A stretch of 64,000 bases of DNA. It comes from Candidatus Micrarchaeota archaeon. Its GTDB lineage: Archaea > Micrarchaeota > Micrarchaeia > Norongarragalinales > SBBD01. The notes under the pieces were generated by a model. The model searched no databases. It was not told where the DNA came from and worked only from the letters and a program-made list of their open reading frames with translations. This document shows, piece by piece, positions 1 through 64,000 of the stretch. The position numbers were made by a program, and so were the translations under genes. Each line of letters begins with the position of its first letter. Position 1 is the first letter of the stretch. The stretch lies in the NCBI GenBank assembly GCA_041305345.1, contig JBFYLP010000002.1:151480-215479 (forward strand), in the 5' to 3' direction.

Positions 1-189
1 TTCGCGGGCTTGCTGCTCCTTGCGGGAACGGCTTTGGTGTTCATCTTGCAAACCGCGGCCTTCGCAAAGAAAATATGGGGCTCAAGAAGCGGAATTGCCC
101 TTTTTACAGCCGCCATGGTGTTCCTATTCCTGCTGTCCTGGCTGGCCCTGCTGTACCCCAAATACCTCAGGGTGCTTGGCATTGGTTGA
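1..189 (+). CDS. C-terminal fragment of a membrane protein (5' end outside window)
   Basis: Frame 1 is open from nt 1 to a TGA at 187-189. Translation FAGLLLLAGTALVFILQTAAFAKKIWGSRSGIALFTAAMVFLFLLSWLALLYPKY is hydrophobic and TM-like. ORFs 20..253 and 75..272 overlap it in other frames and look spurious. Confidence 0.3.
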   Translation, partial: FAGLLLLAGTALVFILQTAAFAKKIWGSRSGIALFTAAMVFLFLLSWLALLYPKYLRVLGIG

Positions 190-268
190 TGGATTGCGGT
201 TGCGGGATTGCATTTGCATCGGGGGTGCGGGCGCCATTGGTTTTTGCGATTAATCGGCAACTTGGTTT

Positions 269-1195
269 TTGATTCGTGAAAGGGGGATGCGATTGCAAAA
301 AAATTCAGCGTATTTTTACCTTTTCCTGACAATATTGTCCTGGTCGGCGATACCTGCAATCTCCAGGATTGCCCTTGAGGAGGTCGACAATTACCAGCTG
401 CTGCTGTATACGAGCCTGGTAGGAGTGGTTGCGCTTTTTTGCCTCAATGCGTTCCGGGGAAAAATCCGCTTATTGAAGGGATATGGCATTGCAGATTACC
501 TGAAAATGGGCTTGATGGGGGCGCTTGGGATTTTCCTTTACCACATATTCCTCTTCTACGGCTATGGGAATGCTCCGGCAGGCCAGGCGAACGTATTCAA
601 TTACCTTTGGCCGGTGTTCATAGTGATTTTTTCCGTGCCAATCCTGAAGGAAAGGGTGGAGAAGTGGACGGTCGTTGCGGTGGCAATCTGTTTTTTGGGG
701 GCCCTGGTTGCATTCACCGGCGGGCAGGGGTTCGCGGGCGCTTATGCAGCAGGATACGCCTCGGCTGCAATTGCAGCGGTGTGTTATGGCCTGTTTTCGG
801 TCCTGGGGAAAAAAATGAAATACGACAAGGAGGCGAGCATGCTCATTTATTACGTTGCTGCGCTCGCCTTGGCCATTCCTGCAACAATTGCCTTTTCAAG
901 CTTGGTTGTGCCGAAAAATGCATCCACGCTCATCTCAATACTCGTTCTGGGGGGGATGACAAACTCAATTGCGTTCGTATTCTGGTTCAAGGCGCTTGAG
1001 AGGGGCAATACGCATATCGTTGCCAACCTCGCGTACGCGATTCCCCTGCTGGCAATGGTTTGGACGTACTTCCTGAACGCCGAGCAGTTTTCAGCGAACT
1101 CGGTGCTGGGCCTGATGCTGATAATCCTAGGGATAGCTATCCAATCAATTTGGGCAAAAAAAGGGAAGGAGCGGGGAGGGCCTTTGCCAAAATGA
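269..1195 (+). CDS. EamA/DMT-superfamily transporter (10-TM drug/metabolite exporter family)
   Basis: 308 aa, ~10 hydrophobic helices in two repeated halves, gly-rich loops typical of EamA. True start may be the internal Met at ~287. Confidence 0.7.
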   Translation: MIRERGMRLQKNSAYFYLFLTILSWSAIPAISRIALEEVDNYQLLLYTSLVGVVALFCLNAFRGKIRLLKGYGIADYLKMGLMGALGIFLYHIFLFYGYGNAPAGQANVFNYLWPVFIVIFSVPILKERVEKWTVVAVAICFLGALVAFTGGQGFAGAYAAGYASAAIAAVCYGLFSVLGKKMKYDKEASMLIYYVAALALAIPATIAFSSLVVPKNASTLISILVLGGMTNSIAFVFWFKALERGNTHIVANLAYAIPLLAMVWTYFLNAEQFSANSVLGLMLIILGIAIQSIWAKKGKERGGPLPK

Positions 1196-1342
1196 AGATT
1201 ACGGTAAGCGGCTGGCAGTCCTTTTATGATGGCGCAGGGCAAAATGCGCCCATAGCCAAGGGCGGTTCAGGGAGGGGAAGCAATTAAAAATCGGATTTCC
1301 CTGTTAATTGCGCAAGATTCAGCTTTAGGGGGGAGGCGGGAG

Positions 1343-2425
1343 ATGGGCAAGCTCAATAAGGAAATATACCTGCAGTTCACACGGCCATTCAACTTGTATT
1401 TGGCCGAGTTCTGGCGCTCGCCCCTGCTCGTTCCAAACGTGAAAAAATTCCTTGGAAAGGGGCTTTCGGACCAGATCTGCTATTCCGATGGGAAGACGCA
1501 ATATTATTACAGGCTTGTCTTGGAGATGCAGCTTTTGAAGAAGCACGTGCTCTCCTTGAACCCGAAGGATGCCGTATTTTCGGAGGAGAACAGCAAAACC
1601 TTCAGGGAACGCGTAGGGCGGATGCGGAAGCTGATGGAGCATAGCTTCGAAGAGGACGAAATCCGGCCAATATATCGGAAAGCGAAAAAAACATTCGAGG
1701 AGCTTTATCCATATTATTATTTCAGCTATTTCATCGGGGGGCCCTGGGCTTTTGAATACAGGGCAAAATGGGGGAAGGATGCAAAGAGGGCGCTCCATCT
1801 TCAGTACGAAAACCGGGTATGCTCCGAGGGGCTGCTAAAGCAGTTCTCGAATTTCATCGAACTGCTTTGCATACACAAATTGGGGGATTTTGCAGCTGAA
1901 ATTGATACGACATCCTTGAGGTTTGGGGAGGTGGAGGATTTGCTCCTGCGGGCAAGGGTTCCTAGCAGGAAGCTCGTCAAGCTTAGGGAAAACGGGTATG
2001 TTTACGCGAAGGGCAGGCTGTACCTGAGCGACGATCTCCTCTCAGTCATTCGCAAACACGGCTACTCTTACGAACCCAAGGAGGCAGGAAAAGTTGAGGA
2101 GTTTGTCGGGGAGGTCGTATGCAAGGCCGGGAAGGCACTAGGGAAGGTGAGGCTCATATTCAAGGAAGATGATCTTGGGGCTTTTAGGAAGGGCGAAATA
2201 TTGGTTGCGCCGATGACTCAGCCCATCTATATGCCCGCAATGAGAAAAGCAGCTGCAATCGTGACGGATGAGGGCGAAATCACCTCCCACGCGGCGATTG
2301 CTTGCAGGGAGCTTAGGAAACCGTGCCTAATTGGCACAAATTCCGCAAGCCTGCTTCTCAAGGATGGCGACCTGCTAGAGGTTGACACCGAAAAGGGGGT
2401 TGCGCGCAAGGTCCACAAGAGATGA
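1343..2425 (+). CDS. PEP-utilizing-enzyme mobile (swivel phospho-His) domain protein with uncharacterized N-terminal domain
   Basis: C-terminus GEILVAPMTQPIYMPAMRKAAAIVTDEGEITSHAAIACRELRKPCLIGT matches the PEP-utilizers swivel domain, including the conserved His in TSHAAI. The N-terminal ~280 aa has no ATP-grasp motifs. Confidence 0.7.
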   Translation: MGKLNKEIYLQFTRPFNLYLAEFWRSPLLVPNVKKFLGKGLSDQICYSDGKTQYYYRLVLEMQLLKKHVLSLNPKDAVFSEENSKTFRERVGRMRKLMEHSFEEDEIRPIYRKAKKTFEELYPYYYFSYFIGGPWAFEYRAKWGKDAKRALHLQYENRVCSEGLLKQFSNFIELLCIHKLGDFAAEIDTTSLRFGEVEDLLLRARVPSRKLVKLRENGYVYAKGRLYLSDDLLSVIRKHGYSYEPKEAGKVEEFVGEVVCKAGKALGKVRLIFKEDDLGAFRKGEILVAPMTQPIYMPAMRKAAAIVTDEGEITSHAAIACRELRKPCLIGTNSASLLLKDGDLLEVDTEKGVARKVHKR

Positions 2426-2521
2426 GCGTTAGTTGGGGCTGAGGATGCGGGAATGGGGAATTTTGGGATATTGCCATACGGGAGGAAAGAACGCTTTTGA
2501 GCATTCAGCCGGGTTAGCAGC

Positions 2522-3091
2522 TCAGTTCGCTTTTTCGTTGAGGATGATTTTCTTCGTCATTCCAAACGGGTAGGTTTTAACGACCTTCTTGTCCTCAAGC
2601 CTTTGCAGCACCCGAAAGGTCTTGACTGCCGAAAAACCCGTGCTCAAGGCAAGCTGCTTTTGCGTCGCCTCCCCTCTTTGCCTTACCAGCTGGTCGTACA
2701 TTGCCTTTTCATCGCCGGTAAGCAATGTCGAAATGGTGAAACTCCTAGTTTCCTTGCGGTCCTTTTCCCGCAGGTATTTCATCAGCACGTAGCCGTTTAC
2801 CAGGAACGCTACGCCTGTAAGTAGCAAGCCAAGTGCCTGGATCGAGAGGACCTGTGAAAGGCCCATTTCCGGCGGCCGCTCCCTTCCAAAGAAGGGCCGC
2901 GTGGCATTATCCTGGATGAAGGGGGGGTTTGCTGCGGTTGCATTGAAGCCGCGTTCATTGTTGCCAGGGAATATGGGGATTATCTCATTGCGCCAAATTG
3001 CAAAATACGTGAAGGTCAAATAGGTCATTACAAGGAAGCCGCCGTATATCAGGGAGAAGTATGCAAGCCAGCGCAATTCCTTCATATTCAT
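2522..3091 (-). CDS. membrane-anchored winged-helix transcriptional regulator (MarR/TrmB-like C-terminal HTH)
   Basis: 189 aa. Two N-terminal TM helices, then a C-terminal segment KQLALSTGFSAVKTFRVLQRLEDKKVVKTYPFG resembling a wHTH. Divergent from the ABC operon at 3210. Confidence 0.45.
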   Translation of the reverse strand: MNMKELRWLAYFSLIYGGFLVMTYLTFTYFAIWRNEIIPIFPGNNERGFNATAANPPFIQDNATRPFFGRERPPEMGLSQVLSIQALGLLLTGVAFLVNGYVLMKYLREKDRKETRSFTISTLLTGDEKAMYDQLVRQRGEATQKQLALSTGFSAVKTFRVLQRLEDKKVVKTYPFGMTKKIILNEKAN

Positions 3092-3130
3092 TTCACCTTA
3101 TTACATTTTGACCCGAAATCATTTCAATTC

Positions 3131-3160
3131 ATTACTTATTACAGGTTATTACAGGTTAAT
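3131..3160. promoter_or_regulatory. tandem direct repeat TTACAGGTTA x2 (plus partial third copy) in the divergent intergenic region
   Basis: TTACAGGTTA at 3139-3148 and 3149-3158, preceded by ATTACTTA. Lies between the divergent regulator (2522..3091) and the ABC operon start (3210). Candidate operator. Confidence 0.3.
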
Positions 3161-3209
3161 AATATAGGTAGTTACTTTAATATATTTGTTCCCATTTGGT
3201 CGGGCTTAG

Positions 3210-3956
3210 GTGAATGAATTGCGGGAAAAGGAAAAAAAGGCGGTGCTCGAATTCGAGGATGTGGTGAAAGAGTACCGGATAGGCGACAAGACGCTAAGCG
3301 TGCTGAAGGGGCTCACATTCACCGTAAGGCAGGGCGAATTCACCGTAATAATGGGGCCTTCAGGAAGCGGAAAAAGCACGATGCTGCAACTAATGGGCTG
3401 CCTGGACAAACCCACAACGGGCAAGGTGCGGATTGATGGGGAGGATGCCACGGTTGCAGGCTCAAACAGGCTTGCGGAGATACGGAGGGATAAAATTGGC
3501 TTCGTATTCCAGGCATTCAACCTGCTTCCCAATTTCAGCGCCCTATATAATGTGGAGCTCGCGATGTCAATAAAGGAAATGCCGCATGGTGCGCGGGCGG
3601 ATAGGGCAAAACGGCTTCTTGAGCAGGTGGGCCTTGCGCATAGGGAAGGCCACAAGCCGCCGATGCTATCGGGAGGGGAAAAGCAAAGGGTCGCAATAGC
3701 GCGGGCGCTTGCAAACAATCCCGCATTCCTGCTGGCTGATGAGCCAACGGGCAACTTGGATTCCAAGTCCGGGGAAGAGATAATGAAATTGATCGTGAGC
3801 CTTTGGAAGGAGCACGGCACGACGATCGTAATGGTGACCCACGAGCCGATGGTTGCCCAATACGGCCAGAGGATACTGCATCTGATGGACGGCACGATTG
3901 ACAGGGAGGAAAAGCCCGCAGAAATTTTGAAAAAGTATGATTTGAAGACGAAATAG
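3210..3956 (+). CDS. ABC transporter ATP-binding protein, MacB/LolD-type
   Basis: Walker A GPSGSGKST, ABC signature LSGGEKQRVAIARAL, Walker B LLADEPTGNLD, H-loop VTHE. GTG start. Confidence 0.9.
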   Translation: MNELREKEKKAVLEFEDVVKEYRIGDKTLSVLKGLTFTVRQGEFTVIMGPSGSGKSTMLQLMGCLDKPTTGKVRIDGEDATVAGSNRLAEIRRDKIGFVFQAFNLLPNFSALYNVELAMSIKEMPHGARADRAKRLLEQVGLAHREGHKPPMLSGGEKQRVAIARALANNPAFLLADEPTGNLDSKSGEEIMKLIVSLWKEHGTTIVMVTHEPMVAQYGQRILHLMDGTIDREEKPAEILKKYDLKTK

Positions 3957-3965
3957 GTGGTTGGT

Positions 3966-5300
3966 ATGAAGGAAGGAATGGTTTTTGTGTGTTTGCTGTT
4001 GTTATTGGGAAGCGCACCTGCGGTTACCTATAACCTCACTAATGCAGGGTATTACCCCACAGCTGATTTCGAGGTGAAGAACCTTGTACAGATGCCCGAT
4101 CGGGTTTATCCAGGCGACCAGGTAAGGCTGCAATTTACCGTTGAGAATAAAAGGGCGGGCGGATCGATTTCGGCCCAATTGACGGCATTGGTGCCCTTCC
4201 TTGGGGACAAATTGACATACCTTTTAGGCTCGATGGCGCAGGGCGCCTCCAAATCGGTGAATGTTGATTTTGAGGTGCCTACAGGCACAAAGCCGGGCAG
4301 CTATGAGATATTCCTTTTCGTGGTAGACGATATGAGATCGCAAACACAGGTGGGCGGCATACCGCTCGTGATAAATGAGCCGCAGCAAGGCAGCGTGCTT
4401 GTTGCAAAAATCAACCCCGTCGGGGATGCATTTGCAGGCGATTCCAGGAAGATTGCAGTTGAAATGGAAAATTACGGAAGCCTCGCAGCAACGGATGTGG
4501 TCGTGCAGATGCAATACAGCACGTCGAATTCGATTTGGCCAATTGAGAACGACCGGATGTACATAGCCTCGATCCCAGCGAATGGCAGGGCGGAAGTCGA
4601 GTTCGACATAGGCATAAGCGCTAGCGCAACGCCCGCCTACTACCCCGTCACGCTCGTGATTAATTACAAGATGGACAAGCTCGGGCAGACTGCAATCACG
4701 CAGACTGCATCGCTCAAGGTCCTGGCAAAAACCAATCTCCTCATTACATCGGCCGGGGCAACTGCATCGTCGGATTCAACGGGGGGAAGTACGCTTGCAA
4801 TAACCATTGCAAACACGGGGGATACTGCGGTTAGGAGCGTTTATGCGATTGCATCCTCGGATGATTTTTCAATTTCGGGAATACCAGACCAATTCATAGG
4901 CACGCTGAATCAGGATGACTCCTCCTCGATGTCAGTGGCAATCACCCCCAAGCGCACAGGGATGCCCGCTAACCCCAGCGCTGCGCCCGGCACGGGATTC
5001 CAGCAAGGCACGCCCACTGGCGGAAAGGTGAACATAAAGGTAACATACAAGGATGCGATGAACATCGAGCACACCCAGATCCAATCAATTCAGGTAAGTG
5101 CCGGTGCAGCCTCATCTGCAGGAACAACCGGAGTTGGAAGCACCCAGCGATTTGGCAGGCAGCAGCAGGGCTTTAGGATATTCGGGATTGATTGGTGGAT
5201 GATTGCTGGTGCGATTGTGCTCCTGGTTGGCGCATTCTTCGGATACAAATGGATGAAGAGGAAGGAGCACAAGAACGAAATAATTGTAAAGGGAAGGTAG
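3966..5300 (+). CDS. secreted COG1361-like (S-layer-domain/CARDB-like beta-sandwich) protein with C-terminal TM anchor, ABC-associated
   Basis: Signal peptide MKEGMVFVCLLLLLGSAPA, repeated beta-rich segments, Thr/Ser/Gly-rich linker, C-terminal TM WWMIAGAIVLLVGAFFGYKWMKRK. Sits between the ABC ATPase and the FtsX permease, as is typical of archaeal COG1361 proteins. Paralog of 56825..58378. Confidence 0.6.
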   Translation: MKEGMVFVCLLLLLGSAPAVTYNLTNAGYYPTADFEVKNLVQMPDRVYPGDQVRLQFTVENKRAGGSISAQLTALVPFLGDKLTYLLGSMAQGASKSVNVDFEVPTGTKPGSYEIFLFVVDDMRSQTQVGGIPLVINEPQQGSVLVAKINPVGDAFAGDSRKIAVEMENYGSLAATDVVVQMQYSTSNSIWPIENDRMYIASIPANGRAEVEFDIGISASATPAYYPVTLVINYKMDKLGQTAITQTASLKVLAKTNLLITSAGATASSDSTGGSTLAITIANTGDTAVRSVYAIASSDDFSISGIPDQFIGTLNQDDSSSMSVAITPKRTGMPANPSAAPGTGFQQGTPTGGKVNIKVTYKDAMNIEHTQIQSIQVSAGAASSAGTTGVGSTQRFGRQQQGFRIFGIDWWMIAGAIVLLVGAFFGYKWMKRKEHKNEIIVKGR

Positions 5301-5323
5301 GCCGGTGCGGGAATGGGGCGCAA

Positions 5324-6619
5324 ATGACAATGAAGTTGATGGATGTAGCGGCAATGTCGCTTGCTAACATGAGGGGAAGGAAGCTGCGATCCTGGCTTAC
5401 GGTGCTTGGGATCGTCATAGCAGTTGCATCCATAATCGTATTGCTCTCCCTCGCGTTCGGAGTGGAGCAGCAGGTATCCTCAAGGCTCAACCAGCTCGGG
5501 AATGACATAATTCAGATAACTCCGGGCAATTCGCAGGCAACGCGCGGCTCTGGAGGCGGCTTTGCAATAGCAGTTGGCGGAGGGGGGGGCCCGCCTGGGG
5601 GAGGGATGCCGGGCGGGGGCGCACCTGGAGGGAGCAGGGGCGAATTCAGTTTTAGCAATTCGGAGGGAAAGCTCACGTTCACGGATGCTGAAAGGCTCAA
5701 AATCGTTGAGGGCGTGCTGGCTGTTGACCCAAGGCTTACGGGAAGGCTACGGTCCACATTCAAGAATTACAATGCAACCCTCCAAATAATCGGCATTGAC
5801 CCCTCTGGCTTTAGGCAGATCAATACGGCCCCAATTTACCTGGGGAAAATGCTGAATGATAATGACAAGTACTCGGTAGTCCTCGGGTACAATGTTTGGG
5901 CACGGACATTCGGCGGCCTTCCGATGGTCAATAGGCAGATAAAAATCGGGGATTCGTATTATACGGTTGTAGGAATAATCAACTCGTCTTCGGGATCCTT
6001 TGTGACATCCGATTCCGCGGTTTATATGCACATTGACACCGCGAAAAGGGTTTTGAATGAAAGCACCAGCCTGACCCAGATGTACATCAAGGTAAGGCCG
6101 GGCCAAAACACCGACACGGTCGCAGCCAGGCTAGAGAATAAGCTCATTGAATTGCACCGCGTAACGAAGGCCAAGGAGGACTTCACAATAACAACTGCCT
6201 CCTTCATCCAATCAACCGCATCTGCAGTGACGGAAACGCTCACGTTGTTCCTTGCTGGGATTGCCGCAATTTCCTTGCTCGTTGGCGCAATCGGGGTTGC
6301 GAATACGATGTTTATGAGCGTCCTCGAGCGGACGAAGGAAATTGGGGTGCTGAAGGCATTGGGGATGAAGGATGCGGAAATCACGGCCGAATTCCTAATT
6401 GAAGCCGGGCTGATTGGGCTGGCAGGCGGCGCTTTTGGGATCGTGCTCAGCCTGGTGGCAATTTTCGTGCTCTCGCTTTTCAAGGTGACTGCAATTGCAA
6501 GGCCCGAGCTTCTTGTCGGTGCATTGCTTTTTTCGGGCATCATTGGGATTGTTTCAGGCGTATTGCCCGCAAGGAATGCAGCGAAATTGCAGCCTGTCGA
6601 GGCATTGCGTTACGAATGA
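5324..6619 (+). CDS. ABC transporter permease, FtsX/MacB family
   Basis: N-terminal MKLMDVAAMSLANMRGRKLRSWLTVLGIVIAV, large extracytoplasmic domain with a Gly/Pro-rich linker, C-terminal FtsX 3-TM bundle ending LQPVEALRYE. The ORF table starts at 5192 but the in-frame Met at 5324 matches family N-termini. Confidence 0.85.
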   Translation: MTMKLMDVAAMSLANMRGRKLRSWLTVLGIVIAVASIIVLLSLAFGVEQQVSSRLNQLGNDIIQITPGNSQATRGSGGGFAIAVGGGGGPPGGGMPGGGAPGGSRGEFSFSNSEGKLTFTDAERLKIVEGVLAVDPRLTGRLRSTFKNYNATLQIIGIDPSGFRQINTAPIYLGKMLNDNDKYSVVLGYNVWARTFGGLPMVNRQIKIGDSYYTVVGIINSSSGSFVTSDSAVYMHIDTAKRVLNESTSLTQMYIKVRPGQNTDTVAARLENKLIELHRVTKAKEDFTITTASFIQSTASAVTETLTLFLAGIAAISLLVGAIGVANTMFMSVLERTKEIGVLKALGMKDAEITAEFLIEAGLIGLAGGAFGIVLSLVAIFVLSLFKVTAIARPELLVGALLFSGIIGIVSGVLPARNAAKLQPVEALRYE

Positions 6620-6622
6620 TGG

Positions 6623-7063
6623 GTGGACGGAATGGCGGATAATTCATTGGCAGGATACGTTTTGCTATTGGCATTGTTTGCGGCGCTCTTCTTGATGGGA
6701 TGCACAACGGATCAGGATGCGCAAACGGGCCCGCAGGCTGAATTTAGGCAGAAAGGCCAGCAGGCCGGGAATCCGGATGGCCAACGCCCGCCCGGAAGGG
6801 GAGGCAATTTCAGCAATGGCGAGGATTTTCCAAGGAACGGCAATGGGTCGTTTGGGAACTTGACTGAGGAACAAAGGAAGCTGATGATGGAGCAAAGGCA
6901 GCAGGCATTGATTGGGGCGTGTAAAGGGAAAGCGCAGGAAGATTCCTGCACAATTGCCGACCAGCGGGGCAGCAGGGAAGGGACGTGCAAAATTGCCGAA
7001 GGCCAGCTCATCTGCAATTTGCCAATGCCAAGCAACATTCCAGGGCGCACGCCGCCTAACTGA
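6623..7063 (+). CDS. small secreted lipoprotein-like protein, Gly/Gln-rich with C-terminal Cys cluster
   Basis: Hydrophobic N-terminus with lipobox-like LFLMGC, low-complexity G/Q/N-rich middle, Cys residues at the C-terminus (CKGK..C..C..C). Confidence 0.4.
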   Translation: MDGMADNSLAGYVLLLALFAALFLMGCTTDQDAQTGPQAEFRQKGQQAGNPDGQRPPGRGGNFSNGEDFPRNGNGSFGNLTEEQRKLMMEQRQQALIGACKGKAQEDSCTIADQRGSREGTCKIAEGQLICNLPMPSNIPGRTPPN

Positions 7064-8078
7064 TCTCGCAAAGGCCCCCCGTTTCCGTGCACTTGAATTT
7101 TGCGCCGGGCTTGCAGGCAGTCCAGCAATCGCCGTTGCATAGCAATTCCGATGGTTTGCACTTGGTTTCCTCCAATCCGTATTCCCTTCGGATTTCGAGG
7201 TATTGCGAGTAAGCGGAGGCAACCTCACGCTTATCAGCGCCTTTCAGGATCCTTCGCAGCTCCAAGTAGATCGAGGCATCCTTTGCCTCCTTTTCGGAGG
7301 GATATTGATTGCCCCTGCTGACCCGTATGACTGAAGTGAGCGAGGTTAGCTTGCCTGCACCGATGTAATCCCCCTCCGAATCGCTAATCATTGTCGGGGA
7401 TGTGCTTTCAACAAAGCAGTAGCCGCCGGAACCTGGCAATGCCCCGGATGTGCATTCCAAGCCAACAGCCTCGTGCTTTTCATTGTCGTATTCAAGCATC
7501 GCAACCCCGAATCCCAATTTGGCAAGCAGCAAGGCAAGCAGCCTCGCCTTCTCCGCGCACACCCCCTTGTTGTAAAAAAGGACCTGGTAGGGGTGCTTGC
7601 TGTTTGGAAGGTTCCTATCGTATGCATCCTTATCGTAAGGGATGTTTTGCACGAGCGAGATTGCAGCCCTTGCAAGCCTTGCATTTTCCCAATCCGGATG
7701 CCTCGCCTTCAAATCGATAAGCAATTGCCCAACGAACTCCTGCTGCACTGGCTCGTTGATCACCTGATTGACGACATTTTGCGCAATGGTTTCCTGAGTT
7801 GGCTTTTCATCCTCATCATACCAGTAGGTAAAGCTATCCAAACCGCTCAAATGATCATTTACGCCGCCATAAACCCGAAAATCGAGCACCTCCCTTTCCC
7901 CATCCAGGTAGAATTGGAATTTTTGGATTTTCGGTGAGGTCATAAGGGATTGGGGATCGAGCGTAGGCGAGGGCGAAGGGAAGGGTTGTGCTGCTGGAAA
8001 TTGGAAGGCGGGCATATGCTCGTATGCATAATAGCCTGCTGCAGCCAAAATGAGCAGAAGAAATGGCAGTTTATTCAT
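7056..8078 (-). CDS. secreted transglutaminase-like (papain-fold) domain protein
   Basis: Signal peptide MNKLPFLLLILAAAGYYA. Motif NKGVCAEKARLLALLLAKLGFGVAMLEYDNEKHEAVGLEC resembles the transglutaminase-like core Cys...His. C-terminal Cys-rich tail. Confidence 0.4.
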   Translation of the reverse strand: MNKLPFLLLILAAAGYYAYEHMPAFQFPAAQPFPSPSPTLDPQSLMTSPKIQKFQFYLDGEREVLDFRVYGGVNDHLSGLDSFTYWYDEDEKPTQETIAQNVVNQVINEPVQQEFVGQLLIDLKARHPDWENARLARAAISLVQNIPYDKDAYDRNLPNSKHPYQVLFYNKGVCAEKARLLALLLAKLGFGVAMLEYDNEKHEAVGLECTSGALPGSGGYCFVESTSPTMISDSEGDYIGAGKLTSLTSVIRVSRGNQYPSEKEAKDASIYLELRRILKGADKREVASAYSQYLEIRREYGLEETKCKPSELLCNGDCWTACKPGAKFKCTETGGLCEIS

Positions 8079-8139
8079 ATGGTAAGAATTCCGGCTGGCG
8101 TTTTAATAGATTGCATTGCCGGCATTTTAATGGAACAGA

Positions 8140-11100
8140 TCATTCGCCCTTTAACTCCTGCCTGATCTGCCTGATCACTCCCTCGGAATCAGACCACCAA
8201 TCCCGCGTCCCCACCCGGAAAATCTTCCATCCGCGCGACTCCAGCAAGTTTTGCCTGTAAACATCCCGCTCCTTCGCATCAAGAAGGCCGGAATAGTTGT
8301 GCCGGTCTATCTCCACTCCTAGGGCATAATGTTGCCTGCCCTCCTTGCCCAAAATTGCAAGATCAAGGCCGTAATTGCTATACCCGACGTCCTTTCTTAC
8401 CTCGAGACCCGCTTTTTGCAGCTGGAAAAAGAGCTCCCCTGCGATTTCGCTTTTTTGGGTTGGCTCCGATATGGCCGATTTTTCAAAAGCGGCGCCCCCA
8501 AGGCCCTTCAACACGCGGGCGATTTCCTCCGGGTCATTTTCAAAGACTGCCTTGGCGTACTCAAGGTATTTCCTTAGGAATTTTCCGCCGATGTTCGATT
8601 CCTCAGTGATTCGAAGCTGAAGGGGATCAATGGAAGTCACAATAACCACTTTCTCGCGAGCCCTTGAAACCGCCACATTAAGCCGGCGCTCGCCGCCCTC
8701 CATAGAAAGGGTGCCGAATTGCGTGAGCACCTTCCCATCCTCCATTGAAGGCGCATAGCCGATGGAGAAGATGATCATGTCGCGCTCATCGCCCTGAACG
8801 TTCTCGATGTTCTTCACGAAAAGGGACTGCAGTTCCTCGTTCTCAACGCGTTCAAGCTCGCGCTTGTAATGCTGGTAGAACTTGTAATCGGATAATGCCC
8901 TTTTCTCTAGGAGGTTCAAGATAAGGTCTGCCTGGGCGGAGTTGAAGGTGACAACGCCAATGGAAGGAGGATTTTGCTTGGAAATGGCATGTGCAATGAG
9001 TTCAACTACCTGCTCGGCCTCAGTTCGGTTCCTTCTTTTCTCCCAAAGGCCCCTTACCTTCACCCACTCAATTGCAGCTGATTTCTTTTGAAGATCAGGG
9101 GAAGTGGTCGTCTGGATCTTGCCGGAATAGAATGCATGATTGGAGAACGCAATCAGCTCCTCCCTTTTCGAGCGGTAATGCCAATTGAGCAGGAGCTCGG
9201 GGTAGCGCCGCTTTGCCAGCTGCAGGAAGCTCTTGATGCCAGAGATCTCCTTCAATTCGGAGGTTGGGAGCGAATCATCATCCTCCCCGGAATCATCCAA
9301 ATCAAGGTGCGAGGAGAATAAATCAAACGGCGGCAGCTGCTTTTCATCTCCTGCGACGCATACGGATTTGCTGCGGTAGAGCGCGGGGATTGCGTGCTCA
9401 AGCGTGCACTGGGAGGCTTCGTCGAAAATCACCGCATCAAACAGCCCTTCCTTGAGGGGGAAGATCGCTGAGACGGTTTCGGGCGAGCAAAGCCAAACGG
9501 GAAAGATGTCCATCATCCCCTTCTGGGAGAATTCGCGTAGCATTTTCCTAAGCGACCAGGGGTGCTTCAACTTTTCCGACTGGAATTTGATCTCCTTCAG
9601 GTTGGAATAGCGCTGCGATGAGAGGAATTCGTGCCATCTCCTCTTGCACTCCTGGCGTGCCTTCAATTTGCGTTTCTCAAGAAGGGTGCGCACCTCTAAA
9701 CGGTAACGGCCGTAGGTCGTGGAGTCCAATTTCTTCAGCACCGGAAGGCCGCTTTCGGCATCAGCAATCCATTTCGAGTAGAAGGAGTGCCTTAGGATGG
9801 AAATGGTAAGGGCGCAGTTTTTCTCGCGGGAAAGGATGTTTTGCCCAAGTTCCAAAAGCCCCCTTTCCTTGCTTCCAAGGTCATCAATCATCCTCTGGTA
9901 AACGCTGCCCTTTTGCTTGTTTCGAAGCGATTCCTGTAGCTGCATTAGCAGGTGCTGCGAATCCTCTGAACCCTCCGAAGCGAGCGAGGTTAGTTCGGAA
10001 TCGACATCCGATTCCAGGATGGACCCAAGCTCAAGGGCCTCGTTCCGGAAGATTTCCATCAGCTTGTTGTACTCGGCCATCCTCTCGATTGCCTTGAAGG
10101 TTTTTGAAGTGAACCGGAGGCTCTCGCCGGAAAGCTCCCGCATCAGGTATTCGAAGGGCAATTTGGTTTCCTTGTTTGCCTCCCGAAGGTTCTCCAGGAA
10201 TTTGTTCGTTTTACGCCATTCGCCATTGGTGAATTTCAGGAAGGATTTGGAGTTGTGGGGATGCCGCCGTATTTTCTGCTCCAGTTCCATTGATTTGGGG
10301 AACGCGCATCCCTGATCCTTCAGGGAAAGTGCAAGCCACTCCGGAGAATTGAAGATTTCAGAAAGCTTTTCATTGAGCCGGAGAAGCTCCCTTAGCCTGA
10401 TTTCCGCCTGCCTAGCTTTTTCATCGGTTAAGGATGAAAGGTTGCCGTTCTGAAGGGATTTGAAAGCGCCATTTCCATCCTTCCTAAGAAGCGGGAGTAT
10501 CTCGGAAATCCGTTCCATTGCATCGGAAAATTCCTGGAAGGTGAACGCATTTTCAAGACCTTCGAGGCCCTCGGTGCGGAGGAGGGGCTCCTTGTCAAGC
10601 AAGTAGAGCTGCCCAAGCGTTGCCCCGCATCCAAGCTTCCTTCCTATCCCCTGATGGTATTGGAGGATCTGGGATAGGATCTCCTCCGAACGGCCGCCCT
10701 TGTCGTCCACAGTGACTTCCGGAAGCGCATCCATTGAATTGAAATCGTCGATGACTTTCGAGGCCTTTGAAAAAATGTGCGACCGGTCCTTGTTGTAATC
10801 GTGGACAAGCGCAACCATATCACCCAAACCTATCGCTGCAAGGCGATGGTACACCACATCAAGCGCTGCGCGCTTTTCGCAGACAAGCAGGACCTTTTTC
10901 CCCTTTGTAACCGAGTCCGCAATGATGTTTACGATGAGCTGGGATTTGCCGGTGCCGGGAGGGCCGTGAACCGCTATCCCGCCAAGTTTTTCAAGCGAAA
11001 GAAGGGCGCGTTCCTGCGACCCGTCCACATCGGTCACAAAGAAGGATTTCCTCCCGTGGTCCTCGGGCCTTAGCCATTCCCCCTTGTCCTGCGGCTCGCC

Positions 11101-11940
11101 GTTGAAGAAATCGAAAAGGACCCCTTCCCTTGGCGGGTTGCGTATGAGCTCGTCGTAATCCGCGAGCAATGTGCTTGAGGTTTGCGGGAATAGGCCAAGG
11201 ATTGCGTGCTTGCGCACCTTGATGCCTGTGCCCCTGATTTTCGTGGATTTGGGCTCATATTGGGAAACACCCTCCTCGAGCGCGTATTTGTTGTCGAATT
11301 TCAGCCCCAGCTCCTCGCACTTGGCGATGGCTGCCTGAAGGTAACCCTCCTTGCCCTCCTCTATTTCGAAATCGTAATTCGGGTCGAACTTGATGCGGTT
11401 GAATTTCTGGTAGGCGATGATGAATGTCTTGTTCAGGATGGGCTCGCGATCCTTGTCGGGAATCGCCGTGAACTCGAGCTTCTTGTAGTCCTTCCTGATG
11501 ACAACGGGAAAGAGCAGGAGGGGGCACTTGTAATGCGTACCGTCCCCGAATTCGCCCTCGACGAAGGGGTAACCGATGTAAACATCGTAATTGCCCGTTT
11601 CCTTTTCTATGAAATCCGCCTCGCGCTGCAGGTGCGAGAGCCTGTAGGATGCGGTCATGTCGTCCTCATCGGGCGTAATCACCCGCACAAGGCGCAGGGG
11701 CTTCCTTGCAACTATTTTGTCCGCGAGCCTCTGCGCCTCCTCCTTGTTTTCATTGAACAACTCGTGCAAATCAAAATGCATCCTCATGTTCAGGCGCGAT
11801 AGGTGGAGGGAGCGGTTGGCCTTGCTGACATCGGTTAGCTGGTCGCGCAGGACTTCGAGCACCTTTGGGACTAAAACCTTTTGGTGCGCATCCGGGTCTG
11901 AAAGCGTGTCCATTAGCTTTGTGTATTCGGTTTCCATCAA
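8140..11940 (-). CDS. DUF4011 / SF1 (Upf1-like, AAA_11+AAA_12) helicase fused to C-terminal Vsr/DUF559 PD-(D/E)xK nuclease-like domain (Hhe-like)
   Basis: 1266 aa. Walker A GPPGTGKSQ, Walker B FDAVIFDEASQ, motifs VCVAGDEKQLPP, VVTFNSAQ, NVQGDERD, LNVAVSRAREKVVIVTS. C-terminus DLAILGKEGRQHYALGVEIDRHNYSG...ERDVYRQNLLESRGWKIFRVGTRDWW is a Vsr/DUF559-like REase fold. Confidence 0.85.
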   Translation of the reverse strand: MMETEYTKLMDTLSDPDAHQKVLVPKVLEVLRDQLTDVSKANRSLHLSRLNMRMHFDLHELFNENKEEAQRLADKIVARKPLRLVRVITPDEDDMTASYRLSHLQREADFIEKETGNYDVYIGYPFVEGEFGDGTHYKCPLLLFPVVIRKDYKKLEFTAIPDKDREPILNKTFIIAYQKFNRIKFDPNYDFEIEEGKEGYLQAAIAKCEELGLKFDNKYALEEGVSQYEPKSTKIRGTGIKVRKHAILGLFPQTSSTLLADYDELIRNPPREGVLFDFFNGEPQDKGEWLRPEDHGRKSFFVTDVDGSQERALLSLEKLGGIAVHGPPGTGKSQLIVNIIADSVTKGKKVLLVCEKRAALDVVYHRLAAIGLGDMVALVHDYNKDRSHIFSKASKVIDDFNSMDALPEVTVDDKGGRSEEILSQILQYHQGIGRKLGCGATLGQLYLLDKEPLLRTEGLEGLENAFTFQEFSDAMERISEILPLLRKDGNGAFKSLQNGNLSSLTDEKARQAEIRLRELLRLNEKLSEIFNSPEWLALSLKDQGCAFPKSMELEQKIRRHPHNSKSFLKFTNGEWRKTNKFLENLREANKETKLPFEYLMRELSGESLRFTSKTFKAIERMAEYNKLMEIFRNEALELGSILESDVDSELTSLASEGSEDSQHLLMQLQESLRNKQKGSVYQRMIDDLGSKERGLLELGQNILSREKNCALTISILRHSFYSKWIADAESGLPVLKKLDSTTYGRYRLEVRTLLEKRKLKARQECKRRWHEFLSSQRYSNLKEIKFQSEKLKHPWSLRKMLREFSQKGMMDIFPVWLCSPETVSAIFPLKEGLFDAVIFDEASQCTLEHAIPALYRSKSVCVAGDEKQLPPFDLFSSHLDLDDSGEDDDSLPTSELKEISGIKSFLQLAKRRYPELLLNWHYRSKREELIAFSNHAFYSGKIQTTTSPDLQKKSAAIEWVKVRGLWEKRRNRTEAEQVVELIAHAISKQNPPSIGVVTFNSAQADLILNLLEKRALSDYKFYQHYKRELERVENEELQSLFVKNIENVQGDERDMIIFSIGYAPSMEDGKVLTQFGTLSMEGGERRLNVAVSRAREKVVIVTSIDPLQLRITEESNIGGKFLRKYLEYAKAVFENDPEEIARVLKGLGGAAFEKSAISEPTQKSEIAGELFFQLQKAGLEVRKDVGYSNYGLDLAILGKEGRQHYALGVEIDRHNYSGLLDAKERDVYRQNLLESRGWKIFRVGTRDWWSDSEGVIRQIRQELKGE

Positions 11941-12110
11941 ATGCCCACTTTGGAAGGATTGGCGAAGAAAGATTAAAAAGGAATGGTTTTAATGTGAAAA
12001 TGGGAGGGGGGGAATGGGCCGTGAATCAGGAATTTTCCAGGCCCGCGGGCGCTTATGGCAAGGCTGGTTGACAGGCGCCTAGGCAAATACTTAAATATGG
12101 GCTCAAATTA

Positions 12111-12548
12111 ATGGGTAAAGGTGATTCAATGATTGGCGGTTCTCCCGATTTGTTGACTTGGCTTGCGCTTGGCATCTGGTTCGCGCTCTTTAGCTGGCTT
12201 GGCACTTCCGCCCTCCTTGACAGGTGGGCACGCGTGAAGGGGTTTGAAAAGCTCATCAAGAGGGAAAGCCAGAAGGTCACCATGCTCTCCGTGCTTAATT
12301 CGTTCGTGGAAGCATTCTTCATCTTCCTGCTTTTCACGCTCACAGCGCCACTATACCTGGGCCAGGGGGCGGTCGTAAGCTTCTGGCTTTTCTATGCGCT
12401 TCTTGGCGTCATCGTGCAAATCCCAATCAGGGTGAGCCTTGCACTGACGATGAATTTGCCTGAAAAATTCCTGCTAGGGGAGGTAGTAGGCGGCATCTTC
12501 AAATACATAATCGGCGGGCTGATAATGGTCACATTGTCGCCCCTTTGA
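12111..12548 (+). CDS. small polytopic membrane protein, unknown function
   Basis: 145 aa with 4 predicted TM helices. Confidence 0.4.
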   Translation: MGKGDSMIGGSPDLLTWLALGIWFALFSWLGTSALLDRWARVKGFEKLIKRESQKVTMLSVLNSFVEAFFIFLLFTLTAPLYLGQGAVVSFWLFYALLGVIVQIPIRVSLALTMNLPEKFLLGEVVGGIFKYIIGGLIMVTLSPL

Positions 12549-12580
12549 TTTTTCTTTTTTTTAAATTTTTTTTAAGCCCT
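12549..12580 (+). terminator. oligo-T tract (archaeal-type terminator candidate)
   Basis: GATTTTTCTTTTTTTTAAATTTTTTTTAAG immediately after the stop of 12111..12548. Confidence 0.3.
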
Positions 12581-12620
12581 CCAATGGAAGGAATAAAAAT
12601 GGGCGTTCCCTTATTCCCAT

Positions 12621-13169
12621 ATGCTTGAAGGAAGGGATTACGCTAAATTGATCAACAAGAATAGGAAGAAGGGGATCCGCCTAAAATTAAAGCGCACCCG
12701 ATGGAAACTCCCATCCTGGAAGCGGACGCTTGCTTACACGGGAGCGGCGCTGCTGCTCCCCTTCTCACTTCGGACCGATTTGCTCGAGCACTTTGCCAAG
12801 CTAAGGGCAACACATCCGTTGGATCCGGGAAAGGGATTCACCATCCAAATCTCGCAGGAGCAGGAAAAAAAGCTGAAGGAAATGGCATCGCAATACGAGA
12901 TTCCGCCCGCAATGGCCGCGTTTGCCCTTTCGATGCATCCTGATTCGGTGAATCAGTTCCTTGCGGAAATAAGGCAAAGGTTTGATACTGCATCAAAGGA
13001 ACATTACTACTACTATGGGAAAGAGAGGATCATTCCGCCCGTGAACACATCAAGGCATCTCGAACGGTTGGCGGAAATGCTCGAGGATATGAAGGGCCCA
13101 AATCGGATCGAGCACGAATTCCTTAGGGGGCAGCTTAAAATCCAACGCAGGCTTGCTGAGCGCAAGTGA
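12621..13169 (+). CDS. hypothetical protein (basic N-terminus)
   Basis: 182-aa ORF with no recognisable motifs. Ends 1 nt before the alaS stop on the other strand. Confidence 0.3.
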   Translation: MLEGRDYAKLINKNRKKGIRLKLKRTRWKLPSWKRTLAYTGAALLLPFSLRTDLLEHFAKLRATHPLDPGKGFTIQISQEQEKKLKEMASQYEIPPAMAAFALSMHPDSVNQFLAEIRQRFDTASKEHYYYYGKERIIPPVNTSRHLERLAEMLEDMKGPNRIEHEFLRGQLKIQRRLAERK

Positions 13170-13170
13170 A

Positions 13171-15831
13171 TCAGAGGATCCTTCCCCTTGCAAAGCTTTT
13201 ATTGCCGCCGCCCGCCGCCTTCTTTTTCTCAAGCAGTTTCTGTGCGTCCTCCCAGCTCTTGTCATTCGTGGCAGCGACTACGAAATTTTCATTGTTGATG
13301 AGCACGACTGCCAGCGAATCTCGTTGCGCGATCTTAAGCGCCAACTTTTCAAGCAGGGGCGGGGAGAGATCGACCTTTGCATCAATCAGCTTCCTGCCCT
13401 CGGTTTTTGCCTCGTTCACCAATTTGTGCGCAAGTGCATCCGCAACATCCTCGTGCGCCTTCTCGATCTGCTTGCCGCGCTCCTTCCATTCCCCGAAGAA
13501 GCGTTTTACCGTGCTTGGAAGCTGGTCTTCTTGAACCCGCAATTCGTCGGATGCCCTCCTTAACAGCTCTTCCCTTTCCTGGATCCATTTAAGCGCCCGC
13601 TCACCCGCCTTATACCGTATCCGTACAACCCCGTCCTGCACCTGCTCGCAGCCAACAATCTTGATGATTCCAACCTGGCCCGATGAGTCGCAATGTAGGC
13701 CGCCGCACGCCTCCACGTCCACGCCCTCGTATTCAACCACCCGAAGGACGTTCCCTATCGCGCCGCCTCCCTGGTAAAGCCTAAAGCCGAACTTCTTCTC
13801 TGCTTCCCCACGATCCATGAATTTGACGATTACCTTCACGTTGTCAAGTACGTGCCTGTTTGCAATCAGCTCGATCCTGCTCAATTCGGCTGCGGAGGGC
13901 TTCTCATAATGCGTAATGTCCAAATGCGCCTCGCCCTCATCCTTCTTCGCGCCTGCCTGCCAGATGTGCTTCCCTAGGACTTCCCTGCAGCTTGCAATCA
14001 TTATATGGGTTGAGGAATGGTGCCTCCTTAGGGACCAGCGCCTCTCCAGGTCAACTTCAACGGAATAAGATTTTTTCTCCTCTAATTTATCTGGAAAATC
14101 AACGGAATGGAGCACCACATCGCCCATTTTCTGCGCATCCTTGACGTTCGCCTCCCCAATTTTGCCGTAATCCGCAACCTGGCCCCCGCCTTCGGGATAG
14201 ATGATCGTGCGGTCCAATGCCACTTTATTGCCGAAAATAGCCAATACTTTTGCCTTGCTCACCAGCTTATTCGCATCCTCATAATATTCCAATTTCGTTT
14301 TTGGCAATTTGGCGAATTTAGGATCGTCAAGGAGGGCCTCCTTTTTGGGCCTTGCCTCCATTATGTGCCCTTCGGTCACCTTCCGGTAATAATCAGCCGG
14401 GATCTGGGCGCTTATCTTCAAATCTGCTGCGACTTTCTCCAGGATTTCCGGGGTTACGCCGTGTGATTCGTACAGAAGCTGGAGCCTGCTAGCATCAAGG
14501 GCGCCTTTGCGCAATATATCCTCAGCCATCTTGCCCGCCTTGACCCGGGTTTCGGCGTACTTTTGCCTCTCGATCTCAAGGATCTTCTGGATTCCGGGCA
14601 GGTTTTCGGAGAGCTCCGGGAATAGGGGCTTGTATGCTGCTGCCTGCAGTTTCATTATGTCGAAAAGACTGAAGGCAAACCCGTACTCTTCCATGAAGCC
14701 AAATGCACGCCGAAGCAATATGCGCAGATTATAGCCGCCTGCAGCGTTCGATGGAAGCGCGCCGTCGGAAAGGGCGAAGAGCACGGACCGGGAATGGTCG
14801 GCAATGGCATATATCGCCTGGAGGGGAGCAATGGTTTTCTCCAGCTCACTTAGGCTTATGCCCAGATTGCTTGCGATTCTTTGCTTCTCATCCCCAAGGG
14901 AATGCACCTCCTCTATGTTCAATTTGGATGCGAGGCGGGAATACTTGGAAAACAGCTCGCCTTCAACCTTAAGCCCGCCCTTCTTCTTCATGAAATCGAT
15001 CTCGTCGGGAAAGACCGAATCGTACGCGGTAGGGGTCTTGTTGTGGAACCAAAGGAGCCGCTCGAAGCCCCAGCCAACGTCGATGACCCGGGTATCCAGC
15101 TCCTCGAATTTTCCGTTTTCCAAGGCACGGAATTGCATGAAGACGCTGTTCACAAGCTCAAGCCCGCCGGAAAAGCTCTCAATGGAAGGCCCAAAAGCGC
15201 TGAAATCGGGCATATGCCAAAGGTCCTCCCCGTAAGTGATGTTGGTTTTTGGGATTTTCAAAACATCGGTCAAAAATTTGTAATTGTAACCGATGCATTC
15301 ATCCTTCCAATAACCGCCAGGTTTGCCCTTTTCCTTGAATGCGTGCTGGCCAGCCATCATGAAGCTGCTAAAGTGCCTTCCGGTCACCCCGACGTTTGCA
15401 ATGTCGACGAACCGCAGGCATATCTGGGGGACCATAAGAGGATTTGCGGGGTATTCGAATGCCACCTTGCCATTCTCGAGGCGCTGGAAATCAACGATGC
15501 TTGCGATCGTGAAATAAAGATCGTCCCTCCACCTGCTTATCACGGGGTACCTTGGCAATATTTCGTGGCCGTTCCTCTTCCAGAAATCGGAGAATTTCTT
15601 CCAGAATTGGGAATAGGTAAGTTGCTCGCCTACCGGGCCGCCCTTCCCGAAGAAATCGTATTCATTATGAGCCGAATCGCCGCAATTGTCGGTTTCGGAT
15701 ATCGACCAGAAAGACTTGCCGCAAAAGGTGCACTTCCTCCTTGCAAAGCCCTCCTTCCGGAAGAGCTCGACCTCGTAGTGCTTCTTGTAATCATTATTGA
15801 ATTCGGCAACAAAATACTTTTTCGACAGCAT
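13171..15831 (-). CDS. alaS: alanyl-tRNA synthetase, archaeal type
   Basis: 886 aa. Class II aaRS core, editing-domain HxxxH (HSSTHIM) and CGGLHC motifs, C-terminal DHHA1-like region. N-terminus MLSKKYFVAEF is typical of archaeal AlaRS. Confidence 0.95.
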   Translation of the reverse strand: MLSKKYFVAEFNNDYKKHYEVELFRKEGFARRKCTFCGKSFWSISETDNCGDSAHNEYDFFGKGGPVGEQLTYSQFWKKFSDFWKRNGHEILPRYPVISRWRDDLYFTIASIVDFQRLENGKVAFEYPANPLMVPQICLRFVDIANVGVTGRHFSSFMMAGQHAFKEKGKPGGYWKDECIGYNYKFLTDVLKIPKTNITYGEDLWHMPDFSAFGPSIESFSGGLELVNSVFMQFRALENGKFEELDTRVIDVGWGFERLLWFHNKTPTAYDSVFPDEIDFMKKKGGLKVEGELFSKYSRLASKLNIEEVHSLGDEKQRIASNLGISLSELEKTIAPLQAIYAIADHSRSVLFALSDGALPSNAAGGYNLRILLRRAFGFMEEYGFAFSLFDIMKLQAAAYKPLFPELSENLPGIQKILEIERQKYAETRVKAGKMAEDILRKGALDASRLQLLYESHGVTPEILEKVAADLKISAQIPADYYRKVTEGHIMEARPKKEALLDDPKFAKLPKTKLEYYEDANKLVSKAKVLAIFGNKVALDRTIIYPEGGGQVADYGKIGEANVKDAQKMGDVVLHSVDFPDKLEEKKSYSVEVDLERRWSLRRHHSSTHIMIASCREVLGKHIWQAGAKKDEGEAHLDITHYEKPSAAELSRIELIANRHVLDNVKVIVKFMDRGEAEKKFGFRLYQGGGAIGNVLRVVEYEGVDVEACGGLHCDSSGQVGIIKIVGCEQVQDGVVRIRYKAGERALKWIQEREELLRRASDELRVQEDQLPSTVKRFFGEWKERGKQIEKAHEDVADALAHKLVNEAKTEGRKLIDAKVDLSPPLLEKLALKIAQRDSLAVVLINNENFVVAATNDKSWEDAQKLLEKKKAAGGGNKSFARGRIL

Positions 15832-15842
15832 TACATTTCGCC

Positions 15843-17330
15843 TTATTTTTTCCGCTTTCGCGTATTTCCTTGATCTTTAATCATTTGAATGAGGATTTTC
15901 TTCGTTTCTTCCGTGCGAGCCTTCAGGATTAGTTTCTCTGAAAGCGGTACTTGCTTTCTTGAACGCAATATATTCAAGGAATGCTGGATTCCGGGATCGG
16001 GTTTGGTTCCTATGCCTACAAATCTTTTGTTAAGCTTAATTTGCCTTATATAGGGCAATACCCCCGGATCAACCCTCGCTAAAAAATCCAATAGGGAATA
16101 ATTTATAGGGATTGGATGTGTCCTGCCGTTATATACGATTTCGGAAAGGTTGGATAAATTCGAAATTTTTTCGTTCAACTTCTTCCTCAGGCGCACTTCG
16201 TCCAAGGATCCCTTTCCGTACTCGCTTAACACATCCGCTTTCAATCTGAAAGCCAGCTTCAGCGGGATTCCCTTATAAAGATGATGAGGGCTCAGGGCCT
16301 CGTTTTGAAGGTGAATGGTTTCATTTACAATTTGGATTTCGAGAGGCATGCGCTTGCCTCCGATTTTGCCGACCTGCACGTAGGTTGCCCTGAAGCCGGT
16401 TTTTGTCGGCTGGGTTATCAGCCTCTTGGTGAACGCTACGCCAGGATATTTTCTTTCGAGGTATTCAAGTATTGCAGCCTTGGCATTGTCGTAGTGTGCT
16501 AAGCCATTTTCAGCGACTCCATCAGGCGCCACAATAGTGAATCGATGGAGGTCGCTTAAACGGTAAATTTTTTTTTCCAGGTCTGAAAGGTTCATCTTGC
16601 CTAAGGACTGTGCTAGATGGGGTATGTTTGGGCAGCATTTTTCAAGGGTGCTGTAGGTGCCCTTATCGTCCTCTAAAATCAACGCGCGAATTCCCTTTTG
16701 TTCTAATTCATTCCGGATTTCTTCCGTAGTCACCCTATATCTGGTTTTAAACCTCCTCTTTACGATATCGATGGTTTTTTTTGATATTTCGGGTTGAAGC
16801 TCCTTGAACGATTCATCCCTCAGGATGCCTGCAAAATGGGGGTCTAGGGTGTGAATGTCATCAGCGTGATACTTAAGAATCTCGCTAGCAATTTCCTTTT
16901 TCCTTTGAGGGGTAGTTGCAGGATCCTTAAGCCTCGCGAGTTTATCCAGGCCTACAAGGAGGGCAACCTTTGTATCAACTGCATACGACTCATAGAATTT
17001 TTTTAGGATGGCAGGGGTCAATAAATCATACCTGCCAATGGTCGGTACATTGTTGAAAAGGCTAATTAGCTGATGGGTTTTATCGTGCAGCTCATAGCCT
17101 TTATCCAGCGCCTCCAACTGCAGGTCAGCCCAATCTAACCTTTGGCCTGTGGCATGATGTATGCCATGAAAGGTGATGGCATCCTGCAGTATTTTATCAT
17201 TGGGAAAGATCGCCTTGGCAAGCATCCGGGAAAGGAGGTAATGCGGCTGGTAATGTTCTGGATGGAGCTTCCTTAGCAAATTATCTATATTTTCTTCGTG
17301 TGCTTTTTCCGTTAGCTCCGCTTTAGGCAT
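15843..17330 (-). CDS. RelA/SpoT-domain nucleotidyltransferase protein (alarmone-synthetase-like) with N-terminal His-rich (HD-like?) region
   Basis: Segment LSDLHRFTIVAPDG...GFRATYVQVGKIGGKRMPLEIQIVNETIHLQNEALSPHHLYKG matches the RelA_SpoT synthetase fold (GYQSLHTTV...EIQIRT...HW.YK). Start taken at MPKAELTEK; the ORF table begins at 17456. Confidence 0.45.
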   Translation of the reverse strand: MPKAELTEKAHEENIDNLLRKLHPEHYQPHYLLSRMLAKAIFPNDKILQDAITFHGIHHATGQRLDWADLQLEALDKGYELHDKTHQLISLFNNVPTIGRYDLLTPAILKKFYESYAVDTKVALLVGLDKLARLKDPATTPQRKKEIASEILKYHADDIHTLDPHFAGILRDESFKELQPEISKKTIDIVKRRFKTRYRVTTEEIRNELEQKGIRALILEDDKGTYSTLEKCCPNIPHLAQSLGKMNLSDLEKKIYRLSDLHRFTIVAPDGVAENGLAHYDNAKAAILEYLERKYPGVAFTKRLITQPTKTGFRATYVQVGKIGGKRMPLEIQIVNETIHLQNEALSPHHLYKGIPLKLAFRLKADVLSEYGKGSLDEVRLRKKLNEKISNLSNLSEIVYNGRTHPIPINYSLLDFLARVDPGVLPYIRQIKLNKRFVGIGTKPDPGIQHSLNILRSRKQVPLSEKLILKARTEETKKILIQMIKDQGNTRKRKK

Positions 17331-17456
17331 AATAATAATACAAAACAGATGGTTTATTATTGATTCTGCTGCAAGGGGAATTATAATTTGAACACGTGCT
17401 CCATGTCCCTTGCACTTCTGGGGGAAATAGCCCCCTGGCGCATAGCCCCGCCACAT

Positions 17457-18587
17457 CTAGAGTTTGAACACGTAATCCATGTCGCCGTATTTTTCGAGCA
17501 GTTTTTCAAGGCCAATCCGCCTGCCGGTGCCAAGCCCGATTTCGGAAAGCCAATTGGGCATCAGGCGGTATAGACGGTGGAGGAGGTAGTGCAATTTCAG
17601 GGTTTCGCCGTGCTGCGACCTCCAGGCGGTTTCGTAATCAGGAAGCGTACCCTTAAGCAGAAAATTCGCAGCTTCCCTTGCCGCGACTTTCGCGCATTTC
17701 GCACCGAAATTAACTCCCCCGCCGCTCGTTGCCTTAACCTGGCCGGCTGCATCCCCCGCAAGGAATGCATAAGAGTCCCCAAAGCGTTTCTGAGTTACAT
17801 TTCGGGCCTTAAGGGGGATCATGTGGTAGAATTCAAATGTCTTTTGGCCGTGTTCCAGGATAGGAGCCAGATTGGCATCGAGGAAGGCGGCTTTCCTTGC
17901 AGCCTCGATCCCTTGGATGTCGCTTGTTGCAACACCGATCCTTATTTTTTCCTCTGAAAGGGGAATGGTCCACGCGAAAAAATTGCGGTATTTTTTATTG
18001 TCCAGAATCAGATCGACAACATCCTTCTCCGGCACATCGGCCTTCGTGAATTCCGCCTGGTAGGCGATCACGCAGTCGGATAGCTTGATCGAAGGAAAGC
18101 CAAGTTTCCTGGCGGTTATTGAGGAGTTGCCATCGCAGCCGACCAGCACTTTCGTTGAAAAAAGAGCGCCGTCGGTTGAGATTGCTGAGATTTTCCCATT
18201 CGTCTTAAAATCCCCAATCCGGGTATTCAAATGGAGGTTAACACCCTCGGAAACCGCCTCGTCGGCAGCACGTTCATCAAATGACTGCCTGGAAAGGACA
18301 ACCGCCTGCACTTCACTGCGCCTAACACGAAGCTGCTCGCTTCCAACTATGATCCTTGCGCCACGTATCTCATTCAATATTAAGTCGCGGTAGTTCACGC
18401 CGGTGTAATCCATTCCGTGTTTCGAGAAGATGCCGCCGCATTTTCCGAACTTGCCAACCTTAGAATCCTCCTCGAGCAAATCAACATCGATGCCCCTCCT
18501 GGCAAGCTCCCTCGAGGTAATGCTCCCAACTGCGCTCGCTCCGATGACTACCGCATTATCGCCCATGGCCAATTCGCCTTCAAGCAA
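17457..18587 (-). CDS. geranylgeranyl reductase family FAD-dependent oxidoreductase (digeranylgeranylglycerophospholipid reductase-like)
   Basis: N-terminal Rossmann motif AVVIGASAVGSITSRELARRGIDVDLLEE and overall GGR-family architecture. Likely true start at the internal Met (MGDNAVVIG). Confidence 0.8.
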   Translation of the reverse strand: MLEGELAMGDNAVVIGASAVGSITSRELARRGIDVDLLEEDSKVGKFGKCGGIFSKHGMDYTGVNYRDLILNEIRGARIIVGSEQLRVRRSEVQAVVLSRQSFDERAADEAVSEGVNLHLNTRIGDFKTNGKISAISTDGALFSTKVLVGCDGNSSITARKLGFPSIKLSDCVIAYQAEFTKADVPEKDVVDLILDNKKYRNFFAWTIPLSEEKIRIGVATSDIQGIEAARKAAFLDANLAPILEHGQKTFEFYHMIPLKARNVTQKRFGDSYAFLAGDAAGQVKATSGGGVNFGAKCAKVAAREAANFLLKGTLPDYETAWRSQHGETLKLHYLLHRLYRLMPNWLSEIGLGTGRRIGLEKLLEKYGDMDYVFKL

Positions 18588-18650
18588 ATCAATAAGTTTA
18601 AAATACTCGATATGCTATTGGTAGTAAATTGGCTATCCAGGGTTAAAAAT

Positions 18651-18941
18651 ATGGCGGATTTAATTTCGGGTTTGCAGCTGATCGTAGGGTTGGCACTTTT
18701 CCTCGCATCGGGGTATTTCATTTCCCTCGTGTTCTTCAGGAAGGATGAAGCGGACCTCATTGAGCGGGCGCTTTACAGCCTGACATTTTCCATATCCATT
18801 CCGGGCCTTGTAATTTTCTTCCTGAATTTCATCTTCAGGATGCCAATCAATGCGCTTACAACCTATGTGGTATTCATCCTGCTAATAGTCGCAAGTTATG
18901 CCTACGGCCAAAAGAACGCCGGTGCAAGGCGCAAGGGCTAA
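18651..18941 (+). CDS. small membrane protein (3 TM)
   Basis: Start placed at MADLISGLQ (ATG 18651) to avoid antisense overlap with the reductase gene. Hydrophobic 96-aa product. Confidence 0.35.
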   Translation: MADLISGLQLIVGLALFLASGYFISLVFFRKDEADLIERALYSLTFSISIPGLVIFFLNFIFRMPINALTTYVVFILLIVASYAYGQKNAGARRKG

Positions 18942-18945
18942 ACCA

Positions 18946-19857
18946 ATGAGAATCGGATCATTCCTGATGCTGATGTCGTTCATTAACGTGCAATTGCTAG
19001 CCATAGTTGTTGGCTGGCTATTCATCATTGCAGGCCTTACCGTAACCGAGGATCCTAGCGACGTTGGGAATTCAGCCGTGTTCATGTTTTCCATCCTTGC
19101 TGCTGCGGTTGTTATTTACTATGTGCTGAAATACTACAAGGGCAAATTGCTGTTTTACCTTTTGGAATTGGGCCTCATCTTCACCGCGTTCACCCTGTTT
19201 TGCGGGATATTCCCATTCCAAGAGATCGCTTTTGGCACTGATGGAATGAAATTTCTGCTCGAATGCGGCAAGGGTCTTTTCTGCATCAACATCCCCCTCA
19301 TAATCGGATTGGCTGCGGTCGTCCTGCGCGTATTCTTCTCCTCCTACCGCAACATTTTCCTGATGTTTGCAACCGCAATCGTGGGCGCTCTGCTCGGGGC
19401 GTCATTGGACGTGATGCCAGCGGCTCTGCTCGCGATGGGACTGGCTGTTTATGACGTAATCGCGGTTTTCTACACGAAGCATATGGTAACTCTTGCAAAG
19501 GAGCTTGGGGAAAGGGAAGCTGGGTTTAGCATCGTGTTTCCCTCAGACTACAAGAGCAAGGTTGTGGTGCCGAGGGGGAAGGAGAAGAAGTTCAGGCAAT
19601 TCTATAAGAAGGTGCAGATGGAAGCGGTCGAGCTCGGAACGGGCGATCTGGCAATTCCCGCGATGCTGGCGGTTTCCGCATTGAAAATATCTTTCTGGCA
19701 CGGGATGGCTGCAATGCTTGGGGGAACCATTGGCATTTCGCTGCTTTTCTATTTCATCGAGAAGAAGAAGGGATTTTGGCCCGCGCTGCCGCCAATTGTC
19801 TTCTTTGCGCTGCTGCTCCTGCTGATTTACAACTACCTGCCCTTCAGGCTTCCTTAA
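18946..19857 (+). CDS. presenilin/signal-peptide-peptidase-like intramembrane aspartyl protease (A22 family)
   Basis: Polytopic. Motifs in canonical order: YD (LAVYDVIAVF), GxGD (LGTGDLAIPAML), PAL (FWPALPPIVFF). Confidence 0.6.
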   Translation: MRIGSFLMLMSFINVQLLAIVVGWLFIIAGLTVTEDPSDVGNSAVFMFSILAAAVVIYYVLKYYKGKLLFYLLELGLIFTAFTLFCGIFPFQEIAFGTDGMKFLLECGKGLFCINIPLIIGLAAVVLRVFFSSYRNIFLMFATAIVGALLGASLDVMPAALLAMGLAVYDVIAVFYTKHMVTLAKELGEREAGFSIVFPSDYKSKVVVPRGKEKKFRQFYKKVQMEAVELGTGDLAIPAMLAVSALKISFWHGMAAMLGGTIGISLLFYFIEKKKGFWPALPPIVFFALLLLLIYNYLPFRLP

Positions 19858-19951
19858 AAAAAATGGGGAAAGTTGGCGGACGTAATCGTATGCATAAAGC
19901 TACAAATCGCACTAGTTTGGCAATTTAGGATTTGCACTTAAAAAAAGGGTT

Positions 19952-20767
19952 TCATTCTCTTGCCTTTTTGAATGCAATGCCCATATTGTCCGCCAGATCG
20001 TCCGCATCGTAGGAGGCCCCGCGCTCTTTTTTCAGCAGGTCGCCCGTAAACCCGTTAAGGAAGGCTGCTGCCCTTGCTGCAAGGAAGAGGTTGTTCTTGC
20101 AAGCTAGCGCCGCGGTGAGGCCAGCAAGGGTATCGCCAGTGCCGCCCTTGGTCATCCCCTCATTTCCGGAGGAATTTAAAAATACTGCCTTGCCATCGGA
20201 GATCAAATCGCCCTCCGGATGCTTGAATAGGATCACGCAATTGTATTTCCTGGCCATCGCAAGGACTGAATGGGGGTTGCCGTGCTTTCCGAAGAGGGAA
20301 TAGAATTCTATGACGTGCGGGGTTATGCAAACGTTCCAATTCAGGTGCTTTTTATCGAGGAGGTGGAGGGCGCCCGCATCAAGCACGAATTTCCGATGCC
20401 TGCCATGTTTTTTCAGAAGTGAGTTGAGCAGCCTCCTGTTTTCCGGCGTCAATTCGAGCCCATTCCCGATGAGGACGCAGTTGGAGCTGCTGATGTGCGA
20501 TTCCAATTCCTTCCTTTCGATCGCAATGAAGGTGCACTTGCCTGCCTTGAGGAATTGGAGCAGCTTGAGGTTGTTTTTCTCAGGTGAATGGAAATAAACG
20601 AGGTCTGCAAAGCGGGATGCGGCCTTGATTGCAAGAAGGGGGGCGCCGTGGTATTTTTTCGAGCCGCCGATGACAGTGAGTACCCCGTTTTGGCCCTTGT
20701 GCGACCCCTCCTGCGGGACGTAGAGCTTCCCAAGGATGTTGGCCGCGACGTTTTCGGTTTTCATCAT
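19952..20767 (-). CDS. ADP-dependent NAD(P)H-hydrate dehydratase (YjeF C-terminal/carbohydrate-kinase-like)
   Basis: Motifs GSHKGQNGVLTVIGGSKKYHGAPLLA and GGTGDTLAGLTAALA. Confidence 0.85.
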   Translation of the reverse strand: MMKTENVAANILGKLYVPQEGSHKGQNGVLTVIGGSKKYHGAPLLAIKAASRFADLVYFHSPEKNNLKLLQFLKAGKCTFIAIERKELESHISSSNCVLIGNGLELTPENRRLLNSLLKKHGRHRKFVLDAGALHLLDKKHLNWNVCITPHVIEFYSLFGKHGNPHSVLAMARKYNCVILFKHPEGDLISDGKAVFLNSSGNEGMTKGGTGDTLAGLTAALACKNNLFLAARAAAFLNGFTGDLLKKERGASYDADDLADNMGIAFKKARE

Positions 20768-20954
20768 TATTGGAACGATTAGGCGGTTAATTAATTTGCC
20801 GTTTTATCGGGCATATGGAAAGAATAATCAGGCATTGAATCAGCAGCAGCCGCAGCATCCTGCGTGCTTCTTGCCCTTCTTTTGCTTCTTTTCAGCAGCT
20901 TTTTTCTTCATTTTTTTCACCTCCTCAGATCATTGCTTAATTTGATTGTGATCG

Positions 20955-21701
20955 CTACCAGGGCTCAACGTGGATCATTTCGGGCAAAAAACCAACCTGG
21001 GGAAGAATCGCTTTTACATCATCCACCATTTTCGGGTTGCCGCATATGAAAACGTCCGTTTCGAAGGGCGCTTCAAATTGGTATGTTGGGAAGAAATCGT
21101 GGAAAATGGAAACCCTTCCGCCCCAGTCATCACGGCCCACATCGGTAATGGTTGGCTCCAGCTTGAAATTGGGGAATTTCCCCGCCCATTCCTCAAGTTC
21201 CTCCCGGAAAAGGTAAACATCGGGGTTCTTGAATCCGAAAAACAATGAGATTGGAATTTTTGAGCCATCATTGAGAAGTGCACGTATGTGGCTGATTAGG
21301 GGCGCTATGCCAGTGCCGGTGCATACGAACATCAGCCTTTTTGGGGAGGGAACCATAGTGAAAACACCAAACGGCCCCCTCACGTTGATGGTTTTTCCGA
21401 TTTGGCAGCATTCCTTCAAATGGTGGGTGAAGCCGGGCGTATCAAGCAGGCGGATCGAGAATTCCAAAATGCCTTTTTGGAAAGGCGCGGATGCGATCGA
21501 ATAGGAAGACCATTTCAGCAGGCCCGGGTTCCCCCTCAAGGGAAAATCATCCAGTGCCAGCTGGCAGAACTGGCCGGGCTTGTATGGGAAATCAATGCCC
21601 TCGGGGATTTTGAGCACGTATATGCGCGAATGGGGTTCGGGCGATGCGCCCTTGTCCACGTAGGTCCGAATTGACTGCACCTGCGCCTTGAATTCGAGCA
21701 T
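20955..21701 (-). CDS. FNR-like FAD/NAD(P)-binding oxidoreductase (hydrogenase gamma-subunit-like / ferredoxin-NADP reductase family), lacks C-terminal Fe-S Cys cluster
   Basis: FAD-binding beta-barrel RIYVLKIPEGIDFPYKPGQFCQLAL and NAD(P)-binding MFVCTGTGIAPL. Start taken at MLEFKAQV (ATG 21701). Confidence 0.6.
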   Translation of the reverse strand: MLEFKAQVQSIRTYVDKGASPEPHSRIYVLKIPEGIDFPYKPGQFCQLALDDFPLRGNPGLLKWSSYSIASAPFQKGILEFSIRLLDTPGFTHHLKECCQIGKTINVRGPFGVFTMVPSPKRLMFVCTGTGIAPLISHIRALLNDGSKIPISLFFGFKNPDVYLFREELEEWAGKFPNFKLEPTITDVGRDDWGGRVSIFHDFFPTYQFEAPFETDVFICGNPKMVDDVKAILPQVGFLPEMIHVEPW

Positions 21702-21771
21702 GTCTTGATCCCGTTGATTACTCCGCGATCCTTTAAAAAAGATCGTTGGGGTGCATATATCCGGTATTTTG

Positions 21772-22158
21772 GTGAAAATAAAAAAAATCCTCGTATTCGG
21801 CAACCCGCTTGTTCCGGAAGACAGCACGCCCTTACGAATATTGCCAGAGCTGAGGAAGGCATTTCCTGATTTGGAGTTCAAGGAGCTCGATGCTGCGGAA
21901 CAAGTTGAGGACGAGGGGAGGGAATTGGCAATAATAGATTCGGTTTCCGGAATTGGGAAAATCGAGATGATCGAGGATTTGGATTCGATAAGGATGCAGA
22001 AAATCTACACGATGCACGACTTTGATTTGGGGATCACATTGAAGCTGCTAAAGAGGATGGGAAAAATCGACTCAGTGCTGATATTTGGGGTTCCGCTGAA
22101 ATATCCGGCGAGGAAGGCTCTTGCCGAATTGCAGGAAATCATCTCCCGACATACCTGA
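21772..22158 (+). CDS. [NiFe]-hydrogenase maturation endopeptidase (HycI/HyaD/FrhD-like)
   Basis: KILVFGNPLVPEDSTPLRILPEL...IDSVSGIGKIEMIEDL...YTMHDFDLGITLKLL fits the maturation-protease pattern with conserved Glu, Asp and His. TATA-like TTTAAAAAAG sits ~30 nt upstream of a GTG start at 21772. The ORF table starts at 21751. Confidence 0.6.
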   Translation: MKIKKILVFGNPLVPEDSTPLRILPELRKAFPDLEFKELDAAEQVEDEGRELAIIDSVSGIGKIEMIEDLDSIRMQKIYTMHDFDLGITLKLLKRMGKIDSVLIFGVPLKYPARKALAELQEIISRHT

Positions 22159-22885
22159 TTTCCTGGCCGTCAATTTTCTGCGCAAAAATGCCTCCCGAAC
22201 GCCTCATAGGTTCAGAAGGCGGCCTTATGAAGGAAACCCGGAGGAGGCGGTAGGCGATGAGGAGAATTATCAGCCCGAGGGCGATGTAAACGTAATTCAA
22301 TTCCCTTGAAACCACCCGGATGGCTCCCTGGCCTTCGAGAAGGGAGAGCACATCGAAGTACGCGCGGTTTCCACGGATCTCGCCGCCTTCTGCCTCGATG
22401 ATTTCGCCGGGCATCTCAACGACATAGGTCATTTTGACGCCCGAACTCCTCATTCTTGCCGATATCATTGATAGCGCTGGGTCGTCAAACCTGCGGTTCT
22501 GGCCGAATTGTGACGTGACAGATGATGAGCTTTGCATGCCGCTCGAGTTGAAATCCGGGAAATGGGAGATATCGGCCTCATACCTTGCGATTGGAAAACC
22601 GTTGTCGCTGCGGAAAGAATAGGAATTCTCGCCTGGAAGGAAATTTGCGCCGATTTTGAGAATACCTTTCTCGAATGAGCAGCTAATTCCGGGCGCAACC
22701 TCATCGCACGCCTCCTGAAGTTCCCTCTGGTCGATGGAGCCTGCTGTTTTTGAGAGCAAAGTGGTGTTCACTTCCTGGATGATGTATGATGAGCCGCTGC
22801 GGTCGAAAGTTTGCGTGTATTTCACGTCAACGCAGCCGGTTAGGAGCAGCAAAAGCAGAAGCAAAGCCGCAAGCTGGGAGTTCAT
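22139..22885 (-). CDS. lipoprotein-like secreted protein with C-terminal TM anchor
   Basis: Signal/lipobox LAALLLLLLLLTGC, Ser-rich region, C-terminal TM YVYIALGLIILLIAYRLL. Confidence 0.4.
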   Translation of the reverse strand: MNSQLAALLLLLLLLTGCVDVKYTQTFDRSGSSYIIQEVNTTLLSKTAGSIDQRELQEACDEVAPGISCSFEKGILKIGANFLPGENSYSFRSDNGFPIARYEADISHFPDFNSSGMQSSSSVTSQFGQNRRFDDPALSMISARMRSSGVKMTYVVEMPGEIIEAEGGEIRGNRAYFDVLSLLEGQGAIRVVSRELNYVYIALGLIILLIAYRLLRVSFIRPPSEPMRRSGGIFAQKIDGQEIRYVGR

Positions 22886-22956
22886 GCATAAGAAAAATCG
22901 GGGCGTAATTTAAATGTTCGCTTGCGAGGGATCGGCAATTCGGCCGGTAAAAAAAA

Positions 22957-24234
22957 TCATTTCCACTTGACCTTGAGGAAATGCGTCGCGCAGCTCATGC
23001 AGGGATCGTATGCGCGGATGAGCTTTTCGATCTCGAATTCGATCTCCTCCCGGGGCTTGTGAAGATTCTGTTCCACGAGCTGCTTGATGTCAAAGCCCAT
23101 ATTGACCTGGTTCTGGGCTGTTGGGATCACGAGCTCAACTTCCCGGATTTTTCCGTACTCATCGACATCCACGTGGTAATAAAGCGTGCCCCGCGGCGCC
23201 TCGATTGCAGCAACGCCAACACCCGCCTGGGGTTTTACCTGCACGGGGGACTCCGGCTTGAAATCCGTCGTTTCCAAAAGCTCAACTGCGTGGTCTATGC
23301 CGTGCAATGTTTCTATTGCCTGCGCCAAATTGTTCTTGTACACATCGTTTGTTGGAAAGAGGGAAATGAAGCCTGCCGCATCCCTTTTCGTATCCTTATG
23401 CAAGGAATTCTTCTTCAGATTCATTCTTGGAAGGGAGCCCACCATATACTCCTTCCCGCGGAATTGGAAGCCAACCGATGTGGAATACGGGATAACTACC
23501 CTTTGGAGGTGCCATAAATAATGCGATTTTTGGACTGGAATGCCCTCGGAGTTGATGATCTCATCGCCCAGGTAGCTGAAATCGGAATTGCCCGAGGACA
23601 CGTACCGGGTGTCCCGCTTCAATGAGAAATCGCAGTCCTTGTAGATCTGCATAAGGTCGAAAAGATGCTCCCTTGCGGCTTTCAATTCCAAAATCACCTG
23701 CCGGGTTTTTTCCTTATCCGGGATCTGGGCGTGGCCCCCGACGATGGGGAAGGGCGCGTGAACCGCCTTTCCGGCAACGACCTTGCTTAGGTTGTTCCCA
23801 GCTGCCTTCACCTGGAACGCCTGGTCCACAAGGTCGTGGTGGTCTTCGACGAAATCAAGAATGGAATCCTTCTTGAAGACGTCCGGAAGTGAAAAGAGAT
23901 AGAGATGCATTGCGTGGTCCCGTACATACATCCCATAGGCGGTAAGTTTCCGCAATATGCGTGTTTGCTCCGAGGGGACGACCTTCAGCGCATCCTCCAC
24001 GGCCTCGACGCAGCATAGGAGGTGTGCAATGCTGCAAGTGCCGCATATCCGAGAAACGAGCTGGGGGACGTTCAATGCGGGCTTCCCCCGAACAGCCTGC
24101 GAATAGAAGCGCTTGTTCTCCGTGATCTTGAGCTCCACATCCTCGACTTCGTCATTTCGAACTTTCAGGCTTAGCGCTGCGTGGCCCTCTATCTTGCTTA
24201 TCGCCTCCAGATTGATGTCGAAATCCTGGTGCAT
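22957..24234 (-). CDS. [NiFe]-hydrogenase large subunit (group 3-like cytoplasmic type)
   Basis: N-terminal RICGTCSIAH and C-terminal DPCMSCATH nickel-binding CxxC motifs. 425 aa. Confidence 0.85.
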   Translation of the reverse strand: MHQDFDINLEAISKIEGHAALSLKVRNDEVEDVELKITENKRFYSQAVRGKPALNVPQLVSRICGTCSIAHLLCCVEAVEDALKVVPSEQTRILRKLTAYGMYVRDHAMHLYLFSLPDVFKKDSILDFVEDHHDLVDQAFQVKAAGNNLSKVVAGKAVHAPFPIVGGHAQIPDKEKTRQVILELKAAREHLFDLMQIYKDCDFSLKRDTRYVSSGNSDFSYLGDEIINSEGIPVQKSHYLWHLQRVVIPYSTSVGFQFRGKEYMVGSLPRMNLKKNSLHKDTKRDAAGFISLFPTNDVYKNNLAQAIETLHGIDHAVELLETTDFKPESPVQVKPQAGVGVAAIEAPRGTLYYHVDVDEYGKIREVELVIPTAQNQVNMGFDIKQLVEQNLHKPREEIEFEIEKLIRAYDPCMSCATHFLKVKWK

Positions 24235-24297
24235 GCAATCACATCCTTTTTTTATGCCAGCTTTCCTGCACGATAAATTGGGTTGTAAAAACCCGCC

Positions 24298-24783
24298 TCA
24301 TTTGCCCGTAATCCCAAATTCAGCCAAGTACTTGTTCAGCACCTGCAGGAACCTTTCCTCATCCATTGGGCAGCCCGGAACCTGGTCATCAACAGGAATG
24401 ACCTGCGGGATGGAAAGAACCTTCTCAAGCAGGTGGAATTTGTCGACGAGGAATTGCACCTCCTTCCTGGTCTCGTCATTGAAGAAGTTGCGCTGGCCTG
24501 CTGGAAGCCCCGAGCAGGCACAGCTGCCAATCGTGACCACTTTTTTGGAGTTCGCGCGTATTTCAAGCACCTTCTGCTTGTCCTTTTCCGTTGAAACCGC
24601 ACCCTCTATGAATGCAACGTCGATATCCGAAAGCTCGTTCTTGTTCTTAAGGATGCGCGCGTACCGAAAATCGATCAGCTGCGACCATTCCTTGTAATGA
24701 TCGTTCATCATCTCGACGAGAATTATGGATGAATCCTCGCAGCAGCTAAAGGAGAAAAGCCCGACTTTCAATTTATTCGCCAT
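24298..24783 (-). CDS. [NiFe]-hydrogenase small subunit (short, group 3/4 type; NuoB-like fold)
   Basis: 161 aa with proximal-cluster Cys pattern FSFSCCEDS...GSCACSGLPAG...VPGCP. Confidence 0.75.
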   Translation of the reverse strand: MANKLKVGLFSFSCCEDSSIILVEMMNDHYKEWSQLIDFRYARILKNKNELSDIDVAFIEGAVSTEKDKQKVLEIRANSKKVVTIGSCACSGLPAGQRNFFNDETRKEVQFLVDKFHLLEKVLSIPQVIPVDDQVPGCPMDEERFLQVLNKYLAEFGITGK

Positions 24784-24887
24784 TGCGCATTCCCGAAAAA
24801 TATTTTTTGAATTTACATTGGAATCATTTATAGCGCATCCTTTTTAATCGTTGTTGAATTAAGCTTGGGTGGGGGTCCCTGTTTTTA

Positions 24888-25838
24888 GTGGTGGTCATGA
24901 TGAATGAGGACAAAGGAATATTGCTTGCGTTCATAACGGCGCTTGTTAGCGGCATATCGGTTTTCATCAACGGCTTCACGGTTAAGGGGTTCGATCCCGT
25001 TGTCTTCACGGCGCTGAAGGCCGCGTGCGTTGCATTGGCACTGCTATCTGCAGCCGCCCTTGTAGGCAGGGCGAAGGAACTATCGCGCTTATCGGTCAAC
25101 CAGTGGAAATGGCTAGTCGTAATTGGGCTCGTTGGCGGAAGCATCCCATTCCTGCTCTTCTTCCAGGGGCTAAGCCTCATTGCACCACTGAAGGGATCTT
25201 TCCTTTTCCGCCTTCTATTCATTTTTTCCGCGGTATTCGCCTTTTTCGTCCTACGGGAAAAGCCTTCGCGGAAAGCGGCACTCGGAGCGGGAATTGTCCT
25301 TGCGGGCAACGTGCTGCTATTGGGCAATGAAGGGATCTTTCCGTTAGGGATTGGGGAAATGCTTGTTTTGGCTGCAACCGCCATCTGGGCATTCGAATAT
25401 GTGCTCTCCAAATGGGCAATGGAAAATAGGGGAATTGAGCCCCAAATCCTCGCATTCGGAAGGATGTTCTTCGGTGGGGCCGCCATATTCGGCTATGTGG
25501 CAGCTACCGGCAAGCTCGCAGGAATTGCATCGCTCTCTTTAGTCCATTGGCAATGGGTACTAATCACTTCCGCATTCCTCCTCCTGTTTGTGACCAGTTG
25601 GTATGCGGGGCTCAGGCACGCCAAAGCCTCAACTGCAACTGCAATATTGACCCTGGGCGGGCCCATAACAGCCGCCCTGAATTTCCTTTTCCTTGGAAAG
25701 GCGCCCACATTATTCGAAGGCGTGGGGCTCCTCCTGATCACAGCTGGAATTGCTGCAATCGTTGGAATTTCCCAGATCGCAAAACTGCCGGCAACTGCTG
25801 CAATCGAACTTGGGAAATTCCTTAGGAGGGCGGGCTAG
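24888..25838 (+). CDS. EamA/DMT-superfamily transporter
   Basis: 316 aa, 10 TM, duplicated EamA halves. Confidence 0.75.
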   Translation: MVVMMNEDKGILLAFITALVSGISVFINGFTVKGFDPVVFTALKAACVALALLSAAALVGRAKELSRLSVNQWKWLVVIGLVGGSIPFLLFFQGLSLIAPLKGSFLFRLLFIFSAVFAFFVLREKPSRKAALGAGIVLAGNVLLLGNEGIFPLGIGEMLVLAATAIWAFEYVLSKWAMENRGIEPQILAFGRMFFGGAAIFGYVAATGKLAGIASLSLVHWQWVLITSAFLLLFVTSWYAGLRHAKASTATAILTLGGPITAALNFLFLGKAPTLFEGVGLLLITAGIAAIVGISQIAKLPATAAIELGKFLRRAG

Positions 25839-25871
25839 GAGTTGAAGGGTTAATTCATCTAGGGGATCGCA

Positions 25872-26612
25872 GTGGAAGGAGTCGAATTGGCCGCAAGGTT
25901 TGCGAGCGTAACCAATCGTTTGAAATATTGCGGGTCCGCTGAGTTCCAATCGGTGTTTGGCAAATACCTAGCCGATAAGAGCGCGGCAAACACTGGAAGG
26001 CTCAAAGCCGCGATTGGAAAATTCGAGGCGCATTACCCCTATTTGAAGCTCATTGCAAAGGCTAATGGAAGGAAACCGTTTGATTACCCCGTGGTGGAGG
26101 CGCTTTGGCTTGGGAATGGGCTGCTTGAGAAGGTGACGAGGAAGCAAATGCAGCAAATGATATTGGGGGGGCTTACAGGAAAAGGTAAAATGGATTTGGA
26201 AAGGGCAAGGAGGAAGGCGGATGGGATTCCTGAAGGTGCCCTTCCGCATCATTCGTTCCATGTTTATTATATCAGGTTCATTACGGGTAGGGTCGAATGG
26301 AACCTTCGGAACGCGGATAGGTGCAGGGTTCCGTGGGGCTATGTCCGCGAGGTGGACGGCGAAGCTGCATTGGTCGAATATACGCCAATCATCCGCAGGG
26401 ATGGCAACCTGGTTTTCTCCGCGCCAATTGTGAAACGGGTGGCATTGGGCCTTGGCGGGATCGGTTTTGGGAATATGCCAAAGAAAGGGGATACGGTGGC
26501 GTTCCATTGGGATGCAGCGATAAAAAAACTGACGGCAAGGGAGGAAGCGAACCTAAGGAAATATACGCTAATCAATATGGTGGCTTTGAATGAGGGCAGG
26601 AAGGGAATCTGA
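25872..26612 (+). CDS. hypothetical protein
   Basis: 246-aa ORF with good coding appearance and no recognisable motif. Confidence 0.35.
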   Translation: MEGVELAARFASVTNRLKYCGSAEFQSVFGKYLADKSAANTGRLKAAIGKFEAHYPYLKLIAKANGRKPFDYPVVEALWLGNGLLEKVTRKQMQQMILGGLTGKGKMDLERARRKADGIPEGALPHHSFHVYYIRFITGRVEWNLRNADRCRVPWGYVREVDGEAALVEYTPIIRRDGNLVFSAPIVKRVALGLGGIGFGNMPKKGDTVAFHWDAAIKKLTAREEANLRKYTLINMVALNEGRKGI

Positions 26613-26673
26613 GAAACATTATGCCGACCGTGTTCATTAAACCTTAACCTATTAATAGGGGGAAAGGTAAAGA

Positions 26674-27648
26674 GTGGGAGAACAGATAAAATCCGACACT
26701 TTCCCACACCCTTGTGATTTAATGGTCCTTTGCATAATTGGTCTTGTCGTATTCGGAATACTGGGCATATTCAGCGCGAAGTACCGCAGCCTTGCAAAGG
26801 AGGCGTTCGGATGCGTCTGGAACATGGCAAGGCTAAGACCCTGCCAGGGCACGCTTGAGGACCGAATAAGGAGGGAAATCCTCTCGAAGGCGTTCCGCGT
26901 CCATCCAACGCTCGCAAAATACGTCAACAGGTATTTTGGATTGCTCTCCTGGCTGTTCGTGGCGGCTTTCTTCCTCTCGGTTTTCCTTGCAGGCCAGGGC
27001 ATCTATAATTATGCGGTCTACGGCAACTGCAACGGGCCGCAGGGAGGATTTTGCATATTCGACCCACTCAACAGCGGACAGCAAGCAAATGAATGCGTCC
27101 TGCCGGGTGCGAGCACAACTAATTTACGCAAACCAATTGATCTGGGCCATCATTTGCAAGGGCCTGCGGATGCAAAAGTAATGCTGATAGAAATCGGCTG
27201 CTACACTTGCCCGTTCACAAAAATGGCGCAGCCTGCAGTAACCTCGGCATTGAAGAAATACGAAGGGAAAATCAGATTTGCATTCCTGCCATTCCCGCTG
27301 CCAAACCACGCGTACAGCACCGAATCTGGCGAGGCAGCAGAATGTGCCAACGAACAGGGCAAGTATTGGGAATACCATAATGCGCTTTTTGAGAGGCAAG
27401 GGGAGGTCCGCGATGGAGGAATGCCGGAATTGAAGCAGATTGCAAAGTCCGTTGGTTTGGATGTAATGCAATTTGATGCGTGCCTCGATACGGGAAAATA
27501 CAAGGCGCACGTACAGAATGATTTCCAGTACGGAATCTCAATTGGGGTTTACGGCACTCCGACGTTCTTCATCAACGGGCAGGCCTTTGTTGAGCCCCTT
27601 ACGGAGCAGAAGCTGAGTTCATTGATCGAGGCAGAATTGAACAAATAG
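26674..27648 (+). CDS. membrane-anchored DsbA-like thioredoxin-fold oxidoreductase with N-terminal Cys-rich 2-TM module
   Basis: C-terminal domain has CxxC (IGCYTCPF), KIRFAFLPFPL and GTPTFFINGQ (DsbA cis-Pro region). N-terminus has 2 TM helices and Cys pairs CVWNMARLRPC and CNGPQGGFC. Confidence 0.6.
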   Translation: MGEQIKSDTFPHPCDLMVLCIIGLVVFGILGIFSAKYRSLAKEAFGCVWNMARLRPCQGTLEDRIRREILSKAFRVHPTLAKYVNRYFGLLSWLFVAAFFLSVFLAGQGIYNYAVYGNCNGPQGGFCIFDPLNSGQQANECVLPGASTTNLRKPIDLGHHLQGPADAKVMLIEIGCYTCPFTKMAQPAVTSALKKYEGKIRFAFLPFPLPNHAYSTESGEAAECANEQGKYWEYHNALFERQGEVRDGGMPELKQIAKSVGLDVMQFDACLDTGKYKAHVQNDFQYGISIGVYGTPTFFINGQAFVEPLTEQKLSSLIEAELNK

Positions 27649-27737
27649 GAAAAAATTGCCGGTCATACCTCGTTGTGCGATCGCTCTTGCTCCCACATCG
27701 AAACCATTGGGGGGTTGCACCAACAAATCAGCCTCCT

Positions 27738-28196
27738 CTACCTACGCCTATTATACAATCGCATATGTTCTTTCATGATGCACTTATCCATCACAACAAG
27801 CAGCCCTGCCTCCAAGGCAAGCTTGGCGGCTTCCTGATTGGCGATGCCCTCCTGCACCCATACCGCCTTGGCACGGATCTTTATTGCACTGATGACGATG
27901 TCAAGCACGAATTCGGGCTTCCGGAAAATTACCGCCACATCGACGGCAAGCGGGATTTTTTCAAGCGATTCGTAGGCGTATTTCCCGTGCCATTCCAAAA
28001 GCTTGGGGTTGACCGCGATGATTTCGAAGCCGTTTTTCTGCAAATAATCCGCAACGATGTAGCTTGGCTTCTCCTCGTCATCCGAAAGCCCAACTACCGC
28101 AATGCGCCTGGAATCCATCAGTATTTTCCTAATTGAAGCATCCTCGTCCATTCCACTCGTGAAATAAGAATTTGCTTCGGTTTTTAAGCTTTTCAT
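27738..28196 (-). CDS. CoA-binding domain protein (YccU/YneT family)
   Basis: RRIAVVGLSDDEEKPSYIVADYLQKNGFEIIAVNP matches the CoA_binding_2 N-terminus. Confidence 0.7.
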   Translation of the reverse strand: MKSLKTEANSYFTSGMDEDASIRKILMDSRRIAVVGLSDDEEKPSYIVADYLQKNGFEIIAVNPKLLEWHGKYAYESLEKIPLAVDVAVIFRKPEFVLDIVISAIKIRAKAVWVQEGIANQEAAKLALEAGLLVVMDKCIMKEHMRLYNRRR

Positions 28197-28229
28197 TGGA
28201 TAAACTCACTATTCCAGAAAGGTGAGAGG

Positions 28230-29432
28230 ATGGATTATAGGGGAATGTTCCAGAAGCTGATAATTGCGCTACTAGTCGTGGTCGTCGCATATGGCGCATA
28301 TATGGTATTCAGCTCCGCGATGGCGGGGCCGCAGGCAGGCGCAACGCCTAGTCCGGGGATCCTGATCTCGACAGTAACCCCCCAGGCGAGCATTGAGCCT
28401 CCGCAGCTGCAGCTCACGATGATAACAGCCCCCGCTTGCGAGGATTGCTTTGCTATTGATGCGTTCGCGTACGTTTTGCAAGAGCAGGGCGCTGAGTTAA
28501 AAATTGAAAAATTCGCCTATGATTCGGATGAAGGCAAAAAGATTGTCAAGGAATACAATATCACGAAGGCGCCCACGATAATTTTCTCTGGCGAGATCGA
28601 CCGGGTAGAGGAATTGGAGGGGCTGCTCAATGTGGCCGGCACCAAGGTAGGCGACAAATGGGTGCTCAGGGACATTTCCCCGCCATATTTGGATGTTGAA
28701 TCGGGCAAAATCGTGGGAAGGGTATCCATCAAGACTATTTACACGGACGACTGCGAAAGTTGCAACACGGCAACCGTGCCGATAAGCAGCGCCGCCGTAA
28801 ATTACTCCGCTTTGGGGGATGCGTTCAGGCAGATTGGGGTTGGGGTAAGCGAGGACGTAAGAGTCCCTGCGAATTCAATCGAGGGCATCAATATAATTGG
28901 GAAATACGGCCTGACAAGGCTGCCGGCAATCATCCTATCGGAAGACATCGAGGCCTACCCGGAGCTTGCTAGGGCGATGGACAATGTAGGTTACAAGGCG
29001 GAAGATGGCAATTACGTGATCAGGATGCTAAACCCGCCTTTTTACAACATCACGAGCGGGGAGGAGGAAGGCTTGTTGACAATCGTTTATATCAAGGCCG
29101 GAAATTACTGCCCCGATTGCTACGATTACAGGATCCACACGAGCGAACTTGCAGGGATGGGCGTCATTGCGGCCGAATCCTACTACTATGATTTTGATTC
29201 TTCAATTGGGAAAAACTACACGCAGAATTTCAACATCACCAAAATCCCAACAGTGCTGATTTCGCCCGAGATAATCAAATACCCCGCGTTCATGCTCATA
29301 TACAACCAGCTAGGGAGGATCCTTCCAAGCGGCTGGTTCCTATTCGACAAGTTCGAGGTGCTTGAAGGGGGGACATATTTCGACATCCCGTCGAACAAAT
29401 CAGTCACGGTGGCAATCCAGCCTGCTGCGTGA
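28230..29432 (+). CDS. secreted/membrane-anchored protein with two thioredoxin-like domains (CEDC and CPDC; PDO-like)
   Basis: N-terminal signal anchor. Two repeats, each with CxxC followed by an 'ITK(A/I)PT' thioredoxin cis-Pro region (CEDC...NITKAPTIIF, CPDC...NITKIPTVLI). Extra CESC. Confidence 0.55.
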   Translation: MDYRGMFQKLIIALLVVVVAYGAYMVFSSAMAGPQAGATPSPGILISTVTPQASIEPPQLQLTMITAPACEDCFAIDAFAYVLQEQGAELKIEKFAYDSDEGKKIVKEYNITKAPTIIFSGEIDRVEELEGLLNVAGTKVGDKWVLRDISPPYLDVESGKIVGRVSIKTIYTDDCESCNTATVPISSAAVNYSALGDAFRQIGVGVSEDVRVPANSIEGINIIGKYGLTRLPAIILSEDIEAYPELARAMDNVGYKAEDGNYVIRMLNPPFYNITSGEEEGLLTIVYIKAGNYCPDCYDYRIHTSELAGMGVIAAESYYYDFDSSIGKNYTQNFNITKIPTVLISPEIIKYPAFMLIYNQLGRILPSGWFLFDKFEVLEGGTYFDIPSNKSVTVAIQPAA

Positions 29433-29496
29433 ACTCTTTTTTTTCCTTTTTCCACTTTCAGGAGTTTTTTAATACCTCCCCGCCTATCTTCAGATA

Positions 29497-30225
29497 ATGG
29501 AACGGCACCGATTCTGGGAATTGGATCTTGCAAGGGCAGCAGCAGCAATCGGGATGATCGCATACAACTGGGCGTTTGCCCTGAATTATTTCGGAAGGGC
29601 TGATTTTGACCTCAATTCAGGCGCCCTGTGGGCACTTGGAAGAATGGTCGCATTTGGTTTCGTGTTCATTGCAGGCGTGTCGATGGCAATCAGCTTCGAA
29701 AATGCATCCCGTAAATTGAAACCCAGCGCCCTAAGGAGGAAATACCTTAAATCCGGCCTGAAAATATTCTTATTTGGGGTTTGCATAACAATCGCCACGT
29801 ATTTATTTGATCCGAAGGCCACCATCTGGTTTGGCGTGCTCCATCTTATCGGGATCAGTGCATTGCTGGCATACCCCCTCCTAAAAAATCAGGTGAAAAC
29901 ATCAACATTGATCCTTCTTTCGATCCCAATTCTGGTGGCCGGGTCTTACCTGCAGAATTTCTCGTTCGATTCCCCCGTCCTCCTCTGGCTGGGGCTTTGG
30001 CCTTCTGGCTGGTACACGTTCGATTATTTCCCCCTTCTTCCGTGGGCGGGAATTTTCTTTTTGGGGATTGCAATGGGAATGAAATTGCTCCGGCATCACG
30101 CAATGCATAACTATCCTGCCAAGCCGTCTCCTCTTTTGTACACGGCCCTCTTATTTGGCAGGAACACCCTGGCAATTTATTTGATCCACCAGCCATTGCT
30201 GCTCGCTTTCATCCTTATTTCCTAA
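29497..30225 (+). CDS. DUF1624-like polytopic membrane protein (heparan-alpha-glucosaminide N-acetyltransferase-like acyltransferase family)
   Basis: N-terminal RFWELDLARAAAAIGMIAYN motif and 7-8 TM helices. Confidence 0.45.
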   Translation: MERHRFWELDLARAAAAIGMIAYNWAFALNYFGRADFDLNSGALWALGRMVAFGFVFIAGVSMAISFENASRKLKPSALRRKYLKSGLKIFLFGVCITIATYLFDPKATIWFGVLHLIGISALLAYPLLKNQVKTSTLILLSIPILVAGSYLQNFSFDSPVLLWLGLWPSGWYTFDYFPLLPWAGIFFLGIAMGMKLLRHHAMHNYPAKPSPLLYTALLFGRNTLAIYLIHQPLLLAFILIS

Positions 30226-30680
30226 TTTTTGCGAGGGATATAGCCGCCGGTGCTTCTTTTACCCGAAAGCTGGGGGATGGGCTTTCCATCAGGTGTTTTT
30301 TTTGGCCTCCCCAGGAATTCATCAAGCGCGTCAGCTGATTTGTCGGAAAGGGCGTGCTCGATCCTGCACGCCTCAATTTCAAGGTCCTTCATCCCAAATA
30401 CCTTGATTCCGCAGGTAATGATAAGCCGGTGCTTCCGCACGATTTTTCTTGCCTCATTCCTTCCCCTCCCCGTGAGCGTCGCTTCGCCATAGCGCTTGTG
30501 GTTGACAAGACCATCGCCTTTAAGCTTGTCAAGCATTTCCGAAACGCTAGGTGGCGCCACGTGCAAAATCCTTGATACGACAGTGATACGGCCACGCTTT
30601 CCGCCTTCTTCGAGCTCGTAGAGGGTCTTGAGGTACATTTCCTTCTGTTCGTTGCCCATTTGCATCCAAAATCTAATCAT
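30222..30680 (-). CDS. DtxR/MntR-family metal-dependent transcriptional repressor
   Basis: EMYLKTLYELEE..RITVVSRILHVAPPSVSEMLDKLKGDGLV...LTGRG...RKHRLI and a C-terminal metal-site region. Confidence 0.8.
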   Translation of the reverse strand: MIRFWMQMGNEQKEMYLKTLYELEEGGKRGRITVVSRILHVAPPSVSEMLDKLKGDGLVNHKRYGEATLTGRGRNEARKIVRKHRLIITCGIKVFGMKDLEIEACRIEHALSDKSADALDEFLGRPKKTPDGKPIPQLSGKRSTGGYIPRKN

Positions 30681-30737
30681 TAAGGGGATTATTAAACCAG
30701 GGGCAGTATTTGGAGCGCTTATAAAGCATCGGAAGGC

Positions 30738-31682
30738 TCATTTCCAATCCGTCGAACCTCCCTTCCCGCCGGTCAGGTAATTGTAAGCAGAAAGTGCTGC
30801 TTTCGCGCCCTCGCCAGCGGATATGATGGTTTGCTTATACGGAACAAGTGTGATGTCCCCTGCAGCGAATATTCCCGGTGTCGACGTGCGGTTGGCGAGG
30901 TCTATGATGATTTCCTTCCTCTCGTTAAGCCCAACCAATCCCTTGAGGAAATCGGTCTTCACTTCGTGGCCGATCTCGATGAATACGCCGTCAACGGGCA
31001 TCTCCCGAGCCTCGCCGGATTTCATTTTTACCAGTATGGAGGATACTTTCCTCTCGCCCCTGATTTCCTGCACCAGTGCATCAAGCAGGATTTCCACGTT
31101 GGGAGCGCTTCGCACCTTGTCCAGGGTAATCGGATCGGCACGGAACTCCTCCCTTCGATGGATGAGATAAACCTTGCTTGCAATCGTGCTCAATTCGAGC
31201 GCGCCCTCGACTGCGGCGTTCCCTCCGCCGACCACCGCGGTTACCTTCCCCTTGTAGAAGGGCGCATCGCAGGTGGTGCAGGTTGAAACGCCCCTTCCGA
31301 AGAACTTATCCTCGCCCGGTATACCAAGCGTTTTTGGCATCGCACCTGAAGCCAAAATTATTGCTTTCGCCTCATATGCGCCCCCATTTTCAGTCGTGAC
31401 CCCAAACATCGCTCCTTCCTTCTTCTCTATTCCCACGACTTTCTCATAAATCATTTCCGTGCCAAAAGCCTTTGCCTCCTCCGCAAACTTCCTCATCAGT
31501 TCCGGCCCCGACTGCGCGCCAGCACCAGGGTAGTTTTCAATGTGATTTGTGAGGTTGGTCTGTCCGCCAATATCTACCGTAATGGCCGCGTTCCTAAGCT
31601 TCTTCCTGCTGCAATAGATGCCTGCAGTGAGCCCCGCTGCACCGCCGCCGATGATTATCACGTCATAGATCGATTCCGCCAT
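30738..31682 (-). CDS. trxB: thioredoxin-disulfide reductase
   Basis: FAD motif VIIIGGGAAGLTAGIY, redox-active CTTCD, NAD(P) motif VVGGGNAAVEGALEL. Confidence 0.85.
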   Translation of the reverse strand: MAESIYDVIIIGGGAAGLTAGIYCSRKKLRNAAITVDIGGQTNLTNHIENYPGAGAQSGPELMRKFAEEAKAFGTEMIYEKVVGIEKKEGAMFGVTTENGGAYEAKAIILASGAMPKTLGIPGEDKFFGRGVSTCTTCDAPFYKGKVTAVVGGGNAAVEGALELSTIASKVYLIHRREEFRADPITLDKVRSAPNVEILLDALVQEIRGERKVSSILVKMKSGEAREMPVDGVFIEIGHEVKTDFLKGLVGLNERKEIIIDLANRTSTPGIFAAGDITLVPYKQTIISAGEGAKAALSAYNYLTGGKGGSTDWK

Positions 31683-31698
31683 AGTTACACGCCTCTAA

Positions 31699-31831
31699 CG
31701 CCGGGAGGGAGATTCGAACTCCCGAATCCTTGCGGAAACCAGCTTACTTATTGATTAGGAAATTATTATTCCCTGGGTTGAATTCCCCATCCTACTCAAG
31801 GCTGGCGCATTAACCACTCTGCCACCCCGGC
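31699..31831 (-). tRNA. tRNA-Ser (anticodon UGA inferred) with ~50-nt intron at canonical 37/38; no encoded CCA
   Basis: Minus-strand read GCCGGGG-UG-GCA(D-stem)/UGC, anticodon stem CCAGC...GCUGG interrupted after CUUGAG, class-II variable arm UCCGCAAGGA, T-arm GGGAG-UUCGAAU-CUCCC, acceptor 3' UCCCGGC + discriminator G. Folded by hand. Confidence 0.65.
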
Positions 31832-31891
31832 AAACACGAATAATTTGATGCCCCTGATTAAAAAATACTCGTTAAACTGGTTAGACCAACG

Positions 31892-31900
31892 CTTAAATAT
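31892..31900 (+). promoter_or_regulatory. TATA-like box (TTAAATATT) ~30 nt upstream of tRNA-Arg 5' end
   Basis: Archaeal TATA consensus-like, placed at the expected distance. Confidence 0.35.
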
Positions 31901-31927
31901 TGAAACGGGCAAATAATGCTGCTCATT

Positions 31928-32072
31928 TGGGCCCATAGCTCAACCAGGATAGAGCGACTGGTTCCGATCTTTGCTTTGATCGGGAGTCGATGCTTCGATC
32001 TTGGAAGAGGCCCGGTGTCTCTTCCCAAAGGAAAACACCAGTAGGTTGCGGGTTCAAATCCCGTTGGGCCCG
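31928..32072 (+). tRNA. tRNA-Arg (anticodon CCG inferred) with ~69-nt intron at canonical 37/38
   Basis: GGGCCCA-UA-GCUC/GAGC D-arm, anticodon stem ACUGG...CCAGU separated by 76 nt (UUCCGA | intron | A), T-arm GCGGG-UUCAAAU-CCCGU, acceptor UGGGCCC + discriminator G. Confidence 0.65.
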
Positions 32073-32178
32073 CTAATTGCTTTAAGTTCTTGGCGGCATA
32101 ACCCTTAGGATATTTATTTGAAAGAAATTTTTTCGGAAAGGACACCGATACAGACTTGATTGACATCGCCATTTTCCC

Positions 32179-32637
32179 TCAATACCTCCTTCCCTCACGG
32201 ATGATCACGAATGTCTCAGTGTTTACGACCCCTTCAAACTCGCGCATCTGGCTTATTATGAGCTCCTCCAGCTTATCAATCGATGGAACGTATGCCTTCA
32301 GGATTAGATCCGCACGCCCGGTCACATCCGCAACGAAATCAACATACGGATTTGACATTATCTTGCGCGTTAAGGCCCTCCTTTTTTCCGTATTAAGCTG
32401 GCTGTTGTCCAGCCGGACGAAAATCAGGACTCCAAGCGGTGTGCCTGCCTTCTTGTTGTCCACACGGATGGTCTCACCTAAAATTACCCCGTTTTTCCTC
32501 ATCTGCCTGATACGGTGAAAAACCGTGCTAGGAGGAACTTGGAGACGTTTGGCAAGCTGCTTGTAGGATTGGGAAGCATCCTCGCGCAGAGTTTGGAGTA
32601 GCTCCAAATCAAGTTCATCCAAAAAATATCGATCCAT
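32179..32637 (-). CDS. Lrp/AsnC-family transcriptional regulator
   Basis: LDELDLELLQTLREDASQSYKQLAKRLQVPPSTVFHRIRQMRKNGVI HTH plus a C-terminal RAM domain. Confidence 0.85.
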   Translation of the reverse strand: MDRYFLDELDLELLQTLREDASQSYKQLAKRLQVPPSTVFHRIRQMRKNGVILGETIRVDNKKAGTPLGVLIFVRLDNSQLNTEKRRALTRKIMSNPYVDFVADVTGRADLILKAYVPSIDKLEELIISQMREFEGVVNTETFVIIREGRRY

Positions 32638-32753
32638 ATTGAATATTATCCAAAATAAAGGTTAATAATTGTACGTTTTTAGACAATATCCCAACAAAAT
32701 ATGCAAAAATATATATTAGGGGGTTATCAGAAAGACATGGGGGTGGGAACGAC

Positions 32754-35700
32754 ATGCGAATTCCTTACGAGAGGGCATTTCTGATTTTTGCGTTTTTACT
32801 ATGTGCACCCGCGCTTGTTTTGGCAAAAATGCCAGATAAAGGAATCACGATAGCAGGCGAACTATCAGAGGCAGTGGAAATGCCCACTTCCGCAAATGAG
32901 GTAAAAACACCCATAAATGCGCTTCCGGAACATAAACTTTCAGGCGGGGTGTGCGGCGGGTATATTCCCTGCAGCTGCGGAGATACGGTAATTGCCAATG
33001 CCCTTCTTTCGGGCGACCTGCTCGATTGCCCCGGCATCGGCCTGTATGTGAATACGTCATACGTTACGATAAATTGCAACGGCCATACGATAAGCGGAAG
33101 CGGCGAGCAGGGGATCAGGATTGAAGGTGCGAGCAGCACATCCATCTATGGCTGCGCAATATCCCATTTCACAGTCGGAGTTGAAACGTTTGATTCCAAC
33201 AGGATAACATTGCAGTACAACCAATTCTCGCACAATAATTACGGAATCCTAATTCGGGGAGGGGAATACCATAACATTGGCAATAACGAGTTCACGATAA
33301 TGGACGGCGGCATGAACATCGGCATGGAACTGTATGGACCAACCCATAGCAACTTTCATGGAAACGTCCTAAGGAACATACCGGGATGGGGCATCCGCGC
33401 ATTCGATGGGAGCTATAATCATTTCAATAACAACATATTCGTCCACGTATGGAATGAGGCGATGGATTCGGAATGTTATTCCAAGGAAGGGGATAAATAC
33501 GGCGAACCCAACTATTGGATGGGAAACACCTGGTCGTCTTACCATTACATCGAATATGATGAAGACAATCATGCCTATTACTCAAGCAATGAGGGATACC
33601 CTTATTATTACTCGATACCCGGCGAAAAGGGATCGAAGGACTATAGCCCGAGGCAGTACGCGCCTTCCTATACGACATATTTCTCAATGAATAAGGCGGG
33701 CCCCACCACTGTTTGCGGAAACATCCGGTCGTATGACAACTTCTTTGGAAGGTACGTAACACAAGATAACATCGACTACGGTGCATATGTGATTATGAAT
33801 ACGGGAGATCAAATACCCCCGCAGGCACAAGCAACGTACCTAAGCGGCGGCATCTGGAGCTATTGCATCGATTTTTCCTCAAATTATGTCCCTAACGGCT
33901 CGTATCCAATAGAGGTGTACATTAACGACGCGGCCCCCAAGGTCCAATATTACTCCGTCACGAACACGCAGGTTACTCTTGGCGGATATGTCACCACAGT
34001 TGACGGCAACCCGATACCTGGCGCTCAAGTGTTCCTATTTCGGAAAACAAATTTGAATGTGCCCGTTGCGAGCGTCACGGCCTTCGATGGCCATTTCCAG
34101 TTTGAGGAGGTTATTCCGGGAACGTACTTCCTGCTTGCAGCGGATGGCGCGTTCCTGAACGCATCCAAAGTATCCGTGCAAGTGACAGGGCTTGCGTTAG
34201 AAGTTGCCCAGAACCTTACCCTTATTGCTTTGACGGACACATATAGGGCGCTTTCGCCAATGGTAAGGGACCTGCACATCAACGCCCTCAACATGGATTT
34301 CGATGTCACCCGCATTGCGAACTCGGTTACGCAGCAATTTAAGGATGATCTCGATCCCGACCCCGCCATGACATCGGCGGAAACGCTAATCGACGTCTTT
34401 TCGCCCATCGTGAGCGTAAACACGAAATGGAGGAATTTAGGCAAGCTTGGCAAATATTTCGAAACCGGAAGCATCGAGGTGCTTGGAAAAGCAATAAATA
34501 AAATTGCAAATGCCTGGGATTTTGAGTTAATGGTGCTAAATGGCATCTCGTCTGCGGAGATGGTATTGCTGCAAAACCTGATGGTCCAGCTGCAGGATGA
34601 CATACTGAATAAAAATCCCACAAATTTCTTTTTCTCGCCTTATTACCAGCAGATGCTTTATAGGCACGACATAGTCAAGACGTCATTCGACGCGCAGCTT
34701 GACAATCTGATCGACCCGGATTTCTCCAGGGAAAAAGCGCACGATTTCGTGAACCAGCAGAAATTGTCCGATAAGAAGATTCGGGAATTCGGGATGCAGG
34801 GGCATTATTTTGTTATCCCCGGCGGCACGGTCAACAGAATAAGGATGGGCGGAATCCAACAAGACTATGATTACCTTTCAATGAAGCTGCAGGCGTACGG
34901 CGTTGGGGATATGACCACTAGTGTTGGGTCGCTTACTGCAAACATCGGCTCGGTTTTTTTAATCCGGGCTAAAATGTTCAAGGCGGCGAAGATAACGGAA
35001 GGGGTGGGCTTCGCATTGGATGCGTCCGACGTAATTGCAACATTCCAGACGGCGAAGGCGGGAATGGAAGCGATGCTCTATTATTCGGAATCGGTACCGA
35101 GGGGATGGGCAAAGGACCTTGCAGCCGTTAATTCGCAGTTGAACGAGTCAGTAAGGTTCCTGACAAATGAGGCGAAAATGCCAAGATACCTTCACAGGGA
35201 TAATATTTACGTGGCGGAAATCGAATGGATCGACAAGGCTTGCGATTCCCAGGAGGAAGATATCTGCACATATAACGTGAATTCGTTTGGGAATTCTACG
35301 GAATATGCGGAAATCAGTTTCAATGTTGAAAATTATGTTGAGGATGCGGATATAACCATCGTGCCCACAATCACCATAACGGATAACCCGGATGCGGATA
35401 CCCTATTCATGCTCACTCCGCAGCGGATGGTTCTGGCCCAGGGGCATGGCACAACAGTCGATTACGACCTTCCCCTAAGTTACCTCGGGGCGGGAAAGAA
35501 ACAGTATTTGAGGCTCGATATCTACTATGCCGGGCTGTACAACGACTATATCGACATGACTTTTATGGTGAGGGATCCTATGCTCGAGGATAGGGACTTC
35601 AAAGCGGGAAGGGCATCAAGCAAGGGTAGGCATTCCCTCGGTTTTAGTCTCGACGAGCATATGATGAATTACACCTATATTCACAATGTAACGAATGGCA

Positions 35701-36890
35701 CGGCATCTACGGTAATAAGGAGCTATTCGGGAGCGTTTGGAATATCTGATCTCCATATTTACGACGAGGTTGGGAATCACGTGGGGTATGACTATGAAGC
35801 AGGCGGAGTAGTCTACGGAATTCCTGCAAAATGGTCAAGGAGCCCGATATCCGAAACAATAGAAATACCCGAAACGGGGGGCAAGGGCTATACGATAATG
35901 GTCGAGCTGCGCGATTTCGTCCCGGGCTACGGGGTCAAACATACTTTGGAGATCGAGGATTTGGCGGGAGTGGAGGAAGCTAGCGTGCTCGTAATGTCAG
36001 GGAAAATAAGCAGGTTTGCGGCTGCGGGAGGCGAAATTGAGCTTAATGCGATGGCTTACGAGGCAACGGGCCTCAGGCCTGCAGAGGGAGTTAGTGCGAC
36101 AATAAGCGACCTGAATGATAGCGAAGGCAACAGCCTTCAGCGGCTTTCACCGGACACCCATATATTCAGGCTTGGCGCAGGGGAACAATACCATTACGCC
36201 TTTATTTACAATATCAACGATAGTACGGAATTGGGAACGTACATAGGCACGCTGAACACCACTTTTGGCAACAGTTCGTCAATACAGGAGGTTGAATTGC
36301 ATATTGCCGGGATATGGGATGCGGACTTATCGATGCAAACGCCAAATCAGACCATTGGAATAAATGAAACCGCTACCCTAAGCATCCTGCTAGCTAATTC
36401 GGGGGGGCAACCTGTAAAAGGGGCGTTATTGAACGCGTTCACCAGCGATGAGGGGATTTTGAATATCGAACCGGGAATCCTAAAAACGGATGAATACGGA
36501 AGGTGCGAAGCGCAGATCACCGGGATCGCAGCTGGCAATGCGGTAATCAATTTAATGGATCTGGGGAACGCACATGACGAGTTGAACATCACAATCATCG
36601 AATCCTACGTCTGCGGAGATGCAAATGATGATGAAATCGTGAATATTCTGGATATCCTCTACTTAATTGATTATAAATTCAGGGGAGGGCCGGCGCCTAT
36701 TCCGGTTCTTTCCGGCGATGTGAACCTCGACGGCCTTGTAAACGTGCTCGATATCATCTACCTGATTGATTTTAAATTCAAGAATGGGCCAGCACCCTGC
36801 AGTGCCTCCTCCAGCGGAGGTGAGATGCAGATGAGTTATGAGCAGGTGGTGGAAGAGCTAAATTCCGCTTATAAGCCACCAAACCGATAA
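32754..36890 (+). CDS. 1378-aa secreted multidomain surface protein: right-handed beta-helix (PbH1-like) repeats, carboxypeptidase-regulatory-like domain, Big_2-like Ig domain, C-terminal type-I dockerin
   Basis: Signal peptide. NCNGHTISGSGEQGIRIEGASSTSIYGCAIS...NNYGILIRGGEYHNIGNN are beta-helix repeats. GYVTTVDGNPIPGAQVFLF...FDGHFQFEEVIPGTYFL is CarbopepD_reg-like. Two dockerin Ca-loops, DANDDEIVNILD...LYLIDYKF and DVNLDGLVNVLD...IYLIDFKF. Confidence 0.8.
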   Translation: MRIPYERAFLIFAFLLCAPALVLAKMPDKGITIAGELSEAVEMPTSANEVKTPINALPEHKLSGGVCGGYIPCSCGDTVIANALLSGDLLDCPGIGLYVNTSYVTINCNGHTISGSGEQGIRIEGASSTSIYGCAISHFTVGVETFDSNRITLQYNQFSHNNYGILIRGGEYHNIGNNEFTIMDGGMNIGMELYGPTHSNFHGNVLRNIPGWGIRAFDGSYNHFNNNIFVHVWNEAMDSECYSKEGDKYGEPNYWMGNTWSSYHYIEYDEDNHAYYSSNEGYPYYYSIPGEKGSKDYSPRQYAPSYTTYFSMNKAGPTTVCGNIRSYDNFFGRYVTQDNIDYGAYVIMNTGDQIPPQAQATYLSGGIWSYCIDFSSNYVPNGSYPIEVYINDAAPKVQYYSVTNTQVTLGGYVTTVDGNPIPGAQVFLFRKTNLNVPVASVTAFDGHFQFEEVIPGTYFLLAADGAFLNASKVSVQVTGLALEVAQNLTLIALTDTYRALSPMVRDLHINALNMDFDVTRIANSVTQQFKDDLDPDPAMTSAETLIDVFSPIVSVNTKWRNLGKLGKYFETGSIEVLGKAINKIANAWDFELMVLNGISSAEMVLLQNLMVQLQDDILNKNPTNFFFSPYYQQMLYRHDIVKTSFDAQLDNLIDPDFSREKAHDFVNQQKLSDKKIREFGMQGHYFVIPGGTVNRIRMGGIQQDYDYLSMKLQAYGVGDMTTSVGSLTANIGSVFLIRAKMFKAAKITEGVGFALDASDVIATFQTAKAGMEAMLYYSESVPRGWAKDLAAVNSQLNESVRFLTNEAKMPRYLHRDNIYVAEIEWIDKACDSQEEDICTYNVNSFGNSTEYAEISFNVENYVEDADITIVPTITITDNPDADTLFMLTPQRMVLAQGHGTTVDYDLPLSYLGAGKKQYLRLDIYYAGLYNDYIDMTFMVRDPMLEDRDFKAGRASSKGRHSLGFSLDEHMMNYTYIHNVTNGTASTVIRSYSGAFGISDLHIYDEVGNHVGYDYEAGGVVYGIPAKWSRSPISETIEIPETGGKGYTIMVELRDFVPGYGVKHTLEIEDLAGVEEASVLVMSGKISRFAAAGGEIELNAMAYEATGLRPAEGVSATISDLNDSEGNSLQRLSPDTHIFRLGAGEQYHYAFIYNINDSTELGTYIGTLNTTFGNSSSIQEVELHIAGIWDADLSMQTPNQTIGINETATLSILLANSGGQPVKGALLNAFTSDEGILNIEPGILKTDEYGRCEAQITGIAAGNAVINLMDLGNAHDELNITIIESYVCGDANDDEIVNILDILYLIDYKFRGGPAPIPVLSGDVNLDGLVNVLDIIYLIDFKFKNGPAPCSASSSGGEMQMSYEQVVEELNSAYKPPNR

Positions 36891-37058
36891 CCGCCTATTT
36901 TCCCAAAGCGAGCGGGGCTGCAGCCGGATTTGGGAAAATCAAGCGCACACGCGGATTGACGGATAAGGCAAGCAAAACAAACCCAATAATAACCCCCTGT
37001 CCCGGATTTTTCTTGATCAATTGAATTGTAGAAATTAAAAAACGGCAAAATCCGGAAT

Positions 37059-39095
37059 TTGCAGATAAGAAAATTATTCTGGCGGATTGTGGGCGGTCGA
37101 AAAAAAACCGTTTTTAAGCTTTTATACCTTATCCTTCCGATACGAATGATATTGCTTGCATTGTTTATCCTCACATCAATTCTGGTGGGGTATGCCCTGA
37201 CTGCTAAACTGCGGATTTTCGAGAGTGTCTTTGAAAGGTCTGCTGCTGCGGTGATAACAGGATTGTCCATATCGACACTTGTGTGCTTTGCAATCTCATT
37301 TGCGCTTAATTCGTTGTCCGATTCCTCAATCCTTTTAACGATCATTGCGAACATTTCAGCCGTGATCGTCCTCGTTAGGTACTTTGAGGTCAGGCTGGAT
37401 GAGCAGGTGCCTTTTCTTAGGGGAAAAATCGGCCTGCCGGAATATTCCGTTGCTGGAGTCTTCCTCCTACTCGCATATTTCAATTTCCTATCCCTCTATA
37501 CGGATGGGAACGGCAACGTCTGGGGAATTTCAAATACCTGGGCGGATTATGCGTTCCACGCGGGGATCATAAATTCTTTCGCGCTAAGGGACAATTTCCC
37601 GCCCATCTACCCGAATCTCGAGGGCGCGCAGATGCGCTATCCTTTCATCGTGGACTTCCTTTCCGCAATATTCGTCAAGGGCGGTGTTTCGCTGATAAAT
37701 TCGATGGTCATACCGAACCTGCTGCTGCTGTTCTGCCTGGTGGTGCTGGTGTTTGCGTTCCTGAAGAGGTTCACGAACTCAAGGGAACTTGCGGCGCTTG
37801 CGATGCTATTGTTTTTCCTCAATGGGAATTTGGGGTTCGTGCAGTTCTTCAATGATTACGGATCCGCGCCGGACAAGGCGGCATTCCTTGCGAAGCTGCC
37901 AAAAGCGTATTCATACCTTTCGGCACCGGCGGATAACCTGCAATTCATGAATCTGTCCTACTCGATTTTCATACCCCAAAGGGCGGCACTTATGGGCTTC
38001 CCGGTGGTGATGCTGGTGCTCATCTTGCTGCTAAGAATTCAAAGGAACGAGGCTTGGAGATGGGAGTACTTCCTTGCGGGGGTCCTTGCTGGATTGCTGC
38101 CGCTGATCCACGCAAGCTCTTTTGCAATTGCTGCAATTGCGTGCTGCTGGATTTTCCTCATCACGATCGTGAAGAAGCGAAGGATCGACAATAAGTGGCT
38201 GCTGTTCGCACTTCCATTCATACTGCTTGCAGTGCCCCAGCTTATTTTCATAAACGAACAGGGGAGGACGCCGGATTTCCTTGGTTTGCAGGTCGGATGG
38301 ATGAGCAAAGCGGGTGATTACGGGGATTTCATTCGGTTCTGGATCAACAATGTAGGGGTGATCCTGATTCTGGGGATGCTGGGCCTTGTGCTCCTAAGGC
38401 GGGAGCAAATCGCTTTCATGCTCCCGTTCCTAGCGCTCTTTGCTGCAGCCAACCTTATCAGGTTCCAGCCGTGGGAATGGGACAACATGAAGGTGTTCCT
38501 TTATTGGTTCCTCTTCAATTGCATTGCTGCGGCGTATTTCGTGAAGGCGATTTATGAGGGCGCAAGCGCATTTCCCAATGAGAGCAAATACCAAAGCCAG
38601 TATGGAAGGAATGCGTCTAGATTTTTCGGAGCCGCAGTGGTTTTCCTCGTATTATTTTTCTGCACATTTTCGGGCCTGCTTACGTTTGCCTATTGGAACA
38701 CGAGCGGCGCGATGCTCTGGAGCGTGGAGGACCAGAAGGTGGCAAAATTCATTTCGGAAAATACCATGAAGGATGCGGTTTTCCTGACTGCCGGGAAGCA
38801 CAACCACATCGCATACACCCTCGCAGGAAGGCAGATACTAGCGGGATACGATGGCCACCTATGGTCGCACGGTTTGGACTATTCGGAGCAGGCAAGCGAT
38901 GCTAGGCAAATCTATGCTACGGCTGATTCGAACCTCATTGAAAAATGGGGCATTGATTACGTCTATATTGGGCCGCAGGAAGTGAACGAGGAATGGCACG
39001 CGAATGTGAATGCATTTGCGAACAGCGCAAATTTCGAAGGGATTTATGAGAACAGGGTCAATTCGGTTGCGATTTTCAAATACGTCGGGAAATAG
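37059..39095 (+). CDS. polytopic membrane protein, putative GT-C-fold glycosyltransferase (PMT/ArnT/YfhO-like) with C-terminal extracytoplasmic domain
   Basis: 678 aa, >10 TM helices, then a soluble C-terminal ~170-aa domain (ISENTMKDAVFLTAG...YENRVNSVAIFKYV) homologous to the domain in 40531..41067. Confidence 0.45.
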   Translation: MQIRKLFWRIVGGRKKTVFKLLYLILPIRMILLALFILTSILVGYALTAKLRIFESVFERSAAAVITGLSISTLVCFAISFALNSLSDSSILLTIIANISAVIVLVRYFEVRLDEQVPFLRGKIGLPEYSVAGVFLLLAYFNFLSLYTDGNGNVWGISNTWADYAFHAGIINSFALRDNFPPIYPNLEGAQMRYPFIVDFLSAIFVKGGVSLINSMVIPNLLLLFCLVVLVFAFLKRFTNSRELAALAMLLFFLNGNLGFVQFFNDYGSAPDKAAFLAKLPKAYSYLSAPADNLQFMNLSYSIFIPQRAALMGFPVVMLVLILLLRIQRNEAWRWEYFLAGVLAGLLPLIHASSFAIAAIACCWIFLITIVKKRRIDNKWLLFALPFILLAVPQLIFINEQGRTPDFLGLQVGWMSKAGDYGDFIRFWINNVGVILILGMLGLVLLRREQIAFMLPFLALFAAANLIRFQPWEWDNMKVFLYWFLFNCIAAAYFVKAIYEGASAFPNESKYQSQYGRNASRFFGAAVVFLVLFFCTFSGLLTFAYWNTSGAMLWSVEDQKVAKFISENTMKDAVFLTAGKHNHIAYTLAGRQILAGYDGHLWSHGLDYSEQASDARQIYATADSNLIEKWGIDYVYIGPQEVNEEWHANVNAFANSANFEGIYENRVNSVAIFKYVGK

Positions 39096-39136
39096 GAAGA
39101 GAGGATGTGTTTGGCAATTTGCTAATTCGGCCCGTT

Positions 39137-40534
39137 CTACTCTTCCCTCTGCTTGTCGTGGAGATGCCTTAGGAATTCGTAGAGTGAAGTGGTGCCAAGC
39201 GCTGCAAGGAGTATTAAGGGCTGCTGGAGATAGACGAGGAAGCGGTCCATGAATACGCGTGGGCCCGGAATGGGGCCAAATGCGTCGTTTTTTACTGCAA
39301 GGAACCCTGCTGCAAACAGCGCGAATAGGAACAGGAAAGCGGTCTTCTCCGATTGCGTAAAGATCCTAGGGCCGTCAAAGAGCACCCGGGAAATTACTAC
39401 TCCTGCGAAGCCTGCAATTATGGAAATTACCATTATTTCTGACCCGGCGAACATTGGCATTGGGATCGATATCAGCGGCTGCGAACCATGGAAGGAAAAG
39501 TTATTGAGCACGAGGTAGGTGAGGAACGCCCCGGCGAGGAATGTAAGGAAGGTGCGTAGGCCCATCGCGTAAGTTTCGCTGATTCGGGGCAGATCCTCGA
39601 CCATCCGCTTGAAGAAATATGAAAAAACAACAAGGAGGCCGGCAAGGGAGAAGGCAACGACGAGTAGACCCGTCTTTAGGATGTAGGAATCCATGCTGAC
39701 GACGTTTCCCTCGTGGTTCTTGAACTGCGCAAGCTCGAATACGTTGAAATGGCCTATCATCACGAACTGCCAAACCAGATATGCAATTACAGCAAGGAAG
39801 GAGGATGCAACAGCTAGCTGGAGCACATCTGAATGGGCCTTTATGTCAAAGGATTTGCCAACCCAAACCCTCCAAACCATATGCAGGATGATGAACATTG
39901 CGTATGCGCCAAAACCTGCAACCAGGAACGCTGCGGCCTCCTGATGCGTCATCGTAACGATGAAGGATAGGAGAAGCGCGAGATCCCAGCGCTTGATGAA
40001 GAATGCGTGGAATGCAACTGGAAGCAGGATGAGGCCCATTGCCTGCGGGAGCGGCCTTACCGTATAAATGAGCAGTTCTCCTGGGAGCACTGAGAGGAAA
40101 GCGGCAAACACTCCGACGGATCCGTTGAAAAGCCTTTTCCCCAGGACGTAAAAACCAAGGGGCACCATCACCGAAAATAAAAGCACAAGGAACCGGCTCG
40201 CAAGGTCAAGCGACATTCCCGTAAGAAGGACAACGACGGCGAGAAGGATGCGGTAGGCGGGGATGTACAGGTTGGGCACACCTCCTCCATAGGAATAGTC
40301 TATTAGCGGGTAAGTTTCATGCTCGACAACGTGCCTTGCGCTTGCAACGTGGATCATCGTGTTGCCGTAGGTTGGCATATGCCATTCACGGAGCACCATC
40401 CAGTGGGTGTGGAGGGAGAGGATGATTGCAAATAAAAGCAGGAATGCTCCCTTGTGCGCAATTATGTATTTGAGCCCCGTTTTTGCATAATCAATGGGCT
40501 GCTTTTTTTGCGTCTCTCCTAGCATAAGAATCAC
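39137..40534 (-). CDS. polytopic membrane protein (GT-C-like / DUF2079-like), possibly translationally coupled to 40531..41067
   Basis: 465 aa, ~12 TM helices. 4-nt overlap with the upstream ORF on the same strand. Confidence 0.45.
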   Translation of the reverse strand: MILMLGETQKKQPIDYAKTGLKYIIAHKGAFLLLFAIILSLHTHWMVLREWHMPTYGNTMIHVASARHVVEHETYPLIDYSYGGGVPNLYIPAYRILLAVVVLLTGMSLDLASRFLVLLFSVMVPLGFYVLGKRLFNGSVGVFAAFLSVLPGELLIYTVRPLPQAMGLILLPVAFHAFFIKRWDLALLLSFIVTMTHQEAAAFLVAGFGAYAMFIILHMVWRVWVGKSFDIKAHSDVLQLAVASSFLAVIAYLVWQFVMIGHFNVFELAQFKNHEGNVVSMDSYILKTGLLVVAFSLAGLLVVFSYFFKRMVEDLPRISETYAMGLRTFLTFLAGAFLTYLVLNNFSFHGSQPLISIPMPMFAGSEIMVISIIAGFAGVVISRVLFDGPRIFTQSEKTAFLFLFALFAAGFLAVKNDAFGPIPGPRVFMDRFLVYLQQPLILLAALGTTSLYEFLRHLHDKQREE

Positions 40535-41067
40535 TTGACCCGATAAATCTCCATATCCCCTTCATCATACACCAGTTCAAAATATTGCGCGTTCCTAAGG
40601 GTGCTCCTCTCGACGGGCATCCATTCGAAGCCGGCGAACACTTGCCGGTTGGGTGCGAGCACGTACGCTGCGGAATACTTTTTTGCTATTTCGTATGCGC
40701 GCTTCGCATCCGTGGTTTTATAGAATTCGTTTATTTCGCCCATCCGCTCAACCACGTTGGGCACGATCGCCCAATCGCCGCCCTCGGTGCCCTCGCGCAG
40801 GGTTTCGCCCATCATATGCTCGCCTCCGAAGATGTCCGTAACGAATACTTCCCTTTCGGGCGTATTTTCCCTGATCCATTCCATCGTTCGCTCCTCCTCC
40901 TGCGTAATTACCGGCGACATCCACGCATCCGCCTGCCCTTTCGCCTTGTTCATGTCCTCGTTGTAATAAAATGCAATGCCCCCCGCTACTGCGAGGGAAA
41001 TGAGGTAGAATAGGAGAAGGATGCCGGTCCTTATGGGCGCACTAAGCAACAAATTGGCCATATCCAC
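40531..41067 (-). CDS. membrane-anchored protein with extracytoplasmic domain paralogous to C-terminal domain of 37059..39095
   Basis: N-terminal TM, then EWIRENTPEREVFVTDIFGGEHM...AQYFELVYDEGDMEIYRVK, which aligns with the C-terminus of the 678-aa protein. Confidence 0.45.
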   Translation of the reverse strand: MDMANLLLSAPIRTGILLLFYLISLAVAGGIAFYYNEDMNKAKGQADAWMSPVITQEEERTMEWIRENTPEREVFVTDIFGGEHMMGETLREGTEGGDWAIVPNVVERMGEINEFYKTTDAKRAYEIAKKYSAAYVLAPNRQVFAGFEWMPVERSTLRNAQYFELVYDEGDMEIYRVK

Positions 41068-41124
41068 AAACCCCCTTTCGCAATACTACCCCGCCAACCA
41101 TTAAAAAGCTTATTTTGGTGTTAG

Positions 41125-41679
41125 TTGGGGTGGATCCAAATGCGGCTTTTCCTCGCAATTGAGCTTCCGGAAGGGATTAGGGCGTGTCTGGGGAAGGTTC
41201 TAAAGGATCTGCGGAAGATGGGGCTGGAGGCATCCACCACGAAGGAAGAACAGCTGCACGTCACCTTGCTTTTTCTTGGCGATGTTGGTTATGAGGAGAA
41301 AAAAGGCATATTAGAAAATTGCCGTAGGATCGAATTCCCAAAGTTCGAAATTGCCATCCGCTCCCTTGGTTTCTTCCCTGATGAAAGAAGGATGCGGGTA
41401 TTATGGGCGGGCGCAAAAACCGCGAAAGGCGAATTGGAGGCGCTGCATTTTGAGGTGTGCAGGGCCCTTGGCAGGAAACCCGAGCAGGATTTCACGGGCC
41501 ACGTCACGCTGGCAAGAATAAAGGGGAAAAGGAATATTGGAGAATTAGTGAAAATGAAGGCGGGAAGACAAAATGAGGCTTTTGGGCAATTTATGCCGCA
41601 GCATTTCGTGCTGATGGAAAGCATCCTTACCCCCCACGGAGCGGAATATTCGGTTGTGGAAAGGTTTGGATTGAAATAG
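41125..41679 (+). CDS. thpR: RNA 2',3'-cyclic phosphodiesterase / 2'-5' RNA ligase (2H phosphoesterase, LigT/ThpR)
   Basis: Two HxT/S motifs: HVTLLFLG and HVTLARIK. Confidence 0.8.
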   Translation: MGWIQMRLFLAIELPEGIRACLGKVLKDLRKMGLEASTTKEEQLHVTLLFLGDVGYEEKKGILENCRRIEFPKFEIAIRSLGFFPDERRMRVLWAGAKTAKGELEALHFEVCRALGRKPEQDFTGHVTLARIKGKRNIGELVKMKAGRQNEAFGQFMPQHFVLMESILTPHGAEYSVVERFGLK

Positions 41680-41741
41680 GGTAAATGCGGGAATTTGGCG
41701 CAGGATGTGAAAGAAAATTGTGTGCATAAGTTGGGGATAAA

Positions 41742-42428
41742 ATGAATATAGCGATGCGGCTTTTCCGGCAGCTCTATTCCAAATTCGGCCCCCAGGGCTG
41801 GTGGCCAATTTATGATGGAAGGAGCAGAAGGATCGAATACCACAGGGGTAAAATGGCCCAATTGAATGAGGCCCAAATGCTTGAGATCGCAATCGGCGCC
41901 ATCCTTGCGCAGAACACGAATTGGGGGAATGCGGAAAATGCCGTTTTGGAACTGATAAAAAGGAAAAAAATGGATGTTGGGAAAATTTCAGGTATGAGTG
42001 AATCGGATTTGGGAAGAATCATCAAGTCAAGCGGGTATTTCAGGCAGAAGGCTTACAGGCTGAAAATGTTCTGTAAATATATTGTGGGGAAATATGGCGG
42101 CATTATTGGTAAAATGTATGACAACAAGGGAACTAGCGAATTGAGGTCCGAACTGCTCTTACTGCACGGCATCGGGCCGGAAACTGCCGACTCGATAATT
42201 CTGTATTCGGCGCAGAAACCCTCATTTGTGGTGGATGCGTACACTTTCAGGTTGAATGATAAGCTAAGGTTGGTGAAGCTGAAAGAGAAAAATCACCACA
42301 AGCGGTATGACGAGCTGAAAAAGTTTTTCGAGGACAGCCTGCCTCCCGATGTGCTTCTTTTTCAGGAATATCACGCGCTGATTGTGGAATGGGGAAAGCG
42401 GCGGCAGAAAGCAAGGGTTAAAAATTAG
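41742..42428 (+). CDS. HhH-GPD superfamily base-excision DNA glycosylase (endonuclease III-related)
   Basis: AILAQNTNWGNAENA...LLLLHGIGPETADSIILYS...VVDAYTFRL is the helix-hairpin-helix Gly/Pro-Asp signature. Confidence 0.7.
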   Translation: MNIAMRLFRQLYSKFGPQGWWPIYDGRSRRIEYHRGKMAQLNEAQMLEIAIGAILAQNTNWGNAENAVLELIKRKKMDVGKISGMSESDLGRIIKSSGYFRQKAYRLKMFCKYIVGKYGGIIGKMYDNKGTSELRSELLLLHGIGPETADSIILYSAQKPSFVVDAYTFRLNDKLRLVKLKEKNHHKRYDELKKFFEDSLPPDVLLFQEYHALIVEWGKRRQKARVKN

Positions 42429-42575
42429 GGGAAATAAAAGGGATAAGCCGGTTTTTCCCTAATTTCCCAATGGCCTTTCTTTTTTTAGGGGGCTTTTTTC
42501 ATTGGGGGAACCGGAAGGAGCATTGCTCTTTACGGCCGTGAAGAACTGCCGGTTCTTCCCGGATATAAAAGGTTT

Positions 42576-42794
42576 GCAGGGGTGGCGGAATCCGGTAACG
42601 CGCTAGACTCGAGATCTAGTTGGCCGCAAGGTCAGTATGGGTTCAAACCGCCTTGCTTTCTTTTAGAAAAAGAAAGCGATGGCGCCGCAAAGAAAACTAG
42701 GTTTGATTCGCGAATCAAAATGGTTCTTTGGCGCGGAGCCAACGCACCTTTCTTCTGAAGAAAGGGGCAAGGCGTGAAAATCCCATCCCCTGCG
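42576..42794 (+). tRNA. tRNA-Ser(CGA)-like gene interrupted in the T-loop by ~130 nt (candidate T-loop intron or split tRNA); exon 1 ~42576-42647, exon 2 ~42779-42794
   Basis: Exon 1: acceptor GCAGGGG, D-arm GCG/CGC with 11-nt loop containing GG, anticodon arm CUAGA-CUCGAGA-UCUAG (anticodon CGA), class-II variable arm GGCCGCAAGGUC, T-stem 5' AUGGG + UUCAAA. Exon 2: ...AAAAU-CCCAU (T-stem 3', 5/5 complementary) + CCCCUGC (acceptor 3', 7/7 complementary) + discriminator G at 42782-42794. Confidence 0.45.
42730..42794 (+). repeat. repeat copy R1 (~65 nt) carrying hairpin CCTTTCTTC-TGA-GAAGAAAGG and the tRNA 3'-exon-like end CCCATCCCCTGCG
   Basis: Direct repeat with R2. Conserved GGCG(C)GGAGCC...GGGGCAAGGC...CCATCCCCTGCG. 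Followed by an oligo-T run. Confidence 0.5.
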
Positions 42795-42814
42795 TTTTTT
42801 TATTTTGTTTTTTT

Positions 42815-42875
42815 GGCGGCGGAGCCTACGCCACCTTTTTGTTAAAAAGGGGGCAAGGCAAGACCATCCCCTGCG
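42815..42875 (+). repeat. repeat copy R2 (~61 nt), degenerate duplicate of R1 with compensatory hairpin CCTTTTT-GTT-AAAAAGG
   Basis: Same ends as R1. The hairpin stem is preserved by covarying changes. T-stem-like ACCAT gives 4/5 complementarity. Confidence 0.5.
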
Positions 42876-43047
42876 TTTCGTTCATTGAACATAATAAGGG
42901 ATATTTTGACATAGTTTAGCCGAATTGGGCTGATTTTTGCTTATTTTTTGTTTTCGGGCCGTATTTTCGTTCATTTTGCCGGAGTTTTTCGAATAAGAGA
43001 ATATTTATATATACCAAATAGCACTTAGCTATAACGTGGGGGGGAAC

Positions 43048-43341
43048 ATGGATGCTGAAATAGGGCTAGTTTACCAATTCGTAATGGTAGCAGCAGCCAT
43101 TTGGTTATTCGTCCATCTCACGTTTGGATTTGGAACGATTAGGGAAGCAATATTTCTTGGATTCCTGGGAATCATGATGCTCTTCCTGATGGAAGGTGCA
43201 AGCAGAATCGTTTTTTCAGTGGTTTTCATCGCAGGCGGGCTGCTAGCAATGCGGGCCTATAAGGTCGATATGAGGGCGGGAGCGATGTTCGTCCTTTGCG
43301 TTGCTGCAATCAGCCAATTCATGTTTCCCTTTGCCGAATGA
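43048..43341 (+). CDS. small 3-4-TM membrane protein, paralog A of a tandem triplicated family
   Basis: VAAAIWLFVHLTFGF...IAGGLLAMRAYKVD...VAAISQFMFPF resembles the two downstream ORFs. TATA-like ATTTATATATA lies ~40 nt upstream. Confidence 0.45.
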   Translation: MDAEIGLVYQFVMVAAAIWLFVHLTFGFGTIREAIFLGFLGIMMLFLMEGASRIVFSVVFIAGGLLAMRAYKVDMRAGAMFVLCVAAISQFMFPFAE

Positions 43342-43460
43342 TATGAATAAAATGCAAGTGACATCCATGGACAAAATAATGGTCCTGGCCCGCGGACCGA
43401 TTTTTGAATTGGGCGAGCCGTATTCCGGGGCGGCATGCTTCTTTGTTTGATGTGGTCGAT

Positions 43461-43781
43461 ATGCAAGTTACGTACCTTGGCGACATGGTTTACAGCTCGG
43501 ATTTCCTCTTCGCCCTCCTCATATTGACCATTGCAATCTGGCTCGTATTGAAGTTCCTATTCAATTTCGATTCGATGAACCACGCGCTGGTGTTTGCGAT
43601 CCTCGCGATGGTGATGCTGCCCTTCATTTTCACAGCTACGCAGATTTGGACTTCATTTTTCGTGGTTCTCATACTCGGAGGACTTGCGATATCGCAGGCA
43701 TACAAATGGCCAATAGGAACAAGCATCCTTATGTGCTTCATCGCATTGATCGCGGCTTCGATTCTGCTTCCCGCGCTTTAG
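43461..43781 (+). CDS. small membrane protein, paralog B
   Basis: LLILTIAIWLVLKFLFNFDSMNHALVFAILAMVMLPFIFTA...LGGLAISQAYKW...IALIAASILLPAL is clearly homologous to paralog C. Start taken at MQVTYLGD. Confidence 0.45.
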   Translation: MQVTYLGDMVYSSDFLFALLILTIAIWLVLKFLFNFDSMNHALVFAILAMVMLPFIFTATQIWTSFFVVLILGGLAISQAYKWPIGTSILMCFIALIAASILLPAL

Positions 43782-43790
43782 GTGGAATGA

Positions 43791-44114
43791 ATGGACGCGT
43801 ATTACCTCTCGGAGATTTTCTTCAACCAGGGATTCCTCCTAGGCTACATTTTCCTCACGATGCTCATATGGATTTTCCTTAGGACCGGGTTCGACTATGA
43901 CAATTTCGGCCAGGCGGCAATCATCGCATTGGTGGGGATAATTTTCATGCCTTCGATTGTAGCGGCAATGAGCCAAAGCGGCTCCGCATTCCTTTTAATC
44001 CTGCTCCTTTTAGGCTTGGCAATATCGAGCTCGTATGGCTGGAACCTGTCGGCAACGATGCTGATATTGGTGCTCGCTGTTTATTCAGCTGCGATGATTT
44101 TGCCTCGGCTTTAA
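43791..44114 (+). CDS. small membrane protein, paralog C
   Basis: IFLTMLIWIFLRTGFDYDNFGQAAIIALVGIIFMPSIVAA...LGLAISSSYGWN...LAVYSAAMILPRL. Confidence 0.45.
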   Translation: MDAYYLSEIFFNQGFLLGYIFLTMLIWIFLRTGFDYDNFGQAAIIALVGIIFMPSIVAAMSQSGSAFLLILLLLGLAISSSYGWNLSATMLILVLAVYSAAMILPRL

Positions 44115-44252
44115 GGGGATGTTGAAGCCAAATCGTAGGTGCGGAATTGCCCAAAAAAGGCAGGAAACCAACCATTTTTCCAAAAAGGAGGCAGAACAAT
44201 AGGCTTTTTAAGCTATTCTGGAATAAAAAATAACTCTCTGGAAGGGATGCAT

Positions 44253-44378
44253 ATGTACAAATGTGGAAGGTGCGGGAAGGAATTCAGCGAGCTTGAGTTC
44301 ACAAGATGCGTTTCTTGCGACAACAAGATCTTGTATAAGGTCACTCCGCCAATCGTGCACAAGGTGAATGCAGATTAG
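44253..44378 (+). CDS. rpoP: DNA-directed RNA polymerase subunit P (RpoP/Rpb12-like zinc ribbon)
   Basis: MYKCGRCGKEFSELEFTRCVSCDNKILYKVTPP has the CxxC...CxxC spacing and flanking residues typical of archaeal RpoP. A-rich TATA-like element sits ~28 nt upstream. Confidence 0.6.
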   Translation: MYKCGRCGKEFSELEFTRCVSCDNKILYKVTPPIVHKVNAD

Positions 44379-44475
44379 TTTATCGATTGGGGAGGATTCG
44401 GAAAAGAGCGATTGCCAAGTGGCTTTTTTCTTCAAGAACTAGGGCATATTGCGCTTATTTGATTGAAGTGGGATT

Positions 44476-45444
44476 ATGGGAGACAAGGGACCCCGCAGGG
44501 GATCGGTTGCGTACTGGCACAGGAAGCGTGCATCGAGCCTAGTCCCAAGGGTGCGCGCGTGGGCAGGAGGCGGCAAGGGCTTGCAGGGCTTCCTTGCATA
44601 CAAGGCGGGGATGGGCCAGGTAATGATGATCGAGGATTCGGAATCGCCTTTCAAAAACCAGGAGGTTGTGAAGGCAGCAACCGTACTCGAGGTTCCGCCG
44701 GTTTACGTTTATGCCGTCACTGCATATGAAAATTCGGAAACGGGCCTTAGAAAAATTGCAGAGATACCTGCATTCAATGCCCCAAAGCAGCTGAAACGCA
44801 CGCTTACCCTTGCGAAAAAATCAAAGATGAAGCTGGAGGAGCTCAAGGCCGGGGCGCTAGCTGATGTGCGCGTGATCGTTTCTGCGCAGCCCTGGAAAGC
44901 CGACCTGAAGAAGACGCCCGAGGTGGCGGAGATTGGGATTGCCGGAAAGGATGCCAGTGAAAAGCTTGCGTATGCAAAGGAGGTCCTTGGGAGGGAACTT
45001 GTGGCATCGGACGTATTCGTCGATGGCGATTTCGTGGATGTTATTGCCGTTACTAAAGGGAAAGGCTGGCAGGGAATAGTGAAAAGATTCGGTGTTGCTT
45101 TGGGGCCAAGGAAGGCAACACAGAGGAGAAGGCACGGCGGCTCAATTGGGCCCGAAACGCAGGCAAAGGTCATGTACACCATTCCACGCGCAGGCCAGAT
45201 GGGTTTCCATAGGAGGACCGATTCCAACAAGCGCATATTGCAAATCGGGGATCCTTCAATAGTCAAGGGAATTGCGCCGGCAGCTGGCTTCGAGGGATAC
45301 GGCGTCGTAAAGGCCGAGTTCCTGCTGGTAGAGGGCAGTGTTCCCGGGCCGGAGAAAAGGGCAATGATCGTAAGGAAGAATTTCGAAGGGAAGGCTGCGA
45401 AGAAGCCCGATGTCCGGAAGTTGCTCTTCAATGCGAAGGAGTGA
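44476..45444 (+). CDS. rpl3: 50S ribosomal protein uL3
   Basis: MGDKGPRRGSVAYWHRKRA... N-terminus plus conserved W/G-rich core. Standard position at the head of the operon. Confidence 0.95.
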   Translation: MGDKGPRRGSVAYWHRKRASSLVPRVRAWAGGGKGLQGFLAYKAGMGQVMMIEDSESPFKNQEVVKAATVLEVPPVYVYAVTAYENSETGLRKIAEIPAFNAPKQLKRTLTLAKKSKMKLEELKAGALADVRVIVSAQPWKADLKKTPEVAEIGIAGKDASEKLAYAKEVLGRELVASDVFVDGDFVDVIAVTKGKGWQGIVKRFGVALGPRKATQRRRHGGSIGPETQAKVMYTIPRAGQMGFHRRTDSNKRILQIGDPSIVKGIAPAAGFEGYGVVKAEFLLVEGSVPGPEKRAMIVRKNFEGKAAKKPDVRKLLFNAKE

Positions 45445-45492
45445 ACTCGTGCAATCCGCTGAATTGGGTTGCAATTATAATTCATAGGAAAG

Positions 45493-46305
45493 TTGGTAAA
45501 AATGCAGGCAAAGGTTTTTGATCTGGAAGGAAAGGAATTGAGGCAGGTAGGCCTCCCGCCCCAGTTCGATTGCGAGCTAAGGCCGGATTTGGTTAGGCGC
45601 GCGTTCCTATCCGAGAGGAGCTACTTCCTGCAGCCAAAGGGCGTATACCCCCGCGCAGGCCTTGAGAATACCGCGGAATACTACGGAAGGAGGCACGCTT
45701 GGAGGCAAACGATCAACACCGGAAGGAGCAGGCTGCCAAGGGAAAAGCTTCCCGGCGGAAGGAGCGGAAGGGTGCTTAGGGTTCCGCACGCGGTGAAGGG
45801 AAGGAGGGCACATCCGCCAAAGCCGCAAACGCGAATAATTGAGAGGATCAACCTGAAGGAAAAATTCTTTGCAATAAGAAGCGCAATTGCCGCAACGGCA
45901 AAATCGGAAATGGTGGCAGCAAGGGGCCACATCCTCGATGGTGCGGTGATTCCTTGCATCGTCGATAATTCTTTGGAGGGAGTAAAGAAGGCGAAGGCTG
46001 CGCGTGAGATACTTGGGAAATTGGGCGTAGGGAAGGACCTTGAACGTGCTGCGGTTCGGAGGAAGATGAGGAGCGGAAGGGCAAGGCTTCGGAAGGGAGG
46101 GTACATAACCCCAAAAAGCGTCCTGATCGTTGTTGGGAAGGATGAGGGCATATGGAAGGCGGCACGCAACATTCCCGGAGTCGACGTGTGCATCGTTGGA
46201 AAATTGACAGCTGAGCTGCTAGCTCCTGGCGGGAATGCTGGAAGGCTGACGATATGGACCGAGGGAGCGGTCCAAAAAATGCAGGCCGAAGGCCTATATA
46301 TGTGA
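45493..46305 (+). CDS. rpl4: 50S ribosomal protein uL4
   Basis: KVFDLEGKELRQVGLP...FLSERSYFLQPKGV is the uL4 pattern. Operon position. Confidence 0.9.
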   Translation: MVKMQAKVFDLEGKELRQVGLPPQFDCELRPDLVRRAFLSERSYFLQPKGVYPRAGLENTAEYYGRRHAWRQTINTGRSRLPREKLPGGRSGRVLRVPHAVKGRRAHPPKPQTRIIERINLKEKFFAIRSAIAATAKSEMVAARGHILDGAVIPCIVDNSLEGVKKAKAAREILGKLGVGKDLERAAVRRKMRSGRARLRKGGYITPKSVLIVVGKDEGIWKAARNIPGVDVCIVGKLTAELLAPGGNAGRLTIWTEGAVQKMQAEGLYM

Positions 46306-46310
46306 TAAGA

Positions 46311-46559
46311 ATGGCAATACTTTACGCTTTGACAACCGAAAAATCAGTGGCAATGATCGAGAAGGAGAACAAGCTCACGTTCATCGTGGAGCGCTCGGAT
46401 ACGAAGAAGACGGTGGCGGCGGACCTGCTTAAGAATTTCAATGAAAAGGTAAGGGAGGTCCGGATGATCAACGCTTTCTCCGGAAAGAAGAAGGCGATTG
46501 TAAAGTTTGAAAGGAAGGGTGCGGCACCCGACGTGGCTGCAAAACTGAAACTCATCTAA
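46311..46559 (+). CDS. rpl23: 50S ribosomal protein uL23
   Basis: MAILYALTTEKSVAMIEKENKLTFIVERSDTKKTV... Operon position. The ORF table starts at 46254 inside uL4. Confidence 0.9.
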   Translation: MAILYALTTEKSVAMIEKENKLTFIVERSDTKKTVAADLLKNFNEKVREVRMINAFSGKKKAIVKFERKGAAPDVAAKLKLI

Positions 46560-46568
46560 GTGATTTTA

Positions 46569-47318
46569 ATGGGAACTCATCTGGTCGTTCAAAAAAGGGG
46601 GCGCGGAGGCCCGGCATACAGGGCGCCCACCCACAGGTACGTATCCGATGCGAAATACCCAAGGATGAAGGCGGAGAAGATGCGCGCGGAAGTAATTGGA
46701 TTCGTGCAGGATCCCTCGAAGGACGTATTGCTTGCAAGGCTTTTGCTCGATGACAAGAGGAACGCCTACATTATTGCAGCCGAGGGCCTAAGGAGGGGGC
46801 ACATCATCGAATTTGGGAAGGGCGCGGCAATCAACATCGGCAACATCACAACCCTAGAAAACGTGCCGGATTCCTCGGTTGCATACAACGTCGAGCTCCA
46901 GCCATTCGATGGCGGAAGGCTTGCAAGGGCGGGGGGGGCATTCGTATCCGTTGTATCGCACGACGAGGATACCGGGCTTGTGGAAGTGCAGCTTCCATCA
47001 AAGAAGACGGTAATGCTAGACAAGGATTGCTTTGCCACTTTGGGAATTGCCAGCGGCGGGGGAAGGACGGAAAAACCGCTGAAAAAGGCGGGCACAGCAT
47101 TCTACAAATGGCATTCCAGGAACAAGTACTGGCCAATTGTAAGAGGAGGCGCAATGAGCGCGTACGACCATCCTCACGGAGGCAAGAGCTTCGGGAAGAG
47201 CTCGATGGTAAGGCGCGGAACCCCTGCTGGCAAATATGTCGGGCACCGCGCAGCAAGCAGGACCGGCAGGAGGGTGGGCAAGGAGGACAAGGCTAAGGAA
47301 ACCGGGAAGAAGCAATAA
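46569..47318 (+). CDS. rpl2: 50S ribosomal protein uL2
   Basis: MGTHLVVQKRGRGGPAYRAPTHRY...HPHGGGEG-like GAMSAYDHPHGGKSFGK. Confidence 0.95.
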   Translation: MGTHLVVQKRGRGGPAYRAPTHRYVSDAKYPRMKAEKMRAEVIGFVQDPSKDVLLARLLLDDKRNAYIIAAEGLRRGHIIEFGKGAAINIGNITTLENVPDSSVAYNVELQPFDGGRLARAGGAFVSVVSHDEDTGLVEVQLPSKKTVMLDKDCFATLGIASGGGRTEKPLKKAGTAFYKWHSRNKYWPIVRGGAMSAYDHPHGGKSFGKSSMVRRGTPAGKYVGHRAASRTGRRVGKEDKAKETGKKQ

Positions 47319-47329
47319 TGGTGAAATGA

Positions 47330-47713
47330 ATGGTCAAGAAATTCCTTTTCAAGGGGCTAGAATCCGAGGAGCTAAAAAGGCTCCCCTTGGATAAATTCAT
47401 CCCGCTGATACCAACCAAGATGCGCCGGAGCATCAGGCGGATGGCAACAAAGATGAAGAAGTTCATAACAAAGCTTAGGACAAGCGACCCAAAAAAGCCC
47501 ATAAGGACGCAAATGAGGGAAATGGTCGTCATCCCCGAAATGATCGATCGGCAATTCCAGGTGCATAACGGGAAGGACTACATGATCGTTGTCGTGACGC
47601 CGCAGATGCTTGGGAAGCGTCTTGGCGATTTTTCCATTCCAATCAAGCTGGTCAAGCATTCCGGACCTGGAATCGGCGCAACAAGGGGTTCGAAGTCAGT
47701 TGAACTTAAGTGA
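47330..47713 (+). CDS. rps19: 30S ribosomal protein uS19
   Basis: HNGKDYMIVVVTPQMLGKRLGDFSIPIKLVKHSGPGIGATRGS. Confidence 0.95.
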   Translation: MVKKFLFKGLESEELKRLPLDKFIPLIPTKMRRSIRRMATKMKKFITKLRTSDPKKPIRTQMREMVVIPEMIDRQFQVHNGKDYMIVVVTPQMLGKRLGDFSIPIKLVKHSGPGIGATRGSKSVELK

Positions 47714-47719
47714 GTACCT

Positions 47720-48271
47720 ATGGGTTTGTATAAATTTTCTTTCAAAGTGAAGGACGAGAGGGAGGTTGCAAGGGCGCAGGCGTACGACATGGACGCAAGC
47801 TACAAGGACCTATCCAACGTGCTGGCCGCAATCAAGGGGAAGACAGTTGGGAAAGCCGAGGCGGTCCTCAACGATTGCATAAAGATGAAAAAGGCAATCC
47901 CGTACCGGAAATTCAACAAGCACCTTGGCCATAGGGGCGAGCTTGGCGGCAGGAAGGGCAGGTATCCAAGGAAGGAGGCAAAGATCGCATTGACGCTGCT
48001 CAAAAGCGCGGAAGGGAATGCGAATTTCAAGGGGCTCGATGCTAGCGTGCTCATTGTAAGGCAGGCTGCGGCATACAAGCAGAATGTGATGAGGAGGTAC
48101 AGGCAGCATTTCGGTTCTTCGATCACGCTCGGATACGGGAAGCAGGCGATCTGGGCAAATTACGAGACGTGCCGCGCGGAAATCGTGCTGGCAAAGGGAA
48201 GCGCTCGGGACCTTGCAAGGATGGCAAAGGCCCAAGGGAAAGAGAAGCAGAAAACCAAGACAAAGAAATGA
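47720..48271 (+). CDS. rpl22: 50S ribosomal protein uL22
   Basis: uL22 fold pattern plus a K-rich C-terminal tail. Operon position. Confidence 0.9.
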   Translation: MGLYKFSFKVKDEREVARAQAYDMDASYKDLSNVLAAIKGKTVGKAEAVLNDCIKMKKAIPYRKFNKHLGHRGELGGRKGRYPRKEAKIALTLLKSAEGNANFKGLDASVLIVRQAAAYKQNVMRRYRQHFGSSITLGYGKQAIWANYETCRAEIVLAKGSARDLARMAKAQGKEKQKTKTKK

Positions 48272-48298
48272 TCTTTTTTGCATTGAGAGGTAGATACG

Positions 48299-49183
48299 GT
48301 GGCAACTGAAAAGAAATTCCTGGCAAAATCGCTAAACGACCTCCTGATAAAGGGGTACCTGGAAGGCGAGCTGAAGAATGCTGGCGTCTCAAGCATCGTG
48401 ATACAAAAGACCCCCCTGGCAACAAGGATTGCAATCAGGGTGAAGAAGCCCTCGCTCGTGATTGGGAAGAAGGGCGCAACCGTAAAGAACATCACCGAGA
48501 AGTTGGAAAAGGATTTCGGGATCGATAATCCCCAGCTGGACATCATCGAGGTCGAGAATGCAAGCCTGGATGCGAAATTGGTCGCCGAAAGGATCTCAAG
48601 GCAGATCGAGATCGAAGGCAACATCAAGCAGATAATGCGCATGAACCTAAGGGACGTGATTGAGGCCGGGGGCGTGGGAGTCGAGATCCAGGTTTCCGGC
48701 AAGGTCGTTGGAAAAGGCGGGAAGGCAAAGGCAATACGGGTTCGCAGCGGCTTTCTTAAGAAGGCGGGCGACCTGCTAAAATTGATCGACAAGGGAACCA
48801 GCACCGCATACCTGAAGGCAGGTGCAATTGGGGTAACGGTGAAGATCGTAAGGCCGGGCACGGTATTTCCCGATGCAATAAGCATCGACTACGCGAGCCT
48901 TGCAACTACCAAATTCGAGGAGCCAACAGGCGAGAAAACGGAAGAGCAGAAGGCACTGGATGAGGCCGAGAGGAAATTGAGGGAGAAGATCGAGCAGGCA
49001 AAACGGGAGGCAAAGGAGAAGGCGCAGAAAAGGAAGAAGTTCACAAGGCCTATCAAGAAGAAACCGGCCTATGAAGCGGAGAACCTGATCAAGAGTGCGG
49101 AAGTGGGCGAAAATCTGCAAAAGAAAGCGGCTAGCACTGCGCCCGCGCAACCTGCTGAGTCAACCCCCGCAGAAGGTAAATGA
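48299..49183 (+). CDS. rps3: 30S ribosomal protein uS3
   Basis: KH domain IAIRVKKPSLVIGKKGATVKNITEKLEK, uS3 C-domain, K/E-rich C-terminal extension. GTG start. Confidence 0.95.
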   Translation: MATEKKFLAKSLNDLLIKGYLEGELKNAGVSSIVIQKTPLATRIAIRVKKPSLVIGKKGATVKNITEKLEKDFGIDNPQLDIIEVENASLDAKLVAERISRQIEIEGNIKQIMRMNLRDVIEAGGVGVEIQVSGKVVGKGGKAKAIRVRSGFLKKAGDLLKLIDKGTSTAYLKAGAIGVTVKIVRPGTVFPDAISIDYASLATTKFEEPTGEKTEEQKALDEAERKLREKIEQAKREAKEKAQKRKKFTRPIKKKPAYEAENLIKSAEVGENLQKKAASTAPAQPAESTPAEGK

Positions 49184-49215
49184 AAGCAATATTTTAGTTA
49201 CACCATCGTGATGTT

Positions 49216-49419
49216 ATGGCAATAATTAAGAAGAATGAACTAAAGCAGATGAGCGTGGAGGACCTCAAGAACAAGCTCAAAGAGGTCGAGATCTCTTTCA
49301 TTGAGGAGAGGGCCAACATCAAGTCCGGAAAACGGCAAAAGCAGATCAAGTACAAGCCCCTGCGGAAACTGAGAGCGCGCATAAAGACGCTGCTTTCCCA
49401 GAAGGGGGTTAGGCTTTAA
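49216..49419 (+). CDS. rpl29: 50S ribosomal protein uL29
   Basis: MAIIKKNELKQMSVEDLKNKLKEVEISFIEERANIKSG. Confidence 0.9.
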   Translation: MAIIKKNELKQMSVEDLKNKLKEVEISFIEERANIKSGKRQKQIKYKPLRKLRARIKTLLSQKGVRL

Positions 49420-49487
49420 GGACGGCAACCAAAACTATTTAAATCGGCAGGCCTTAAGGAAGGTACGATTCAAAGAGGAACGAACTG

Positions 49488-49793
49488 ATGTCTGCAATCT
49501 GTCAGATTTGTGGCTTGCCTAAAGAGATCTGCGCATGCCAAACCATAGGAAAGGAATCCGTTGCCCAAATCAGGGTATATACCACCAAATCCCGCTACCA
49601 AAAGCTTGTCACCATAGTGGAGGGTTTGAAGGGCGGGGAGCTTGCCAGCGCTACCAAGGAACTTAAGCATAAGCTTGCGTGCGGCGGTACTCAAAAGGAG
49701 GGCCTCATCGTCCTGCAGGGCAACCACAAGGAGAAAACGGTCGAATACCTAATTAAACTGGGGTACCAAAGGGACATCATAAAGGTTGGCTGA
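49488..49793 (+). CDS. translation initiation factor aSUI1 (eIF1 homolog)
   Basis: N-terminal zinc-ribbon-like CQICGLPKEICAC plus SUI1 core IRVYTTKSRYQKLVTIVEGL...KLACGGT. Confidence 0.85.
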   Translation: MSAICQICGLPKEICACQTIGKESVAQIRVYTTKSRYQKLVTIVEGLKGGELASATKELKHKLACGGTQKEGLIVLQGNHKEKTVEYLIKLGYQRDIIKVG

Positions 49794-49807
49794 TTTTTTC
49801 CCCAAAA

Positions 49808-51334
49808 CTATTTCTTCCTAATCAAGCCCTTAGTTGCATCGACATCAACCAGGTCCCCATCCTTGAGCGCCTTCGTTGCAATTTTTGTGCCGATGACGCA
49901 GGGAATCTTCATCTCCCTGCTTACGATCGCTGCATGGCAGGTGACACCGCCCTCATCCGTGATTATCGCAGCCGCCTTTTTCATCGCAGGCACGATGTTC
50001 GGGTTGGTTGCCATCGAAACCAGGATGTCGCCCTTGTTCATTTTGGGCATATCCCCCGCCTTCCCGATTATTTTCACTATGCCGGAAGCATGGCCCGGGT
50101 ATGCGGGCGTGCCCTTCAATTCCTTCAAATCAGCCGATACCTCCTCAAAAACGACCAGTTTGGAATATTTTTCAGCTTCCGCCCCATCCAAAATCCTAAT
50201 GCCATCATCGAAAGGCAAAATCACATTATGCTTGATGCGTGAATTCAGCAATGGGACATTTGCGCTTCCGTTATTGAGCCATTCCCTCAGCTCAATATTG
50301 CTTGCATGCCTAACCTGCTTGGGAGAAAGCGAAAGCCGGAAGGCAAATTCCCTGAGTAGCCCATCACTATTCCTCGAGCCAATGAAAACCGTATCCTTTC
50401 GCAACCCCTTGAGGTAGGAGAATGAGCGCGCAACAAGCGCCCAGTGGTTGTGCTCTTTAAGGAAATGAAGTTTCTTACCTATTTCCGCCTGCTTATCCTT
50501 GATCTCTGCAGAATGCCGCAACAATACCTCTTTTTTCCGCCTTCCATCCGCTCCCTGCTTCAACTCGCTCCGAAGGAGGTCGCAGAAAAAGCGATCATCG
50601 GCAAGGTCGGGGCCGTCATAATGGAAATTGATCCAGTCGTACTTTCGAACTTGTTCCTCGAGCATTTTGCTTATCATCGGTAGTTTGTTCAATTTTGGGA
50701 TTATCGCATCCAATTCTCCGGAAAATACGCGTTTTGCCTCGGGCGATTTCTGGATTTTTTCGAGGATGCCATAAAAATCCACCTCCTGCTGCTGCATGAA
50801 GGACCTTTCAAGCGGGGTGCCAAGGATGCCAAATGCCTCGCCTGCGGAAATGTCGCAGTCGGATTCCTCGATTTTTTCCTCCAGGAATTTCATTATCCGA
50901 TCCGTAAGCAAAAAATGGCCGAAATCCGAGAGGTTGACGATGTCGCCCCAGGCGTTCATCCATTCCCATTTTTCAATCAGCGAATCGTACAAATCGCATA
51001 ATTGCATATCGGGAATCTTTTTCAAATCCGTTTCCCGCAATTTTTGTGAAAAGTCCCTGACCGCCCTGGCGGAACTTACCTGCCCTTCGTATGTTTTCCT
51101 TAGGAAAGCGGGTTCTTCAAGCATTTTCAGTATCTCTTTCCCAAGCCGATCCCACTTGGCCTCCCCGCCTTCGATTGCCGCGCAAAAATACCAATGCGTA
51201 TCGCGCATGTCGAGGAGGAGGGTGTCGTTGCTGATTCCAAGTATTTCCTTAAGCCGAAGAGCGCCTTTCAGGTAGCATATCCCGTGCACATACGGGGAGC
51301 CGTGGTCCTCTGCGAACTTCTTCCATTTCCTCAT
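49808..51334 (-). CDS. PEP-utilizing-enzyme mobile (swivel phospho-His) domain protein with ~420-aa uncharacterized N-terminal domain
   Basis: C-terminus GDILVSMATNPNIVPAMKKAAAIITDEGGVTCHAAIVSREMKIPCVIGT matches the PEP-utilizers domain, including the conserved His. No ATP-grasp in this protein. Confidence 0.7.
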   Translation of the reverse strand: MRKWKKFAEDHGSPYVHGICYLKGALRLKEILGISNDTLLLDMRDTHWYFCAAIEGGEAKWDRLGKEILKMLEEPAFLRKTYEGQVSSARAVRDFSQKLRETDLKKIPDMQLCDLYDSLIEKWEWMNAWGDIVNLSDFGHFLLTDRIMKFLEEKIEESDCDISAGEAFGILGTPLERSFMQQQEVDFYGILEKIQKSPEAKRVFSGELDAIIPKLNKLPMISKMLEEQVRKYDWINFHYDGPDLADDRFFCDLLRSELKQGADGRRKKEVLLRHSAEIKDKQAEIGKKLHFLKEHNHWALVARSFSYLKGLRKDTVFIGSRNSDGLLREFAFRLSLSPKQVRHASNIELREWLNNGSANVPLLNSRIKHNVILPFDDGIRILDGAEAEKYSKLVVFEEVSADLKELKGTPAYPGHASGIVKIIGKAGDMPKMNKGDILVSMATNPNIVPAMKKAAAIITDEGGVTCHAAIVSREMKIPCVIGTKIATKALKDGDLVDVDATKGLIRKK

Positions 51335-51538
51335 GTGTAAACCTCCCTACAAAGAAACCCATTACGGGCTTATAATTTTATGGAAACATCGGGATTCCAT
51401 CGGATGGCAGGTCCTTGCCAAATATCCCTCCAATCAACAGCAATCCGAAAACCATTTGTAGCAATTCCATTTCAACCCCCCCGTCATAATGATTATGGGG
51501 GAATCCGTATTAACGGATTTAGCCGGCATGTGCCGGTT

Positions 51539-52207
51539 TTAGATGTTCCCGGCAATTTGGCTAAAAACCTGTGAAAATACGCGGGCTTCCGCTTTCCGAA
51601 GGTGCTCCTGCAGGGTTGAGCGCGGAATCTTGAGCTTCCTTGCGAGCTCCTCAACAGAAATCTCCCTCGGGTAGGAGTAATAGCCGTATTTGAAGGCGGA
51701 ATCAATTGCGTGTTTCTGCAGGGCCGTGAGGTTGGTGAAGAGCGCAGGCGTGAAGAAATTCAGGGGCATCTGCTTTAATGAAAGCATCCCGATTTTGGCC
51801 TTCAGCCCGACTTTCCTTATGTTATGGTATAGCCTCGTCAGATGCGCCTTATCCATTGCAGCCAGCGTCCAATACTCCCAGCCGCCTTTTGCATAGATTG
51901 GCTTCAAGAAAAAGACCGTCTTGTCGAGGAGTAGGTGGTGGAATGAATAATTCGAGGGGACGCGGTAAAATATCTGGTCGTTTTCAACTTTTATGATTTG
52001 CATCCGCTCGTCATTCTTGGCAAGCCTTAGCAACTTTTCCTTTTCCTTCCCGTAGACCATGCACACCTTGAACATGTACTCGCGGCCATCCTCCTCGTAG
52101 GAATTGAGGTAATAGATAGAAATCGAGGCGTCGTACAGGCGCGTGAGCTCCAAAAGCGCCGATCCCTGGTGCCACACCTTGAATTCAGCGACCCACATGC
52201 GTTTCAA
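51539..52207 (-). CDS. HTH_10 (bacterio-opsin-activator-type HTH) domain transcriptional regulator
   Basis: C-terminal ISVEELARKLKIPRSTLQEHLRKAEARVFSQV is typical of archaeal HTH_10. Confidence 0.55.
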   Translation of the reverse strand: MKRMWVAEFKVWHQGSALLELTRLYDASISIYYLNSYEEDGREYMFKVCMVYGKEKEKLLRLAKNDERMQIIKVENDQIFYRVPSNYSFHHLLLDKTVFFLKPIYAKGGWEYWTLAAMDKAHLTRLYHNIRKVGLKAKIGMLSLKQMPLNFFTPALFTNLTALQKHAIDSAFKYGYYSYPREISVEELARKLKIPRSTLQEHLRKAEARVFSQVFSQIAGNI

Positions 52208-52337
52208 CCTCCATCGGAAAGGATCATCAAAATGCCTTGTTCATCCAAATAAATTCCGTACAAGCGAAATTAGCTAAACGGGGAAAGGTTCATTGATGGA
52301 ACGCGCGCGATCACAATTTGGAATGGCATTCCCAGTG

Positions 52338-52715
52338 TCATACTCTCCGGAAAAGTTTTACCACTGCCCTGGAAAGAGGCCCGGCATTATTCCGGAGGAG
52401 AGACCGATATTTGGCCCCCTTTTCGGTAAGGCAATATTGATCGACGATTTTTATATCGCCTTTTTGAGCCTTGGCCATTTCCGTAATTCCGGGAATGCCC
52501 AATTTGGAACCGATATGATTGACTTTCCTTGAGAATTCCTTGGATCGCATTGCCTTGAGCGTTTGGGCCCTAGTGGCAACCCTGCTTTTGTTGATGAGCC
52601 CCTTTTCAAGGAGGATATCGAGGGTTTCCCTAGGCGCATCACTCGTTCTCCATGCATCGGTCCGTAGGTTTTCCAACGCAACATATCTTGCCAATTTTTT
52701 TGGTGGAAGGCCCAT
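52338..52715 (-). CDS. hypothetical protein (possible DNA-binding, basic)
   Basis: 125-aa ORF, same strand and tightly spaced with flanking genes. No recognisable motif. Confidence 0.3.
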   Translation of the reverse strand: MGLPPKKLARYVALENLRTDAWRTSDAPRETLDILLEKGLINKSRVATRAQTLKAMRSKEFSRKVNHIGSKLGIPGITEMAKAQKGDIKIVDQYCLTEKGAKYRSLLRNNAGPLSRAVVKLFRRV

Positions 52716-52727
52716 TTTTCATGCACC

Positions 52728-53324
52728 CTACTGCAACCTATAACCGAGTTTTAATAGCTCCTTCTCGCACTGCTCCAGGCTCTGGAAATGCACCGTTTTC
52801 ATCCCGATGGTTGTGGCTCCAGCAAGGTTCTCGGCGGTGTCATCGACCATGACCGCATTTTTGGGGCTAACCCAAACGCGCCTGCAAATCTCGCGGTATG
52901 CCTGGCCGTCGGGTTTCTTCATCCCGATTATGCTTGAGGCGAATTCGAAATCAAACAACGTGGCAAGGCCAAACCGCCTTGAGAAGGGCTCGTGCGCCTC
53001 CCAGTTGTTGTTGGTGAACAGCACAACCTTATTGTTTTTCTTGAGGCGGCTTATCAGGTTGCGCATCCCCCTCCTTTCCTGGATGGTGCCTTTGTAGTAT
53101 TCATCGGCGTCGCCTGCAGTAAACACCCCGACGAAATCGAAAATCACCGCCTTTGGGAAGAAGATGAGTTTGAAATATGGGTAGATGAGCAGAACCAGCA
53201 GATAGGCGATCACAAGCCAAAGCGAGAGGTTGTTCAAATTGCTTATATCAACCCAATCCACAGCAAGGAACAGCACGTAGAGGATGGCCGTGAGCACGGT
53301 TGTCCAATAGTCGCTACGGAACAT
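52728..53324 (-). CDS. HAD-superfamily phosphatase with N-terminal membrane anchor
   Basis: N-terminal 2 TM. HAD motif I AVIFDFVGVFT (DxD-like D-F-V-G), motif III/IV K...VMVDDTAENL. Confidence 0.55.
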   Translation of the reverse strand: MFRSDYWTTVLTAILYVLFLAVDWVDISNLNNLSLWLVIAYLLVLLIYPYFKLIFFPKAVIFDFVGVFTAGDADEYYKGTIQERRGMRNLISRLKKNNKVVLFTNNNWEAHEPFSRRFGLATLFDFEFASSIIGMKKPDGQAYREICRRVWVSPKNAVMVDDTAENLAGATTIGMKTVHFQSLEQCEKELLKLGYRLQ

Positions 53325-53358
53325 GAGTAAAGCTTGAATTTGTGAGAATAAAAAAGTA

Positions 53359-54324
53359 TCAGATTGTCGTTATGGGCCGGCTCTGCACGATGTAGATTTT
53401 GCTGGCTTCAATCGCGAATTCGATGTCCTGCTGCTTGCCGTAATGCTTTTCTATGCCGATGCAGATTTTTGCGAGTGAAAGGATGCTTTTTCCATCCATT
53501 TTTTGCTTTGAGCGCTGGTTTACGGGCACCGGCACAGTTTTCGTTTCGATCTTTGCACCCTTCATCTGCTTGATAATCATCTTTTCCTGCTCATTGACCG
53601 CTATATCCGCGATGGAGAGGTCGGTTTTGTCAATTACGTAGTTGTCCGGGGTGACTGCACCGGAAACAACCGATTCCCCAAGTCCGAAAGCGGCCTCAAT
53701 TACCATTTGATTGCGGTCCTTTGTTACGGGATGCACGGTGAACACGACGCCCGCGACATCGGATTGGACCATTTTCTGCACAACAACAGCAACAGCAACC
53801 CGTTGATTCGAGAGCTTCTTCTCAATTCGGTAGAAAATCGCGCGGGGGGTGAAGAGGGAACTCCAACATAAGCGGATTGTCTCCAGAAGATTTTCCCTGG
53901 AGATGTTCATGTACGATTCTAGCTCTCCGGCCCACGAAGCGCTTGCTGCATCCTCCGCGGTGGCGGAAGAGCGCACTGCCACCAGTTTTGCATTTAGCCG
54001 TTCATATTCGGCAAGAACGGCTTTTTCAATTTCCTTGGAGATTTTCCCCTTTGAGACCAGCGTGCGTATCTGCTTTGAGGCCGCATCAATAGTCTGCGTT
54101 TTCTTGGGGTCGGCCTTCGAGAGGATGGAAGCGATTTTCGCATAAAAACCATTTTGCTTGATGAACGCCTCGAACGAATCCGTGAGGACAACAAAACCAG
54201 GCGGGACGGGAACCCCCGCATTATACATCTCACCAAGCTGCGCCCCTTTCCCTCCGGCAATGGAAACGCAGGATTTGTCCAGCCTCTTAAAAGGCAGCAC
54301 GAATTGCACCATATGGAAGAACAC
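53359..54324 (-). CDS. stand-alone PEP-synthase/PPDK N-terminal ATP-grasp (PPDK_N) domain protein
   Basis: SIAGGKGAQLGEMYNAGVPVPPGFVVLTDSF...VAVRSSATAEDA...QKMVQSDVAGVVFT...KIYIVQSRPITT is the PPDK_N signature. No swivel or TIM-barrel domain. Confidence 0.7.
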   Translation of the reverse strand: MFFHMVQFVLPFKRLDKSCVSIAGGKGAQLGEMYNAGVPVPPGFVVLTDSFEAFIKQNGFYAKIASILSKADPKKTQTIDAASKQIRTLVSKGKISKEIEKAVLAEYERLNAKLVAVRSSATAEDAASASWAGELESYMNISRENLLETIRLCWSSLFTPRAIFYRIEKKLSNQRVAVAVVVQKMVQSDVAGVVFTVHPVTKDRNQMVIEAAFGLGESVVSGAVTPDNYVIDKTDLSIADIAVNEQEKMIIKQMKGAKIETKTVPVPVNQRSKQKMDGKSILSLAKICIGIEKHYGKQQDIEFAIEASKIYIVQSRPITTI

Positions 54325-54420
54325 CCCCGATTAAAAATATCTGACGGAAGATAATCCGCCCATCTCTCGCCAAAACAGGAATTAATTCGGTTTTTCCTTG
54401 TATTTAAGGTTTGAGCCGCG

Positions 54421-55398
54421 CTATGCTGTTTCCTTTGGCAAATCTCCATCCGGGGAAGGCGGCTCGATTGTCAATTTGCCGTTATTGAAATGGGATTTCA
54501 GCTTGAATTGCCTCTCTATCTCGGCGCAGATTTCCTTCTCCTTCTTCCCTTCCTCAAGCATTTTTTTCGCAAACCGGATGACATTGTTGATGAGGTCGAA
54601 ATTCGAGTAGACGTAATTGCCGGCAGATTGGTTGACGCCGTAATCAATCTCCATCTTCTTCATCGCTTGCTGCTGCTGCTTCAGGGTGTTTTCCAATTTC
54701 TGCGCAGTACCGCTCGTTGTTTGTTCGGATGCCTGCGCTTCTGCGGCAATGACATCCTTTTGCTTCGATATCTCGAAATAATATTCATCGGCCATCTCGG
54801 AAATTGTGGTAAAGGCCTTCTCCTTAGCGTTCTCGAATTTTGAACTTGCAAAAGATGCAAAACCGATAGGGCGGTCGTCAGAATAATAAATTGTGGGCTG
54901 TTTTTTGGGCCTTTCAGGGAGCCTGTTTGGATTCGGAAGGGCAATGTAGGATTCGAGCCGCTTTATTGCCCGTTTGCCCGTCTGCTCCGCCTTGTATGGG
55001 GAAATGATGGTATAATCAGCGGAGGTAAGGATTAGGTTGCCCTTGGCAAACATCTCAAAAATTATGTGATACTCATCCACTTTCTGGAAGGTGAAAACGA
55101 GCAGCCGATCGTCGTTCTCCTGCTTTATTTCGGTGATTTTCGCATTCTCAAGGTGCTTGCGCAGCTGCATCACAAAGGATGAGGGCATTTCCGGGGATTC
55201 CTCGATGTACTTCGAGAGGTGCGCGCGAAGCCCCAGCTCAATGATGAGGTTGTATTCCTTATCGCCGCGGACCTTGAAGCGGAAGAGATTGGGTCGAAGC
55301 TCGAAAATCTTGTTTACGAAACCGCCTACCAACGGCTGGAGCTCCTCGACAAGGAAGGAATAGTCGAGATTGCTCATCTTTTGAACGGCCAGTGGCAT
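54421..55398 (-). CDS. NFACT-N domain protein (RqcH/NEMF/FbpA N-terminal homolog), short form
   Basis: MSNLDYSFLVEELQPLVGGFVNKIFELRPNLFRFKVRG...FVMQLRKHLENAKITEIKQENDDRLLVFTF resembles the NFACT-N consensus. Only 325 aa, so the HhH/NFACT-R/C-terminal parts are absent. Confidence 0.55.
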   Translation of the reverse strand: MPLAVQKMSNLDYSFLVEELQPLVGGFVNKIFELRPNLFRFKVRGDKEYNLIIELGLRAHLSKYIEESPEMPSSFVMQLRKHLENAKITEIKQENDDRLLVFTFQKVDEYHIIFEMFAKGNLILTSADYTIISPYKAEQTGKRAIKRLESYIALPNPNRLPERPKKQPTIYYSDDRPIGFASFASSKFENAKEKAFTTISEMADEYYFEISKQKDVIAAEAQASEQTTSGTAQKLENTLKQQQQAMKKMEIDYGVNQSAGNYVYSNFDLINNVIRFAKKMLEEGKKEKEICAEIERQFKLKSHFNNGKLTIEPPSPDGDLPKETA

Positions 55399-55519
55399 GG
55401 GATCACTCTTTGAAACGGAAGTATTAAACCAGGAAATTAAAAAGGTGCGCGGGTTATTAATTGTGGGCGGAATTCCTTCGAAGGGCGACTAGACCACAGC
55501 TTTATATATTAACCCATAC

Positions 55520-55539
55520 CTATATCGTAACCGATATAG
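55520..55539. promoter_or_regulatory. perfect inverted repeat CTATATCG-N4-CGATATAG overlapping the padR promoter region (candidate PadR operator); TATA-like TTTATATATT at 55501-55510
   Basis: Seen directly. The palindrome lies ~20 nt upstream of the padR start at 55557 and downstream of a TATA-like box. Confidence 0.35.
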
Positions 55540-55556
55540 AAGGTTGGCGATATGTC

Positions 55557-56078
55557 ATGATGGGCGAATGCGGCATTCGGGGCATGCTCGAGCTGTTCAT
55601 CCTTGTTGAATGCAAGGATAGGCCTTCCTCAGGGAAGGACTTGGTCGCGAAGGCCACGCTGCTATCCGATGGCACGTGGAAGCCTTCAGCAGGAAGCATA
55701 TACCCGCTATTGCAGAAAATGGAGAAGGGCGGGCTGATAAAGGCGTCCCTTAGGAAACAGGAAAAGGGGAGGCGCGAGATAGCATATGCGATCACCGGGA
55801 AGGGAAAGGCCGTCCTCGAGGCCGGCAAGGAAAAACTCGAAAGCAGCATGCATACCACTTTGACAGCCGTGAACCCGATCCTATTCCGGATCGCGCACGA
55901 ATTCGACGGGGAGCAATTGGAGGAGGCAAAGCGATTCTGGAAGGCGATGATGGACCTGCGGACGCTTATGATGGCCGAGCCCAGAAGGGAATTGAGGCAT
56001 AGGCGCTTCATAAGGTTGTTTAAAATGGCACAAAGGGAAATAGAATTGATGAAAACGGAACTGGGATTGGAAAAATGA
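55557..56078 (+). CDS. PadR-family transcriptional regulator
   Basis: GMLELFILVEC...SSGKDL...GSIYPLLQKMEKGGLI is the PadR wHTH signature. The ORF table begins at 55461 but Met 55557 fits the family. Confidence 0.7.
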   Translation: MMGECGIRGMLELFILVECKDRPSSGKDLVAKATLLSDGTWKPSAGSIYPLLQKMEKGGLIKASLRKQEKGRREIAYAITGKGKAVLEAGKEKLESSMHTTLTAVNPILFRIAHEFDGEQLEEAKRFWKAMMDLRTLMMAEPRRELRHRRFIRLFKMAQREIELMKTELGLEK

Positions 56079-56815
56079 CGTCGCATAAGGTCGTAATGAA
56101 ACTGGAGGGCGTATGCAAGACATACGGCGAGGGCGATGCGCAGGTTAAGGCGCTTTGCGGAGTGAACCTCGAATTCCGGGAGGGCGAGGTCGTCGCCATA
56201 ATGGGCCCTTCGGGAAGCGGGAAGAGCACGATGTTGCACATCCTCGGACTGCTGGATAGGCCAACCGAGGGAAAGCTTTACCTGGATGGGATCGAGACCT
56301 CGACATTGAATGACGACGAACTTGCGGTAATTAGGGGGAAGAAGATAGGCTTCGTATTCCAGTTTTTCTTCCTCATACCTTCCCTTACCGTACAGGAAAA
56401 CGTGGAGCTGCCGATGATGCTTCTTGGGATCGACGAGGTTGAGAGGGCAAGGCGGGCTAGGGAACTCCTTGAAAAGGTGGGGCTTGGCGACCGGATGCAC
56501 CACCTTCCATCAGAGCTATCGGGCGGGCAGAGGCAAAGGACCGCAATAGCAAGGGCGCTTGCAAATGATCCCTCAATAATAATGGCGGATGAGCCAACGG
56601 GAAACCTCGATTCCAAAACCGGCTCGGAAATAATGGCATTATTTGATGAATTGAACAAGAAGGATGGCCGCACAATAGTCTTTGTGACCCACGATCCCGA
56701 CCTGGTGCGCCATTCTGAGAGGGTAATACTACTAAGGGACGGCGCAATCGAGAAGGTGATTGGGGACGGAAAGCGCCTTCTGACCCATATGGGCAATATT
56801 CGTCTTAAAAAATAG
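56075..56815 (+). CDS. ABC transporter ATP-binding protein, MacB/LolD-type
   Basis: GPSGSGKST, LSGGQRQRTAIARAL, IMADEPTGNLD, VTHD. Confidence 0.9.
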   Translation: MTSHKVVMKLEGVCKTYGEGDAQVKALCGVNLEFREGEVVAIMGPSGSGKSTMLHILGLLDRPTEGKLYLDGIETSTLNDDELAVIRGKKIGFVFQFFFLIPSLTVQENVELPMMLLGIDEVERARRARELLEKVGLGDRMHHLPSELSGGQRQRTAIARALANDPSIIMADEPTGNLDSKTGSEIMALFDELNKKDGRTIVFVTHDPDLVRHSERVILLRDGAIEKVIGDGKRLLTHMGNIRLKK

Positions 56816-56824
56816 GTGGTTTGA

Positions 56825-58378
56825 ATGAACGGAAATGCTTTGGTAATTGCTTTTGGTATGTTTTTATTCTTGATCGCGCCACTGGTGAGCGCGGGAGTGC
56901 AGGTAACGACCTTCAGCATCACGCCAACGACCCTCAAGCCCGGAATGTCGGGCACCATCTCATTGACATTGAACAATCCCAGTGCAACGGAGTTCATCAC
57001 GGCCGCATACCTGAAAGCTCGGGCCAACGGCATAAATTTTGTCCCCGAAACCAAGATCGGGGACCTTGGTGCCGAGGGTACGACCATTGTCGCGATACCA
57101 TTCACAGTAGCGGAAAACACCAATCCGGGGGTCATTCCGGTTACCCTGGAGTTGTCATACACGAGCAGCGTAAGCGAAGGCGGGAACTATAAGTCCTTCT
57201 CTATCCCCCTCACGGTATCCGCCACCAACCTTCTGAAGGTCACCGATGTGGAAATCAGCCAGGACACAATTTTTCCCGGGGATTCATTCACAATTGATGC
57301 GGTCATCGAGGATTCCGGCGGCCCGATCAAGAATGCGGTCCTCAGCTATTCGGCAACCGCGGCATACACTTTCGAGGGGACGTCAAAACTGGACGTGGGA
57401 AACCTCGCAGCAGGGGAGAGGAAAAGCATCAGGATACCGGTAATAGCGGGCAACAGCATAACGGGAGGGTATTATTCAATCCCATTCACGATCACGTTCG
57501 ATGATGCGGTCACGGCGGGGAATGTGGACACGCTTTATTTCGGCCCGGTGACGGCGATCCAGGACACAGCAAAATTCGCGATCTCCGCGGAAGCCATTGA
57601 TGCAACGCCCGGCGGCAAGGGCATCTTCAGGATCGCAGTGGAAAATACGGGAACCAACGACCTTAGGAATTTCAAGATTGCACTGCCCCAGAGCGCCACA
57701 TTCTTTACGCCCCTGGATTTTGCGGAAAAAACAATTGATGTGATCAAATCGGGCGAAACAAAGACCATTGATTTCGACGTGGGGATCGGGACGAACATCG
57801 TGCCCCAGGTTTACCAGCTCCAGCTGACAACCACATACCAGACGAAAAGCGGGAGCCAGACAGCTGAAAAAACGGTTGGCGTGAAAATCGGCGGGGCACC
57901 TGATCTATCGGTTTACCTCAGCTCGAACCCGGCTGTGATTTCTAATGACAACAAAGTATATTCGATTTCAGTGCAGGTCGCAAATACCGGCAATTCCGCG
58001 GTCAGGGCGCTTTCGCTTAAGGCAGGCGCAAAGGAGCTTGAGATCCTTGGCGCAGCCGACTCCTTCATCGGGACCCTGAGCCTTGACGATTACAGCACGG
58101 TTCAATTCGATGCGGTCGTCGCTAAGGGGATTGCGCCTGGGAAGTACAGGATGGCAGTCGAACTCTCATACAAGGACTCGTATAACACGCCCCACATCGA
58201 GAACAAGTACGTGGAATACGACATCTATTCCCAGGAGGTGGCCCTGCTCGCCAGCAAGCAGAACGGGAACAACCCGATGGTGATGGTGGCTATTGGCATC
58301 GTCATCCTCATTGTCGCATACTTCGCGTACAAGCGTTTCTTCCGGAGCCAGATGAGCCAGAAGCTGAAATTGAAATGA
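56825..58378 (+). CDS. secreted COG1361-like beta-sandwich surface protein with C-terminal TM anchor (paralog of 3966..5300)
   Basis: Signal peptide, repeated beta-rich modules, C-terminal TM MVMVAIGIVILIVAYFAYKRFFR. Sits between the ABC ATPase and the FtsX permeases. Confidence 0.6.
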   Translation: MNGNALVIAFGMFLFLIAPLVSAGVQVTTFSITPTTLKPGMSGTISLTLNNPSATEFITAAYLKARANGINFVPETKIGDLGAEGTTIVAIPFTVAENTNPGVIPVTLELSYTSSVSEGGNYKSFSIPLTVSATNLLKVTDVEISQDTIFPGDSFTIDAVIEDSGGPIKNAVLSYSATAAYTFEGTSKLDVGNLAAGERKSIRIPVIAGNSITGGYYSIPFTITFDDAVTAGNVDTLYFGPVTAIQDTAKFAISAEAIDATPGGKGIFRIAVENTGTNDLRNFKIALPQSATFFTPLDFAEKTIDVIKSGETKTIDFDVGIGTNIVPQVYQLQLTTTYQTKSGSQTAEKTVGVKIGGAPDLSVYLSSNPAVISNDNKVYSISVQVANTGNSAVRALSLKAGAKELEILGAADSFIGTLSLDDYSTVQFDAVVAKGIAPGKYRMAVELSYKDSYNTPHIENKYVEYDIYSQEVALLASKQNGNNPMVMVAIGIVILIVAYFAYKRFFRSQMSQKLKLK

Positions 58379-58453
58379 GGACGGGCGGATCTTGCGGCTT
58401 CCCTTGCCGTCATTTCCAAAGTTGCGCCAAGCCCGCTTGGATGGCAGGATATT

Positions 58454-59659
58454 ATGGTTTCGAACGTCGATGTACTCGAATATTCGATTGCGAACATGCA
58501 GCACCGCCAGTTAAGGAGCTGGCTTACGGTGCTTGGCATCGTGATTGGGATCGCCTCCATTGTGCTGCTGGTTTCCATCGGGCAGGGCCTCGACAAGGAG
58601 ATAAAGAACCAATTGAGCTCAATTGGCACCAACTACATCATCATTCTTCCGGGGAGCCCGTATGAAAGCGGTGCGCAGTTCGGGCCGCCTACATTCAAAG
58701 GCGAGCTGTACCAGGCCGATGCCGACGCCATCCGCAGGCTTCCGGGGATGAAATCAGTCTCATCCGCGGTAGTAATCGGGGTTGCAAACCTCGAATACAA
58801 GGGCGAGAAGGCAAGCACCGTTGCGGTCGGCGCGGAGCCGTATGCGATGGAGGATTTCCTCACGATCGGGTATGAGAAAGGAAAATTCCTCGATGAAAGC
58901 GACATCGGAGGCGTCGTGCTTGGCAACAATGTTGCAAAAACTCTTTTTCCGGATGAAGTCGAGTATGGGAAGACAATAAAGATCAATGGAAGGGATTTCC
59001 GTGTGAAGGGCATCCTGAAGAAGGGCGGCTCGTTTAGCCAATTCGACAGTTTCGTGTTCATTGACCAGGGCGTTGCCAGGGAGCTTGGGAAGACTGTTGG
59101 AAGCAAGCGGATCGACCGAATTTTTTCGATCGCAACCTCCGCAGAAGAGGTGCCGGCCTTGGAACAGGGTATCATCAAGGAAATCTCAAAGAGGCACCGG
59201 CTGCCGGTTGAGAAGCGGGATTTCCAGACGACCACACCCCAGAGCATATCGGATTCCATAAGCCAGATCACGAGCCTTCTTTCAATTTTTTTGGGGCTGA
59301 TCGCCACGATTTCACTTATCGTAGGGATGGTGGGCATTGCAAACGCGATGTTCACATCGGTGCTCGAGCGCACAAGGGAGATTGGCATCCTGAAGGCGGT
59401 TGGCGCCAATGAACGCACGATCATAAAAATTTTCCTCTACGAATCCGGCCTGATAGGATTGGTTGGCGGGCTCATCGGGGTGCTTATTGGCGTTGGCTTG
59501 TCGATGCTCCTATCGAAAATCGGCGTTCCTTCCTCGGTCTCATTTGATTTCGTGCTGATATGCCTCATCGCGTCCTCCGTGGTGGGGCTGTTATCCGGCG
59601 CATTGCCGGCATTGAACGCATCAAAGCTCCAGCCTGTTGAGGCGCTAAGGTATGAGTGA
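58454..59659 (+). CDS. ABC transporter permease, FtsX/MacB family
   Basis: N-terminal RQLRSWLTVLGIVIGIAS, periplasmic domain, C-terminal 3-TM bundle ending LQPVEALRYE. Confidence 0.85.
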   Translation: MVSNVDVLEYSIANMQHRQLRSWLTVLGIVIGIASIVLLVSIGQGLDKEIKNQLSSIGTNYIIILPGSPYESGAQFGPPTFKGELYQADADAIRRLPGMKSVSSAVVIGVANLEYKGEKASTVAVGAEPYAMEDFLTIGYEKGKFLDESDIGGVVLGNNVAKTLFPDEVEYGKTIKINGRDFRVKGILKKGGSFSQFDSFVFIDQGVARELGKTVGSKRIDRIFSIATSAEEVPALEQGIIKEISKRHRLPVEKRDFQTTTPQSISDSISQITSLLSIFLGLIATISLIVGMVGIANAMFTSVLERTREIGILKAVGANERTIIKIFLYESGLIGLVGGLIGVLIGVGLSMLLSKIGVPSSVSFDFVLICLIASSVVGLLSGALPALNASKLQPVEALRYE

Positions 59660-59679
59660 CAATCAAGGTATGAAGGGTT

Positions 59680-60870
59680 ATGGATTTTGCTGAGAACATC
59701 CGTTATGCATTGATAGGATTGCGCTATAGGAAGCTGCGCAGCGTCCTTACTGTGCTCGGCGTAGTCATAGGAATTGCTGCAATCGTAATACTAATAGCAC
59801 TTGCGCAGGGGCTGGACAAAGCGGTGAGGGACCAGATAACCGGAATGGGAACGAATTACATCCAGGTGATGCCCGGCGCATCATTCGGGCTGACAAGCTT
59901 CTTTTCCCAAAGCGGCGCCCTATATGAGAGGGATACGGAATCGGTAAGGAATCTTGCCGGCGTCGAAGGTGCGACCTCCATCGTTTCCCCGGGTTTCGCA
60001 ACCCTGACATATAGAAACAGCTCCCTGACCTCCATCATTGCGGGGATAGAACCCGATGAAGTCAGGGGCTACTACGGGACATTCGGGATGGAAACAGGTG
60101 AGTGGCTAAGGGATGCCGACCGCTTCGGGGTTGTTATGGGCAATAATGTCGCGAAAACGGGCTTCAAGGATAAGGTGCAGGTTGGGAAGACGATTTACAT
60201 CAACGACCAGCCATTCAAGGTGAAGGGCATATTGAACCCTGCTGCTGCTGTTGATTCCGACATATATGTAACCATCGATGCAGCAAAGTCCTTCATTGCG
60301 GATACGGCGGAGGAGGGCAGGATTTATTCCCTTTTCATTATTACTCAAAAGGACCGTGAGGTCGCACCGATTGCAAGGCAGGTGGAAAGAGTGATAGCAA
60401 ACAACCACCGCGTCAGCCTTGATGACAAGGATTTCGCCCTGATAACGGCCGATAGCATCCTGGAATCAGTGGGCGTGATATTCCAGCTGCTTTCCGTGTT
60501 TCTTGGGATGGTCGCGGGGATTTCGCTTCTTGTCGGAAGCATCGGGATTGCAAATTCGATGTTCACATCGGTGATGGAAAGGACCAGGGAAATTGGGGTC
60601 CTGAAGGCCATAGGCGCAAGCAGCAACACCATCACCCACCTGTTCCTGATTGAGGCAGGAATGCTAGGCGGGCTGGGCGGGGCAATAGGGATCCTCCTTG
60701 GGGCTTTGATTGCAGAAGCGTTGAAATCGTTTGGGGCGCCCCTGCAGATATCCCTCGAATTGGTCGCATTCTCCCTTGTCATATCGCTTGTTGTAGGCAT
60801 ACTGTCGGGATACTTCCCGGCAAAGCACGCTGCAAGCCTCCAGCCTGTCGAGGCATTGAGGTACGAGTGA
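59680..60870 (+). CDS. ABC transporter permease, FtsX/MacB family (second paralog)
   Basis: RKLRSVLTVLGVVIGIAA...C-terminal ...LQPVEALRYE. Confidence 0.85.
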   Translation: MDFAENIRYALIGLRYRKLRSVLTVLGVVIGIAAIVILIALAQGLDKAVRDQITGMGTNYIQVMPGASFGLTSFFSQSGALYERDTESVRNLAGVEGATSIVSPGFATLTYRNSSLTSIIAGIEPDEVRGYYGTFGMETGEWLRDADRFGVVMGNNVAKTGFKDKVQVGKTIYINDQPFKVKGILNPAAAVDSDIYVTIDAAKSFIADTAEEGRIYSLFIITQKDREVAPIARQVERVIANNHRVSLDDKDFALITADSILESVGVIFQLLSVFLGMVAGISLLVGSIGIANSMFTSVMERTREIGVLKAIGASSNTITHLFLIEAGMLGGLGGAIGILLGALIAEALKSFGAPLQISLELVAFSLVISLVVGILSGYFPAKHAASLQPVEALRYE

Positions 60871-60948
60871 GGGCGGGCGCTTAAACCGGGAGTTAATATA
60901 CCAAAGGAATGATTTTATTCGGAGCAAGTTCCTTGATGTACGCTGCTT

Positions 60949-61950
60949 TTGTTGATTGAAATGGCAATAATCGTGACAAAAAGCCTGACGAGGAAGTTTG
61001 GCACCCTGACCGCTGTTGATGCCATTAACCTCGAAATCAGCGAAGGGGAGATCTTCGGATTGCTTGGCCCCAACGGTGCGGGAAAGACAACGGCCATATC
61101 AATGCTTTGCACGATACTAAGGCCCACGTCGGGAACGGCCTTCGTGAACGGCTTTGATATCGATATGCAGCAGGACAGGGTTAGGAAATCCATCGGCATA
61201 GTATTCCAGGACGGCAGCCTCGACGAGGAGCTGACGGCGATGGAAAACCTCGAATTGCACGGCAGATTGTATGGCATGGAGAAGGGAAAGATAAGCGAAA
61301 GGGCAGGCGAGGTGCTTGGGATCGTTGAACTGACGGATAGGAAGAACGACTTGGTGAAGACATTTTCCGGCGGGATGAGGAGGAGGCTCGAAATCGGCAG
61401 GGGGCTGATGCATTACCCGAAGGTGTTTTTCCTCGATGAGCCGACTATCGGCCTAGACCCCCAGACACGGGATCACATCTGGGAATACATCGTGAAGCTC
61501 AACAAGGAACAGGGCGTAACAATCGTACTTACGACTCACTATATGGACGAGGCGGAAAAACTGTGCAACCGCATTGCGATAATCGACCATGCAAAAATCA
61601 TACTGCTTGGGACGCCTGGTGAGCTGAAGGCTAAGCTTGATGGCAAGAGCGCAATCTCCATTGTGCCCGAAAAGGAACAGCTGGAAAAATTCAAATCATT
61701 GGTCGAGGGGCAGAAATTCGTGATTAAATTGCAGATGACCAAAACCAGCCTGAACCTTTCCGTGACGGACCAAAGGATTGCCTTCCCCCTCATCCTGGAT
61801 TTGGCAGCGAGGAACGGCATTAAAATCGAGAGCATCGAAACGCATATGCCCTCCTTGAACGACGTATTCATACATTTCACGGGCAGGGAGCTTAGGAGGG
61901 AGGAAGCTGAAGGCCAGGGGCCGATGATGCGCGCTAGAATGAGGCGGTAA
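60949..61950 (+). CDS. ABC-2-type exporter ATP-binding protein (DrrA/CcmA-like)
   Basis: GLLGPNGAGKTT, SGGMRRRLEIGRGL, FLDEPTIGLD, TTHYMDEAE. C-terminal accessory domain. Confidence 0.85.
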   Translation: MLIEMAIIVTKSLTRKFGTLTAVDAINLEISEGEIFGLLGPNGAGKTTAISMLCTILRPTSGTAFVNGFDIDMQQDRVRKSIGIVFQDGSLDEELTAMENLELHGRLYGMEKGKISERAGEVLGIVELTDRKNDLVKTFSGGMRRRLEIGRGLMHYPKVFFLDEPTIGLDPQTRDHIWEYIVKLNKEQGVTIVLTTHYMDEAEKLCNRIAIIDHAKIILLGTPGELKAKLDGKSAISIVPEKEQLEKFKSLVEGQKFVIKLQMTKTSLNLSVTDQRIAFPLILDLAARNGIKIESIETHMPSLNDVFIHFTGRELRREEAEGQGPMMRARMRR

Positions 61951-61952
61951 TC

Positions 61953-62711
61953 ATGACGATGATGCAGGAACTCAATGGCGTGAAGGCGATATGGCTGCGC
62001 GAGTTCATCCGGTTCAGGAGGCATAGATCGAGGATCGTAACATCCATTGTGCAGCCCTTGCTCTGGCTTTTCCTTTTTGGTGCGGGATTCAGCGCCATCG
62101 CGAATGTCGGGGATGGCATAAGCTACCAGGCCTACCTTTTCCCGGGCATCATCGGGATAACGGTGCTGTTCACGTCGATTTTTTTTGGCGTTTCCATTAT
62201 TTGGGACAGGCAGTTCGGATTCCTTAAGGAAATCCTGGTTGCTCCACTATCGAGGATAACGATATTTTTCGGAAAGGCGCTTGGCGGCACGACAACATCG
62301 ATGATTCAAGGCACCCTGATCCTTCTGATGGGCTTCGCGTTGGACCTTAACTTAACCCCTATGCACGTCATTGCGGTCCTGCCGGTGATGTTCCTGCTTT
62401 CCCTTACGATTGTTAGCATCGGGCTGACAATTGGCTCAATGATGGAAAGTTTCGAAGGGTTCAACCTGATCATGACGTTCCTCAATATGCCCATGTTTTT
62501 CCTGAGCGGGGCATTGTTCCCGGTTGATGATCTGCCAGCCTTCCTTAAACCCCTAAGCATCGTGAACCCGATGACTTACGCGGTGGATGCTTTCCGGGGC
62601 ATCATCCTTGGAATGAATGCCGCGGACGTCTGGTACGATGTGGGATTCCTGTTTGGGTTTTGCATCCTTTTCCTTTTTATGGGCGCCTTCGTATTCAGCA
62701 GGCGGAAATAG
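61953..62711 (+). CDS. ABC-2-type transporter permease
   Basis: 252 aa, 6 TM, ABC2_membrane-like. Directly follows the ATPase. Confidence 0.75.
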   Translation: MTMMQELNGVKAIWLREFIRFRRHRSRIVTSIVQPLLWLFLFGAGFSAIANVGDGISYQAYLFPGIIGITVLFTSIFFGVSIIWDRQFGFLKEILVAPLSRITIFFGKALGGTTTSMIQGTLILLMGFALDLNLTPMHVIAVLPVMFLLSLTIVSIGLTIGSMMESFEGFNLIMTFLNMPMFFLSGALFPVDDLPAFLKPLSIVNPMTYAVDAFRGIILGMNAADVWYDVGFLFGFCILFLFMGAFVFSRRK

Positions 62712-62718
62712 TGGTAAA

Positions 62719-63027
62719 ATGGTAACAGAATCGCAGGTTAGGAATGCATTGAAGAAATGCTATGATCCCGAGATAAGCATCAACATCGTTGATCTGGGGC
62801 TCGTGTATGAAGTGAAGGTTTCCCGGGGGGAGGCGCACATCAAATTCTCGCTCACATATCCGGGCTGCCCGCTTGAGCCGCAGATAAGGGAGCAGATAAT
62901 GGCGGAAGTTGGCAAATTAAGGGGAGTGAAACAGGTTATTGCGGAATTGGTTTGGGAGCCTGCGTGGAGCGAAAAAATGATGACGGATGATGGGAGGGAG
63001 GCGATTAAATATTTGCGCGGATTTTAA
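62719..63027 (+). CDS. DUF59/MIP18-family Fe-S cluster assembly protein (SufT/PaaD-like)
   Basis: LKKCYDPEISINIVDLGLVYEVKV...FSLTYPGCPLEPQIREQIMAEV...VWEPAWSEKMMTDDGREA matches the DUF59 consensus. Start at MVTESQ. Confidence 0.65.
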   Translation: MVTESQVRNALKKCYDPEISINIVDLGLVYEVKVSRGEAHIKFSLTYPGCPLEPQIREQIMAEVGKLRGVKQVIAELVWEPAWSEKMMTDDGREAIKYLRGF

Positions 63028-63066
63028 GATCGGGCCTGATCGGAAATTTTCAGGGGCACCATATCG

Positions 63067-64000
63067 CTATGCGTCCCCCTTGAGCCTATCGACCACGAAC
63101 TTTCTGCTCTGGACCTCCAAAAAAGGCAATAATTTGGGCCCGCGTTCCTTCCCGATGAAAACAAGGTATGCGGCCTTGAAGAAATCCTGGATGGTGATGG
63201 AATTGCGATCGCAAATTTTCCGAATCTCCTCCTGCTGCTTTTCCGGATCCCTCTCAGCGCTGAAAAAGCCGCCGAATTCAAAGAGCGCATTTTTTTGTGA
63301 TTTTGAGATTTTTTCGAACTCTGAACTCGCCCCTTCAACATTAAGAATGTGAACTTTGACATCGGCTGGCGCATATGAATCGACCCAATTGCTGCAAAGC
63401 AGCAATCGCTGCCTTGCCATTTTTTCCTCGGCTTCCGTTTCAATGTGGCCCATCCTCCTCAAAATTGCGATGCATTGTTCCTCCGTAAATAATTGCGCCA
63501 AATTGGCGCCAAACGAGTAGGAAATCCGGCGAGCATATTCCTTAGGCTTGTTTTCTACTGCGAGGTCGTACATCCTTTTGGTATTTTCCTCCCTATTCTC
63601 GGTGCGCTCCTGCTCCTGCCCGAAATAAACACGCTCTGCTGCGTCGAATTCATCCTCCAAAGCCCATATGCGCGAGAGCTCAAGGTCGCGCTGCTTTTCG
63701 GGCCTTTTTACGTAGAAGAAGGAGAACGCCTCCGGCTCCATGATTTTGAGCATGTCCTGAACGATATGCACATTGCCCCTGCTCGCGCTCATTTTTTCAT
63801 TGTTCACCGTGAAGAACTCGTACACGAACGGGATAGGCGGCTCCAGATGGTAAATCTGTTCCATGATGTCGACGCCCGACTTCCAGCTTCCCTCGTAGTG
63901 GTCCTTTCCAAATGGCTCATACGTGGTATGGAAGATGCCCCAGTTGGCGGGCCATTCGAAGCGCCATTGCAGCTTTCCCTCGCTCCAGTCTACCTCGCCC
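63067..64000 (-). CDS. lysK: lysyl-tRNA synthetase, class I (archaeal LysK), N-terminus outside window
   Basis: KMSASRGNV (KMSKS-type loop) plus an upstream in-frame extension to the window edge, EVDWSEGKLQWRFEWPANWGIFHTTYEPFGKDHYEGS, resembling the class I LysRS motif WPM/A.W...F.E.AGKDH. Confidence 0.65.
   Translation of the reverse strand, partial: GEVDWSEGKLQWRFEWPANWGIFHTTYEPFGKDHYEGSWKSGVDIMEQIYHLEPPIPFVYEFFTVNNEKMSASRGNVHIVQDMLKIMEPEAFSFFYVKRPEKQRDLELSRIWALEDEFDAAERVYFGQEQERTENREENTKRMYDLAVENKPKEYARRISYSFGANLAQLFTEEQCIAILRRMGHIETEAEEKMARQRLLLCSNWVDSYAPADVKVHILNVEGASSEFEKISKSQKNALFEFGGFFSAERDPEKQQEEIRKICDRNSITIQDFFKAAYLVFIGKERGPKLLPFLEVQSRKFVVDRLKGDA

Follow-up and report, generated by a model that had tools for sequence, protein, structure and literature searches.

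Known two-component dikinases include HpeHI from Rhodococcus, CreHI from Corynebacterium and the phenylphosphate synthase PpsAB from Thauera and Aromatoleum (PMC12167813). In each of them, a separate ATP-grasp subunit of approximately 320-390 aa is encoded next to a partner in which an RPH-like substrate domain is followed by a C-terminal swivel domain carrying the catalytic histidine, and the swivel is proposed to shuttle between the two proteins. Mutation of the catalytic histidine inactivates HpeHI, and HpeH alone is able to move phosphate between substrates (PMC12167813). The same features are found in a locus of Candidatus Micrarchaeota archaeon (assembly GCA_041305345.1), for which a sequence-only reading had proposed that the ATP-grasp, the substrate domain and the phospho-His swivel of such enzymes work together in trans. 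The window, that is the whole stretch of DNA analysed here, comprises 64,000 nt (contig JBFYLP010000002.1, positions 151,480-215,479 of the forward strand). Its analysis supports the core of that proposal, and we consider it likely that the product of the cluster is a small-molecule dikinase split into two components, with several partners, that belongs to the RPH (rifampin phosphotransferase) superfamily.

All the ORFs previously named are present where that reading had placed them. Those lying between 49808 and 54324 share the minus strand, but the second swivel gene (1343..2425) is on the plus strand and falls outside the same-strand arrangement. ORF 53359..54324 (minus strand) encodes, as had been claimed, an ATP-grasp domain alone: Pfam PPDK_N (E 1.1e-99) is aligned over profile positions 2-311 of 328 and no other domain is present. 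Translation probably begins at the ATG at 54312, yielding a protein of 317 aa that matches the orthologue length. Sequence matches in the PDB include the PEP synthase 8A8E from archaea (E 7e-65) and RPH-Lm's ATP-grasp domain, 5HV6 (E 2e-60), and HpeI (9GOJ) is matched with an E-value of 8e-50. The protein retains K22 and R117 of RPH and has Ser in place of T136; the C-terminal QDIE..IVQSRP is also present. The end of the protein coincides with a domain boundary in fused relatives of approximately 830 aa (P0055, P0062, P0065 and P0106), the ATP-grasp of which is 48-51% identical to that of the window, a spacing of about 8 residues separating it from the ensuing module of the 508-aa type. We propose that this protein is the ATP-dependent charger of the swivel histidines.

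Two swivel proteins are encoded in the window, and tblastn revealed no further copies of the cluster domains within these 64 kb. In the 508-aa protein (minus strand), residues 1-404 (50123..51334) are predicted to form a helical substrate-binding domain resembling the rifampin-binding domain of RPH, and residues 405-508 with the stop codon (49808..50122) form the phospho-His swivel domain. Pfam PEP-utilizers matches residues 433-503 (E 6e-25) with the motif GGVTCHAAI, and the codon of the catalytic His467 is located at 49934..49936, within GGVTCHAAIVSRE; T465, C466 and H467 are invariant across 60 homologues. This swivel aligns with that of PEP synthase 8A8E with an E-value of 2.8e-30. The 360-aa protein (1343..2425, plus strand) is a shorter module composed of a reduced RPH-like substrate domain and a swivel (PEP-utilizers, residues 281-352, E 1.5e-21, motif GEITSHAAI), whose His316, encoded at 2288..2290, is invariant among homologues. 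Neither protein has an ATP-grasp of its own, PPDK_N being absent from both.

The N-terminal domains had been called different and uncharacterized. This is only half correct: no Pfam model covers them, but both are predicted to be substrate-binding domains of the RPH type. The AlphaFold2 model of the 360-aa protein (pLDDT 88.7) has RPH-Lm as its top Foldseek match (E 2.8e-10) with the same topology, which predicts a shortened RPH-type domain, and for both modules RPH is the top structural match and the single one that spans the full length. Upstream of approximately residue 337, the substrate domain does not resemble HpeH, PpsA or RPH in sequence, and its assignment as RPH-like rests on predicted structure. 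These folds bear directly on whether the cluster consists of decayed, functionless ppsA fragments or of a split genuine PEP synthase, as could be suspected from an ATP-grasp and a swivel that are both closest in sequence to 8A8E (E 7e-65 and about 3e-30) and from a swivel motif, GGxTCHAAIVSRE, of the PEP-synthase type. The predicted folds are RPH-like, and Pfam and NCBIfam searches of both swivel proteins detected no PEP/pyruvate TIM-barrel domain, which is missing from all the proteins of the cluster. Moreover, the 400-residue N-terminal domain is RPH-like, the substrate domain precedes the swivel in the 508-aa protein, unlike the order in PEP synthase, every ORF is intact, and the identical split is conserved across many DPANN and CPR genomes. 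We regard this explanation as refuted by the fold assignment and the conserved split, and as hardly credible.

The gene-neighbourhood comparison carries the argument further. The order PPDK_N, HAD, HTH_10 and swivel gene(s) recurs in other Micrarchaeota and is shared by L095 and L096; PPDK_N directly adjoins a 508-type orthologue in L001 and L002, overlaps a fused double module in L003 and lies inside arrays in L007, L020, L022, L037 and L067. Co-occurrence of the ATP-grasp with swivel genes is seen in several loci, but an ATP-grasp gene lies within 10 kb in only 20 of 49 long loci. Across 86 related loci, 245 swivel ORFs were counted for 31 ATP-grasp ORFs, and among the 20 long loci with any ATP-grasp, all but one have exactly one (19 of 20). 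Paralogous swivel genes that have diverged deeply stand in tandem, as many as 12 or 13 to an array, and within arrays substrate domains are 22-25% identical whereas swivel domains are 47-61% identical, a pattern that fits different substrates and one shared charger. Natural fusions join an ATP-grasp to a module, a module to a module or a module to a HAD; one protein of 2309 aa carries four modules around one ATP-grasp, the layout of P0211 being three modules, an ATP-grasp and another module, to which L027, L043 and L050 are similar. The suggestion that one kinase module serves several partners is supported by these gene counts and fusions.

In the window, we propose that the second partner of the ATP-grasp is the 360-aa module. 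From end to end, this protein can be aligned to the latter half of P0053 (E 4e-54), a fusion of a 508-type and a 360-type module, and 360-type genes adjoin 508-type genes in L005, L046, L047, L050 and L071. Its gene is located 48 kb from the 508-aa module of the cluster and 51 kb from the ATP-grasp gene; we infer that the ATP-grasp serves this distant protein in the Micrarchaeota genome, although this distance and the frequency of an ATP-grasp among long loci (20/49) mean that another phosphoryl donor may apply. The neighbouring ORF 269..1195 (plus strand) is indeed an EamA/DMT transporter (Pfam EamA, E 2e-36); the accompanying hint of inactivation and export draws on synteny with one close relative (L004), and the transporter is a possible, weakly supported partner of the 360-aa module.

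In an alternative reading, the module substrates are antibiotics or toxins, the arrays acting as a broad resistance battery by the same mechanism. RPH is the closest structure, the paralogues are numerous and deeply diverged, and modules occur near MacB-type ABC exporter clusters and EamA in the window and close relatives. Furthermore, the RPH superfamily is regarded as a proto-resistome (PMC4844700) and resistome surveys of CPR have counted rph-like genes (PMC8651080). By contrast, the scores of the NCBIfam RPH models fall well short of the cut-offs, their alignments reaching no further than the ATP-grasp or the swivel. The rifampin-binding blocks defy alignment altogether, and transporters are neighbours in close relatives only. 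A phosphatase beside the kinase would reverse a resistance modification, and paralogues that are only 22-25% identical are old and bear no sign of recent arms-race duplication. A role in resistance appears unlikely.

The small-molecule dikinase that we favour is accompanied by accessory genes. ORF 52728..53324 (minus strand) encodes a HAD-fold hydrolase (Pfam Hydrolase, E 5e-16, and HAD_2) with, as described earlier, a membrane anchor made of two N-terminal hydrophobic segments (residues ~7-27 and ~33-55). This capless, membrane-anchored protein is a linked component of the system: in 11 of the 86 loci its gene adjoins one for a swivel protein or an ATP-grasp, a reverse search started from the HAD recovered swivel-gene neighbours, P0296 is a natural module-HAD fusion, and the gene belongs to the L095/L096 block. 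The idea of a dedicated phosphatase is therefore upheld as regards linkage, but phosphatase activity is made doubtful by the loss of the Asp that serves as general acid/base: motif I reads FDFVGV, without Asp+2, and this second Asp is never present in the alignment of the linked HAD family. A plain role as product phosphatase is weakened accordingly. The HAD and the regulator are accessory, since the closest relatives (L001 and L002) lack both.

The regulator (51539..52207, minus strand; Pfam HTH_10, E 3e-16, residues 160-211) is encoded directly upstream of the 508-aa swivel gene, and its N-terminal 160 residues may act as a sensor. HTH_10 homologues are found no more than about 1.1 kb from a 508-type gene (5 of 7 being within 360 bp), usually upstream, in five other archaeal loci as well as in L095 and L096. 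An additional ORF of 125 aa (52338..52715, minus strand) that separates the HAD and regulator genes, absent from the sequence-only reading, has no match in Pfam, NCBIfam or PADLOC and gave one weak match (E 3.6e-4), to the small ORF that L001 has in the gap separating PPDK_N from the swivel gene; L095 and L096 have no counterpart, and its membership in the system is uncertain. Against a purely catalytic view of the whole family, the members fused to HTH domains suggest that some paralogues may act in regulation.

These accessory genes also bear on a different function, in which the modules would mainly be ligand sensors in a PTS-like phosphorelay instead of kinases for metabolism or detoxification. 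The ATP-grasp would keep every swivel histidine phosphorylated, each module would lose its phosphate once its ligand is present, DNA-binding domains or regulators would read the resulting state, and the HAD, which has an Asp nucleophile but lacks Asp+2, would accept or drain phosphate from the phospho-histidine in a His-to-Asp manner. Modules fused to XRE or MerR HTH domains (P0156, P0157 and P0175), HTH_10 or TrmB-like regulators adjoining module genes in approximately 11 loci and the module-HAD fusion P0296 are compatible with such a relay, as is the retention at His-2 of the PEP-synthase-type Thr, at which both PEP synthase and PPDK are regulated. Judging from the known chemistry of HADs and P-type ATPases, the consistent lack of Asp+2 in the HAD family would be expected to prolong the life of an aspartyl-phosphate. 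However, 239 of 310 sampled modules have no DNA-binding domain, enzyme-regulator fusions also occur in true enzymes such as BirA and NadR, and a neighbouring regulator is equally expected for substrate-induced catabolic or resistance genes. To our knowledge, no His-to-HAD phosphoryl transfer has been described. We judge such a relay to be quite unlikely.

The dikinase reading leads to the following putative mechanism. The 317-aa ATP-grasp would bind ATP and move its beta-phosphate to the swivel histidine of a separate protein, AMP and Pi leaving, a split charging for which HpeHI, CreHI and PpsAB provide a precedent (PMC12167813). The charged swivel would then swing to its own helical RPH-like domain and phosphorylate a hydroxyl of the bound small molecule. 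The single ATP-grasp would charge at least two modules, the 508-aa protein of the cluster and the 360-aa protein 48 kb away, each with its own specificity. On the cytoplasmic membrane face, the HAD would act on a phosphorylated species, which may be the product, a downstream intermediate or phospho-histidine, and the HTH_10 regulator would set the expression of the neighbouring module gene. A reaction running in reverse, making ATP from AMP and Pi at the expense of host-derived high-energy phosphorylated compounds in the manner of PPDK or archaeal PEP synthase, is very improbable. In its favour, archaeal PEP synthase is used glycolytically, and both the ATP-grasp and the swivel belong to the PEP-synthase type. 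Fermentation under energy limitation, with no respiratory chain, is the way of life of CPR and DPANN organisms (PMC7507113). Against this, the group-transfer potential of ordinary phosphate esters is too low, the substrate domain is RPH-like and all characterised members of that group phosphorylate hydroxyls and spend ATP, and the gene context gives no support.

The locus can also be compared with other known systems. In PEP synthase (PpsA) and PPDK the swivel motif, GGxT[C/S]HAAI, is identical, and archaeal PEP synthase is closest in sequence to the ATP-grasp and swivel; a dikinase reaction that converts ATP to AMP and Pi is presumably common to them all. These enzymes contain a TIM barrel, whereas in the window a helical RPH-like domain precedes the swivel and the genes are split. 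RPH-Lm (PDB 5FBS, 5FBT, 5FBU and 5HV1; PMC4844700), the closest structural match, has the same domain order once the window proteins are concatenated, as in the ~830-aa fused relatives, and the invariant K309 and R312 are plausible counterparts of its R666-E667..K670 block. RPH is nevertheless a single polypeptide, with RIF-binding blocks that are not alignable by sequence and NCBIfam models far below cut-off. The prodiginine-condensing enzymes PigC, RedH and HapC belong to the same superfamily, as does the flavonoid phosphate synthetase YvkC, and NCBIfam PigC and RedH models match the window ATP-grasp (E 1e-69 to 1e-71). They illustrate the breadth of small-molecule acceptors, but are fused proteins of ~830-880 aa with unalignable substrate domains, encoded in biosynthetic gene clusters.

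The two-component split itself is an architecture already described for PpsAB, CreHI and HpeHI (PMC12167813). Unlike these, the window proteins have substrate domains without detectable sequence similarity to theirs, PRK08296-type NCBIfam models aligning only the window swivel (92 bits versus a cut-off of 578), and modules of 508 and 360 aa instead of ~600-650 aa. The residue at His-2 is Thr in the window clade, as in PEP synthase, and Met in HpeH, CreH, PpsA and RPH. One ATP-grasp faces many modules, as many as 12-13 to an array, whereas the described systems are 1:1; the clade is hosted by DPANN archaea and CPR bacteria, and genes of aromatic catabolism are absent from its surroundings; and HADs without Asp+2 and HTH_10 regulators are linked to it. 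What look new are a strongly diverged clade of DPANN and CPR organisms whose swivel motif is of the PEP-synthase type, the many swivel genes per ATP-grasp with their arrays and fusions, the recurrent HAD/HTH_10 order and the HAD without Asp+2. This seemingly undescribed branch, in which one ATP module seems to serve many target-binding partners along with a special HAD hydrolase, is abundant in genomes of ultra-small microbes.

All ORFs named in the sequence-only reading were found where it had placed them, and the cluster at 49808..54324 lies on the minus strand. In transcription order, it is opened by the gene of the ATP-grasp (PPDK_N) protein (53359..54324, minus strand; probable start at 54312), followed after a 34-bp gap by a HAD gene (52728..53324, minus strand), 12 bp further by a 125-aa ORF with no family match (52338..52715, minus strand), after 130 bp by the gene of an HTH_10 regulator (51539..52207, minus strand) and, after 204 bp, by the gene of the 508-aa swivel protein (49808..51334, minus strand). 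The 204-bp gap contains a AAAATTATAA box and a GGGAGG motif. The second swivel protein, of 360 aa, is encoded at 1343..2425 on the plus strand, directly after an EamA transporter gene. A tblastn search detected no further copy of the ATP-grasp or swivel domains anywhere in the 64-kb window. By its best database hits, the source organism belongs with Micrarchaeota-like DPANN archaea. A sigma-70 promoter and terminator scan, a model unsuited to an archaeon, gave no enrichment.

The cluster is bordered upstream by a short NFACT_N/RqcH-like gene (54421..55398, minus strand; 325 aa) and downstream by SUI1 and a ribosomal-protein operon on the opposite strand. Model matches of the NFACT_N/RqcH-like protein are confined to its first 150-160 residues: in the Pfam NFACT_N model (456 positions), residues 16-160 align with positions 8-168, and in the archaeal RqcH model (645 positions), residues 9-156 align with positions 1-154. 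The related loci L001, L002 and L095 have versions just as short (310-347 aa) at this position. The 125-aa ORF shows weak similarity (E 3.6e-4) to a small ORF located between the PPDK_N and swivel genes of L001, and is missing from L095 and L096, which are otherwise collinear with the window. Long ORFs antisense to the swivel coding region recur and cluster together (66 of 87 sources, for example 49863..50417 on the plus strand of the window); these arise as a side effect of conservation on the sense strand and are not genes.

Both swivel proteins end in the PEP-utilizers mobile domain (Pfam, E 6e-25 for the 508-aa and E 1.5e-21 for the 360-aa protein), and a PEP/pyruvate TIM-barrel domain is absent from every protein of the system in the window (Pfam, NCBIfam). 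No Pfam model covers their N-terminal domains, and in searches against the sequences of solved structures only the swivel was aligned, together with about 60 preceding residues in the case of rifampin phosphotransferase (RPH). The 508-aa protein was modelled with AlphaFold2 on 60 homologues (pLDDT 94, pTM 0.91). Foldseek comparison of this model with the PDB returned as top matches the six RPH entries (RPH-Lm; E 1e-14 to 1e-11), whose query-normalised TM-score is 0.54-0.55 in the four best cases and 0.35-0.36 in the two entries of the G527Y mutant; all matches ranked under these six cover the swivel alone. In the model of the 360-aa protein (pLDDT 88.7), the secondary-structure elements follow one another as in the 508-aa protein and the helical bundle is shorter; RPH is again its top Foldseek match (E 2.8e-10). 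Because of these matches, both proteins are predicted to be composed of an RPH-type substrate-binding domain together with a swivel domain, a combination hereafter called a module (508-type or 360-type). The N-terminal domains had been described as different and uncharacterized; they do lack a Pfam model, but both are predicted to be of RPH type with a shared order of elements.

The catalytic histidines of the swivels, H467 (508-aa protein) and H316 (360-aa protein), are invariant. Both swivel motifs carry a Thr two residues before this His (GGVTCH at 49934..49942, minus strand; GEITSH at 2282..2290, plus strand), and T465, which occupies this His-2 position in the 508-aa protein, is invariant among the 60 homologues. 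In PEP synthase and PPDK, regulatory phosphorylation takes place on this His-2 Thr. In the substrate domain, K309 and R312 form an invariant basic pair on the long helix that precedes the swivel linker. When the RIF-contacting sequence blocks and the catalytic block of RPH were looked for, the profile alignment of the 508-type family to RPH (PDB sequences) was seen to start only at profile position 337, about 25-30 residues downstream of the K309/R312 cluster, and the catalytic R666/E667/K670 block of RPH was not mappable by sequence onto the family in this profile search. We infer that K309/R312 sit roughly where RPH has R666-E667..K670.

The ATP-grasp protein (317-321 aa) matches PPDK_N from end to end (Pfam, E 1e-99) and HpeI of the two-component dikinase HpeHI (9GOJ, E 8e-50). 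Residues K22 and R117 of RPH are conserved, T136 is replaced by Ser, and the C-terminal metal/ATP motif is retained, the window protein ending in ...IVQSRPITTI.

Protein fusions and gene neighbourhoods connect these pieces. Four related proteins of about 830 aa (P0055, P0062, P0065 and P0106) consist of an ATP-grasp domain 48-51% identical to that of the window followed by a 508-type module. When P0062 is compared with the window, the 508-aa protein begins about 8 residues past the point matching the end of the ATP-grasp protein, and the split is therefore exactly at a domain boundary. A further protein, P0053 (863 aa), joins a 508-type module and a 360-type module in one chain, in which positions 509-863 align with residues 5-357 of the window 360-aa protein (E 4e-54). 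ATP-grasp and module genes are likewise linked in L001, L002, L003, L007, L095, L096 and many CPR loci. At the same syntenic position, the Micrarchaeota loci L001 and L002 carry NFACT_N, PPDK_N (317 aa) and 508-type genes and lack the HAD and the regulator. The PPDK_N gene is overlapped by a fused double module in L003 (CPR bacterium), and a single PPDK_N gene stands amid five to six module genes in L007 (nanoarchaeal contig). The order is PadR, NFACT_N, PPDK_N, HAD, HTH_10 and then five module genes in L095, and module, PPDK_N, HAD, HTH_10, module in L096; the order that these two loci share with the window therefore marks a conserved block and not a chance insertion.

These data also bear on whether the pieces are remnants of a fragmented or frameshifted ppsA. 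Archaeal PEP synthase is the closest in sequence to both the window ATP-grasp and the swivel, and the swivel motif GGxTCHAAIVSRE is of the PEP-synthase type. The PEP synthase models (TIGR01418, NF005057) yield 126 and 340 bits versus cut-offs of 598 and 740, and a broken ppsA was rejected since there is no TIM-barrel, the predicted fold is RPH-like and the same split is conserved elsewhere.

Apart from the system itself and the antisense artefacts, unbiased clustering of all locus ORFs revealed one family of recurrent neighbours, HAD proteins. This family is present in 11 loci and in the window, in archaea and CPR bacteria alike, almost always 0-500 bp from a module or ATP-grasp gene. In the reverse test, starting from the HAD, 508-type genes adjoin all four closest metagenomic relatives with enough flank (L087-L090), and no 508-type gene was found alongside three distant relatives. 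A module-HAD fusion also exists (P0296). In a word-indexed database the window HAD has three relatives only, the two closest of which (71% and 57% identity) are located in L095 and L096.

All the linked HADs keep the nucleophile Asp, the motif II Ser/Thr (the T/S in LFTNNN / LLSKN), the motif III Lys and the motif IV DD, K137 and D161-D162 being invariant, and the window protein matches Pfam Hydrolase and HAD_2 above the cut-offs. Motif I reads FDxxG[VL]. The general acid/base Asp of this motif (Asp+2) is replaced by V in the window (FDFVGV) and, in each of the 12 linked homologues, by H, A, G, Y, T or S; HADs lacking it were recorded in the window, in L006, L009, L016, L022, L035, L037, L038, L046, L071, L086 and L087-L090, and in P0296. 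The archaeal linked HADs are capless with two N-terminal hydrophobic (transmembrane) helices; those of CPR bacteria have a cap insertion and are soluble, with no membrane anchor. The suggestion of a dedicated phosphatase is thus borne out in its first half by gene linkage (the 11 loci, the reverse test, P0296 and the L095/L096 order), whereas the second half is weakened by the missing Asp+2, because of which efficient action as an ordinary phosphatase is unlikely. The substrate of the protein may be a downstream intermediate or phospho-histidine itself.

Regulators are found near other module genes as well. Homologues of the HTH_10 regulator lie about 1.1 kb or closer to a module gene, usually upstream, in five other archaeal loci as well as in L095 and L096 (within 360 bp in five of the seven), and TrmB-like regulators occur in five loci. 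The hint of small-molecule inactivation and export, drawn from the EamA gene, is weakly supported: its adjacency to the 360-aa gene recurs only in the close relative L004, and EamA was discarded as a conserved partner since the association is not general. Both swivel loci adjoin old paralogous clusters (2522..~6616 and 55461..~60867), in each of which a regulator of the DUF7343/TrmB-like or PadR kind is combined with an ABC ATPase, MacB/FtsX permeases and a CARDB-like surface protein. Between the two clusters, identity is 51% for the ABC ATPases and 25% for the CARDB-like proteins. These MacB-type ABC / CARDB-like / FtsX clusters accompany the system only in the window and its close relatives L001, L002, L004 and L095, and were not retained as partners, their adjacency being treated as synteny. 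A PfkB kinase (8 loci) and a HIT-like protein (5 loci) were also dismissed, being never adjacent and 1.0-7.3 kb away. The gene neighbourhoods contained no pathway pointer for the substrates, and an anti-phage defence system was rejected, none of the six proteins submitted to PADLOC giving a meaningful match.

A family scan with one genome per species yielded 79 loci, nearly all from DPANN archaea and CPR/Patescibacteria by their record titles, with some MAGs labelled otherwise. Titles such as 'uncultured Gammaproteobacteria', 'Methanosarcinales' or 'Rhizobium' occur among L023, L027, L030, L038, L040, L042, L064, L067 and others. Of these, L040 encodes a thermosome and is therefore archaeal; the other labels may be placeholders, and it is not proven that the family is confined to CPR and DPANN. 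Our own HMMs for the substrate domain, swivel, ATP-grasp and HAD were then run on every stop-to-stop ORF of 86 loci. Swivel ORFs numbered 245 versus 31 ATP-grasp ORFs, and at least two modules were present in 51 loci, at least four in 24 and at least eight in six. The most extended arrays are a run of twelve tightly packed module genes in L064 and about thirteen in L013. Among the 49 loci of at least 15 kb, 20 have an ATP-grasp ORF, exactly one in 19 of these 20. Within arrays, substrate domains are 22-25% identical and swivel domains 47-61%, which indicates that the paralogues are ancient and vary chiefly at the place where a ligand would bind.

Modules are also chained within single polypeptides. 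P0203 and P0209 (1500 aa) contain three modules each, P0211 (2309 aa) three modules, one ATP-grasp and one further module, and P0250 the permuted order module, ATP-grasp; multi-module polypeptides like P0211 are encoded at L027 8696..13564, L043 384..4316 and L050 5348..9295. In such giant polypeptides two to four substrate-swivel modules follow one another, and some embed a single ATP-grasp domain. With an E-value limit of 1e-3, the substrate domain alone retrieved 592 cluster representatives, mostly of about 500 aa, from a set of 1.84 billion. Short modules of about 350-360 aa exist in the family, and many arrays hold modules of about 340-390 aa whose N-terminal parts fit neither the 508-type nor the 360-type profile (L015 1634..5827; L071 5964..7019 and 13066..15232; L013 3436..4473; L037 5520..6593; L048 11486..12580) and therefore represent further short-module subfamilies. 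In P0156, P0157 and P0175 (possibly P0112), an XRE-type or MerR-type DNA-binding domain precedes the module; the window has none of these. Their domain composition suggests transcription factors under the control of a ligand or of phosphorylation.

In RPH and in the two-component dikinases HpeHI, CreHI and PpsAB, the ATP-grasp domain moves the beta-phosphate of ATP onto the swivel His with release of AMP and Pi, and the swivel then delivers the phosphate for phosphorylation of a hydroxyl at the substrate domain (PMC12167813, PMC4844700). In HpeHI, the His mutant is inactive, and HpeH alone shifts phosphate between substrates (PMC12167813). Because the ATP-grasp residues are conserved, H467/H316 and K309/R312 are invariant and characterised relatives supply the template, we consider it probable that the window encodes a split dikinase in which the 508-aa module is charged by the single ATP-grasp subunit. 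If the fused and clustered relatives are a guide, the same subunit would also charge the 360-aa module. The core of the earlier proposal, an ATP-grasp acting in trans on substrate-domain and swivel partners, is thus supported by fusions, linkage and predicted folds.

A much bolder reading, which we regard as rather unlikely when taken as a whole, is that of a previously unrecognised 'hub-and-spoke' phosphoryl-distribution system common to DPANN archaea and CPR bacteria. One PEP-synthase-type ATP-grasp would charge up to a dozen anciently diverged phospho-His carriers, each with its own ligand pocket; these modules would trap or sense host-derived small molecules (vitamins, nucleosides, lipid precursors or toxins) and, in genomes of about 1 Mb, stand in for an entire set of conventional kinases. 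The dedicated HAD without Asp+2 would accept phosphoryl groups in a His-to-Asp transfer or serve as a reset device, and the HTH-fused modules as ligand- and phosphorylation-dependent transcription factors.

Annotations of family members from DPANN and CPR genomes read 'phosphoenolpyruvate synthase', 'pyruvate, water dikinase' or 'PEP-utilizing enzyme'. The family members are not PEP synthases, and with such labels a metabolic reconstruction can be misled into assuming a capacity for gluconeogenesis. Arrays of 5-13 modules (about 500 aa each) take up to ~18-20 kb in genomes of around 1 Mb, which implies an important function. If one ATP-grasp charges many modules, the two-component dikinase subfamily would be extended from 1:1 to one-to-many and would offer a natural toolbox of modules differing in specificity. 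The HAD without Asp+2 and the HTH-fused modules further suggest a phospho-His chemistry without characterised precedent. The two-component architecture is already published and the concept is not new; the main interest lies less in the split than in the scale and organisation in ultra-small archaea and bacteria and in the unusual linked HAD. Our literature search found no description of such arrays in CPR or DPANN, which does not prove them unpublished; one resistome survey merely counted rph-like genes (PMC8651080).

Compared with known systems, the window shares with PpsAB, CreHI and HpeHI a separate subunit made of the ATP-grasp domain alone, a partner in which, as in HpeH, CreH and PpsA, an RPH-like substrate domain precedes a C-terminal swivel with the catalytic His, and linkage of the two genes, which in relatives are adjacent or fused (P0055, P0062, P0065, P0106, P0211). 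RPH proper, by contrast, is a single polypeptide (ATP-grasp, RIF-binding domain, swivel), whereas the window proteins are split; its model NF041857 gives 269 bits with the ATP-grasp and 52 bits with the 508-aa protein versus a cut-off of 999. The substrate subunits HpeH, CreH and PpsA are about 45% identical to each other and the window modules fall outside this group at the sequence level, their substrate domain not being alignable by sequence with HpeH, PpsA or RPH. The best PRK08296 model (NCBIfam) reaches 92 bits against the window modules, for a cut-off of 578, with the swivel alone aligned. Placement in NCBIfam PRK08296, PRK06241 or RPH was rejected, as only the ATP-grasp or the swivel aligns and scores are far under the cut-offs. 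The His-2 residue is Met in HpeH, CreH, PpsA and RPH (PMC12167813), the RPH motif being GGLMTH, and Thr in the window family. The family further differs from PpsAB, CreHI and HpeHI by its short modules of ~350-360 aa, its linked HAD family and regulators and, in some members, XRE/MerR domains. Finally, whereas the published two-component pairs are 1:1, the clade of the window combines one ATP-grasp with many modules.
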